From: Eledone cirrhosa
Taxonomy: Eukaryota
DNA: 64,000 nucleotides
NCBI GenBank assembly: GCA_964016885.1
Contig: OZ024747.1
Coordinates: 45,322,001 to 45,386,000 of the forward strand
Direction of reading: 5' to 3'
Every line of letters starts with the position of its first letter. The stretch's first letter is position 1. Shown here one piece after another: positions 1-64,000 of this stretch. A model generated the notes under the pieces. That model was not told the origin of the DNA and did not search any database. It saw only the letters and a list, made by a program, of their open reading frames with translations. A program made the position numbers and the translations under genes.

Positions 1-227
1 ATTGAATGATAAATTCATGTACTAACTCCCTTTCTCTCATACACACACAATAGGTATGTGCGTGTGTAGATGCATATGTTTGTGTGAAGAGAAGTATTTA
101 ATAAAATATATGTGCTCTGCCAAAAAGGCAAAGAAAAAGGACAAAAAAAAAAGAATTAACAATATGAGATACAAAAATACTATCAGCAATTCACTGCACC
201 CCACACCATCAAACAATGATAGTAATT

Positions 228-810
228 AATAATAATAATTTCTTTATTGGTCACAAGTACCTACGTATAGGGGATGATACAAAAATACAGGGACAGTGAG
301 GGTTTACAATCAAGTCGAATAAAAAAAAATAAAAACAATAACAATAAACAAGAAAAATACAAACAAGAGTTCCCCAAGAGGGGGGATAACCAACCAGGGA
401 CGACTCATGTACCGCACCAATCCTGAATCACCAAACACTTCAAGGGCACACGGAACAGGTGCTCCTTTCTTCCTCAAATTAGCCAATGTACAGCGCATGT
501 TTGCACATCATTAGCCACAGTATGCCCAGCCCTTCATGTAGAGGGGTTGGCAGCAGATGGACAGCCTCACCAACGGAACCTTTCCCCACAAAGATGAAGA
601 GGAGATGCTCCAGTTTGGAGAGGTGTGAATGGGAGCAAGGCACAACGGTCAACTGATAGTAAATGATGGATGAAATGTACACCTCCATTCAGGAAGAGCT
701 TCCTCTTAGCACATTTCTGGGTGAGAGTGGCTACTCTGTTCTCAACCACATACCATTTCTTATCCACCTGGAGGTATATTCTGAACCAGACACACAACTT
801 TATCAATCCA
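228..810 (-). mobile_element. L1/Tx1-clade LINE fragment (decayed ORF2 post-RT region plus 3' end)
   Basis: Minus-strand frames read VENRVATLTQKCAKRKL..EVYISSIIYYQLTVVPC..SKLEHLLFIFVGKG..PLHEGLGI, like the L1/Tx1 post-RT region (W..R.LSL.GR..S...Y..L..F.W.G..P..GGLG). AATAAA (plus-strand TTTATT at ~243-248) and a (TTA)n-like tail mark the left end. Confidence 0.6.
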
Positions 811-1461
811 TCTGTCCAGCGTCCAACGACGTTGTTTAAACTTTTATGTTGTTTAAAACTAAAATAAACGCCAAGAGAATGTAAAAAGAAGGTTAAAATA
901 CCTTGAAAAAACTGGAGCCAATGTTATGTGTGGCTTATGCTTAAATAATAATAATAAATATATATATTTTTTAAATCGCTCTTTAATATAAAATGGAACA
1001 CCCTCCCACAAAAAAAAAAGCAAAATCATAACTGAAAATAACACATCCATTGATAGTTTTAGTCACAAATTAATGATTAATAGATTTGTAGATTCAGCAG
1101 TAAGACCTCATTATATGAAACTATCATACTTTCTCATAGATTCTATTTTATAGAAGAGTTGATAATTTTATTATTTCAACCAAATGCAAAGAAATTTATT
1201 TACACAAGTCAAGTGTGAGTGATCAATCATGATTGGATATATATGCTGATTGCAAATTATTTTAGAGAGAGGGCCAGGAGAGAGCAACAAACAACGACAA
1301 ATAGAATTTTATTTGTTTTCAAATGTTTTGCCCCATATTTCATTTAGGACTTCAATTTGTGTGTGTGAGTATGTGCATTGCATGTGTTTGTAGGTGTACA
1401 TATGCATGTATAAATACATCCACGCAAATACATATGCATACTTTTGTATGCATATATGTGA

Positions 1462-1463
<2 letters not shown>

Positions 1464-1509
<46 letters not shown>

Positions 1510-1596
1510 TCAAAAGCATACATATGTGTATATATATATGGGTGTGTGTGTATATATATATATACACACACTCACATACACATATACACACATATG

Positions 1597-1626
<30 letters not shown>
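1464..1626. repeat. Compound (TA)n/(TG)n/(CA)n microsatellite
   Basis: Dinucleotide runs visible directly. Confidence 0.95.
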
Positions 1627-1627
<1 letters not shown>

Positions 1628-1920
1628 TCCGTTGGTTACGACAAGTGTTCCAGTTGAATCGATTAATGGAGTAGCCTGCCCATGAAATTAAAGTGCAAGT
1701 GGCTGAGCGTTTCATAGACATGCATACCCTTAACGTAGTTCTCAGGGAGATTCAGCGCGACACAGAATGTGACAAGGCCGGCCTTTTGAATTACAGGTAC
1801 AACTAATTTTTGCCAACTGAGTAGACTGGAGCAATGTGAAACAGAGTGTCTTGCTCAAGGACACAACGCACCACTGCGAATTAAGTTCATGACCTTACTA
1901 TTGTGAGCCGAATACCCTAA

Positions 1921-1924
<4 letters not shown>
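1628..1924 (-). mobile_element. tRNA-derived SINE with CORE-like segment (family B)
   Basis: Reverse complement starts with a degenerate tRNA-like head, then TGTGTCCTTGAGCAAGACAC..TTCACATTGCTCCAGT. Its tail recurs at 25345-25495 and 57590-57760. Confidence 0.7.
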
Positions 1925-1966
<42 letters not shown>

Positions 1967-1982
1967 TAAAATAACAGGTTAA

Positions 1983-2033
1983 AGTTTAAGGAAAGAATCG
2001 ATGCTTTCACCCTTAACGGGATCTTCTGAAACT
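1983..2033 (-). ncRNA. Type-I hammerhead-like motif with variant core (CAGAAGA)
   Basis: Minus strand: AGTTT-CAGAAGA-t-CCC gttaa GGG-t-GAA-AGCA tcgattctt TCCT-T-AAACT. Stems I and II pair; stem III has one mismatch. Homologous to 37507-37557. Confidence 0.5.
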
Positions 2034-2905
2034 AAAAAGATCAATCTGTGAACGCAGAAGTAAATATTTCGAAAATCGTTGCAACCGAAGGAAAAACAGG
2101 AAGACGATACTTTGGTTCGTGGAAACGTTCCCTGGCAAAGAACGGAAACAAGTGAAGATAATACGTCATTATTTGGAGCAGTGAGAACAATTACACGCAA
2201 AGACAAAACCATGTTTATGGTATAAATGGAGTCATAGACCAATATTCTATTTAGGAAACAGAATGATTCTCGGCTTCAGAGTTAAGAATAATGTAAAAAA
2301 ATTAGTAGAACGAAAATAACAGAGGTTATTAAAATCAATAATAATTAAATATATACATACATTCATTTATATACGTACATACACGTGCATACGCGGAAAC
2401 ACCCGCCATGCATGCATATACATGCACGTACACATAAACTCGCGCACACATACATAAACCAACAAGACACACGCACACATACGAACGTATACACCAAATA
2501 CACATAAAAAAATATATGGGTGTGTGTATACATATAATTATATAAACGTATATAAATATACACACATAAATACGTATACAACGCACGCACACACATACCT
2601 ACAGGTAACTACACGTTTACCAAACGTACGTCAACCAAAACACAATGTACACATTACATACGTGCAAACACGCATACACACACAAACACAAAATACACAT
2701 ATACTCATAACCATATACAGTTATACCGGTAGATATAATATATACACCTATAACGAATACAAGCATATATATATACAAGAAAGTATACGTACCTTCACAA
2801 AACATATGGGTAACATATACTTACCTATACAAATGAGTAATGGCATAAACATAAAATATACTTAGCTACCACATCAAGACGTAAATTATCCGTGTAATGT
2901 TCTTA

Positions 2906-3238
2906 CTATCGGTTAGGGTATAATGTGCGGCTGTAATACAGGAAAGTTTTATGCAATTTGTGTTTACAAGCTGAAATTTCCTCAGATTTTTTGTTTAAGA
3001 TGTGGTTATTGGCGTAGAGTATTTCCAGGGCTTCAGCGGCGAAAAGATCGCATGGTCTTTTATTTCCGTTATACGATCTAGTCCTAGTTAGGATCTCCCA
3101 GTGTAACCTATATTCGGTGTGGTTGTCTTGTAGACTGCAGATATAAGCTGAAGTGACGTCATATTCCTTCTTAAAGGGTTAAGAAAAGAATGGGTAAAGA
3201 CACTGCTTGAATCTATTGGCGGTTAACCCTATGTAGGG
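2906..3238 (-). pseudogene. GIY-YIG endonuclease of a Penelope-like element (Naiad-like, tentative), frameshifted
   Basis: Hand translation with two frameshifts: PYIGLTANRFKQCLY/HSFLNPLRRNMTSL/AYICSLQDNHTEYRLHWEILTRTRSYNGNKRPCDLFAAEALEILYANNHILNKKSEEISACKHKLHKTFLYYSRTLYPNR*. Shows YIG, F-K..H..SF, W.IL, CxL(C), catalytic E, LNK.SE and C.H motifs. Confidence 0.8.
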
Positions 3239-3330
3239 CCCTACGGGACGTGGGTGTTTCGACCTATATTTGATATATATTTATCATTATCGAGCCCTCT
3301 TTGGAATTTAGTCTTCGCATTTATTATTAT

Positions 3331-3369
<39 letters not shown>

Positions 3370-3379
<10 letters not shown>

Positions 3380-3625
3380 GACGAAGTTGGTCAGCCAAAC
3401 TGGCATCAGCTGGCCCTCATCGCCTTCGAGTCATAAACATTTTTCTGTTTTTTTAGTCACTTGGATTGTGTTTACCATTATTCCTTTATTATACAACTTT
3501 TATGCAATAAACTCCTGATGATGTCACCAGAATCTTACGGAACTTGGTCATTGAAATGTACATATTGTTTGCTATAATAAATCTTTTAAGGAATTTCACC
3601 AGTCCGGCCTCCTGTCATTTTACTC
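3370..3625 (+). mobile_element. Short PLE-like pLTR fragment with degenerate hammerhead core
   Basis: CTGATGA (3515-3521), a CCAG/TTGG-containing stem II, then GAA-ATGTACAT-A (palindromic stem III, 3553-3564). Stem I pairs poorly. Flanked by TA repeats. Confidence 0.4.
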
Positions 3626-3640
3626 TATAATAATAATAAT

Positions 3641-3686
<46 letters not shown>

Positions 3687-3929
3687 GTGGTGACAAAATG
3701 CACACACTGCACTCTATTAAGTGGTTGATGTTTAGAAGTGTATACAGCTGTAGAGATCTTGTCAAAAATGTTGAGATGACTCTTCAGTTGTGCCAAAGAC
3801 ATGACAACTTCCTTAGTGTTGGTGCCATAATAGAATGCACCCAGTAAACTCACAAAAACGGGTAATGTTGGAAAGGGTATCTGACCATAGATACCATGCC
3901 AAAGCTGGAATATAAGTAAGCAAAATGTG

Positions 3930-4380
3930 GTATTATTGGTGTGAAAAATATTATTAGTGTGAAAAATAAATTCATTTCGAACGTAAAAACTGGCGAGTTT
4001 GACGAGACAAAAACGACATGTCTTCACTGTAGCCGTGTTAGTGAGAGAAGAGACTGCTTTCAGTGGCGGGCGAGGGAGGAAGTGAGCTAGCGGAGAGAGC
4101 ATCACTAGCAGAAAGGGTGTGAGTGAAAGTAAGACGAAGCGAGAAAGATATAGTTATAGTGGCAGGCTAGCCGAGAGAATGTGACTAGCAGAGGGGGTGA
4201 GTGAAAGTAAGAGGGAGAAGAGGGAGAGAGAGGATAGCAACAAGGGGAGAGAAAAGAGACGAGTCACAGCGGAGAAGGAAGCTCATATGAATAAAATGGC
4301 GAGCTGTGTGGTTGCAATTAAGTATAATGAAAAATAAAAGTTACAGGCGAAAGAGGGGAATATCAATCGTCAGTTCTATG
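3930..4380 (-). mobile_element. Non-autonomous PLE-like element (purine/pyrimidine-skewed body)
   Basis: GA-rich body with an internal ~70-bp duplication (ACTAGCAGA..GTGAGTGAAAGTAAGA twice) and CTGACGA on the minus strand near 4370. Composition resembles the spacer at 29700-30005. Confidence 0.35.
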
Positions 4381-4394
4381 ATATATATATATAT

Positions 4395-4960
4395 ATTCAT
4401 CACCGTTTAATGGCCATTTTTCCACATTGGCATGGGTGAGCAATGCCAGGTCACGTGACCATGTGTTGCTCATACAGAACCGATTCTGGCTTGGTTTCTA
4501 CAGCTGGATGTTCTTCCTAGTGCCAACCTTATTTACAGTGAGTAGTGGGTGCTTTTTAACATGATGCCTACACGAACACTTTACAGTGTGGGCTTGGCGC
4601 TTTTCGCCATGACACACTCACGACCACTTTGTTGAGTGCGCTGGGCACTTTTTGTCATGTTGCCATCACAACCACTTTACAGTGAGGGCTGGAGGCTTCA
4701 CTGGATGAATACTTCAGCTTGTCCTCATGGGAGATGTATGGGAATAGGAGAGGTGGTACATTATATATATATGCTTCAGCTTCAGCCTGTGCCCGTGGGA
4801 AGTCGGGTCTTATGTATTACTGCGTAGCACCAGAGATCTTGGTCCTGTATCATCGCCTTTAAAAGATGCAATTGGGAAAGGTCAGCTTTTATCATCTCGT
4901 TCCAAGTCTTCCTGGGTCTCCTCACTCCATGGGTTCCATCAACTTTGAGCACTCTGCACA
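4395..4960 (-). mobile_element. RTE LINE 3' fragment with long 3' UTR
   Basis: Minus translation CRVLKVDGTHGVRRPRKTWNEMIKADLSQLHLLKAMIQDQDLWCYAVIHKTRLP (RTE C-terminus), then a UTR with GGAAG..CATCCAGCTGTAGAAA and a (TGA)n-like tail. Confidence 0.75.
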
Positions 4961-6824
4961 TACATAAAAACGCCTTTCAATCACAAATAACCATGACTTT
5001 TGCATCTAGAAAGTTCCTCTTTTATGTTGTATTATTTGTCGATAAATAAATAAATAAATAAATAAAGAAACCATTATTTGTCATATAGAGATCAGTCAAA
5101 GTAATTATCAGGCTGAATTAAATAATACTGGGGTTATGATCAATTAAAACCATTCATGATTGTGCCCCACTAGCCCAGCAGTCCAATGAGAGAAACCAAT
5201 GAAAGTGTGAAAAAAAAAAAATAGACAATTCCTTAACCTCAATGTTGAACAAGGAAGTAGCATTGATGAGAAGTTTCAATCAGAAGTAAAAAAGTCTTTT
5301 TTCAGAGGTTTTTCTATCTCTTCCCCTTCTCCAAATAAACTGTGGTATGTGGAATAAAGTGTCTTGTCCCAATCAAACACACTGATATGCCTATTATAGA
5401 TTGCAACTGATTGTCTATGTACTATTAATGCTATACATTATCCACTATGTTATTCTGCCTTTACAAATATTGATCTAATAATGAGGTTGTTGTTGTTGTT
5501 ATTGTTGTTCTACTGCTGTACTGTAGGTAGTGCTGGTACCACAAACAATGGTCTCAGTACACACTGTAACATAGTTGTCATTAGGAAGAACATCTAACCA
5601 TAAAACTAACTAAAAACAGAACTTATGAGCAAATTGTGTTCACCTGACTTGTTTTTCTTCACAAGGTTACAACTACATGAGTGTATGTCTATGAAAGACA
5701 TACACAAGGTCAGAACACAAAAGAACAAAACTCACTGTCACTGCCTCCACCTCTCCCACTTTCCCCATCTAAGTCATGCAAGCCTCGAAAATAGATATTA
5801 AACGATGATGATGATATGACAGTCTTCTGCAGTTTCCATCTATGATATTCAACTCACAAAACATTGGTCAACTTGAGGCTGTAGTAGAAACCCTTTGCCC
5901 CAAATGCCACACAGTGGAACTGAGCCTGCAACCAACTGGTTACAAAGCAAGCTCTATATCCAACCAACCTTGCTTGCCCCTGTGTAGGGATTTAACGTTC
6001 CCTCCACTATGTCACATATGTTCAGCTAAATTGTCTCACACCATAGATAAATTGATAAAACTTCCAAAAATACCTCAACACCTGCTTTTCTTTTGTTGTT
6101 AAAATTTTATTGATTGTTCCTCTTCTCTTTGTGAAAATAATATGTATTATTTTGTGAACTGATGCTGATATACACTGATTTCTGGAGGCAGCTGACTGAG
6201 AAACGTCTTGTTTTTCTATCTCTTAAAAAGAATATGGGAATTCTTATCCTCAATATATCTTCTTAGCATATTTATTTTAACTTACAAAGAACACAGTTGA
6301 AGTAATTTCACAAATCATTTAATAGAAACAAATATTTACTTTTTCAAATTTATTTCTGACATTTTTATTCTTATCTATCTACAGGAATTATAAACCACAC
6401 TAATCTTCTACACAGTTGACAACAATTGCTATGACCTATAGAAGATTGGTCCCCAGATATTCATTCCCTGTCCATGTCAGTCCTGCAGGCATGGCATTAA
6501 AACCCTCAATTTTATCAGTCTTGAAGGACCTATGAAGAGTTGTGGCTCTGAATCTTCCTCGTGACACAACAATAAAAATAAATAGCAACATTTGAGGATG
6601 GGAAAAAGTAAATACTCTAAGGTCATTACAAGATAGCATAACGTTGAGATCAATTACTCAGAGAATTAAAACATGCATGAAACACAACAGTTAAATTAGA
6701 AATATTTATAAGTGAATTAGCTTGGTTCTTCTCTATTGTTAAATTTTCATATCAGTAAATGTCCTTGCTTGCTTAAACAGTGTAGATGAGAGGCATGCAC
6801 ACATGCACACTAACATACACACAC

Positions 6825-6863
<39 letters not shown>

Positions 6864-6867
<4 letters not shown>

Positions 6868-7084
6868 CATCATCATCATCATCATCATTTTACGTCCGCT
6901 TTTCCCTGCTTGCAAGGGTGGGACGGGAACTGATTCTGGCTTGATTTCTACAGCTGAATAAACGGGAGCAATGTGAAATAAAGTGTCTTGCTCAAGGAAA
7001 CAACACATTACCTGGCCTGAGAATTGAATTCACAACCTTTCGATTGCAAGGCCAATGCTCTAACCACTAAGCCATTTTCCTCCA
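6864..7084 (-). mobile_element. tRNA-derived SINE family A (internally deleted copy)
   Basis: tRNA head, CORE-like segment and RTE-type tail ending GCGGACGTAAAATGATGATG. Lacks the segment between two TTTCTACAGCTG repeats that is present at 24958-25289. Confidence 0.85.
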
Positions 7085-7544
7085 CATATATATATATATG
7101 TATATATATACACACAGACACACACAACTTTATACCCCAATGTTTGTCTACCAATCTCACAGGGCACTGTTCCATTTGAGAACTCCTGTGATAGTAATAT
7201 TTCAGTTCAATACCTAAAACAATTGTATATTAGTTACTTTCTTTGAGACATTTTTCTAGTCTGACCAGATTTTTGATTTACAGTTATTTTACCTTCACTC
7301 CCTACCATTCTTTTCTTTGTCATCAGACTTTAATACTTTTCTGAATCCAAATTTGTATCTGAATCAACAAGTAAAATCATTTTTGTAAAACTTCTCAAAA
7401 AAAGACAACCAGACATAAGTAATATGAACAATTACCAACCAATTCAATAATGGCCAGTCAGAAACTTGCCAGAATATGATTTCAATCCAAAAAGTCACCC
7501 CACCCCCACAAAAAAAAACAACAAACAAACAAACAAGTAATAAT

Positions 7545-7871
7545 TTATATATATATATATATACATGCATACATACATACATACACATATATACATACAT
7601 ACATACATACATATATATATACATATATAAATATATATACATGCATATATAAATATATATACATGCATATATATATATATATATACATATATAAATATAT
7701 ATACATGCATATATATATACATGCATATATATATATATATACATATATAAATATATATATATAAATATATATACATGCATATATATATATATACATGCAT
7801 ATATATATACATGCATATATATATATACATATATAAATATATATACATACATATATATATATATATATACA

Positions 7872-7941
<70 letters not shown>

Positions 7942-8114
7942 AATATATATACATACATATATATATATACATATATATATAAATAAATATACATACATGA
8001 ATATATATATACATATATATATATATATACACACACATATATATATACACATATATATATAGACACACATGCACACACATATATATATATACACACACAT
8101 ATATATATATACAC

Positions 8115-8145
<31 letters not shown>

Positions 8146-8289
8146 CACATATATATACATATACACATATATATATATACACATACACATATATATACAT
8201 ATACACATATATATATATACACACACATATATAAACACATATATATATATACACACATATGTACACATATATACACATATATATATATG

Positions 8290-8361
<72 letters not shown>

Positions 8362-8580
8362 TATATACACACACACATATATATATATACATATATATAC
8401 ATATATATACACAGATATATATATACACATATATACATACATACACATATATACATACACATATGCAAACATCTACATATATATATATATATATATACAT
8501 ACACATATATATATATGACTGTGTATACATGTATATATATGACTGTGTATACATGTATATATATGAATGCATATATATAA
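7545..8580. repeat. ~1-kb compound TA/TACA/TACATGCA microsatellite array
   Basis: Visible directly. It generates the spurious 440-aa and 325-aa ORFs. Confidence 0.95.
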
Positions 8581-9899
8581 ACAAACCAGTTGTAACAAAA
8601 CTTTGCTTACACACAAAGATCCAGCAAAAGCATTCTCCTCCATTTTGATTTCTTTGTTGTCCAAATAGACAATGGCAACATGACAAAAGATATATGTTGA
8701 AGCCAATGTGATGAATGAAGAAAATTAACTTGAATTAAACACAATAAACATGCCATTATAAACCTCTATCCAGTCCTTTAAAAGGAAAAAGACAGTTACA
8801 ACAATAATAAAGAAATAATAACAACAGCAGTTTAATAGTGTGTTGCCAATTCAAACAATAACTGTAAGGTGTGTCCATTTAAAAGTCAGCTACTCAATGT
8901 TATTATCCCAAAGAAATCACAGACAAAATGTAAAGGATCTTGATAGGAATTTTGCTCATTCTAAAGGTTAAAAATAAGAGAAAGAAGGAAGAAATCAATT
9001 TATTCTCATTTAAAGCAATTGGTTGGTTCAAGAACATTTAAGGGAGGAGAATAGACAGTATTGTTCCATTGAAGAGAAGCAATATTTAACCAACAGCTGA
9101 ATCTACGAAATTGACTTACTTTCCTTATACACAATGTTGTTTGGCACAAGAACAATCTATAATGGTTGTGTTTTAGTAATCTTTCAAAGATACTTCATTT
9201 TCCATCCTTTTATCTTAGTTGTTGTTCATCTTTTGCTTCATCGTCTTCTTTATTGCCTTTGTCTTTGCTTTCATCATCATCGTCGTCTGTCTTTGCCTTT
9301 GTCATCATCATCATCTTCAACATCTTCATTGTCATTGTCGTCTTCATCTCATCTGCCTTTTCTTTCTTTTTCTATATTTAACCTTCTCAACCACCACTAC
9401 TAGCAGTCTTCTTTTTAGTTTTCTTTTTCACCTTCTTTCATATCTTATCTATCATTAATATTAGTAATACTAGCATTAGTATATTGGAGAACATTTTCTC
9501 CATTTGATACTTGTTGATATCAACTCTACCACAACAGGTGATATTAATCACATCATTATCATCTCTGTCGTAAATGTTGTTGTCCCTCTTCTTCTTAATG
9601 TCCAACTATATGTTTTATAACAAAGCTTATTAGAATTCCATTAGAAACTACATTATTGTTACTAGTGTTATAATTCCAAGCATGTACCACACACATGAAC
9701 ACACATATGAACAACTTGTATATGTGTGTGTATCTGTGTGAGTATATATACATATATTGATATATATATATACAATTCAATGCATATGAGTGTGGGGTAG
9801 GAAAAATTATATAAATAAATGAACTATGTGTAATACAATATATTTTCATTTTTCATTATACATATTTGCAACAACACAGATTGCCATTGTTGATTCATA

Positions 9900-10240
9900 C
9901 ATATATATACAGAGTACCCGACTTCCCATGGGTACAAGCTGAAGCATATAGACAATATGCCCCCACACCGCAAGGTGGTTGTGGAGGTGCCACGGCAAAA
10001 AAGCACCCAGCACTCACTGTAAAGTGGACGTGTAGGCGCCACGAAAAAGCACCCAGCACTCACTGTAAATGAGGTTGGTGTTAGGAAGGGCATCCAGCTG
10101 TAGAAATCAAGCCAAATCAGTTCCTGTATGAGCAAGGCATGGTCAGCCGACCAGACACTGCCCACAACAGGACAACCCGTCTAACCCATGCTAGCGTGGA
10201 AGAACGGACGTAAAACGGTGATGATGATGATGATGATGAT
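9900..10240 (+). mobile_element. RTE 3' UTR fragment with (GAT)n tail
   Basis: ACCCGACTTCCCATGGGTACAAGCTGAAGCATATA matches the ORF end/UTR start of the RTE at 4770-4810. Contains two ~47-bp CACCCAGCACTCACTGTAAA units and ends CGGACGTAAAACGGTGATGATG. Confidence 0.75.
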
Positions 10241-10247
10241 ATATATA

Positions 10248-10927
10248 TATAATAACTAGAAATTGATTAACATATAAATAAACATGAATAATCACAGGAG
10301 ATAATTTTTACAAGTGTGTAAGCACACATAGGCAACTAAATAAAGTTAACCAGAACTTCAAAAATAGATACCTTATAATATGATTAATCTTCCCTGTATA
10401 TATTCCATTAAAGAAATATATTTCACCAATTAATCGAATGGTAAACCATGGAGGCCGGTACTTGGATTTTCAACAAGGAAGAAGTCCAGCGATCTATGTT
10501 TACACTTCAAGTTCAAATCAGCGACTGGCCAGCAACACGTGCTGTATCTACTAGAAATACACACATCATACCAGCTTCGTCACAGTGGCATGAATAGGGT
10601 TATCGACAACTAGAAACAGCAGTCAAATCCTTTCAACAGAGTTAGCTCTACAATTAAGGAGCCGTATTTATATATCTATATCCAAAATTAAGATAATCAA
10701 AGTTATGGGTGTCATGCCAGAAAGACATGCGCCATATCACCCGCAAAATAAGCTCTAAGATTCTAACGAATAGGTCCAAGCATTTTATAATAACTAGAAA
10801 TTGATTAACATATAAATAAACATGAATAATCACAGGAGATAATTTTTACAAGTGTGTAAGCACACATAGCTAGGTAGGTAACTAAATAAAGTTAACCAGA
10901 ACTTCAAAAATAGATACCTTATAATAT
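10248..10927. mobile_element. Non-coding element with ~134-bp terminal direct repeats (period ~538 bp)
   Basis: 10248-10381 is repeated at 10786-10927 with an 8-bp insertion. No ORF. Inserted in (TA)n. Confidence 0.75.
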
Positions 10928-11139
10928 ATATATATATATAGCAACTATGCATAACCAGTTCTGAAAAGATACACTATCCCCGCATGCCATTTGAGGTGAC
11001 TAAAATGTTTGGTGCCAGGAAAGGGAATTGTCCTAAATAAAAGCACATGATAAACATGCAGCCTTTCATGGGGCTTTAGGAAGGAAAAGGGGAAAAGGCC
11101 TTAAATTGCTTGCTGCTGTTGTGCTGTTGTGTATATGTC

Positions 11140-11830
11140 CATCAAATCTAAGTTCTCAGGCCCATTCCTTTTTATTATAGCTCTTCAAGCCATAATAAAA
11201 GTGTTCTAGAGAATTTCTCAGACAACTTTGTTCACACAGCCAAATCAGTAAAAAAAAATTAAAAGGAATGGTCCTAAACTTGGATGTAAGGCTGAGAATC
11301 AAAATGTCTAAAAGTAAATCTAGCAATGACAACAGTCATACTTAGCAAGAAAGAATATAGAACCTTATTTTCATTTAGGAAATAGCAATGCTTTGTATGC
11401 AAAGAAAGTGCAGACAGGAATTCTATATTGTGTATTCAATATGAAATATTGGTGCATCACTGATAGGCTGCTAAGGAAGGTATTTTTATATGCAGCAGAT
11501 GCTCTCGAGTAGTTAGCTGTAAGATTGAAAATTCTTTCAAATGACTAGGGGGCCTCTAGACGTAGTTGACAGTTTTTGTTACTAAGATATAGTGATGAAT
11601 CCATTGTAAGTTTCAACAGTGGGCATGTGTTCACTTGATTATCCTACTCAATGAATGTATAAGTCTCTGAGTATTCCACTAATAGAATCTGTGTGACCCA
11701 ATATGTAAAAATGTCTGGGAACAATTATCCCTGCCTGCAACAAAATGCTTCTCCTTTAATATGAAGAGCAAATACAGAACCTTATTTCCATCTAGGAATT
11801 GTAGGATGCTTGTCTACACAGTGAGATATT
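11140..11830 (+). mobile_element. Highly decayed RTE LINE fragment (PHD-containing family)
   Basis: Remnant peptides FLFIIALQAI, LDVRLRIKMSKSK, QCFVCKESADRNSILCIQYEILVHH and GPLDVVDSFCY are colinear with the RTE at 12509-13045. Confidence 0.6.
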
Positions 11831-11993
11831 GCAAGTTAGAAAAAGTTGGGCATTAATTGTGGAGGATTTTTGAAGGCTTGGGGAAAAATTTTTTGTTCTG
11901 CTGGATGTTTAATTTAGTTACTATAATTTCAAATTTCCCAATGCTTCATAAGTTCCCAAACTTATTTATAAGGCTATTTATTACAAAGTGTCT

Positions 11994-14600
11994 ATCATCA
12001 TCATCATTTTATGTCCGCTTTTACTTGCTTGCAGTGGGACGGGTCCTATTCAGCACAGTCCTTGTCACAGTCATCTCCTCCGTGAGCTTCAGCGATCTGA
12101 AGTCTGCTCTCACCACCTCTGCCCATGCTTTTTGTGGTTTTCCTCTACTGGGATTTCTTGGCACTTCTTTACTCAGCAGTCATCCTCCATGCGCATCACA
12201 TGTTCATACCATCTCAGCCTTCTCTCCTGCACACCACAACTTATCCCTCTTATAACCAGTTTCTTTATCAACTCATCTATGCTTGGTCATTCACACACAT
12301 TCATTGCACATCCAGCGGAGCATGCTTGCGTCATTTCTCTCCAGCCATCACCTATCCTCTGCAGTTGCTGCCCATGTCTCACTAACATGCAGCATCGTGC
12401 ATCTCACACAGGCGTCATAAAACCATCCTTTTGTACACAGGGAGAAACCCTTCTTTGTCAAGAGAGGAAGCAGCTCCCTAAACTTCTTCCAACCTGTCAT
12501 TCTAGATACTATGGCCTCAGAACACCTCCTCCCATGCTAATCTGATCACATAGGTGTCGGAAGCTATCAACTATTTCTATAGAACCCACCTGCACTGGAA
12601 AAATGTGTCTATCACTGCGATTACTACTGCCAACTTTCCCTGTACATCTACTGCATATGTAGTTTTCCCTACCTGTTAGTTTGCCTGCTATCCCACTACA
12701 TCTCTTGTGTACCCAAGATCGGCATTGTGTACATTTTATAGAATTTATGCCAGTTCCTTTTCTGCATATCGAACATGGCAATTTCCCTGATGGAATCAGA
12801 GTTTTGTCCTCTTTTCTACTTATCAACACTTTTGTCTTAGCTAGATTCACTCTCAGTCCTCTTGCTTCCAATTGCTGTTTCCATAGCCAGAATTTATTCT
12901 CTAGCTCCTCTACTGATTCTGCTATAAGAATCAGATCATCAGCATAGAGAAGTTCCCATGGGCAGCCAGTCTTAAACTCCTCTGTTATGGCTTGGAGGAC
13001 TATAATGAACAAGATCAGGCTGAGGACGGAAACCCTGATGTACACCTACTTGTATCTGCAATTCCTCACTAAACTCCATTCCTACTCTGACTTTACTGAG
13101 AGTACCTCTGTACAAAGCTTGCACTGTCCTCACAAGCCATTCCTCTACACCTAGTTTCCTTAGGGACCACCAGATGACAGATCGGGGTACCCTATCAAAG
13201 GCCTTCTCTAGGTTAACAAAAGCTAAGTATAGTGGCTTATACTTCTCTAAGAACCTCTCTTTTAGTTGTCTCACTAAGAGGGCATCTGTTGTACTCTTCC
13301 CAGGCACAAAACCAAACTGCATCTCATCTAATTTGACCCTTTCTCTAATCAGTTGTGCCAATAGTCTCTCTGCCACTTTCATAACCTGATCCATCTGCTT
13401 TATGCCCCTATAATTGCTTCTTTCCAGAGCATCCCCTTTACCTTTGTAGCAATTTATGAGAATACTACTGCACCAGTCTTTGGGACTGACACCACCATAT
13501 ATAGCTTGATTGATGATGCGTGCAACTAGTTTAGGCTCCTACTTCTCCTGATGCCTTCAGCATCTCAGCAACTATCCCCAATGGTCCAGCAGCCTTACCA
13601 TTTTTCATTTCCTTAATTGCCTCTTGTACCCTATATTCGTCAATCTCAATAGCTGGTCCCTCACTTGGGTCTACTGGGGGTAATTTCTCTCTCTCCCATT
13701 CGTTCTCCACATTCATCAGTCTCTCATAATGACATTTCCAGGCCTCCTTTTATTGATCATTCGTGACACTAAGTACACCGGCATCATTCCAGACACACTT
13801 ATCTCCAACAACATCCTGATTTGCACTGACACATTGCCTTGCAATGCGGAACACAGCACATCTCTGATCTTCCCATCGCAGAACATTGGCAAACCTCCTA
13901 CTCTCAGCCTCCCTGCATGCTAAGTACACCTGACATCTAGCTTCTCTCTTAGCCGCTGTGTATCCTTCCCTACTCCCACCATTTTTCCAAGCATTCCATG
14001 CCAGTCTTTTGTCTCTAATGGCCTTATCTACTGTGCTGTTCCACCACTAGGTCTGGTTAAAGTTCTTCCCCAGCCACAAGTTTATTCAGTAGCCTGCAGT
14101 AAGCTGTCACGTAATAAATTCCAGTTATCATCTATGTCATACGACTCTAAATCGTCTTCTTTCTCGTCATACACATCTTGAAGGGCTTTCCTAAATTTAT
14201 ATTTTAGTGAAAGGTCTTTTAGCTTCCAGATCTTTCTTCTCCACACCTTCCTGTATGTCTCATTCTTTCTCTTGCTTACTGAGATGTCACTAATGACTAA
14301 CCTATGCTGTGGGGTACATTCTTCCCTAGAGTATGCCTTAGTATTTGACACCATCTGTCTGTCTAGCTGTCTAACTAGTAGGAAGTCAATTTGGCTTATG
14401 TGCTTGCCCGATTTGTAGGTTATTAGGTGGTTGGTAGGTTTCTGGGAGTTAGTGTTGCAAATGGTTAGTGCATTTGCATTACAAAATTCAAGAAGCCTCA
14501 CTCCTTCTTCATTTCTTGAGCTGGACCGTGCCCACCATGTATCCCAGTGTATCCATCCTGGAGCAGTCCAACATGACCATTAAAGTTCCCTACTAGCATA
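11994..14600 (-). mobile_element. 5'-truncated RTE-clade LINE (APE endonuclease, RT, PHD-type finger), frameshifted
   Basis: ORFs 14082-14501 (APE: ICNTN..HLITYKSGKHISQIDFLL..PQHRLV), 13531-13716 (KAAGP), 12972-13394 (QFGFVPGKST, LAFVNLEKAFDRVPR, GVHQG) and 12509-13045 (LLYADDL plus C4HC3 finger). 3' tail CCCGTCCCAC..GCGGACATAAAATGATGATGA. Confidence 0.95.
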
Positions 14601-14659
14601 TATTTATTTTAAAATCTCCCATTATAATTTTATGAAGGAACATTTATTATATTATGTTT

Positions 14660-14812
14660 AGAGTCGGACGCCGTGCTTTCCAGCATAGTTGAATCCTGAG
14701 TTCAAATCCCGCCGAGGTTCACTTTGCCTTTCATCCTTACGGGGTCGATAAAATAAAGTACCAGTAATACACTGGGTAATTGCTGGCCTTGTGCCAAAAG
14801 TAGAAACAATTA
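14660..14812 (+). mobile_element. tRNA-derived SINE family C
   Basis: B-box GAGTTCAAATCCC followed by TTTGCCTTTCATCCTTACGGGGTCGATAAAATAAAGTACCAG. Near-identical copies at 18530-18715, 23605-23810 and 46570-46705. Confidence 0.8.
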
Positions 14813-15109
14813 TATTAAGTTTGAAAAATAAGTTTAATAATGAGGAATTTATTTTATATTGTTAACTCTTTAATTATTAAAACATAATTTGAAAATTATG
14901 GCCAGTGTATTTCATTATACCTATGTATGGACAGAGTGTCCACTTTCAAATAACTTTTCTAGCATTAGAACCAGTGAGGGTGTCATGTGTTTTGGTATCA
15001 AAATGGTTAAATGAAGGAAGCACACATTGAATAATTGTATCGGTAAAAAAGAAAGCAAAACTAAAAACATGTTTGTTCAGACAAGAATGCTTCCTGGTCA
15101 ACAGATTAT

Positions 15110-15270
15110 TTGTAGAGGCAACAGTGGAAATATAAACAACAAAAGCAATGGCAACAACAGCAATGAAAACAACCACAGCAACAACAGCCTCAACAGTAAC
15201 ATCAATAACTGCAGGAAAGACAACATCAACATAAATAACATCAACAGCAACAATAACAGCAACAACGAGG
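15110..15270. repeat. Degenerate (AAC/AGC)n low-complexity tract
   Basis: Trinucleotide periodicity; produces spurious N-rich and L/V-rich ORFs. Confidence 0.7.
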
Positions 15271-18200
15271 TGGTGAAGTGTATATAAGTCCTTGACACAG
15301 AAAAAATAACCCTGATATTTAGAATTCATAGTTTATTTCAATTATACTTGGTTATTGAAATTACATAAACATTTGCTGACAGATGGTTATTTTAGATTTA
15401 ACATGAAAATAAGTAGCATATATTTCACCACTCACATTATCTGCTAGTGTAATGACACATACACACACACAATTAAGTATACAAAATAAAAGAAAAAGAT
15501 TAAATTAATTTATTAGCAAACTGAAAATAACACCACCACCAACAACAACAATAATAATAATAATAATGAATTTCATGAATAAAAATCTCAATAGTATGAA
15601 ATTTATAAAAAAATTTTAAATTACAAATAAATTTGCATGCAGTTAAAAATTAAACAAAACAATATAGAAATAATCTTTAAAAAGTGAAGTAGAGAGAATG
15701 AGAGACATATATATACTGATTATTTTCCAATTTATACACACGTATGTGTGTGTATATATATATGTGTATATATATATATATAGGTAGAGAGGAAAAAGGG
15801 ATAGTAAACAAACAAACAATAATACTAATAATAATGTTCACCATAATATCAAGAATTCAAATTTGTTTGAAAAGGTTAATGGTAGGATATCATGGAAAAA
15901 TAGTGGCTCGGAGCAGACAGAAATTAACTGTAAGATTACATGGCTGCCTTAAGAACAACTTAAACAAATAAAACAAAGAAATGAAAATAAAATTCCTAAA
16001 CACCAGACAATAATAATAAGAAAAAAGCCAACAAAAATTAAAAGCTGCTGAGCAATCAGGCCTGAAGAATTGAATTGAGAAGGCAAAACAAGTGGGATAT
16101 GCAACATATAATACTAATTGGTGCTTTTAAAAATTCATTTACGCTGATCACTTTTAATTTCGTTGAATTTATTTCTGTCTTTTCCTCTTTCTATTTCTTT
16201 GTCTTTTCTTTTTCTCTCTTTCACTCGATTATTCTTGTTATTTATCATTCACTCTGTTTTCACTTATTATTGTTATTATTATTATTTTTATTCATCAAAA
16301 TCACCAGTGTTCTCTCTTCTGTTTGTTGTTAAAATGCCAAAATGCTACAAAGCATAAAAATGTTGATATGATGCCAAGGTTTCACAGTATATACATCTAT
16401 ATATATATATAAATGTAAAGACATTTCTGCTTTCAAAGAATCGAAATTATATAGACTAGCAAGGTGTCTCTTTGCCATGTAGACCAAGGCAACCTCTCTA
16501 ATGTTAGTCCCACAATAAAATACTCCCAGTACTTTCAATAAAGTAGTTAACAATTGTAGAGAGGATGCTTTAGTCATGTCAAGGGCATGACAATCTCTAT
16601 AGTACTGCTGCCATAGTAAAATATACAGTTGGGCCTGACATATAAAATATAGTTCTGTTTCATGCATCATTGATAAAATCAGAAAAATTGCAAGATTCTC
16701 CTGCAAATTTCACATAAAAAACATCTTACATGGCTATGTGTAACATAATGGGAAATATTTGCAACAGACTTGGATTACAGAAACAGAAGGAACCGTCTTC
16801 TAGCAATGCTAGAGGGATTCTGAAAATAAGATCATCTGTATTGAAAGTAATCAAGATAAGGACAATTTTGATTTTGAAACCTTGGAACCAATAGAAGATA
16901 GTGCCAAAAAATTTGCTTGGGAGCAAAAAATCATTTTTAATTTGTTTAATCAACTTAGCAAACTTTTTTCGAAATAACTTATGCAGAAATATATTTTACA
17001 CAGGAAAGAGAGAAATGAGAAGTTGTGTGCTCTCATACAATGCCTTGAGTAGATCATTGTTGCTTTTGACAATAAATGTTCCAGTTTATTGATCAATAAG
17101 TCACTGTGTTCCTAAAATTAACATGTAAGTGATTAAGCATTCCAACGATAGGTGTAATCTTAATGAAACTCTCAACATGGCCCTTAAATTACAAATAGAA
17201 TCAATCTGATGGGCTTCCAAAACGTTGTTTACCCAATTTCACTCACAATACAAAGGTCAATCTGAGTTTGTGGTAAATGATATTTCCTAAGATGTCAAAT
17301 GGTGGGATTGGAACTGAAACCTACTAGTCGACATATAAGTTAACAGTGGAAACAATTATAAAAAGGAAGTTTGGCAATATTGCTGTTGCCTACGCCCAAG
17401 TCTTTGTTAATATCTTCTAAAAAGCAAATATTAGGTTATGTTTTTTGCTGTGCCTGCTGACACTACATCTAGTGAGACAAATGGAGATATTCAAGAAATG
17501 CTCTACCAGCCATCTTTGATTACTTTAATGAAGAACTTTGATGTAATTATTAACTCCTAATGTTCTGTACCACATGAAACCGCATTAGCAAAACATGTTT
17601 CATAAGTACAAAATAGCGCTAAGAATAAAGTATAGAAATACACATGATTGCAAATTCATGAAGAAAAGATAATTTTCATAAACTTTAGAGAATGTGCTGA
17701 CAAGAGTGAGTTTAAATGCAACACAAAAATGAGAAATGATAATCATGGCTACCCCAATGACACAAGCCTGGAGGATGTGAGAGAATGCTCTCTGGGATGC
17801 AGAATCCCAGGTGCAATGTGCTTCATATTCCCAGCAGAAAGAATGGAGAAAACATTGTCTAGGATGATAGCAAGAGGGACATATTGAAATAGTCATTCCA
17901 ACAGACAGGGCTCACTCCTTCAATTGGCCAAGTCCACCTCAACAACAAGAAGAATGGAAGTGTTACAGGGACCAAGAACACAAAGTGGCTGATACTTCAA
18001 CAGCTTGTGATCTTTAGCAATGAAACATGGGTCTTTCAAAGAATGCACCAGCTTGCTACTGGAGAAAATGTTGCTGCATGTTGTTGTGTTCCAGATGAAG
18101 GGTTTACTACCATAAAATTGGAAGATTGTGATATCTTCTGTTATCTCCTCACTCAAACCCCACTGGTTCATCCTGCAAACAGAAATCAGCAGCATTCAGA

Positions 18201-18529
18201 CTATGCTCTTTGTGCTTATTGTGGTAGTGACATCAAAGTACTGGATAAAATGTCTAGTTGCATTTGTTCTGGTTCTCAGTATATACAGATGAAATATTGA
18301 TAAATTAAACTTTGCTGTTTATCAATTTAAGGTCAATAACTAAAGTACCAATCAAGTATTGGGGTTGATTATTCTTTTGTTTTTTATCATTTAGTCAGGA
18401 GGAAATACAGTGCCTATTATACATTCCAGACCTCCAAGACTTGACCTGAATTCTTGCAACAATGTAGGCTCTGCTAAAGGAACACATATGACAGGGCAGA
18501 TGGATGTGTTAAACTAGGTAACAGATAAA

Positions 18530-18715
18530 TAATTGTTTCTACTTTAGGCACAAGTCCAGCAATTACCCAGTGCATTACTGGTACTTTATTTTATCGACCC
18601 CGTAAGGATGAAAGGCAAAGTCAACCTCGGCGGGATTTGAACTCAGATCGTAAAGGGACGTAACTATGCTGGAAAGCATGGCGTCCGACCCTCTACCGAT
18701 ACAGCCAACCACCTA
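18530..18715 (-). mobile_element. tRNA-derived SINE family C, near full length
   Basis: Reverse complement GGTGGTTGGCTGTATCGGTAGAGGGTCGGACGCCATGC..GAGTTCAAATCCCGCCGAGGTTGACTTTGCCTTTCATCC..AAAGTAGAAACAATT. Confidence 0.85.
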
Positions 18716-19645
18716 ATTAATCCATGTTGGTAATTGAACTCAGAACATAGAAAGTAAAGAACCAGAACTAATAGCACAAATCCTCCAGTTTGATATGCTA
18801 ACAACCCCACCAGTCCATCATTTTAGACTGGCACATTATTAACCCGAGAGGGATGAAATAAAAAGTTGATCTCTGTGGGAATTTAACTCAGAATGCAAGA
18901 AATCAGAATAAATACTACAAGGCATTTTTAACAACACTAACACGTTTGTCAACCTTTCTCTCTCTCTCTCACTCAGAATTGACTAAGCTGCATGGTGCAT
19001 GGTGAGAGTGCCATAGTAGATCACTCACACTGTCTATGTTGTCAGAAAAGACAGGAAACACAACTGACATAATTAAAAAAAATCTTCACAGAGCTCAGAA
19101 TAACTGCCCACACTCCATGAGTTGGTGATTGCAGACAGTGATGATGAATATGCTTATTGTTAACAGTTTTGTTGGGTTGGGTAGGTATTGTCAGAAAATG
19201 GTTTCTCTCACAGACACACACATACACACACATATATATATATGTTGTTTTGTTTTATATTTGTCTGGCCTGTCTTTGAATAACACTTGTAGACCACTGT
19301 ACCTCACTTTACATAGCAGATTCTTTTGAAATTATTACATGATAAGGGAAACAACAAAAATGATTTATGAGGATAGAACGATATCTTTATTTCTACTTTG
19401 ACAGGGGTGGTTTCCTACAGTAATTTATCTTTGCCTTAATACTTAGAGTCTTCTTCTTAATATATATATACACATACAGACAGACTATAAAGACTTCTGT
19501 CTGTCTGTCTGTATGTCTGTATGTCTATCTTTAGTTCTCTGTCCACTTGTATGTATGCATACACTTAACTATGTAAGCCTATATATTTGTACACAGTGTT
19601 CAATACATATACAGAGATGTACAAATATATACATGCACACACACA

Positions 19646-19683
<38 letters not shown>

Positions 19684-19857
19684 CATATATATATATATGT
19701 TTTCAAGGAGAACATAAGTTAGCTTATATTGAAATAAGTACTACTGTAAAACCCCTAAAACTAAAAACAAAATATACTGTTCTAGATGTTTTGTATTGTA
19801 GCACCCTTTAATGTATGAATGGTTGACTTAATACTGGGATTAAAATAATCTATGAGC

Positions 19858-19901
<44 letters not shown>

Positions 19902-20019
19902 GGTGTGTGTTTGGGTGTGTGTATAGACAAACACACACACACATACGCATATATGTATGTATATATATATGTATATATATATTTATGTTTATATATATAT
20001 ATATTTATGTTTATATATA

Positions 20020-20170
20020 ACAAAGAAGGTGTGGTAAGATACCAGGTGGACCATAATGCAGCAGAGTACTCGATACTTAGGGTAGTAGAGTGAGTAATAT
20101 GAAAAGTTTGGATCTAGCTATTGAAACAGCCAGTGCTCAGCCATCGGGGTCCTGAATCTTTTCATTTGAT
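20020..20170. mobile_element. Short repeat of the same family as 34724-34886 (probably PLE-derived)
   Basis: GTGGTAAG..ACCAGGTGGACCATAA..AGTACTC.ATACTT.GGTAGTAGAGTG.GTAAT is shared with 34736-34805. Inserted in TA repeats. Confidence 0.6.
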
Positions 20171-20183
20171 ATATACATATATA

Positions 20184-20568
20184 TCATCATCATCATTTTA
20201 TGTCCATTTTTCCCTGCTTGCAAGGGTGGGATGGGAACTGATTCTGGCTTGATATCTACAGCTGGATGCCATTCCTAACACCAACCTCATTTACAGTGAG
20301 TGCTAGGTGCTTTTTTTCCGTGGCACCTACACGTCCACTTTACAGTGTGGGCTGGGTGCTTTTTTGCCGTGGCACCTGCACAACCACTTTGCAGTGGAAT
20401 GATAGAGACCCCAGTCCCTATCATCTCATTTCTACAACTCAGTAAACTGGAGCAATGTGAAATAAAGTGTCTTGCTCAAGGAAACAACACATCACCCGGT
20501 CTGAGAATTGAACTCACAACCTTTCGATTGCAAGGCCAATGCTCTAACCACTAAGCCATGTGCCTCTA
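20184..20568 (-). mobile_element. tRNA-derived SINE family A, full length
   Basis: Reverse complement: GAGGCACATGGCTTAGTGGTTAGAGCATTGGCCTTGCAATCGAAAGGTTGTGAGTTCAATTCTC (A and B boxes), CORE-like segment, two ~47-bp internal units, RTE-type (TGA)n tail. Confidence 0.9.
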
Positions 20569-22043
20569 TATATATAAGAACTATAATGATTATATCTGCA
20601 TGTGCACCTAAATCAGGATTGTCAGACGGACTAAAAGACAGGTTTTATGAATCACTAACACATACAACCTCCCAAATAAGCAACGGGGATTTTACAATCA
20701 TTGTTGGCAATTTTAATGAACATGTTGGCCAATTATGCAATGGCTTCGAATGGATCCAGGGAGGTTATGGATTCAGTGCTAGAAATGAGGAAGAATCCAG
20801 GCTTCTGGAATTCTGTAGTGCCGATGATCTATCTATCTGTAACACAAACTTCATAGAACCAGACAATCACTTGTTCATATATAGATCAGGTGAGCATGCC
20901 AGCCAGAAAGACTTTATCACCACCAAAGAACGAGACATAGTGACAGTTGTAAACACAAAGTCCATCCCTGGTAAAGAATGCACCTCCTAACACAACCTAA
21001 TAGTTAACAACTCCATATTTAAGGTTAGACAAACTCAACAACATAGAACAACCTGGAGGAGAAAAATATGGAAGTTAAAGGACCCTCAGCCCAAATTTAG
21101 AGGTAGGTAGCTTGATGCTTTTGACAATAAGGAAGGGCAAATAGTGACATACAATATAGAGGAACAGTGGAAGTTCCTGAAAAATAACCTACTCAAGGTA
21201 ACAAATGAAATCTGTGGTTGGAGTAGGTCTCGAGGTAGAAGTTGAGTGACTTGGTGGTGGAACAGTAAAGTGGAGGACACAATTAGGGCCAAAAGACAGG
21301 TGTGGAAAGAATGGCAGAATGGGGTAAGCAGAGAGCACTACCAGGATGTTAGGAGAGAAGATAGGTGACAGGTATACATTGCAAGATGGGGGGCAGAAAA
21401 CAAACATGTGCTACAATGTGATGACCAAGAGAAGTGGTTTTCAGTGTGACAAGGAAAATTGTGTTGATGGAGAGAAATGTGTCCAAGATGATAATGGTGT
21501 ACTTACACTCATTAACACTGAAAAGAAGGTAGCTGGGATAGTTGCTGAGATGCTGAAAACATCTGGAATGGTGGGTCACAACTTAACGACCCGTATTGTA
21601 AACCACATAATACAAAATGGTGTCATACACAATTACTGGAATAGCAGCATCATCATCAACTGCTACAAGAGAAAACGATATGTCCTAGACACAAAATTAT
21701 AAATGCTTCAAGTTAATTGACCAGGCCATGAAGGTTATAGAAAGAGTTATATCACAGCAGATCAGAGACCGAGTTAAAGTTAAATGAAATGCAATTTGGA
21801 TTTGTGCCAGGTAAAAGTACCACTGATGTTCTCTTCCTTGACAGGTAACTGCAGGAAAAGTACCTAGCTAAAAGTAAACCCCTACACTTGGTATTTGTGG
21901 ACTTCGTAAAAGCTTTTGACAGAATCCCCTGTTCCATTATCTGGTGAGCTCTTACAAAACTATGAGTAGATGATTGGCTTGTGAAGGTTGTACAAGCCAA
22001 GTAAGAGGAACAGTCAGTAACATTAGAATTAACTATGACTATA

Positions 22044-22163
22044 GTTTACGGCCATATCACACTGAAAACACCAGTTCTCATCCAATCACTGAAGTTAAGC
22101 AACATCAAGCCTAGTTAGTACTTACATGGGTGACCGCTTGGGAACCCTAGGTGCCGTAAGCAT
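22044..22163 (+). rRNA. 5S rRNA: 5S rRNA copy, full length, probably a retroposed pseudogene
   Basis: GTTTACGGCCATATCAC..GAAAACACC.GTTCTC.TCC.ATCAC.GAAGTTAAGC..GTTAGTACTT..ATGGGTGACCGCTTGGGAACCCTAGGTGCCGTAAGCA matches the metazoan 5S pattern, and the terminal helix TTACGG/CCGTAA pairs. Most differences from the remembered consensus are CpG to TpG/CpA. Confidence 0.93.
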
Positions 22164-22178
22164 TTACTGCTATTTTAT

Positions 22179-22508
22179 GGAGGCACATAGCTTAGTGGTT
22201 AGAGCATTGGCCTTGCAATCGAAAGGTTGTGAGTTCAATTCTCAGACTGGGTGATGTGTTGTTTCCTTGAGCAAGACACTTTATTTCACCTTGCTCCAGT
22301 TTACTCAGCTGTAGAAATGAGATGATAGGGACTGGGGTCCATATCATTCCACTGCAAAGTGGTTGTGGAGGTGCCATGGCAAAAAAAGCACCCAGCACTC
22401 ACTGTAAATGAGGTTGGTGTTAAGAATGGCATCCAGCTGTAGAAATCAAGCCAGAATCAGTTCCCGTCCCACCCTTGCAAGCAGGGAAAAGCGGACCTAA
22501 AATGATGA
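22179..22508 (+). mobile_element. tRNA-derived SINE family A, full length, directly downstream of the 5S copy
   Basis: A box TAGCTTAGTGG, B box GAGTTCAATTC, TTCCTTGAGCAAGACACTTTA core, tail CCCGTCCCACCCTTGCAAGCAGGGAAAAGCGGACCTAAAATGATGA. Confidence 0.9.
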
Positions 22509-23604
22509 TATAGTGAAGAATTTAACGCGCAGGTTGGAGTACATCAAGGCTCTGTTTATAATCCTGCAGACTATAAGACTGGCTGACTATGAGGGCTTCT
22601 GTAGGCTGATGATTTAACCCTTATAGATGAATCTATGACAAAACTAGAGGAGAAATTCCAAACCTGGAAGCAAGGCCTAAAATCAAAAGGTTTTCAATTC
22701 AACCTGACAAAGTCCAAAGTCCTAATATATAGAAAGGATAACATGGCTCAGATTCCCTCAGGAAAACGGCCTTGCTCTGTGTGCAGGAAAGGAGTAGGTA
22801 GAAACTCCATCCTAAGCCCCATATGGAAACTATAGATACATAAGAGATGTAGTGGGATTTCAGGTAGGTTATAAAAAATGCATATTTTATATGCGGTTGT
22901 TGCACAGGTGCAGTCAGTAGCAACAGTCCACAGGATACTAACTCCTTTAAATGCACAGAGTGCTTGGTAAAAGTAGTAGTTGCTAGTTTCTGTTACTTAG
23001 GCAACCAAATTAGCAGTGGATGTGGATGTTCTGAAAGTACTGTTGCTAGAGTGAGAATGGGATAGAGAAAGTGCAGGGAGCTACTACCGCTGCTAGCCAC
23101 AAAAGATATTCTCTTAAAATGAAGGGCAGCTTGTATGATGCATGAGATTGTAAATAAAGGAAGCTCCCATGCTTCGATGGATGTGTAATAGTAATATACA
23201 TGAATGGCAAAGCATAGATTAACTGAGAGAGAAACTGGGTATAAGAGGAGTCAGATGCAGTGTGCAGGAGAGGAGGATGCATTGGTATAGACATGCAGTG
23301 CATATGGAGGATAACAGCTGTATAAGAAGGTGCAGGAGGCTCAAGCTTGATGGAAGCTACAGTGTAGGAAGACCCAGGAAGTATTGAGATGAGGTGATAA
23401 AAGCTGATCTTGCACAATTGCACCCCTCAAAGCCGATGACACTGGCCTTGTGCAGTAATACAGAAGACTCACCTTCACATGTGCACAGGTTCAAACATAC
23501 ATACATAAGCACTATCACTAACATAGTGTGGTTCATAACAGAGAAGCATATTGTTATGCTTATGTATAATGAAAATACAAGAGTCTCATTGTTAATATTT
23601 TATA

Positions 23605-23810
23605 AGGGTGGGTGGATTGACAGTATCAGTAGAGGGTCGGATGCCATGCTTGGTAGCATAGAGTTACGCCCCTTTACGATCTGAGTTCAAATCCCTCCGA
23701 GGTTAACTTTGCCTTTCATCCTTATGGGGTCGATAAAATAAAGTACCAGTAATGTACCAGTAATGTATCAGTAATTGCTGGGCTTGTGCCAAAAGTAGAA
23801 ACAATTATTA
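23605..23810 (+). mobile_element. tRNA-derived SINE family C
   Basis: Same head and core as 18530-18715, with an 11-bp unit (GTACCAGTAAT) triplicated. Confidence 0.85.
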
Positions 23811-24957
23811 ATATTTTATAAGCTATAGCTTATTCGTATCTCAGTATCAAGTGATTAATGTCACTGATGATGGATAAAAATCCAGAAATATGTGTGACAT
23901 TCTCACATGGTTACTGAAATATCTGTGACATGATGACAAGTTAAAATATCCAGTAAGACACTTGTACATTTAGTATCCAGAAATTTATATACCATCATAA
24001 TCCCTTTTTAACATTTATTTTTTCCATGCTAACATGGGTTAGATGAGTTGTCTGAGAGTGAGACAAATCAGGTCAGATGACCATGTTTACTCATACAGAA
24101 CTGTTACTTGCTAGGTTTCTATGGTTGGATACCAATCACATTTAAAGTGTGGACAGGATGCTTTTTATCATGTCATTAAGACGACCACTTTGCAGAGTTG
24201 ACCACTATATAATTTGAACAGATTAAAAGTTTAAGCAAACAATTTCTGTTTTTCCCTTTATATGTATCACAGCATGAAGAGCACCCAGCTATAAAACACT
24301 GCCTCCAAACTCATCCAATATATGCTCATATTGCAAAACATGTAAAAATGATGATGATGATAATGACAATGATGATGATGATACAATACTGAAAATTCAA
24401 TTTTGTATGTAATTTCTTTCTTAAACAATTCTTCGTGCTAGTGAATGTAATAGTGCAGATGGTAGCCATTAAGGAACTTTAAACAAATCTTTATGTCTCC
24501 TAGGCAAATTTACAGTTATTCTGCATTATGTGGTTGCATACAAGTTAACAGGATTAGCATTGCTAATTTATACTAGTTGTTTATACCAATGACAATTTCT
24601 TTGAATAATATTTCCATATATGGCAGCAAAATATTTATACAAGCAGCATAAATATCAGGTGATGAACTGGCAGAGTCATTAGAGCATTGGATTAAAATGG
24701 GTTGGCATTTGTTCTAGCTCACTGCACTGTATTCAAACTCCACTGAGGTCAACTTTGCATTTCAGCCTTTCAAGTTTGATAAATTACTGGGGGTTGGTTC
24801 TTTCGCTGGAAGAAATCAGCAGCAATCCTACCTATAAAAGGTTTAAAATAAAGACACCTTATGTGTTAAGACAGCACCCCCAAGACTCCACCAAGAGTTA
24901 GGAGCCCTCTACTTCCCTTTACCAACATAAATATAGAGCACACATCATCATATGTAA

Positions 24958-25289
24958 ATCATCATCATCATCATTTTACGTCCGCTTTTCCCTGCTTGCA
25001 AAGGTGGGACGGGAACTGATTCTGGCTTGATTTCTACAGCTAGATACCCTTCCTAACACCAACCTCATTTACAGTGGGTGCTTTTTTTGCCATGGCACCT
25101 TCATGACCACTTTGCAGTGGAATGATAGGGACCCCAGTCCAATCATCTCATTTCTACAGCTGAGTAAACTGGAGCAATGTGAAATAAAGTGTCTTGCTCA
25201 AGGAAACAACACATCACCCGGTCTGAGAATTGAACTCACAACCTTTCGATTGCAAGCCTAATGCTCTAACCACTAAGCCATGTGCCTTC
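24958..25289 (-). mobile_element. tRNA-derived SINE family A, full length
   Basis: Reverse complement closely matches 22179-22508. Confidence 0.9.
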
Positions 25290-25344
25290 ATATATAAACA
25301 AATACATGCATGCATATGTGTGTGTGTTGGATCTCCTTTGGCCT

Positions 25345-25495
25345 AACAAGGAGTGTTCCAGTTGTTCAAACAGGTGGCTGAGCATTCTACAAACATGAAC
25401 CCTTAATGTAGTTCTCAGGGAGAATCAGCATAATGCAGTGAGTGACAAGGCTGGCCCTATGAATCATAGATACAGCTGAATTTTATCAGTTAAGT
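25345..25495 (-). mobile_element. SINE family B 3' fragment
   Basis: Matches 1640-1825 (GTGTTCCAGTTG..GTGGCTGAGC..CCCTTAA.GTAGTTCTCAGGGAGA). Confidence 0.65.
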
Positions 25496-25499
25496 GATC

Positions 25500-25660
25500 T
25501 GAAGGAAGACCTGGATGGAAGTGGTAAGAGCTGATTTCAGGTCACTGAAGCTCACAGAGGAGATGGCAAATGAATGTTACAAGTGGAGAGATACTGTACT
25601 GAGAAGGACCCATCCAATCGCTGTAAGCATGGAACAGCAGATGTATGATGATAATGATAT
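25500..25660 (+). mobile_element. RTE LINE extreme 3' fragment
   Basis: RKTWMEVVRADFRSLKLTEEMANECYKWRDTVLRRTHP followed by a (GAT)n-like tail. Confidence 0.7.
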
Positions 25661-28304
25661 ATATATATATATATCAAACATGATTATCATGATTATTATT
25701 GCTAAAAGTTGCATTTAAAAAATAAAAAATATCTATTATTCCTGTTTTTATACAATTCAAGGGCTTGGACAGTAAAACAATTGACCAGTCACAATTGTCA
25801 TATTATGTGGTTAATGATCATTGATCATTACTTTGGTATCTGATAATAATACATAAGCTAAGGCTTTTTAATGTTCATAGAATGTTTGAGTAACGCATGT
25901 TACACCTTTAGTCACAAACAATTTCATTAAATTTCATAATGACAGCTTAAAACAATTTATTGACTTTGAAACAATGAAGCTATATTTTGTGGTGTTGTGG
26001 AGAAACTAAAATTATCACACTCATCATTAACAATTTCAAAGTTTTCAATTACAGAGTACAGTTAATGGAGTTGCATATCAACAATTTATATACCAATATT
26101 ACAATAATGTAATGTTGGCTTTCCTTTTTTAATAGAAAAATTCATTCAGATTAATCTGTGGGAGATAGTTATCTAAGGTGCTTCAGCAGAAATATTTATG
26201 ATTTCTTAAATACATAATTGTTTCTACTTTTGACACAAGGCCAGCAATTACCCAGTGCATTACTGGTACTTTATTTATTTCTTAAATACATAATACATGG
26301 AAATCTATAGTGCATCATGTTTATGTTGATAACATTTTAAAATTTCAGCATCGTTTTAGAGTAAAGGGATACTTTTAATCATTATTTGAGTTAATTCAAC
26401 AAATAATTTTAAATATGAAATTAATTAAAGCTCATGTAATAGAAGTTCAATTTTGTGATGATTTTCAACAATCTTAAGAAAATATAAATGTTATATATAT
26501 ATATATATATACCATTTATGTTAGGCTGTTTACCAATGAATAGAACTGGTGGTTCAGGTTGGTAAATGATGCTGCAATAAATTAATTAAAGTGCTCAACA
26601 TAATGCAAATCATCCATTGTAGATGTGGTATCCCATGGCTGTTGCAGGAATGGAGTTAAATATTCATTAAAACAACAACAGAAGGCCAGACTCGAAAATT
26701 TACTGTAGCATTTTAATTCTGTGAAAGCACTATATGGTTTCAATGACTCAGCTCTATCATCAGATCATGATGCAAGAAAGTCTACCAGACGATTTCACCA
26801 AGTCTTATTTGCAGAATTATATAACACGATTACTTGAAATGAAACAGAGAATAGAAAAAAAAAATTAACAATAGAGGACCGATTTGATTTGGGGATAGCT
26901 TGCCAATTTGGTGTTATAGCAATGGCAGACAGTCCCGAATGTCATATTATCAATTAATACCAGCATTGTGGGTTGGTAGGCATGGTGGAGGAGGAGGTGG
27001 GGTTTGCTAAGTGGCGACACCGCCATCCATAGAACATGCCATTCATTAATTACAACCAAGGATTCTCTGCTACAGAGATCACAAGGTACTAAACTATTGG
27101 ACATTGGCCTAAAAACCAGTCTAGTGTGTCAGTAGTTAGTTAAAAGATTAAATTGCTACAGAGTGGAACAGACCTATGTAAATTGTAAAAAATGATAAAA
27201 AGGAAAGAAGTAACCAGAATAGAGGAATTAAGAGTTATAAATAGATATAAAAAGATATTAAAAATTATAAAGGTTCTAAGGTTGCAGGAATAATGAAAAT
27301 TATAAGATTAACATTTTTTTTTAAATTTATAGATTTACAAAAACTATAAACATTATGTGTTAAATTTACATTAAATTAATTAATAAAGTACAATAGGAAG
27401 AATATAACAAAGACAATTTAAAAAAAATTCTAATGGCCAAGATTCACCAATGTACATTCAACAAATGTACATTCAAATATCTGTAGTACCTTTATTAGTG
27501 GGCAGATCATTATGAAAAATCAAAATATAGACTTTATTTTTAATGTGACACAGTCATAATTGCTGTTTTGTACTTTGTAAGAATGTTTTGCTAATGTGGT
27601 TTCATGCAGTATAGGACGTTAAGAGTTAAATAGGGTGGAACTGGGTCTAAACAACAGGACTGACTGAACATAGAGAGCACACTTACTGCACTTATTCCAA
27701 ATCTAGTATATTCCATAATGTGTTTATAATACAACAATTACTTTAAAAGTAAGACAAAAGCACATAAAATGATGTCAATATGATTTATGATTATATTATA
27801 TTTTGTTAAGCATTTAGATGGTTAGTGTATGTCATACAATTCAAAGAAAAAAATTGCCTTTAATGTTGAGGGGGTCTTAAAGGAGATATGCTTCAAAACA
27901 ACCAAAGAACGTTTAGTGCATATCACTGTCTACTACAATAAATCAAATGTAAACATTAATATTTTAAAATGTTAACCAGCCTATCAAATTTATTAGTGTC
28001 TATTTTTTTAGACATGAGGACAATAGTGGTATTAGCTCATCAATTTAGTGAAAGTTTGTAAATGGAAGTTACTGCCACTGCGTTTATTTGAAGCATTTCA
28101 TTTCAAAAAGATTAAATGATTGACTGTATGTAGAGATCAATAGCTGATCAAAGAGAATATTGTATCAATTACGGGCCTTTTTGAAATTCATAATTTCACA
28201 CACTCTATTATAAATGGAGTGAAAGTTTTTAAATTAATAATAGTATATAATTTAGTAAAGAACACTGAAATAGTGTTATCTCAGTGTATGTATTTATACA
28301 TACA

Positions 28305-28324
28305 TATATGTGTGAGTGTGTGCA

Positions 28325-28370
<46 letters not shown>

Positions 28371-28485
28371 TATATATATACATACACATATATATATATA
28401 TATATATATACATACATACATACATACATACATACATACATACATACATACATACATACATACATACATACTCATACATACATAC
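28305..28485. repeat. Compound (TA)n/(CA)n/(CATA)n microsatellite
   Basis: Visible directly. Confidence 0.95.
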
Positions 28486-29417
28486 CTAGGAACTGGCATG
28501 GTTGTGTGGTTAAAAAGTAAAATTCATAACCATATGCCATATGAACATTTTTAAGTTCTTTCCCACTACTTGGTATGTTGGGCAAGTATCTTCTACTACA
28601 GACTTAGGCTGATCAATACTATGTAAAAATATTTGGTAAATGGAAATTGTACACAACCTATTTTATCATCGTCATCATCGTAGGGGTGCCATATTGATAA
28701 ATGATATTTCTCGGGCATTTTAAAACCTGGTGGAGCCCATCTCCTCTCCAGGCTTGAATACAGTAGATTTCTTCCAGAGAAGGATAGAGAGAGTGAGAGA
28801 AAGGAAGGGAGAAAGAGATATGTAGGAAGAGTGCCCCCCAGTACTTGACTGGTACATTTTTATCGACCATGGATGGATAAAAGGCAAACCTGATGTTCTA
28901 ACTCTGCCAATTCACTGCCTATACAAATAGAAATCAGGATGGATTACTCAACAAAGTACTCTATACTTGAGCTAGTAGAGTATGGCTATTTCATAAAGAG
29001 TTTGTACCCCAATGAATGAGCTCTTGCTATTTCAACACCTAGTTCCAAACTGATTGCCAAAGGCCTTGGTGGTTAACTGGCTGTATCATTAGGGAGTGTG
29101 GTTTGTCCAAATAAGGGCATATATTGTGTATCCAATTGTAAAATCTCTTCACATAAGTGTTTTATTTTCATTGTTAATGAGTGGTTCTGTGTGTAGATAC
29201 TAGGGACCTTTCTTACATCAGGTGTGATTGTCAAACAGACCAATTAGAAAATTCCCACCATAGGGGAGAAGGTTAAAAATGACTTAAAATTCTACACCAA
29301 AATTAACAAGCACTAACATTAATAATGACACAGTAAAGCTTTGAATTATTAAAGAACACCAACCACTAAGTGAAGTCATTCTTCACTTTTTTCAAATATA
29401 TGTGTGTGTATGAGTAT

Positions 29418-29492
<75 letters not shown>

Positions 29493-29501
<9 letters not shown>

Positions 29502-30205
29502 ATCTTGTCTCACTCGCTTTACGCGTTTTAATTGTCCTAATAACTTAATCTAGTTATTATTGCACCGACGTGAGGTATATGATTTTTAATGCAATGAAAT
29601 ATCTATGATCGTCGGCAAATCACTGATAAGGGACTTATTTTATTACATGTTATCCATGTGCAACCTGCAGTATTCTTCTCCCCATTTTTTCACATATATT
29701 TACCTAAACTGCGATTCTGTTTTTTCTCTCTCTCTCTCTTACTGCTCCCTCGTTCTCTCTGTTTCTCCTACTTTCTTTCGCCCCCTCTGTCACGTCAGTT
29801 AACTCTTCCTCACACTTCCACTCACTCACTCACTGTTTCTCCTCTTCTCACTTCACCCCGTTCACGACGAAAACATTTTCTCTCTTTCTCACATTTGGAT
29901 TCGTTCCCGAAAGGTCTTTTTTCTAAGCGCTCATATATTCACCTAGCTTATGCTAACAGAATAACTATGTAGCTTGTTCCCTTCCTTCTACGGTTAGCTC
30001 TCCTCTTTGTTGTTATCTTGTCTCACTCGCTTTACGCGTTTTAATTGTCCTAATAACTTAATTTAGTTATTATTGCACCGACGTGAGGTATATGATTTTT
30101 AATGCAATGAAATATCTATGATCGTCGGCAAATCACTGATGAGGGACTTATTTTATTACATGTTATCCATGTGCAACCTGCAGTATTCTTCTCCCCATTT
30201 TTTCA
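29493..30205 (+). mobile_element. Non-coding element with 200-bp terminal direct repeats (period 513 bp), PLE/retrozyme-like
   Basis: 29493-29692 equals 30006-30205 except for 2 substitutions seen by eye. CT-rich spacer; CTGATGA at 30136-30142 (CTGATAA in copy 1). Flanked by (TA)n. Confidence 0.8.
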
Positions 30206-30227
30206 TATATATATATATATATATATA

Positions 30228-30715
30228 TCATCATTACCATTTTACATCCATTGTCCATGCTTGCATGAGTTAGAGTTGTCAGCCAGGACATGAGACAAGT
30301 CTGGCCAGATTCGCCATGCTGTACCTTGCTCAGATGAAATTGTGAAATTTGGCTGGGAATTTTTACAGCTGGATGAACTTCCTAACATCAACCACATTTA
30401 CAGAATGGAACTGGATGTCACTGTTATGAGGAGGAAAGAACAGGCCAGATGGCCGTGTCATACGCTGCTAGCAGCAGAGCCCACAATTACAGTGTGGAAC
30501 TGGATGGCAATGGTATGAAGGAGGACAGGCCATGCCAAACACTTCTCACAGTGGCACCATAGTTCGGGAGCTGCAACCACATTTACATTGTAGAACTTGA
30601 TGGCACTGTTATGAGAAGGGACAGGCCAGTTGGCTGCACCATACCCTGCTCATAGTGGAACCATAGTTTGGGAGTTGCAAGCACATTTCCAGTATGGAAT
30701 TGCATGGCACCGTTA
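30228..30715 (-). mobile_element. RTE-tail/SINE-related element with a ~90-100-bp internal minisatellite (about 3.5 units)
   Basis: Left end resembles the RTE-type tail. TGGAACTGGATGGCACTGTTATG..GACAGGCCA recurs at ~30406, 30495, 30590 and 30695. Confidence 0.6.
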
Positions 30716-30734
30716 TATATATATATAGGCTTTG

Positions 30735-30855
30735 ACGGATGTATGATAGTAGTATACATGAATAGCAAAGCATAAATGAACTAAGAGAGAAACTGGACAT
30801 AAGAGGGATCGAATGTCATGGGCAGGATAAGCGATTGCACTGGTATGGACATAAG
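30735..30855 (+). mobile_element. RTE LINE small fragment
   Basis: WMYDSSIHE*QSINELREKLDIRGIECHGQDKRLHWYGH, homologous to the C-terminal part of ORF 55060-55788. Confidence 0.6.
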
Positions 30856-31596
30856 AAGAAAAGACAGCAGAGATTGAATAGAGAGGAAAATATTTGCTTT
30901 TCTTCAAATACATCAGACCACTACCAGTTCATGAGGTCAAATAATGGAGTTAGCAAAGGAATACATGTACATACACTCATAAGCATATAACTACACATAC
31001 ACACACAAATGTATATATATGCATCAAGCACGAACATTGATAACATTGATAATATGTGCATAAATATACACAACATACACCAGCTCCCCCTGATTTTGCC
31101 AACTGGAGTTGCTAAAGTAAAGAAATTTTGATAAATTGACACTAAGCTATACGAATTACATTTTCAAAACATACTCTCTAAGAAAGAAAATTATGTTTCT
31201 GACCAAGTCCCTGTTCTCAATACGTAGCAGGTCTGTTTCAAGATAAGGCACTGTTCTGAGAGGAGGCCCTCTTTGGTGATGAGGGACTGGGCATTTGACC
31301 CCACCATACAATACTACACCCGGCCTTGTACACTCACCTATACATATACATAATTATATATATATATACAATATATTAATAAATGGAAATTAGATTTATA
31401 AAACAATATTTATTTTATTATATATATTTCAAGGGCAACCAAGGCAAATTATGGTGCGCTTTCATCAGATAAAATACAGATTTGTTTTATAAATAAACAT
31501 TGACATACCTGGAAAAAAGACAACCTTAACGGTTGGAGCTTCCTGGACTATTCATATATATACACACCCTTGCAAGCAGGGAAAAGTGGACGTAAA

Positions 31597-31628
<32 letters not shown>

Positions 31629-31649
31629 ATTGACACTTTAATGTATAGA

Positions 31650-32897
31650 GATGTCCGTGATTGTCCTTGCACCAACGAGGCATCAGAAGATCATTCTGGA
31701 TCTAGTGTTTAGTAAACCCTTCTCTCAGACCATGACATGGTTCTTTGTAACCTGAGATTCCACCAGCCAAAAGCTAATCCCAGGGTCCTCTTTCCAGCCC
31801 ACCCATTTGATAACATGGATCTCTATAATGCCAACTGGGATGCAATTATGAACGAACTATCACATGTCGACTGGTCTTTTACACACGCACACACTTCCAC
31901 CAACATCAAAACATCTTGGCAGATCTTTGTAGACACAAATATATATACAAAATACACCCCACCAAAGCCTGTGAACAAAACTAAGTGGAGTATCCCCCAA
32001 AACAGAAAAACAATTATCAGAAAAATAAAAAGAACAAACAAAAAAATTGACACACTAAAATACTGCCAACGGCAACACACATTCGATGGCTATCACCCTG
32101 CTTGAGTCAAAAAAATATAACCTCCAGCAATGCATGATGACCATCATCAATAACCAGAGAATAGCTGAAGAGACGTGGGCCATTGGGAAAATCAAACTCA
32201 ACCCCAAAGTGTTCTTTTCATTTGCTAAAAACACAAGGTCACCGTCTCCACTGTTGGCCCCCTAGTTGATGAAGATGGCACACTCCAAGACAATGCCAAA
32301 ACCAAGGGCGAGATACTGCAGAAACAATACTGCTCTGTTTTCAGCAATCCTGATATGGTCGATCTGGGCCGTATCAGTGATGTTAATCCCCAACACACTA
32401 TATCGGACATAACGTTTGGCGCCCCTGATGTCTTAGCGGCAATAAACGAAATTAAACACAATTCAGAAGTAGGCCCCGACAGGTTCCCTGCTTGTGTCCT
32501 GAAGGTGTGTCGACACCAACTTGCATCTCCTCTTGCTAATCTTTGGAGGAACTCACTGGATACTGGCTATATTCTTGAAAACTTTCTGTCCCAGTCCGTT
32601 GTCCCAGTCTTCAAAAAGGAGAATAAGTCCCTTGCAGTGAACTACCGTCCGATCTCACTCGCCTCTCATATTATCAAGGTATTTGAGAGGGTTGTGAGAT
32701 CACGAATAACCCACTTTCCTGAAAGCAACGGCCTGCTGGACTCCAACCAACGTGGGTTCCGAAATGGAAGGGACTGCCTAACGCAGCTCCTGCATCACTT
32801 TGACGATGTTTTGGAAGCCTTGGGAGAGGGCTTCAACACTGATGTCATCTACCTTGATTTCAGAAAGGCCTTTGACAGGGTTGATCATAAGATTCTA
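31650..32897 (+). mobile_element. CR1-like LINE fragment (end of APE to RT subdomain 3)
   Basis: ILDLVF..SDHDMV (APE end); ORF 32355-32942 has GPDRFPACVLK, VVPVFKK..NYRPISLASHIIKVFE, QRGFRNGRDCLTQL and IYLDFRKAFDRVDH. Stops abruptly at a TA microsatellite. Confidence 0.9.
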
Positions 32898-32979
32898 CAT
32901 ATCTATATACAAACATACATATATATATACATATATATATAAACATACATATATATATACATATATATATATATATACA

Positions 32980-33518
32980 TAACTTTGATAGGTTTCGGCC
33001 AGTATTGGCCCAGGCCATGTCTACCTTAATAGCACCACCTGCCGAAGTATTACAAATCAGTGTTTGGGCACCATGGCCCACTCGAGCAGAGAGTTATTGT
33101 TTACGGAGGCATATCTGGGTGTGGGAGGCTTATCTGGGATTTCTTGAAGGAATTTATCCAAAGACTTCTTGAACTTGATGGGATCTGTCTCTGCTTTGAT
33201 GTGTTTTGGTGTAATGTTAAAGAGTGCAGGGCCAATTGAGGTGAAATAAATGTGCTGTATTGTTGTTATGAGATGCGAGTGAGATTTTTATCGTGGGCGG
33301 ATAGCAAGGGGCCCAAGACTTGAGTGTACATTAAAGGTGATGCCAACATCATTTGGGCTAAGCTGAAGGAATATTTTCCACAATGTGCAGATAATGTAGT
33401 GCTCATGGCGACGTTGGAGAGAATAGAGGTTGAGCTTTTCTAATCGATTCCAATAGTCAAGGCCTGTCATGCCATCTATCTTTTTTGTAATTGACCTTTG
33501 GGGTGCTTCAACTTTCAT
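32980..33518 (-). mobile_element. CR1-like LINE 3' end, opposite orientation
   Basis: ORF 33288-33518 [36 protein letters not shown] is a CR1-type C-terminus, followed by GPALFNI..FKKSLDKFLQEIPD and a 3' end near 32980. Confidence 0.85.
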
Positions 33519-33524
33519 GATACT

Positions 33525-33575
33525 TTATATGTATATATATATGTATGTATGTTTATATATATATATATATATATG

Positions 33576-33622
<47 letters not shown>

Positions 33623-33659
33623 ATATATATATATGTATGTATATATATATATATGTATG

Positions 33660-33690
<31 letters not shown>

Positions 33691-33721
33691 GTATGTATAT
33701 ATATATATATATATATGTATG

Positions 33722-33754
<33 letters not shown>

Positions 33755-33851
33755 ATATATATATATGTATGTATATATATATATGTATGTATATATATAT
33801 ATATGTATGTATATATATATATGTATGTATATATATATATATATATGTATG

Positions 33852-33900
<49 letters not shown>

Positions 33901-33921
33901 GTATATATATATGTATGTATG

Positions 33922-33959
<38 letters not shown>

Positions 33960-33979
33960 TATGTATGTATATATATATG

Positions 33980-34034
<55 letters not shown>

Positions 34035-34035
34035 A
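33525..34035. repeat. (TA)n/(TATG)n microsatellite array
   Basis: Visible directly. Confidence 0.95.
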
Positions 34036-34086
34036 TAAAATAAAGTTAAATAAAAGTCAAATGATTAAGATTTAGCTTCGTTTATT

Positions 34087-34141
34087 ACTGCTATATATAT
34101 TTCAGTGACAGCCATCTTTGGTTGTGACCTCTTCAGGCAGT
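34087..34141 (-). ncRNA. Type-I minimal hammerhead ribozyme (left arm)
   Basis: Reverse complement of 34215-34269 with one stem-II substitution. Confidence 0.75.
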
Positions 34142-34214
34142 TTGAATTAGTATGGTATAGACAAGTACATATGTTGTTTAGGTGTATGATATTGTCTAAA
34201 CCATACTAATTCAA

Positions 34215-34269
34215 ACTGCCTGAAGAGGTCACAGCCAAAGATGGCTGTCACTGAAATATATATAGCAGT
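34215..34269 (+). ncRNA. Type-I minimal hammerhead ribozyme
   Basis: ACTGC-CTGAAGA-g-GTCACAGCCA aaga TGGCTGTCAC-t-GAAA-TATATA-TA-GCAGT: 5-bp stem I, CUGANGA/GAAA core, ~9-bp stem II, palindromic stem III and an AUA triplet, as in PLE-associated minimal hammerheads. Confidence 0.85.
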
Positions 34270-34417
34270 AATAAACGAAGCTAAATCTTAATCATTTGAC
34301 TTTTATTTAACTTTATTTTACACTACTCCGGAGTAACCAAACCAACCTGCGCACTTCGTCGAGTGCTCCAGCCTGCATACTGAGGTGTTGGTATACAACC
34401 AACATAAACTCTAAATC

Positions 34418-34449
34418 TATGTATGTATATATATATATATATATGTATG

Positions 34450-34484
<35 letters not shown>

Positions 34485-34661
34485 GTATGTATATATATAT
34501 ATGTATGTATATATATATATGTATGTATATATATATATATGTATGTATGTATGTATATATATATGTATGTATGTATATATATATGTATGTATGTATGTAT
34601 ATATATATATATATGTATGTATATATATATATATATGTATGTATATATATATATATGTATG

Positions 34662-34723
<62 letters not shown>
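34418..34723. repeat. (TA)n/(TATG)n microsatellite array
   Basis: Visible directly. Confidence 0.95.
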
Positions 34724-34726
<3 letters not shown>

Positions 34727-34802
34727 CGAAGGAAATGTGGTAAGGAACCAGGTGGACCATAACGCACCAAAGTACTCAATACTTGAGGTAGTAGAGTGGG
34801 TA

Positions 34803-34886
34803 ATAGGAACCAGTAAGACCCCGACAGCTGAGCTCAAGCCGTCGAAACGGCTTGAGCTCAGCTGTCGGGGTCTTACTGGTTCCTAT
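34803..34886. repeat. Perfect 40-bp-arm palindrome with a 4-nt loop (CGAA)
   Basis: ATAGGAACCAGTAAGACCCCGACAGCTGAGCTCAAGCCGT cgaa ACGGCTTGAGCTCAGCTGTCGGGGTCTTACTGGTTCCTAT. Confidence 0.97.
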
Positions 34887-34904
34887 ATATATATATATAT
34901 TTAT

Positions 34905-35511
34905 GTCAGGTCACCAGTTGGTGCTACTGGTAACATGTATCCCAGTACAACCTGTCTCATGGTCGGGTCGTTGGCGACTAAACTGGCAACCCCACCAAGG
35001 TTTCTTGATGAGGAGGGTGACTTTGGACATCCTGCAGGACTAAAAACAAAACCTGTCAAAGGGCAAAGGAGCTCTTAAGAGTTAATGGCCATCCAAAATC
35101 ACCGGGAGAGATGACCCCTTAGCCTTTGTCAAGGCAGAATTCTAGGAGAAGGAAAACTTTGATATAACACCTGCAACTCTGATGGTATCCAATGATGTTG
35201 ACTTGTTCTTCTTTTTGGTAAATATCATCTTGGTTAAGAGAGTGGGACTGGCTTTGTGCAGTGCCCTTGCTCACTATAAAAGCTTCACGGCACAGGCATT
35301 TTTTTATATCTGGAGATCTCTCTGCACTTGTCATCACATGGTATCATGGGCCCAGCACTATGTGTCAATATTTGTCACAAGTGTAGTGTTTGTACCAGAG
35401 TTTTCAAGTCGCTGTCTGGACTCAAAAGTCACACTCGTTCAGCGCATCGGCAGGAGTTCTCCTACATGGATATAAAGTAGTGGCCATACTCGAAAACGAG
35501 TTGGCAGCCAC
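34905..35511 (+). mobile_element. Internally deleted (bipartite) RTE element: 5' UTR joined to 3' end with C2H2 zinc finger
   Basis: RTE-type 5' UTR motif CTAGGAGAAGGAAAACT at ~35142. 35346-35480 encodes ..[24 protein letters not shown]. Terminal hairpin CTCG-AAAA-CGAG then GGCAGCCA. Confidence 0.65.
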
Positions 35512-35904
<393 letters not shown>

Positions 35905-35908
<4 letters not shown>

Positions 35909-36471
35909 GGAAAAAATGAAACAAAATTTCATTTCTCACTCTTAGTATGGCTGTTACTTAAATATAAGTATGTATACGTACATACCTATATGTATACATA
36001 CGTACAGTAGTATGTATATATATACATACATGCACACATATATATATATGTACGTATGGATTTACCGAACATTTATTATAATGCTCGGTGTGATTGTAAA
36101 AAAACATCCCGAATTAAGCTGTACAGTGTTTAGCAACCATCGTTGCTCTTTTGTTCAACACTGACAAAGGAACGATGTACTAGTTTCAAGCTTATTAGCT
36201 ATCGTCAGCACCGTATACATTCCTGCCAGATGATTGAACGTCTGAAAGTATATACTTTCCTTATGCATATTAATAGCTGAACAGCCTAATTTGCATATCG
36301 AGTGAGTTAATCAGCCGGTTTAATTCGGGATGTTTTTTTACAATCACACCGAGCATTATAATAAATGTTCGGTAAATCCATACGTACATATATATATGTG
36401 TGCATGTATATATATATATACATACTACTGTATGTCTGTATACATATATGTATGTACGTATACATACTTAT
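35905..36471 (-). mobile_element. PLE-like pLTR element with central hammerhead and ~150-bp inverted arms
   Basis: 35964-36117 and 36320-36471 are inverted repeats. 35905-36260 is the reverse-complement homologue of 61485-61835. Confidence 0.8.
36172..36214 (-). ncRNA. Type-I minimal hammerhead ribozyme (GUA site)
   Basis: Minus strand: ACGGTG-CTGACGA-t-AGCT aata AGCT-t-GAAA-CTAG-TA-CATCGT. Stem I extends through AGGAA/TTCCT and CTGGCA/TGTCAG. Stem III is the palindrome ACTAGT. Confidence 0.85.
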
Positions 36472-37668
36472 TCAGATCTTCTGAAACTAACAATTTCGGC
36501 TTGTAAACATAAATTGCACAAAACTTTCCTGTATTACAGCCCCACGTTATACCCTAATGGCTAGTACGATCTATACATGGATATTTTACGTCTTGATGTG
36601 GGAGCTAAGTATATGTTTTGTTTATACCATTACTTATTTGCATAGGTAAGTATATAATACCCGTATGTTTCGTGAAGGTACGTATACCTTCTCGTACGTA
36701 TATTTGATTGTTTATGTTATGGCGTAAAATTTTATTATTTTTTTTATTCTGGTACATATGGTTTGGCTATGTGTATACGGGAGTTTTGCGTCTGTGTGAG
36801 TATGCAGGTTCGTACGTATGTAGGGTGTGTGTATATGTGTACTTCATGTTTTGGTTGACTTACGTCTCCGAACATTCGTGTATTTACATGTAGGTATGTG
36901 TGCGCGCTTGTTATATACGTATTTATTTATTTATATACGTTTATATAATTATTTATTTATTTATTTGTATACACGCATACACATATTTTTATGTGCGTGG
37001 TTTTGTATACCTATGGTAAGTGTTTTGCGTATGCTTGTGTATGTACGTATTTGTTTGCGTGTACGTATTTATTTATTTCTATTACTTATTTATTGTATTT
37101 ATTTACTTTATTCTTAACTCTGAAGCGGAGATTCATTCGGTTTCCTAGTTAGAATTTTAGTCTACGACTTCTGCTATACCATTTACGTGGTTTTGTCTTT
37201 GCGTGCTATTGTTCTCCATGCACCACATATGACGTATTATCTTCGTTTTTTTCGTTAATTGCCAGAGAACGTCTCTATGAACCACCTAAGAGAACATTAG
37301 TCTACGACCTCTTTTATACCATAAACATGGTTCTGTCTTTTCGCGTAATTGTTTTTCACCGCTCCTATTAATGACGTATCTTATTCGTTTTTTCCCGTTC
37401 TTTGCCAGCGAACGTTTTCCACGAACCAAAGTATCGTCTTCCTGTCTTCCTCCGGTTCCAACGTTTTTTGAAATATCCACTTCTGCGTTTACAGATTGAC
37501 TTTGTTAGTTTCAGAAGATCCCGTTAAGGGTGAAAGCAGCGATTCTTTGCTTAAACTTTAATCTGTTATTTTAATAAATATTTGCTCTACGGTTCTTATA
37601 TATTTGATATATATTTATCCTTATCGAGCCCTCTTTGGATTTTAGTCTTGAAATTTATTATTATTACA
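36472..37668 (+). mobile_element. Penelope-like element 3' part (last GIY-YIG codons, 3' UTR/pLTR)
   Basis: Starts with ISACKHKLHKTFLYYS and is the reverse-complement homologue of 1966-2980. Has an internal ~120-bp tandem duplication (~37150-37420) and a short inverted copy of its own pLTR at 36474-36493. Confidence 0.8.
37507..37557 (+). ncRNA. Type-I hammerhead-like motif with variant core (CAGAAGA, CUU triplet)
   Basis: AGTTT-CAGAAGA-t-CCC gttaa GGG-t-GAA-AGCA gcgattctt TGCT-T-AAACT. All three stems pair, and stem I extends through GATTGA/TTAATC. Confidence 0.6.
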
Positions 37669-38814
37669 TATATGTAAACAAACGGAAGTCTGTCTTTTTT
37701 ATTGGAAGATTGCTATTTTGGTGTTTTTGAACATAAAATAATAAATATTAATTGAATTTTTGTAGATTTTTCTTTCGTTTGAATATAGCTTTGAGCTGCC
37801 ACTACCATCTGAAGTGAAATGAATAAAAAATATATTGGCACTGGATATGTAGTTTTTTGAAATATTTGAAAATATAGGAATTCTGATGATCTCAGTGATA
37901 TTGGTGGAGAATGATGGAGATGGTTGTGATTGATAACAATGATATTGATAGAGGATGATGGCGATAGCTATTGTTACTATGATGATGATGATTCTGCTAG
38001 TGATATAGATGATGATGATGTTACTGTAGACTCTGATGATAGTAGCGATGTTAAACACAAAGTGATAATGATAACGGAAATAGTAACAATAATGATGATG
38101 ATGAGATTAATGGGAAAGTATGATGATTGGTATTAAAGATACTGATAAAGCTGTTGGTTGATTTAGTAAAATAACTAACTTTCCATATCAAGTTGGTTTT
38201 TAAAAGAATGTTTTAATTCATTTTAAATATGAAAACTCTAAAATTAGCAGCTTGTATGATAACACCAGAGGTGTATTTGAGTAATTTGGAGTGAAAGGGG
38301 TTAAACACTGTTTTCTTTAGATTTGATTTATTGAGATTCTTATACTTACTGTATTGTGTCACCCACAAAATTATTAACTTGGTGAATCAAATTCTACAGC
38401 TGTGATCATGAAACTTTGTAAACAAATATATAAATATCTGAAATAAGTTAATAAGATTAAACTTAACAAGATTATTACTTCATCTTTTGAATAATTTCAA
38501 AATTTAAAAAGAAATTTCTAATATTTACTTCTATAAACTTTGCTTAATTTGATCTCAAATTGGCATCATTTATATTATTCATGAGGTAAATGTAAGTAAT
38601 ACTAGATCGGATTTTAACTAAAGAATGTATAAGAGCAGATAATACCTAATAATGATGAGTTTGAATCCACTCTGGTGCTATGGACTTCATAGTCACTAAA
38701 TAAGGATCAGAAAAGAAACCAATGGAAATGATGTGTGGTGGATATTAAAAGAATTTATATCATTTTTTTTCCAATTGCCCTTATTTCTTTTGAGAAGAAA
38801 CTACACGAAACTAC

Positions 38815-39033
38815 CAGAGTGGGATTTACGTGGGGACCCTGGAAAAATTGAAAAGACGGTGTGTACATTTCCAAAATATAAGATAAAAAAGAACTAAAAT
38901 AATGCAATAGTTTTAAACAATTTTCTGCTTCAATATTGAACGTTTTGCAGTTTTTATAAAAATGTTTATAACATATAAAGGGCCTCATTATCTCAAATAT
39001 CTTAGGGCCTCATCAAATCTAAATCCGGCCCTG
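38815..39033. mobile_element. hAT-superfamily MITE
   Basis: 8-bp TSD GAAACTAC at 38807-38814 and 39034-39041. Degenerate TIRs CAGAGTGGGATTTA / TAAATCCGGCCCTG (11 of 14 match). Confidence 0.85.
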
Positions 39034-39041
39034 GAAACTAC

Positions 39042-39247
39042 CCCTGGTTCTAAAATACAAAACTGTTTATATTTATCTAAAAACGTCCATCATAGTTTTA
39101 TGTAAGAACACTTATGTTATGACTCATATTTCAGCTTAACAAGAAAGTTATTTTACTAAATCTCTCCTAATTTTTGATTATTAAAAAATGTTATCTGAAG
39201 ACCATATCCAGTGGAATTTATCATAGATATGGTAACAAAAGGGTTAA
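39042..39247. mobile_element. piggyBac-like MITE fragment (right end ..AAAAGGG-TTAA)
   Basis: Ends GGTAACAAAAGGGTTAA. Similar ends occur at ~15010 and ~38305. Left TIR not identified. Confidence 0.4.
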
Positions 39248-40263
39248 TCTCTAGTAACACATGTCTTATTACATAGCATTAGCCATAAGAGTAATACCAG
39301 TGTTGAAGATCACAAAAAGAAAAATTTAATGACTTCCTAGAACTATAATACTTTTTTTTTTATTAATCTCATTAACTCTTTGGTTTTCAGTGACACATCA
39401 CTTTTTAAAATCACTCCTATAGAGTCAAACTATCAGTTACTGTATGTTTACAGTCTTGTATTGAATCTAGTTAAGGTTATCAATAATCTGTGGATAATTC
39501 CACTAACTCCACAAAAAATCACAACAGTATTCAACATCAGGGCAAATTTCAGTCTTATAAAATTTCATCAAGTGACAAATATTTTGTGTATGTGTGTCTG
39601 TATGTCCATAAAATACCACATTTATCATTATATTTTACAGATGATTATCTAAAACTTACCGACAGTTTGTTAGCTATTTTTCAACCCAAATCAATCTGAA
39701 ATGTGGTTCGTCCTTGTTTTTATGAATTTGTTTTCATTTTAGTGTTTTTTTTAATTCTTTAACTTTTATTCTTATTTTTTTTATGTCCTGTAACTTTTCA
39801 GACATATGTTCCAGTTCATCTGATAGTTTTTGATCAGTGTGATTAGCAGACAGGCAATTTTGAATAATGATGCTGTTTTTAGCAGTTACAACACTCTGAA
39901 TGTTTAAGATAATTTTAAACAATGAGTTTGATTCTCTTTATCTTATAGCTTGCTTATATTGGGTCTGTACCCATTAGTAATTAGAAATCGATATCTCAAT
40001 CAATTTTCTCTGGTAATTTAAAAAATATATATGTGATCTTTGTATGTTTTTATATGTTTCCCATTATCATACACATTTAAGAGGCAAATATATGCACACG
40101 GCACTATCTATCAATCTATCTATTTATCTATGCATGACATTATCTACCTATCAAGCAATATATATAATGTGTATGCATATATATGTATATGTGTGTGTGG
40201 GGGGGGGGGGTATATATGTATGGGTGGAGGATACATATATGTGTGTTATATATATATAATTCA

Positions 40264-40267
<4 letters not shown>

Positions 40268-40356
<89 letters not shown>

Positions 40357-40361
40357 GAGAG
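40268..40361. repeat. (TA)n(GA)n microsatellite
   Basis: Visible directly. Confidence 0.95.
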
Positions 40362-40370
40362 CCATGTATC

Positions 40371-40672
40371 TTTTGTGAAACAGAGTATTTTGTACATATA
40401 TATATAGCACATATTTAGGAAAAAATATGTACCTCAAGGTGGAAAAGTTCTTTTCTTATGGTACCATTTCATGATTCGTAAGCTGTAACAAAAATCGATC
40501 GAAGCAGTTACTCATCGATCACCAGCTGTAGATTTTGGTGAAGCTACAAGAGAAGCAAATCAATCATCAGAGGAATTCGACTTTGGATAAGAAGAATTTT
40601 TCCACCTTGAAGTAAGTATTTTTTCATAAATATGAGCTTTATACATGCACAAAATACTATGAGATTCTCAAA
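40371..40672. mobile_element. Fold-back element with ~85-bp imperfect inverted arms around a hammerhead-like centre
   Basis: 40371-40459 (..AGTATTTTGTACATATATATAGCACATATTTAGGAAAAAATATGTACCTCAAGGTGGAAAAGTTCTTTTCTTAT) pairs with 40587-40672. Confidence 0.75.
40452..40578 (-). ncRNA. Hammerhead-like motif with very long stem II
   Basis: Minus strand: TTCCT-CTGATGA-t-TGATTT..(~80 nt)..GAATCA-t-GAA-ATGGTACCAT-A-AGAAA. Palindromic stem III; stem I has 4 of 5 pairs. Confidence 0.55.
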
Positions 40673-41059
40673 CGATATATAGGGAGAGAAAGAGCTATAT
40701 ATACATATATCTATTAATTTGAATTATTGATGCTCTGGGCAAATGTCTGTTGAGCTTTTCTACTGAGAAACATAATCATCACACACACACATACACATAT
40801 ATATATATATATGCCACAAAAATCCATATAAGTATATGTTTATATATTAATCTAAGAGAGTAAATGAGAGAGGGGGAGCAAATGAGAGAAAGAGAGTATA
40901 GATGATATGAATACATATGATATATGTGGTATTTAAACCTTAAATTGCATTGATAAACAGAAAATATTTCAGCATTCGTAGGTGAGGCGTGAACTCACAT
41001 ATGACTGCTGGTTGGATGCTCCAGTAACACTCCTCTCTTTCTATTGTTTATCATCACTA

Positions 41060-41188
41060 AACAAAATATTAAAAGAAAACAAAATATGTACACAATACAT
41101 ATATATATATATATATATCCATATATATATATACATGCATGCACATCCCATATATACATATATATACATATATGCATATATATATACA

Positions 41189-41234
<46 letters not shown>

Positions 41235-41339
41235 CAGACAACAAAACACTGTGTAATTATCAATTTTATGAAAATGATGATTTGTGTGGTGTCTTGTAAG
41301 CAGTCATGCATAAAGTCTGTGTTATTCTCATATAGAATG

Positions 41340-41395
<56 letters not shown>

Positions 41396-41598
41396 CAGAA
41401 AAAACTATATATAAATATAAAACTAAAATATCAAAATAAATGAAAAAATAAAAAGTAAAAAGCCAATAGAGGTTCAGTTCTTTACAAGTTTTGCTGACTC
41501 AGTCAGGAGAGATCGACTATCAGATATACTTTCAGTCTTGACACACAAATGAGAATATTTTTTTGACATGTTTCCTCTTTATTCATTGGTAATGGAAT

Positions 41599-41648
<50 letters not shown>

Positions 41649-41781
41649 CAGACACACATACGAATATATATATATATATTTACAAATACACACACACACA
41701 CACACACATATATATATGCACACAGACATACACAAACACACACATATATATATATATATATATGCACACAGACATACACAA

Positions 41782-41835
<54 letters not shown>
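41060..41835. repeat. Cluster of (TA)n/(CA)n microsatellites
   Basis: Runs at 41095-41235, 41340-41392 and 41601-41832. Confidence 0.9.
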
Positions 41836-42421
41836 AATGAAGAATGAAAAAAAAGAATAAATGGAATATTCCACAGGCATAAACTTACATCTATATTTCT
41901 ATGTCTCCTTATTTAACTGTCATTTGTTTTTGATTTTCATACTCTCCTTCTATGTATGTATGTATGTATTATATATATGCTAGTGTGAATATATGTGTTT
42001 GTACATATGTGACTGCATGTCAATGAATTGTATAACCTTAGAATGTTGGAAGAGGTATATTCTTTTTACTTCTATATTTATACAAGGTTCCATAGAGAGC
42101 CAATGAGTTCCCAATATATTGATTTTGGGAACTGGTTTCAAATTTGCCTTGCACCATTTTTTCTGTTTTACTTTGCTTATGTAATACAAGAAGTTATGTT
42201 TATATAGATTTTATGTTTTGTTGTTATGTTTATATATTAATGTATTTTATAATGCAATCAAGGTGGCAAATTGTCAGAATTGTTAGAGCATCAGATTAAA
42301 AATGCCTGGGTATTTGTTCTTGCTCTTTAACTCTGTGTTCAAATCCAGCAGAGGTTGACTTTACTTTTCATCATTTCAAAGTTGATAAAAGTGTGTCAGT
42401 CCAGTACTTGGCATGGTTTTC

Positions 42422-42454
<33 letters not shown>

Positions 42455-43492
42455 GTCATATGGGCTTACATGTACACATGCCCATTAGGCACACATACAC
42501 ATGCACACAGCCACACATATAACCTCATCATCTTTATGGTTTTTAAATCTATTTTTTCCTGTGTTAGTATCAGTTAAATGAGAATTTTCAAGACAGTATT
42601 CTATGGTCAGATGCTTTTCCCAACACCAATCTTTACTTCTTTCTAAACCAATTAATGTACTGATGTTCTCAAACCAAATCAAAGAGCCAAATGATGTTTT
42701 GGTTCTTATGGCTGAATCTAAAGAACTTGAGAAGAAATTCCTATTGTGAAAATATCTTAAAATCAAAAGCACTCAGTGTAAATTTTGTAAAGACCAGAGT
42801 ATGAATAAGTAGGTGAAAAGACAAGATACTGAAACTATCTGAAACCCTAGAATATGAATAGTAAATAACTGTAAATTATTGAGTTAAACTTTTATAATAT
42901 CATTGATTCCTAATTTCTAATGCAGTCTAAGGGCACTGTCATGTTAGATGGCATGTTTTAAACTTTTGGACTTGGCAACACCCATATGTTTGATCAAAGA
43001 CAATGTGCAGAAAGCTGGAATGAACACTACAAAGCATTTTAACTATTGCCCTAACAATTCTACCAATTCAGTCTTTTTTATAATATAAACTAAAAACTAT
43101 ATATTTATAATTTTACATAACAATGGGATTCCACACAGTCTCAGTTTGCCAACTTTAAACTCATGTGATATTAGTCAACCTGAGATCATAGTAGAAGACT
43201 CATAACCAAATTACAATACAGTTTGAAATCAAATTGAGAAACTTGTGGTTACAAAACAATCTCCTTACCCACACCTCCAATTTACTAGCCATGACTTGTT
43301 CTGTTTAATTTCTAAACTGTATACGTTCAATGTTTCGATCTACCCCCCCCCCCCCCCCCCCCACCAATCTCTCTCTCTCATGTCACTCTCTCTTTGTCTC
43401 CCATACCTCTCTCTTTCTTTCAGCCATGCCCATCCTGTCTTCCACACCTCTCTCTCTGAGTATATGTATGTGTGTGTGTGTGTGTGTGCGTT

Positions 43493-43525
<33 letters not shown>

Positions 43526-44124
43526 GTTTGTGTGCTTGTGTGAATGTAGTATTTGTATAGATGTATATATAGATCTATCTCTCATTCTGTCTCTAACTAC
43601 TTCAAATTTATCTCTTGTCACTAACTTCATTTAATGACATTTAATTTCTATTTCAAACCCATCACCATCAACACACCTGTATCACCAACACTCCCTACCA
43701 ACATACAACTTACATTATCCACCCATTAGCTACATCTCTCACACTTTGGCAATATTGCATCTTCTTAATTCTTAATTAGGTTAACTAAATTACAGACTTG
43801 ATCTCCCAAATTTAAAAGATCCATCTGATGTCAATTAGGTTTTGCATATGGTGAATGTATAACTGGCTTTTCACTATCTCCCTCACACATATACATACAA
43901 TTAGTCACATATACATACACACACATATATATATATATATATGTTTCTATATACATACATATGATGAAAGGAGTGTGTTTTTAAACACACACACACACAC
44001 AGACACACGCACACATATATGTATATGTACAGATACTCAAACAGAACCCTGTAATTAAACAACTCTATTACTATTATATTGTTGAACTACTTCTATTGTA
44101 GCTTAAAATAATTGGGGCATTGTA

Positions 44125-44670
44125 GTTTCTTTTTCACCCACTTATTCCTGTGAAGCTCAAGAGGAAGATCCTCAAACACTCCCTCCAGTGGGTCCTGTTG
44201 GAAGCAACCATCTCCAACTGATCCGGCTGGAGCCCATGTGAGACCAGCCAAGCTCATGGATGTTATCCAAACATTTTGCTCAGGGTCTACCACTGGGTCT
44301 CCTCCTGTTTGGTGTTGTCCGTAAAATCTGTCCAGCAATTCTTTCCTGAGATATTCTAACCACAAGCTCGTAATATCGTAGCTGTGATCTCTCAATGCGG
44401 AGAAGTAGCACTCTACCTGGAATCTCTGAAATCTCTGATTGCCAAGTTATGCATTCTATCAAGTAACATTACTTCTAACACCCTTCAGAGGAACCCCCTT
44501 TTGGCCACTTGTATTTGTGATCATATTCTTTTGGTCAGTACCCAAGATTCATGACCATAGATAAGGGTTGGCATAAATACTGAATCAATAATAGTGAGTT
44601 TGGCTTTTACACCTACCTCCTTTCTCCTGACTACTGAATGCTGAAGTTGGTGCATTACTGAAATTGTGGT
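44125..44670 (-). mobile_element. RTE LINE 3' fragment (Expander/Rex3-like family)
   Basis: VVRRKEVGVKAKLTIIDSVFMPTLIYGHESWVLT..LLLRIERSQLRYYELVVRISQERIAGQILRTTPNRRRPSGRP. Confidence 0.85.
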
Positions 44671-45287
44671 GGAACAGTACTGTAGATAATAAAATAAACA
44701 CAAAGAGATAAATATGGAAAGACTAGAAGCAGGGAATATTACTTAGTAGTTAGAAGAGAAGTTAGATGTTAAATCTATGTAGCAAAATGGGAAACAAAAA
44801 GTAAGAAGATTTCCAAAGTTCTACAATGGTTATCCAGTCTTTTGTAAAGCATATTGTATTCATAATTACATTATCCGAGGTGTCCTTCATTTTTAAAGAT
44901 GATTTGGTTGCTATATTTCAGTTTAGAAGTGAATCACTGCTAGTTGTTTTAGGGACTGTAGTTACAAATATATAATTGCTACATATAATTAGATGCATTA
45001 AAGTTACATTTGACTGTTTTCATTATGTATCATTATGATAGTAAAGCCTAAACTATTCATACTGGAGTCATATCCATATGTAACTTGTGGTGCAGTATGT
45101 TATTCAGTCACAGGTCATATCTAGTAGAGCAGACCTATGATCAAAGGTGTTTTAGCTATGATGATCCAATCTTTTGTCTTCAGGGTTGTGAAAATTGATG
45201 TAAACCATGATGATGTTCATGATAGTGATTATTATAATGTTGCTTATTAGTGATACTACTGGTGGTTGTGGTGATGGTGGTAATGAT

Positions 45288-45410
45288 AATTGTTTCTACT
45301 TTTGGCACAAGGCCAGCAATTATCCCAGTGAATTACTGGTACTTTATTTTATAGACCCCGTAAGGATGAAAGATTTGAACTCAGAATGGCAAGGGCCGTA
45401 ACTCTATGCT
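45288..45410 (-). mobile_element. SINE family C, deleted copy
   Basis: AATTGTTTCTACTTTTGGCACAAGGCCAGCAATTA..GACCCCGTAAGGATGAAAG..GATTTGAACTCAG. Confidence 0.7.
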
Positions 45411-46569
45411 GATACTTATGATGATGACAATGACGATGGTGATGATGATGATTACAATGATTCTTGTGTATGTGTGTGGGATGATAAGAGTGGCACTAAA
45501 GCAGAAGTTGTGACTCTCTTAGTAAGGTAACATTTGTAGAGAAAGTGAAAGAGAGAGAGAAGAGGGGGAGAGAGAGAGGAATAGGAGAGAGAGGGGGGTG
45601 AAAGAGAGGGGAAGGTGGTATAGAGGGGAAGGGGGTATAGAGGGGAAGGGGGTATAGAGGGGAGATAGGGGGAAGGGGAGAGAGAAAGAGAGGGTAAGGA
45701 GAGAGAGAGAGAGGGCATGGGTGAGTTAGGGAGAAAAGAAATCTGAAGAAGAAAAAAGAGAGAAATAAGATTGAAAAAGAAAATATAGTGAAAGTACAAT
45801 CTGGAAATGGGAGCAGTTCTGCCTGAATCCAAACAAATAAATTAATATAATGCCAATTGTTTTTAAAACTCAGAAAGAAAGAAAAGAACTACTTCCATAA
45901 AAGAATAACTTAGTTTGAAGTTTTTGCCTCCATTTATGGGACTGATTTTATTAATAATTTGATAATTTGCTTTGATAAATTTATTTTCCTATAATCAACT
46001 AACCATGATCAAAACTGATGTTTTCTTTTCAAACAAAGTCAAAAGCTACTTCAGTTCCTTATAAGGATTTCTTGAGTACATGCTGTTGGCACAGAAGAAA
46101 AAAAAACTTTTCCCTGGTAAAATCGTCAAGTTGCTTAGTTGGACTTCTATTATTCATAAAGTCCTTCAACAAAATTGAAGAATAGAAGAATACACTACAA
46201 TACACACACACTCGCTTAAAGGCAGACATGCACACACACATATACAGAGGCAGGCATCCGCATGCACACACACATACAGAGGCAGGCATCCGCATGCACA
46301 CACACACACACACAAAGCTAATAAGTTATTGTAAATGACTATATAAAGAGAGAACCTTTCTTTAATCCAACCATTCTTCTTTATATATTTCTTCTAGTCA
46401 TGGGAGTGTCAGTGCTTCATATTCGAAAGTTCAAATTATGTTAAAGTAAACTTTACCTTTCATCCTTCCAGAATCAATAAAATAAAGTACCAGCCAAGGC
46501 CTGATATATTTGACTTTCACCTTCCTACAAAATGATATTAGTTAATGACTATATTAGTTTATATTATAT

Positions 46570-46705
46570 AGTTACGTTCCTTTACGATCTGAGTTCAAAT
46601 CCCGCCGAGGTTGACTTTGCCTTTCATCCTTACGGGGTCGATAAAATAAAGTACCTGTAATGCACTGGGTAATTGGTGGCCTTGTGCATAAAGTAAAAAC
46701 AATTA
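46570..46705 (+). mobile_element. SINE family C, 5'-truncated
   Basis: GAGTTCAAATCCCGCCGAGGTTGACTTTGCCTTTCATCCTTACGGGGTCGATAAAATAAAGTACC. Confidence 0.8.
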
Positions 46706-48044
46706 TTTTAGCAAGTATGGAAAATAATTTTAGATATGTTTTACTCTTCATCAGAAATGTATATACTTCACTGTATTAACAATATTAACATTAACTTAAC
46801 TATTGCTTTTAATGTAAATAGCGTTTCTGAATTATATATTCTGTAAGGTATTCTGTCAGAGGCTCTATAATTTTGGCTATATTTAAAATGTAATGTTTAT
46901 TCAAGATTGTAGAATAATTGCAATTATAAAAGAACATTTTTCTCTTGTCTTGGAGCTATAAATTTTCTGTAAATTATACAATGTATCAAATATATAAATG
47001 AAATGAAATTGCATGCAGCTAGTACAAAATAATTGAAGAATCAATGGTTCATTAAAAAATTAAAATTTACCTAATTTAAATGATAATTAAGTCTGTATTG
47101 TCTTGAATGCAGTTTTGATTTAAGATCAAGATATTTCATAAGATGATCTCATGTGAGGTCAATAATTAACCTTTCTTTTAATATTTCTCTTTATATTCAA
47201 ATAATACACATTCCAGAATTCCATTCTGACATGACTATTATAGAAGTCCTATATTTTTGCGTGCTTGACATATTCAATAGGCAAGTTTATTGCAATGTAT
47301 TCTTCTTGTCTGCTGTTGTCAAGGTATAGATCAATGTCTCAGAGAAATATATTCAACAACTAACTTATATAACTTTGAAGTCTTATTAAAGAATATTAGT
47401 TTAAATATCCAGAAGTTAGAACATGGTCAACAGACATACCTTGGCAACGAAGTTAATATGACGAAGATATTAAGTATCAAAGTTTGTACAAAGCATTATT
47501 CGCTAAACTGAATTGACCAAACAGAAATAAATATCAGTGAATCACATTCTCTTTACATCTAATCTGGAAACATTTGGAGTTAAATTTAATTATTCTCATG
47601 AAACATGTGACAGTCTTTATATTGATGCCAGGTTATATTCATGTCTGAACTTCAATCAATGATTACAGTAACATCTATAGAATAATTATTAGTTTCGGCC
47701 TTTAGTTATTGTAAGCATCAAGAAAACATTTACTTCAGTGCATACTATGAGCAATTATATCATCACTCAAATCAATTAATTAACATATATTTCATGCAAA
47801 TGTGATAAGTAATAGAAATGGTATATTCAATGACTTACTGAGTTTCGGATCAAATTTGGATAAATCTAAATTTGTCATTCATCTCTTTTGAGTTTTAACT
47901 TGTCTGTCATTTCTACTATGCTGACCAAGCAAATACCAGTAATATGCTGAGCTTAATTAAATCAACTCTGCTCTTCTATTCAAACGTTTGTTTTTATGCA
48001 GAGATCTAAGAAAAAGAAACAATACATATCATTCCAAAGGACCT

Positions 48045-48985
48045 CTTCATCCACATATTCCTGAGAGGGTCATGGGGGCAGAGTCCTCAAACACTCCTTC
48101 CAGCAGGCCCTGTCAGAAGTAACCATCTCTAATTGATCTGGCTGGATCCCTAAGCAAGACCAGCCAAGCTCATGGATGTTATCCAACTATCTTGCTCTGG
48201 GTATACTTCTGGGTATCCTGCCAGTTGGTTTTGTTTTTTAAATCTGTCAAGCAATTCTTTCCTAAGATATTCTAACCACATGCTCATAGTATTGGAGCTG
48301 TGGTCGCTTAATTCAGAGAAGTAGCTGCTCTACCTGGAGTGACTTTCTGATCTCTGAGTTATGCGCTCCATCAAGAAGATTGTGAGTTTTGCTTTTACAC
48401 TTACCTCCCTTCTCCTGATTACCAAATGCTGAAGCTGGAGCATTACTGCACCAGCTCCTGCAATTCTTGCACTTAATTCAGCCTCCTGTCTTCCATCACT
48501 CATGATCACAGACCTGAGATACTTAAACTTCTCCACCTGCTTCAGTGGAATTCCATTCACATGCAGAGTCACTGCACAGGCTTCCTTGAGAGAACAAATG
48601 TCTCAGTTCTTGCAGCACTGATTTTCATTCCAGCCATGCAGCACTTGGCATCAGACCTATCAAATGCAAGTTGGAGATCACCTTCTGTCGAGTTAAGTAA
48701 CACCAATACTTGGGCATTCGTATAGAGACATCGAGGTAACAAGAAGCAAACCAATTAGTTGTTGAATATATTTTCCCATCCTCCTGCAGAAGCTGCCAAA
48801 GCAAGTGTCATGGAAAGTGGACATATATCTTTTTGAGGTTTATAAAACAAGAATGTACCTCTTGCAATACTCCTACAATTTATTTAAGACCTGTTGCAGT
48901 GTGAATATTTGGCTGGCTGTGCTGTGTCCTGGGCAAAACCCACATTGTTCCTCAGCTAGCTGGGACTTGACAATCTCCATACATC
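48045..48985 (-). mobile_element. RTE LINE (Expander/Rex3-like), RT to 3' end, decayed
   Basis: EEQCGFCPGHSTASQIFTLQQVL; LVLLNSTEGDLQLAFDR..AGMKIS; LKQVEKFKYL..MSDGRQEAEL. The 3' end matches 44125-44400. Confidence 0.85.
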
Positions 48986-48994
48986 AGATCAGGA

Positions 48995-49320
48995 AATAAA
49001 GTGTTCTGGCAGACCATCTGCTGTATTCGTAAGAAGAATTCCTCTTCCACACTTGCTATCAGGAATACATCTGTTGTTCTCTTTTCAGAGAGGTGCATGC
49101 TCATGGGATGGAGAGAATACTTTGCAGATATAAACCCAATCACAACAGCATCTTATGTACATAAGGTGAATCTGGTAGCAATGATAAATCTCTTGGTGGC
49201 TAACGTCTATAGAGCTCAAATGGGGCAAAGCCACTGTGGACGATAAAAATTTGGCCTGGGATGTTAAAAGCTTTAAATAGAGAAGTTATTCCCTGGCTGA
49301 TTCATGTGTGCAAAGTAATA
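48995..49320 (+). mobile_element. Inverted upstream segment of the same RTE family
   Basis: FWQTICCIRK..WREYFADINP..GMLKALNREVIPWLIHVCKV is the pre-RT region of Expander-like ORFs, on the opposite strand to 48045-48985. Confidence 0.7.
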
Positions 49321-49779
49321 GGGGTTGTTTTAGAGGAAATAATGCCAAAATCCAGAGATTCCTATCTGCAAATGCAATGCCTACAATGTTTTATTACATG
49401 GAGGGTTATTATTTGAGCAGAAACATCTAGAAGATATTTGTTACATGAATATAAAATCTCACCTGCAGTGATCATTCAGGCAGGTGTAAATCACCTGGTG
49501 GAAGGCTCTTCCTCATCATATTCAAGCTACCACTGATGTCCATGTGAGTAATAAGCTCTATCATCTTATGAATCAAGCATGGGAACCTAAGACTTCAACA
49601 TTAGCTGATTTGCTTTCTATGGATGGACATACTCTCTTCCCTAATTTAACAGGGATCACTGAATTGAACATTTTCTTAACTATTAAAATGTGTGTTTCTT
49701 ATTCTTATGGAGAATGCAGTAACTGATATCATAGACCAAAAATCTGTCATTACTTTCTTGCATTTATCACTCCCCATAG

Positions 49780-50045
49780 ATGAGGTAGCAATGGAATACA
49801 TGGAATATATCTTGGTAAAGATTTGGTCTCATTCTTTGTTGCAGTCACACTTCATAAACAGGCATCAAACTATTTACCATTTGATTGCAGAGAAATTTCC
49901 TCCAATGCCAGCAGAAGTAGCAGCTCTCTGTACTTTTACCATCTCATTCTTATTCTGGCTTTTTTGCTTTTGTAGTAACCTAGTAACCTCCAGCACTGTT
50001 AATTAGGTCCTCTAGATAGCAGAAGCTATCAACTACTTTTACAGA
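49780..50045 (-). mobile_element. Decayed RTE fragment (PHD family, post-finger region)
   Basis: KVVDSFCYLEDLINSAGG..ARIRMRW*KYRELLLLLA. Confidence 0.6.
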
Positions 50046-50229
50046 GCATTCCTTAGATTAGAAAGAGTTTATTTCAATGGTGAATTTACTGCTAACCATT
50101 CCTCTTTCCTTGCTACACACAGACGTTCTTTGTTCAATTTTTCTGCATATAAAATTATTATGCAGCCATAGTATACAATGTGTACATTAACTGTGAAAAC
50201 AGACACAAAATTTAGTTCTACATTTTAAA

Positions 50230-50800
50230 ATTATATTTCAATATTTCGGCTATAAAAGCCATTATCAAAAAAATACAACACTGAAATTGAATTTAACACA
50301 TAAATGTGAATACATGTGTGGAGGCTTGAAACATGTGCAGGGTAGTAGTGTAAAAATTAGGTAATTAGCATTATGTAACTTTTGTCTGTTGTCGGTGATG
50401 AACTAATATTCTAATAACCATTGGCCTCTGTAATTCACAAATTTCCAATAATCCGTTCTGTAACTTTGATAGTGGCTGTGATGTTTCGTTACAACATGTT
50501 CCTAATTGACAAAGCATTAATGTGAATGTGTTCCTTTATGTTGATGTGTAGTCTGTGAATAGTAATATGATTGTAAATGGAAATTTAAGAATTAAAGAGG
50601 CAATTCTTATTGAGCTATGAAAGTTTACTGTCAGCACATCAGACAATACATCAGTTGATCATGCTAATGGGTTAATTTAAAAATATCAATGTGTATGAAT
50701 TCTATTTTATTTTTCTTCTCACTCCTTTATATACAACTTGCATTGTATAGTTTATGTCAATTACTTTTAACTTCGTTTCACAATGCTTTAAATAAAATAT
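50230..50800 (-). mobile_element. Strongly decayed PLE (GIY-YIG remnant plus degenerate hammerhead)
   Basis: Minus remnants HRLHINIKEH..GNL*ITEA resemble the R.L..R.KEH..L.I.EA motif. TTGATAA-t-GGCT tttat AGCC-GAAA near 50240-50270. Confidence 0.35.
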
Positions 50801-50906
50801 GACTCGAAAATTTATAGTACAAACATGCTGCAAACTTGGTTCAGTTTACAGGTACATTACCATTAACATGCACACACATAGGCATCAGATAATAAATGTC
50901 ATGCAT

Positions 50907-50943
<37 letters not shown>

Positions 50944-50944
50944 C

Positions 50945-51007
<63 letters not shown>

Positions 51008-51933
51008 TATACAAAGTGAATTCCCTCACTGTTTTTTCACATGATTAAAGCTATCCAATTTTATTGAGTTTTCTAAAAATTTCTGTTCTAATATAATTTC
51101 TAAACGTAATTTCATTCATCTTAAGGGAATTTCTTATTAACATTTCTAAGACCAAAATTTACTTGAATATTTTTCACACTTTCAAGAAATGTTATATGCT
51201 CATGTTACTTTCCCAACCTATTTATCATGACTTACAATTAGCTCTAGGGCGTTGTTAATATTCTTTTATTTATTGTCATACATCATTACTGAATGAGATA
51301 TCATTCTTACCATTTTTCAATCTTCCTTTATTTTCTGCACACTATAGGTAAATATGTTTTTTTCTTTTTATCTAATATTTGTTTGTGTTTTTCAAACGTA
51401 TTTATTTAAATTTTCAAGTTATTTATGTTCCATCATCAGAGACTATATTTTCATCTATTCTATTCAAGCAATTTCTTCATTTTTTTTCAACTTAGCTCAT
51501 GTGTTCTCCTTTCGTTTTGTCTTTCATTTTTTTTAAGTGGATTAACTAAAATATTTCAGTAAATCTAATTCCGTGAGGCATTTAAATATTTATGGAATTC
51601 TTAATAATTCTTCTTGTAGAATTTAATGTGACTGTCAGCATATATATATATATATATACATATATGAATATATATATACACATACATATATGTATGCATG
51701 TATGTGTTTATATATATGGATTACTAATGCTCTAATTTAAAATGGTGAGAATCCCAATCTAAGACAAAGTAGGCAATGCCTAGTTGATATATTTTCATTT
51801 ACTTAATGACTTACAGAACATGTTCTTTATCATTCAAAGAATTCATCTCGCAGATAAATATTTAGAGAAGGAAATATTATTAGTCATGTAACAGTCATTA
51901 AATACATACACAGACGTGTGTGTGTATATATAT

Positions 51934-52300
51934 ATCATCACCGTTTTATGTCCGTTCTTCCACGCTAGCATGGGTTAGACGGGTTGTCCTGTTGTGGGCA
52001 GTGTCCATTTGGCTGACCTTGTCTTGCTCATACAGGAACTGATTCTGGTTTGAATTCTACAGCTGGATGCATTTCAGTTTACGTCCGCTTTCCCTGCTTG
52101 CTTGCAAAGGTGGGACGGGAACTGATTCTGGATTGATTTCTACAGCTGGATGCCCTTCCTAACACCAACCTCATTTACAGTGAGTGCTGGGTGCTTTTTT
52201 TCTGTGGCACCTCCACGACCACTTTGCAGTGGAATGATAGGGACCCTAGTCCTATATTCACAATTCTACAGCTGAGTAAACTGGAGCAATGTGAAATAAA
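51934..52300 (-). mobile_element. SINE family A body joined to a second RTE-type tail
   Basis: 52077-52300 is SINE A without its tRNA head. 51934-52070 is a tail matching 10095-10225. Confidence 0.75.
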
Positions 52301-52724
52301 TACGTATATATATACAGGCATCAAATTTGAAATGCAATCATACCAAGATAAATGACTATAGTAATAGTTTCTAACAGGCTAGCAATTTTTGGGGAATGGA
52401 AAGTCAGTAAAATTAAACCTAGAACTAGACTGATACTTTATTTTATCAACTGTGGAAGGATGAGAGGCAAAATTGACTTTGGCTGCATTTGAACACAAAA
52501 TATAATGAGCAGGAAGAAATAGTACAAAGCACTTTGTATGATACCTCAATAATTCTGCCAATCCACCAAAAAAAAAAAAAAACATGGACAAAGAATATGC
52601 CACAGTACAAAACACCTTTCCCCTAATACAACTAGGGGGTAAATGAGAAATTGTAAAATTACAAAAAATATGACATGGAGGATATAAATATATACAAATA
52701 CATTAGGTCCGAACACAATGGAAC

Positions 52725-52980
52725 CAAACAGTCACTGCCTCCATCTTGCTCGCTCTCGCCATATCTCACAATTATAAGCAAATGGAGCCCCCGTGCTGGT
52801 TGCCTTGCAGCCCCAGTGGACATAATAGAGAAGGCATTTACCCAGAGGTTGGTGAGGGAGATGTGTTGGGAGAGCCATTCCAGTTTGCGAGGCTCACAAC
52901 TCTGAGCAGTCAACTCTGTATCGATGATAGTGTGTAGGGAGGTGTTCTAAGGGACAAGGACACCAGAAGTCTTCACTGCT
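52725..52980 (+). mobile_element. Unclassified GC-richer repeat, homologous to the start of 53860-54440 (possible LINE ORF1 relic)
   Basis: GCAGCCCCAGTGGACATAATAGAGAAGGCATTT aligns with ACAGCCCTGGAGGACAGAATGGAGAAGGCGTTT at ~53881. Confidence 0.35.
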
Positions 52981-53859
52981 AAAACATATAAACACAAAAA
53001 TCAAATTTGGTGAGAGATCAGAGGCTATAATGTTTGATGATTGGACTGAGACAATATAGGGTCTGTGAGAACTCTTCAATTTGGACAACCATGTAATGAC
53101 CGTTCTAGTGCTGGAGCCACAATAAAGTGCACCCAGTCCACCCCGTAAAGTGGTAGTGCTGATGCCACGATAAAATACACCCTGTAATGTGGTAGGGCTG
53201 GTGCAATGAAAAAACGTCCCCAGTATACTCTGTGAGATGGTTAGAATCAAGAAGGACATCCAGCTGTAGAAACTATGCTAAATATGGATCACATGGGTAA
53301 GATGAGGTTGCTCTAGTCAGTCTAGACATGATACATGGCAACCCATATGCACACTAGAAATAACCCCAAATTTTTCCAAAATCTCCCTATTAACACCAAG
53401 GCACCTACGAACACTCTGTATTACAAATTTCTCTTTGTACCCGTCCTACTATGTGTTTTAAAAGTTTATTTACTACTTCCATAAAAAATTAATCTGGCTA
53501 CTTATTCTACCATGGCATATAACTTGGCTAGAAAACACGTATTCGAAGGATATTGGCGCAAAGCTAAATGCAAAGGGCATCTAAGCCACCTTAAAGATAA
53601 AATCCTTAGTTTTTTTGTAGACGTTTGTAACTATTATCTCACCACCTATTTCAATAGTGACGTCTAAATAACTAACCTAGCTAATGTCACATCCATTCAT
53701 ATTCACCACTAATGCCTATAATTAGGAACAATTATATCATCAATATACCTACAACATCCACCCAACTGCCTAATGGGATGGATAAATAAGCAATCAAAAC
53801 AATATCCACCATCTAGTTTCCAGTTGTTGTCTTCCTGTTTCTTCTACAACAACTACAAA

Positions 53860-54440
53860 GGTACGCAATGGGGCCCACCCACAGCCCTGGAGGACAGAAT
53901 GGAGAAGGCGTTTTCCAATGGCGTGGAATGTGGCCGGCACTGTGGTGACAGGAAAGCAGGTGGAGGCTGAAAGAGTCCACGGTGGAACCACAGTGACATT
54001 AGTGTGGCTGGCAGATGCGGAGGCCAAGCCTCAGGGATACGCCGATGTGCAGGCTATGGTTGTCTAGCTGCGTGCCAGTGGAGAAGGAGGGCAGAGTATG
54101 GAGGCAGGCACCACTGTGGTGTTTGGAGGCCGCATGAAAACAAGCAAGGCGGTGCTGGTCAAGTGGCACGTGAGCCTGTCTGGGGCCAGGCTGCACTGGA
54201 TGGCATCCCAAGTGCGTTGGGGGGACTTGACGTCAACAGGAGGGGAAGGAGGAGGGACGTCTACTGGGCTAAGTCCCAGCCGGTCCCACGTTCTCTGAAC
54301 ACAGAGGGTTCTGTTCTGTTTTGAAGAACCCTGCTGATGAGGACGCGGCATGAGGTTACCTATGAAAGATACGCCGGCAAAGCTAGTGAGATCGGGGACT
54401 GGAGGTCAAGGCCGCCATACCTGACAGGTAAAGTGGCTTG
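53860..54440 (+). other. GC-rich island with decayed coding potential (probable TE ORF1/gag relic)
   Basis: One frame runs ~125 codons with a single internal TAG (MAWNVAGTVVTGKQVEAE..*..MEAGTTVVFGGRMKTSKAVLVKWHV..). GC content is clearly above the flanks. Confidence 0.35.
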
Positions 54441-54595
54441 TTGCCGAATTAGGCCTATTCTCTTAAGCTTTCTTAAACCTTCTAGATAGTAAAACTACAG
54501 TTCCCGCCCATTGGTATGCTTGAAAATATTACCACGAATGTAACGTAAGAACTATCCACTATAAATATGTACATATGAATATATATACTTTATAC

Positions 54596-54626
<31 letters not shown>

Positions 54627-54629
<3 letters not shown>

Positions 54630-55974
54630 TCATCATCGTTTAACGTCTATCTTCCACGCTAGCATGGGTTTAGACGGGAATTCTCCCACTTGAGGCAAGA
54701 TTGGTTGTCTCACTCATATAGGACTGTCTGGCAGGTTTTCTACGGCTGGATGCCCTTCCTAACACCAACCACGTTTAAAGTGTGGACTGGGATGTTTTTA
54801 CCATGTTACCTACACGGCCACATTCCAGTGTGGACTGTGTGTTTTTTTGTTGAGACACCGACACTACCTCATTTATTTAAGACTAGATGTTGTTGTACCA
54901 ACATAACTTTACAGAGAAAGGGGTGGTATTGATGGGGGTGAGGGAGTTGGGGTAGGGGGATGGGGTGTATATTTGGTTAAGGGGTGCCTACTGACTGTAG
55001 GTTTCGCTTTGTACTTAGGCAAGGTGAGTTTTCTGTATTACTGTGTAGCACCAAAGATCTCAGTCCAGTGACATTGACTTAGAGGGGTATAAGTGTGTAA
55101 GGTCGGAATGTATCAAATCGTCCCAGGTTTTTCTGGGTCTGCCTACTCTGTCACTTCTGTCAATTTTGATCGCCCTGCACTTTTTTATACAGCTGTTGTC
55201 TTTCATGTGCATCACGTGACCATAACAACGTAGTTTTCTCTCGAGTAAACAACATCTGATCCCTCTTATACCTAATTTCTCACTTAGTTCATTGCTTTGC
55301 CGTTCACGTATATTACTATTACACATCCAGTGGAGCATGCATGCTGCGTTCCTCTCCAGTCTGTGCAGATCCTCTGCACACAATGCCCATGTCTCACTGC
55401 CATATAACATAGCTGTTTGTATGCAGGCATCATACAGTCTGCCTTTTATTTTTAGAGAGAAACCTTTAGTGGCCAATAGTGGTATAAGCTCTCTGAACTT
55501 TTTCCATCCTGTTCTGACTCTGGCTACTGTACTTTCAGAGCACCCTCCATCACTGCTAATTTTGTCACCCAGGTAACAGATGGTGTCCACTATTTCTATA
55601 GAGCCTTCTGGGCAATAGAAGGAGCTAGTATTCTGTGAGCACTTGCTTTTTATTGCACCTGAGCACCGGCCACATATAAAATCTACGTTCTTAGATAGTT
55701 TACCTGTGATCCCACTACATCTTTTATGCACCCATACTCTGCATTTGGGACATAAAATTGAATTTCTGCTTACCTCTTTCCTACACACTGATTATGGCCA
55801 TTTCCCAGAGGGGACCTGTGCCCTATTTTCCTTCCTACATACTAGAACTTTAGTCTTAGACAAGTTAACTTTAAGGCCTTTTGATTCTAGGCCATGCTTC
55901 CATGTTTGGAATTTCTTCTCTAGTTCAGCCATCGATTCTGCTATGAGCGTTAGATCATCTGCACATAGAAGTTC

Positions 55975-55977
<3 letters not shown>
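54627..55977 (-). mobile_element. RTE-clade LINE 3' half (YADD-like motif, PHD-type finger, C-terminus, long 3' UTR)
   Basis: WELLCADDLTLIAES..GKWP*; ORF 55060-55788 CRKEVSRNSILCPKCRVWVHKRCSGI..FICGRC..MLYGSETW..GRPRKTW. UTR has GGAAGGGCATCCAGCCGTAGAAA and a (GAT)n tail. Confidence 0.93.
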
Positions 55978-56011
<34 letters not shown>

Positions 56012-57224
56012 CACAATTTATAAATATATATATAGGCATGCCTCTGTGTGTTTATATATATGTGTTTGCGTGGATATTTGTATATGCATATATATATATA
56101 TATATACACACACTCACATATATATACATGTATGTATATGCATTTATATGTGTATGCTCCTTATATTACCCGATTATATTGCATTCTATTGGTTTTAATC
56201 TTTAATAATCACTCCTATAGTCACCTGGAATGCTTGTGTACACACTGTATGTTGCTCTTCACCTCACACCCATTGCTCATTTATGTCAATATTTATGTCT
56301 GTGTTATATTTCTCTTGTGCATGTATGTGGCGACACTAGAAGTACATCTTAGTTCTGAGTATTTGTTTCCATGGTATTTTTTTCCTTGTTAAATATATTT
56401 ATTTATGTTGATTTTGTGTTTCGTTTATCATTACATTTATATAAATTTACTTAAGTGCGGTTAAATAAATTTATTGATCACAATGTTCGCTTTTTCAAGG
56501 ATCATTTTGGAGTTTAAATGTTTTGTAAGATTTTTCTTTCTCCCCCCCCCCCCACCTCACTTTTACGCCTCTCTTTTATCTTGTGGTCTATTTTCTATGG
56601 ACAAACATCAGACATTGGAAAAGAAGGAAAAATGGGAAATATGAGCAGTTGAATGGATTTTATTGATTGAAAATAAAACAGCCTCAAATTCCAAATTGCA
56701 TGATTTTGGTCAGCTGAAGCAGTGATATTTAGAGAATTGATATTTAGGATTCTTTGAAAGATGAAATTAGGGTGATTGTTTTCTATTTCCTGGGGTATTT
56801 TATCCAATTTTCCAATTATTGAAAAAAATAGAATGCGGTATGATTTAAAGGCGATTTAACTGCTATTTCCAGCTTTGATTCATCAACCTACATTCAGAAT
56901 TCACATTTCACCGGACTATACTAATGTTTTCATCTATATAGAGCTGATTAAATAAATACCAGTAATATAGTAGTCTCACTCCAATTAACAAACCACTTTC
57001 CAATAAAAGATAAGCTCCAGCCACTTTCAAAAGTGTTTTCATTTGCTGCTTTGAATATCCATGGTTAGATATTGAATAGGCCCATACCAGAAACTCTTTG
57101 TCCATGTCTTACTTCACAAACTAAAGACGTATCTGCTTTCCTACATTGCCACTGGTCAGCTCTATCTTTTTATTCTCATTGTCATAAAAACAGGGCAATT
57201 CCATTCATGTTCTAGCTTGTAGGA

Positions 57225-57760
57225 TACAGCATGGCCGAATGGTTAAGAAGATTCACTTCACATTAACACTTTAGCATTTAAAGCAATCGTATCCAGCCAG
57301 AATTCTCTCACCTCTTTCTGTTCAAACTGGCCGCATATACTGATGTTAAGGTTTGGTTCACAATATAGATATCAAAATCTCATAGATTCGATATTATATG
57401 AGGTAAAACCTTTACCATGAAAATATAATAATGAATATAGAGTTATGGAAATGCTAAAGGGTTAATGAGATCATAGGTTCAACCCCTTAGTATGGCATCT
57501 TAGACAAATCTCATTCATCATAGACTTAGATTGACACATGCTTTGTGAATGAAATTAAATAGACAAAAATTGTTTGAAACTGTACCTGTAATTTAAAAGG
57601 TTAGTCTTGTCATACACTGTGTCATGCTGAATCTCTCTAAGAGTTATGTTAAGGGAGCATGCATCTGTGGAATGCTCAGACACTTACACATTAATTTCAT
57701 GAGCAGATCTTTCCATTGATTCAAAAACTGGAGCACTCATCGTTGAAACTGATGGAGGTC
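57225..57760 (+). mobile_element. Old tRNA-derived SINE (family B-type tail), interrupted by a MITE
   Basis: Head CATGGCCGAATGGTTAAGAAG..GGTTCAACCCC. Tail 57590-57750 is the reverse-complement homologue of 1640-1800. Confidence 0.6.
57267..57461. mobile_element. piggyBac-type MITE
   Basis: TTAA at 57263-57266 and 57462-57465. TIRs CACTTTAGCATTT / AAATGCTAAAGGG (12 of 13 match). Confidence 0.75.
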
Positions 57761-58816
57761 TATTGCATTTCCACTAACTTGAAAATGAAATAACAAAACA
57801 CACACACACTCTCTCTCAGATAAAGGCATGAACCCAAAGCATTAAATGCTCCACTCCTCATGCCAAATTGAACTTATTGAACTCTTTTACACACTCTCCT
57901 AGGGACTAAGTTTTGCTGGCAGAGATCATTAGCACTTGCCTTTGATTCAGGATTTTACTCTATTGCATATATAGTTTCCATTTCAAATTGGATGGCATAC
58001 ATATTTATTTATTTATTTAATTTTATATTAATTCTGTATTTTGTCTGTACATTGAACACCTATTAAAATTATAGACTAAAAGCAATTTTTAGCTTTTAAA
58101 CTTTTAGGAAAAGTAAAACTTATCATGTGATATTGCCCGACATTAAATGTGAGAAATGTTTCCACACTGGCTGGAAATTGACTGAAAAGCAAACTGAAAA
58201 GACATATATGAAATATGGTTTTCTATGTTATTGTTTTAATTTTACATTCAGAGCACTAAACACCTGCATGCATAAATTATGACAAAAAAAGCAAAACATC
58301 AAAGAAAAGATAGGTGTATTAAACAATGTTTTGTGTCTGAATTGTGAGTACTTGCAGAGGGTCGTGTAGGGAAGTGGCAGAGATGTATTTATAAAGCAAA
58401 TAAATAAATAAATAAATAAATAAATAACCAAGTGAACAAACTATATAAAATGAAAAGAATAAAAAGCTCTCAATAGATCTGTAATTAGGAATCAGAACTT
58501 TCTTTTTCTGTCTTCTGATGTAGCTTGTAATTATTGTTTCAGCTTTGTGATGATGGAAAAGCCATGTTGGCAGTATGTTAATTAAGAGAAATGCTTCAAT
58601 GAGAATGTCACTTGAATGCATCAACTGGTGCCGAATATCTGAAAGTGTAGCAGGTCTCTTATAGAATAATAGACATTCACATCAAACACTGCTTTTATAT
58701 CATCAATCTCACTGCTTATACGTACAAAATTACATTGTTCACTTAACATGTACTACAATAGAAAAGAAAAACAAAGATTTGATTCATTTTTTAATTCATC
58801 ATGTATGTATAGATTT

Positions 58817-58853
<37 letters not shown>

Positions 58854-58878
58854 CACACACACACACCCATATATATAT

Positions 58879-58928
<50 letters not shown>

Positions 58929-58999
58929 TATGTATGCATATATATATATTGTTGTCATCAGCACTACTCGTATCCGAGTTTGGTTTGTCTGGTAACTCC

Positions 59000-60115
59000 A
59001 TTATGCTTGAACCCGACATATAAATGTGAAAGATGTAATATCAGCCATAGACGAAATGAGACCAAATTTATCTGTTGGCGTTCATGGTTTCGCAGTATTC
59101 CTTCTAAACACATACAAGAAAACAATAGCAGAAGCACTCACAAGCTAAACTGATGACACAAAAGTAGCACAGGTGATCAAGAAACTGGCTGATGCTACTC
59201 TCTCACAAGATTTATATGCTATATATGACTGGGCCGAAGACAACAATATGCAATTTAGTGCAGGTAAATTTCAAGCCCTCTGTTATCAACCCACAAACAT
59301 AGGACCACCATAACAAAGGTACACTTATAGTAGACCAGAAGGAAGCAAAATCCCTGAGTCAAAATCAACACGAGACCTGGGTGTTGACATGAGCAATAAT
59401 ACATCATTTCATGCACACATCTCCAAAATGACGGCAATGTTCAGATGACTGGTGGATTGGATTTTGAGATTTTGAGGACAAGAGACCCCGACACCATGTT
59501 GGTTCTCTAGAGGACTTTAGTCCTCAGCTGCCTGGACTATTGCTCTCAGCTGTGGTATCCCCACAGTGTCAAACTAATTGCAGAACTTGAAGCAATCCAA
59601 CAAAGCTATACCAAGAGGATTGTCTCAATGAAAGAGATGAGCTACTGGGAGAGGCTGAAAAAACTAAAGCTGTACTCCCTGGACCGAAGACGGGAGAGTT
59701 ACATACTGATATACATATGGAAGATCCTGGAAGGGTTAGCAAACTTTGGCATTGAAGGCAGGACCAGCCCACAAACATGATATCACTGTGTAGTGCCAAA
59801 GGTCCCATCTGTCACATCAAGAATAAAGACCACACACTGCAAATGCCTGGAGTTTAAGGGACTGCAGTTTTTTAATAAGCCACCAAAAAAATCTGAGAAA
59901 TCTTCATGGTGTGCTCAGATGTTTTCAAGAGACATTCCAGCATTCTACAGACGAAGATACCGGCTGAATCCACAATACCAGGTGAAGCACAAATAAGGGC
60001 TGCAGCAACAAATTCCCTTTTGCAACAATGGCCAACAAGGGAAGGCTGGCTATAGAAAGTGTAGCATCAATAGCAGTTCCCCAGCATGGCTTCTAGCCTG
60101 GAACATGCAATAGAT
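59000..60115 (+). mobile_element. CR1-like LINE, internally deleted and decayed
   Basis: Pre-RT segment DVISAIDEMRPNLSVGVHGFAVFLL joins directly to TDDTKVAQ..QDLYAIYDWAEDNNMQF..KFQAL, then LDYCSQLWYP and LEAIQQSYTKRI..SYWERLKKLKLYSL. Confidence 0.85.
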
Positions 60116-60645
60116 TAATAGAATAACACACATATGTATACACACACACATAAATGTATATATGCACATATATATACATATATATGACTGCATGCATGAA
60201 CATACAAATACACATACCTTCATATTTCACGGGACATAGTATTATGTTTCTAGCAAAATGTGCATAAGAATGTTAGATCTTCACCACCATGGATATTACA
60301 CATATCATTCTGTTTTATTATATAAGATGGCTTTAATACTGATGATCTTCAGCATGTGTGTTTAATTTTTACATGCATGGTATTTTGCTCGAAACATACT
60401 TCTACACCCAGGAGAGTATATGAAATATATGTATATTTTGATATATATAGCTCGATTTATTTTCATGTGACATAGTTCGTCTTGCTTAATATATTAAAAT
60501 ATTATAGCTCTTAGTTTGACTTAATTCTAATAAATAGAAATTTATCGCGCACTAAGTGAACCGTTCACACTAATATTTTTGCTATATTTAATATTTATTT
60601 CTATTATATATATATATATATATATGAATATATATAAATATATAT

Positions 60646-60683
<38 letters not shown>

Positions 60684-61091
60684 TGTTTTAAAAAATGTTA
60701 TGTCCAAAATAGATGTGTAAAGTGAATGAAGTTAAGAAGCAAATGACAATATTATGAAGTAAAATTCTTTAAAAAAATATATATTTGCAACATTTAGAAA
60801 TGATTTATAGACGATCACACCCAAGCTGTGTTCTACAATTCATCAGGCACGAGGAAATTAGACAAAAATACATATTTTCTATTTTATTTATCGGAAGTGT
60901 TCCTTTTGTTATGTTTTTAAATATATTTTTGTTACAAAATATTGAGATAGAATGTGTCAAAAAATTTGTTTCAGATATTATTTACTTATATCCGAACAAT
61001 TCTTCCAATAATGTTTGTCATGTTACATTGTAGAATTTGGAAGCAACAAATCGATTCTAAAATAAAACATAAACAAAAGACCTTTCTCTCT

Positions 61092-61196
<105 letters not shown>

Positions 61197-61237
61197 AAGT
61201 TTCTGTTCAATCAATATATTTTAATCGTAATCACATG

Positions 61238-61303
61238 AAACACGTGTTTCGCAAATGGTAACAATCAGATCGTCATTAGGATCGATTTCCTCATCAGATA
61301 GGA
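61238..61303 (-). ncRNA. Degenerate hammerhead-like core
   Basis: Minus strand: CTGATGA-GGAAAT..ATTTGC-GAA-ACACGTGT-T. Palindromic stem III; stem I not paired. Confidence 0.35.
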
Positions 61304-61341
61304 TGGAGATTAGAATCGATCGATATATATATATATATATA

Positions 61342-61465
61342 TTTATTAAAATAACAGATTAAAGTTTATATAAATATTTGCTCTACGGTTCTTATATATT
61401 TGATATATATTTATTCTTATCGAGCCCTCTTTGGATTTTAGTCTTCAAATTTATTATTATTACTA
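61342..61465 (+). mobile_element. Terminal fragment of the PLE family at 1966-3335 and 36472-37668
   Basis: 61372-61463 matches 37575-37666 and is preceded by a short inverted piece ATTAAAATAACAGATTAAAGTTTA. Confidence 0.75.
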
Positions 61466-61484
61466 TATATATATATATATATAT

Positions 61485-61830
61485 CGTTATACTTTCAAAC
61501 GTTCAATCATCTGACAGGAAGGTATACGATGCTGACGATAGCTAATAAGCTTGAAACTAGTTCATCGTTCCTTTGTCAATGTTGAACAAAAGGGCGACGA
61601 TGGTTGCCGAACACTGTACAGCTTAATTCGGGCTGTTTGTTTACAAACAAACCGAACATTATAATAAATTTTCGGTAAACCCATACGTACATATATATAT
61701 CTGTGCATGTATGTATATATATATACATACTACTGTACGTCTGTATACATATATGTATGTACGTATACATACTTATATGTATACTAGCCGTACTAAGAGT
61801 GAGAAATGAAATTTTATTTCATTCTTTTCC

Positions 61831-61835
<5 letters not shown>
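61485..61835 (+). mobile_element. PLE-like pLTR fragment, same family as 35905-36471
   Basis: Reverse-complement homologue of 35905-36260. Flanked by (TA)n. Confidence 0.8.
61526..61568 (+). ncRNA. Type-I minimal hammerhead ribozyme (GUU site)
   Basis: ACGATG-CTGACGA-t-AGCT aata AGCT-t-GAAA-CTAG-TT-CATCGT with a perfect 6-bp stem I. Confidence 0.8.
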
Positions 61836-61882
<47 letters not shown>

Positions 61883-63314
61883 TTACAGTCCTCGTTGGAA
61901 CATAGTGTGACATGGCCAACTCTGGCCAGACTTGCCTCCCAGCGTGAATGACCAGGCTAACCCATGCAAGCATAGGATGCTAAACGGTGATGATGGTAAT
62001 TATCAATAGAGGGATAATAATTTGAAAAAGAACAACATTTGAAAGTACCAAATTTCTGTTGGGTTATCTCAAACTGTATGTTTAGAGAAATAAGATTTAA
62101 GGAAATTAGGGCTGGACACTTTATACCTATAGAGCAGTGAATATAACCCGAGACTAATATTGCCACAATGGAAGTATAAAGAATCGTAATTGTAACATTA
62201 TTCTGGTAGTTATCTGTATTATAACTGCTTCTATAGGCTTTTAATAATTATTGTGTGCTTTAGCATAGAATAAAACGTGAGGCCTATTTAATTCAATAGT
62301 AAGGAAATGCAAAATTATTAGAAGGTGTATGGTAGTAGATTACAGTGACTGAAATATACTACAGGAGTTTTCTGGTAGAGCAGTTTATGAAATTTGTAAT
62401 AGAAGGAAAACTTGTCTAAGGAAGATACTCACTACAAGAAAGGAGAACTATAGAATAATTGGACTAATCCGGATTTGTTATGGGGATTAATTCAGGCAAC
62501 GCCAAATGCAACTTGCTCTGAGGCATTCATTGCCTGATTAAAGTCCCCATAGAAAAACTGATTTGAGCAAACGAGATGTTTAAATCCACCCTCTAATCTA
62601 CAGTTCTCTATCTCTGCAATGAATATCTTTAGAAAGCCCAGATGGAGTGACTAGAACAACATCAAAACAAAGAGGAGAAACAGGGGGATATAATAGCCAT
62701 TGTGAATGTCTCAGAATGTGTGACGAAAGAGATTTAACAATTAGACAATAGGGTAACTAAACAAACTGAGAAGTGGATTAGCCATTTCAAACAGTAAAAA
62801 TATCCCTCCAAAGAGCACGATACTTTAAATATTAAAATACCTTTGAAATATTGAAATAAGAGTAGAAATATGAAAATGAAAATAAACAATTCCATATACT
62901 CGTAGGAGTACTGAGGTACAAATAGCTATGATTGAGTTGTACAAACAACTATGATTGAGAACTTTTTTCCGTGTAAAAATAATATTGACAAACCTAAAGA
63001 TATAAATGTAACAAAACACATCAATAATACAAAGAAGATGAAAGAATATTTAGAGAACCTACTAATATATATAACGGTAAATAATTAAAATTTAATGACA
63101 ATCTTAATCTTATATATCAAAAAGTGTAACGATAACACGAGAAAAAAATATAGTTATGTGGGAAAATATAATTTCGAAAGCAAAGTGTTTATATGTGAAG
63201 GTAAAAGCACTGATTAATTTATAAATTTTACTTCCCTCGGGCAAAGATTACAAATTTCCATTATCGTAAAACCCGATTCGTATACCTTTTCTACTTCTTC
63301 ACTGACTTAGTGCC

Positions 63315-63605
63315 GTGAGGGCAGAGTCCTCAAACCCAACTTCCAGAGGGTCTTATCAGAAGCAACCGTCTCTGACTGATCCAGCTGGATCACTAAATGA
63401 GACCAACCGAGCTTATGCATGTTATCCAACCATTTTTCTCAAAGTCTACCCCTGGGTCTTCCGCCGACTGATTGTGTCCATAAAATCTGTTCAGTGATTC
63501 TTTCCTTTGACATTCTAATTACATGTCCGTAGAATCGGAGCTGTGATCTCTCGATTCGGTGAAGTAGCAGCTCTCATTGGAATGATTGCCTCATCTCTGA
63601 GCTAT
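63315..63605 (-). mobile_element. RTE LINE (Expander/Rex3-like) 3' fragment
   Basis: Homologous to 44165-44440 and 48075-48350 (LLLHRIERSQLRFYGHVIRMSKE..RRKTQG.). Confidence 0.75.
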
Positions 63606-63635
63606 ATACAACTAATCAATTTTAGTTGCCAAAAT

Positions 63636-63685
63636 TAGGGTGCGACCTCGAGGGCGAAGCATCTTCGACGCCGGGAAATGCGGTA
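63636..63685. mobile_element. Possible Tc1/mariner (pogo/Tc2-like) TIR remnant
   Basis: Reverse complement TACCGCATTTCCCGGCGTCGAAGATGC resembles TA-CCGTATTT..CG..TAAGACGC termini. Only one end seen. Confidence 0.3.
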
Positions 63686-64000
63686 CTTTTGGAACGTTAG
63701 GGCGTCACACCCACAGAGAAAATACGAAGAAAATATACATGTACCACTATTTTTTGACTCAATCATATTTTAATATAACCTTTTCTGCAGTAAATTTGAA
63801 ACATTTCGAAAAAATTATCCACTATCAAAATGATAGGAAACCATTGCTATTGCTATTTTCCGCTAAGACTTAAGGTGGCCAGTAAGTTTTCCTTCGAATT
63901 GCTCTGTTGTATCACTTGTCCCTTCCATTTCGCCAAACCTACATTAACAAAGATCAGAAAAGTAGAAAAAAAGTGACATGAAAAAAGAATGAAACTATGT

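What the first reader, a model, noticed from the sequence alone, without database searches (positions are those of the whole stretch)
22040..22514. 5S rRNA + tRNA-SINE chimera inserted as a single unit with a TSD inside an RTE ORF
Seen: a full-length 5S copy (22044-22163), a 15-nt spacer, then a complete SINE A with its RTE-type tail. The block is bounded by TATAGT at 22040-22045 and 22509-22514. Removing it restores the host frame SNIRINYDY|SEEFNAQVGVHQG. The three minus-strand SINE A copies that keep their head (6864, 20184, 24958) have no 5S upstream. Known: 5S-headed SINEs (SINE3 class), 5S+tRNA composite SINEs and template-switch chimeras such as U6-L1 exist in other animals. Inference: either an undescribed 5S-tRNA composite SINE with two Pol III promoter types, mobilised by RTE, or a one-off template switch or read-through product. 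The spacer extends past the mature 5S end and contains TTTT, which favours read-through from a genomic 5S-SINE source locus.
Basis: partly seen in the sequence, partly recalled or inferred. Interest (0 to 1): 0.75.

Follow-up and report, generated by a model that had tools for sequence, protein, structure and literature searches.

The report
One of many 5S-SINE fusion retrocopies
A full copy of the small ribosomal 5S RNA, with its unprocessed tail, is joined to a complete jumping element inside one insertion scar; it is one of over a hundred such fusions in this genome with varied seams and partners, likely made afresh each time the copying enzyme hopped onto a 5S precursor, and not a self-spreading family.

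Summary
Observation confirmed: 5S copy (22044-22163), 13-nt linker, full tRNA-SINE with an RTE 3'UTR tail, and a 4-6 bp target duplication; related RTE copies show the empty site. The junction is neither unique nor a family. About 40 5S+SINE-A fusions were found, against at least 13,511 SINE-A heads. They have 34 different linkers, do not form a clade (AU p=0.007) and show no mother-daughter pairs. In a genome sample, 70 of 95 dispersed 5S copies are fused in sense to one of several partners, none directly in antisense. Linkers are 5S gene trailers cut at or before the T-run (they match extant arrays) or A-runs. A-runs go with a second SINE family (9/20 vs 2/52). Best reading: recurrent end-to-end template jumps by LINE reverse transcriptases onto pre-5S RNA; RNA ligation is the main rival; read-through from a source locus is not supported. 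The kind is known (U6-SINE, 5S-L1 chimeras), and this scan found it before at another locus of this genome. Added here: full-length sense precursors, trailer classes of different age, and youngest copies matching an 11-gene minor cluster rather than the large array.

The parts
22040..22045 (+). left target-site copy (last 2 nt shared with the 5S start)
   Evidence: empty site in host RTE copies
22044..22163 (+). full-length 5S rRNA copy, decayed: 8 differences from the majority of dispersed copies, 7 at CpG sites by my reading of the positions, 1 at position 82 in the region recalled as the C box
   Evidence: Rfam 92.9 bits; differences
22164..22176 (+). 5S precursor 3' trailer ending in T4, the longest form of a trailer class seen in 27 dispersed copies
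   Evidence: donor gene not found
22177..22508 (+). full-length SINE A joined at its first base
22186..22249 (+). tRNA-like head, with A- and B-box-like motifs at about 22188-22198 and 22231-22241 (consensus recalled)
   Evidence: Rfam tRNA 31.2 bits; ARAGORN calls no tRNA gene
22350..22508 (+). RTE 3'UTR-like body and terminal (TGA)n tail
   Evidence: SINE positions 174-287 are 77-83% identical to the 3' ends of host-family copies L201-L203, L205, L206, L209, L211 and L214, most of which end in (TGA)n
22509..22514 (+). right target-site copy
20560..23420 (+). dead host non-LTR element (RTE-like; clade label recalled from its motifs and tail), interrupted in its RT region; ends approximate
   Evidence: related copy L207 hits Pfam RVT_1 at E 3.5e-25; the window's N-terminal ORF had no Pfam hit

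Best explanation
This is a single, decayed chimeric retrocopy, likely made when an RTE-type reverse transcriptase copied a SINE A RNA to its first base and then jumped end-to-end onto the 3' end of an unprocessed 5S rRNA precursor. Shown: one insertion at a TATA site in a dead RTE; 5S in front, in sense, with gene trailer; SINE joined at +1; many independent look-alikes with other partners and seams. Inferred steps: (1) priming on the (TGA)n tail, helped by ATGA just upstream of the target; (2) run-off at the SINE 5' end with a few untemplated bases; (3) capture of a pre-5S RNA at whatever stage of trimming or tailing it had reached; (4) second-strand joining through 2 nt of microhomology. The copy would not spread further: its T4 would stop Pol III before the SINE tail, it lacks 5S upstream signals, and the 5S part has decayed.
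For: Junction recurs on 20 contigs (35 of 40 scored hits) but is rare: about 40 copies found against 13,511 exact SINE heads. 34 linker strings among 41 copies (2 strings mis-cut by the script). 5S-linked SINEs span four structural subtypes and show no diagnostic column (best p=0.01 of 250). The label is unclustered on the tree (25 changes vs 25.6 shuffled) and one clade is rejected (p-AU 0.007). Pairs sharing rare variants in both halves: 3 vs 3.1 expected. 70 of 95 sampled dispersed 5S copies have a sense partner from several families; of 139 copies 105 have a sense partner and none a directly adjoining antisense one. Linkers equal extant gene trailers with variable T-runs: the C4 870-bp array type and the C14 cluster type. 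Non-simple TSDs enclose the whole unit in 18 of 105 vs 4.8 shuffled, max 9. A-run linkers depend on the partner (9/20 SINE B vs 2/52, p=8e-5) and are absent before 45 solo SINE B heads, which points to a step tied to the copying machinery. RtcB ligation needs a 2',3'-cyclic phosphate and a 5'-OH and falls sharply with a 5' triphosphate (PMC6789731, passages).
Against: No experiment; jump versus ligation is inferred from end chemistry that is assumed (SINE 5' triphosphate, pre-5S 3'-OH). Pimentel et al. doubt that jumping is physiological and ascribe L1 chimeras to preligation (PMC8857657, section 10). The donor gene for this copy's trailer was not found in the assembly or at high depth in reads (depth about 119 vs about 30,000 over the 5S core), so its status as gene trailer rests on analogy with the other classes. 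The SINE tree is poorly resolved (1 of 76 branches starred), and 30 of the solo loci were picked by an exact 35-mer. Two copies (L003, L004) share an odd seam, though with no rare shared variants. The TSD signal comes mostly from SINE B chimeras (15 of 18); SINE A targets are TA-rich with short duplications.
Confidence: 0.7

Rival explanations
1. The 5S precursor and the partner RNA are first ligated in the cell (RtcB-like or another ligase), and the joined RNA is then retroposed through the partner's tail. The events are still recurrent and independent.
For: Shown for U6/L1 (PMC6789731, passages). The short AAAGAGT-tail partner always starts at the same 1-2 nt (15 of 15), as a cleaved RNA with a defined 5' end might.
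Against: At least 39 of 41 SINE A partners start within 3 nt of +1 (the other two were aligned internally), where a triphosphate is expected. The 5S ends are nested trims and A-runs, which should carry 3'-OH (inference). Linker type depends on the partner family.
Confidence: 0.17
2. A self-propagating composite 5S-tRNA SINE family, or several small ones, transcribed as a unit from master copies.
For: About 40 near full-length look-alikes on 20 contigs. 19 of 37 linkers lack a T4 and could be read through. Four copies share one linker. Such families exist elsewhere (HaSE3, CoeSINE5).
Against: Below 100 copies; no diagnostics; clade rejected; no excess of double-sharing pairs; the shared linker is simply the commonest array trailer.
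Confidence: 0.06
3. Two sequential insertions: a stand-alone 5S retrocopy in TATA, then a SINE into the TA at its 3' edge.
For: Stand-alone 5S copies in TA repeats exist (L034, L063, L068, L131, L223), and SINE A favours TA sites. One locus alone cannot exclude it.
Against: TA is palindromic, so about half of such insertions should be antisense, yet 105 sense and 0 adjoining antisense were seen. There is no separate duplication around the SINE here, and long TSDs enclose whole units elsewhere.
Confidence: 0.04
4. Read-through transcripts from a genomic 5S gene with a SINE placed behind it.
For: One such locus exists: a 5S gene with array-type upstream flank running straight into SINE B on contig C692 (L216).
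Against: No daughter with that seam among the copies examined. Each trailer is joined to many partners and ends at or before its T-run. A-run linkers are not in the gene flanks examined.
Confidence: 0.03

Closest known systems
U6-SINE and U6-L2/RTE chimeric pseudogenes of platypus (Mon-1), anole (AnolisSINE2, RTEX-2) and opossum (Doucet et al. 2015, PMC4476161; passages read)
   Same: Small Pol III RNA in front, in sense; 3' part from a SINE or LINE of a stringent clade; one insertion with a short TSD; recurrent and independent; ascribed to template switching.
   Different: The donor here is 5S precursor, mostly near full-length (67 of 105 start within 5 nt), with gene trailer or A-run. The host is an invertebrate. 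Several partner families take part in one genome.
5S/LINE-1 chimeric insertions in mammals (PMC11838501; passages read)
   Same: 5S rRNA joined to a retroelement in one event; the paper describes U6 chimeras as unique events that do not self-propagate.
   Different: Those 5S parts are mostly antisense and truncated at positions 46 or 90. Here they are sense, 3'-extended and joined to SINEs and RTE tails.
5S-headed SINE families with RTE tails: HaSE3 (PMC3272025) and CoeSINE5 (PMC5786205); Deu-SINE subgroup with 5S fused before the tRNA head (as cited in PMC4758252); passages read
   Same: Same parts list, and the same proposed birth by a switch from SINE RNA to 5S rRNA.
   Different: Those are propagated families with one fixed structure. 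Here each copy has its own seam and no lineage has spread, so this resembles the step before such a family is born.
U6/L1 chimeras formed by RtcB ligation (Moldovan et al. 2019, PMC6789731; passages read)
   Same: Full-length small RNA with its U-rich end joined in sense to the partner.
   Different: That route needs a cyclic phosphate and a 5'-OH; L1 partners are 5'-truncated, whereas here many partners are full-length SINEs joined at +1.

Membership tests
SINE family (SINEBase definition, PMC3531059) | at least 100 dispersed copies of the same structure | tested here: not met
   41 5S+SINE-A-type copies found. Recapture 13/27 gives about 240 dispersed 5S copies, so roughly 45 of this type.
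SINE family (SINEBase definition, PMC3531059) | copies share diagnostic changes with a source element and not with the cellular RNA | tested here: not met
   No diagnostic column, clade rejected, no excess double sharing. 5S variants track gene types.
SINE3 / 5S-tRNA composite SINE | 5S-derived head followed by body and LINE-derived tail | tested here: met
SINE3 / 5S-tRNA composite SINE | transcribed as one unit by Pol III from the 5S promoter | not testable with these tools
   No RNA run was listed. T4 lies in this linker and in 18 of 37 linkers.
small-RNA/retroposon chimeric retrocopies | small RNA 5', retroelement 3', same orientation | tested here: met
   105 sense partners and none adjoining in antisense among 139 copies
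small-RNA/retroposon chimeric retrocopies | one TSD around the whole unit | tested here: met
   Window site against 14 host copies; 18 of 105 vs 4.8 shuffled
small-RNA/retroposon chimeric retrocopies | independent junctions, no self-propagation | tested here: met
small-RNA/retroposon chimeric retrocopies | joining step: template jump versus prior ligation | tested here: inconclusive
   Indirect only: +1 joins and partner-dependent A-runs

The most novel reading that the evidence does not exclude
The roughly 180 5S fusions of this genome are a dated fossil library of pre-5S RNA ends captured by at least two LINE machineries with different end preferences: one takes U-ended precursors, the other often oligoadenylated ones. 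They record a succession of now-replaced 5S gene types and show that an 11-gene minor cluster, not the roughly 800-unit array, supplies the 5S RNA in the cells where heritable retrotransposition happens. The genome is a nursery of 5S-headed SINEs in which none has yet taken off.
Probability: 0.4. Interest if true: 0.65.

Novelty: new variant of a known kind. Interest (0 to 1): 0.45.

Why it matters
5S-headed SINEs are thought to be born by a switch from SINE RNA to 5S rRNA, but that step is usually inferred from finished families. Here the raw events can be counted in one genome, with full-length partners joined at +1 and seams that keep the state of the 5S 3' end. This gives a test bed for template jumping versus ligation outside L1, and a record of which 5S genes were active over time. 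The single locus itself is a dead copy with no likely function.

Tried and rejected
Unique junction: rejected. Composite family: rejected. Donor gene for this copy's trailer: not found by five genome patterns (12 and 19 matches were not listed) or at high depth in DNA runs. Expression: no RNA holder listed, which is no evidence either way. Empty-site or ortholog test: no joint skipping the element was among the rows shown and no listed piece spanned the stretch (most rows not shown), so it is uninformative; small-share runs of other organisms were not interpreted. About 900 reads with another trailer in one RAD run first suggested a hidden array, but they fit one dispersed locus. One search used diagnostic positions off by one and was redone; only its trailer and partner lists are used. 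Folding gave weak support for the head (z -1.9) and none for the tail (z -0.5). Pfam found nothing in the window's N-terminal ORF. Paper searches showed no report of such 5S chimeras in cephalopods among the listed papers; subscription journals and Repbase were not searchable, and supplements were not read.

Full report
Observation. The window holds one 5S match, 22044-22162, covering the whole Rfam model at 92.9 bits, followed by a tRNA-like head at 22186-22249. The SINE starts at 22177 (23 of 30 solo copies have A before the head motif), so the linker is 13 nt and ends in T4. TATAGT flanks the block; two bases overlap the 5S start and one may be tail. Of 14 other copies of the host element, 11 read through the site with a single copy, one does so before a deletion, one is truncated and one locally duplicated. 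The host is a dead RT element: a related copy hits RVT_1, and the RTE label is recalled from motifs and the (TGA)n end. SINE positions 174-287 match the 3' ends of that family at 77-83%, so the 'RTE-type tail' is shown. The octopus-like label comes from recall and earlier notes and was not tested.

Recurrence. The 91-nt junction gave 40 scored matches; 35 span both halves, on 20 contigs, and 5 stop after the trailer. An exact pattern gave 9 hits, all already in that list. SINE A heads number at least 13,511. I fetched all 98 dispersed sites among the first 100 of 119 rows of a 5S pattern search (2 rows were array units). Three lacked a complete 5S 3' end and were dropped. Of the other 95, 70 had a sense partner: 17 full SINE-A-type, 3 truncated A-type, 14 full and 4 truncated SINE B, 3 of a third SINE, 16 short (TGA)n tails and 13 short AAAGAGT tails; 25 had none recognised. 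That pattern fixes A at position 81 and so under-samples today's gene types. A sample neutral for that position (28 loci on C1-C4) gave 22 of 28 with partners. Over all 139 copies then held, 105 had a sense partner, 2 had antisense hits starting 37-46 nt away, 1 sat in an RTE and 31 had none. Recapture (13 of 27) suggests about 240 dispersed 5S copies.

Not a family. The 41 SINE-A-type fusions have 34 linker strings (two were mis-cut). The 33 with a recognised tail fall into four structural subtypes and share no diagnostic column against 47 solo copies (8 rows without that tail were left out). On the tree the label needs 25 changes against 25.6 shuffled, and one clade is rejected at p-AU 0.007, though only 1 of 76 branches is strongly supported. 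Among 37 copies, 3 pairs share rare variants in both halves against 3.1 expected; SINE B gave 1 vs 0.9 and the short tail 5 vs 2.7. SINEBase asks for 100 copies and source-specific diagnostics (PMC3531059, passages); neither is met.

What the linker is. The 870-bp units of the C4 array end in a trailer that matches a common linker class followed by a long T-run. The 11-gene C14 cluster has its own 5S type and trailer, and both reappear together in dispersed fusions with shorter T-runs (L054, L221); two fusions carry its exact type with zero divergence. This copy's trailer class (27 copies) occurs in nested lengths up to T4 and is joined to SINE A, SINE B, the third SINE, short tails, or TA repeats alone. 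No gene with that trailer was found, and its depth in reads was about 119 against about 30,000 over the 5S core. Trailer classes differ in age: one class (23 copies) has median divergence 0.070 and a linked variant in 20 of 23, against 0.020-0.030 for the two younger classes (p=6e-6). In the neutral sample none of 28 copies carried the C4 array diagnostics and 2 were of the C14 type. One C4-like capture (L194) was seen outside that sample, and recent growth of the array is an untested alternative to its silence. Pre-5S RNA has an oligo(U) end trimmed by an exonuclease (PMC10498592, passages). Sixteen of 152 copies have A-runs in place of the trailer. In the census these go with SINE B (9/20 vs 2/52, p=8e-5), and none of 45 solo SINE B heads has an A-rich upstream. 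Reading them as oligoadenylation is my inference; untemplated addition by the RT is also possible.

Single events. Non-simple duplications of 7 nt or more enclose the whole unit in 18 of 105 fusions, against 4.8 (max 9) for shuffled pairings; 15 of the 18 are SINE B fusions. SINE A types target TA and leave short scars that this test misses. The absence of adjoining antisense partners argues against sequential insertion into palindromic TA.

Mechanism. I favour an end-to-end jump of the RT from the SINE 5' end to the pre-5S 3' end (0.70). R2 RT jumps by way of untemplated overhangs (PMC8857657, abstract and section 10), although those authors doubt its role in vivo. Ligation first (0.17) is shown for U6/L1 but needs end chemistry that full-length SINE RNA and trimmed or tailed pre-5S are not expected to have (PMC6789731, passages). 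Retroposed 5S promoters are thought to be weak without upstream signals (PMC3272025, passages), and 18 of 37 linkers keep a T4, which would explain the lack of spread.

Comparison. It works like the U6-SINE and U6-RTE chimeras of platypus, anole and opossum (PMC4476161, passages) and meets the structural tests for that class. It differs from mammalian 5S/L1 chimeras, which are mostly antisense and truncated (PMC11838501, passages). It has the parts of HaSE3, CoeSINE5 and the 5S-fused Deu-SINEs but fails family membership. Eight paper searches listed no cephalopod report; papers not named above were seen only as listings. This scan already noted the phenomenon at another locus (e1-10352695). 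Earlier notes led me to the C14 cluster, whose position, type and trailer I checked myself; I did not check its histone context or expression.

Verdict. Real, single-event chimera; a new variant of a known kind; interest 0.45.

Noticed in passing
L216 (G000:C692:24313): A 5S gene with array-type upstream flank and the sequence type of most dispersed copies runs without a terminator into SINE B; a candidate read-through source with no daughter seen.
   Followed up: partly
L215 (G000:C14:42768900-42777600): Eleven 5S genes of one sequence type, mostly head to head. The two dispersed copies with this exact type show zero divergence and are fused to a short tail element.
   Followed up: partly
G000:C4:92.40-93.21 Mb (L078, L079, L110-L119): Large 5S array with two unit types (about 1380 and 870 bp). 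The 1380-bp unit carries a decayed 5S 3' half whose trailer resembles the oldest linker class.
   Followed up: partly
L054, L061, L175, L217, L218, L221 and others: A roughly 60-nt element with an AAAGAGT-type tail starts at the same base in 15 of 15 classified 5S fusions and in several solo copies, suggesting a discrete short RNA or a fixed cleavage or stop site.
   Followed up: partly
L018 (G000:C28:66.80 Mb): A second 5S copy lies back to back with a 5S-SINE chimera and is followed by an inverted piece of a 5S 5' end.
   Followed up: no
G000 C3:243670304, C7:70605786, C24:18288647: Three old 5S copies share another, unidentified partner after the trailer.
   Followed up: no
L124, L169, L219, L224: Relic or orphan 5S genes with array-type flanks outside the two clusters.
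   Followed up: no
L209, L210; window 20189-20570: SINE A copies also sit inside other copies of the host RTE family and, in the window, abut the start of the host RTE fragment.
   Followed up: no
L029: The chimera's tail is followed directly by an inverted copy of the SINE 3' end.
   Followed up: no
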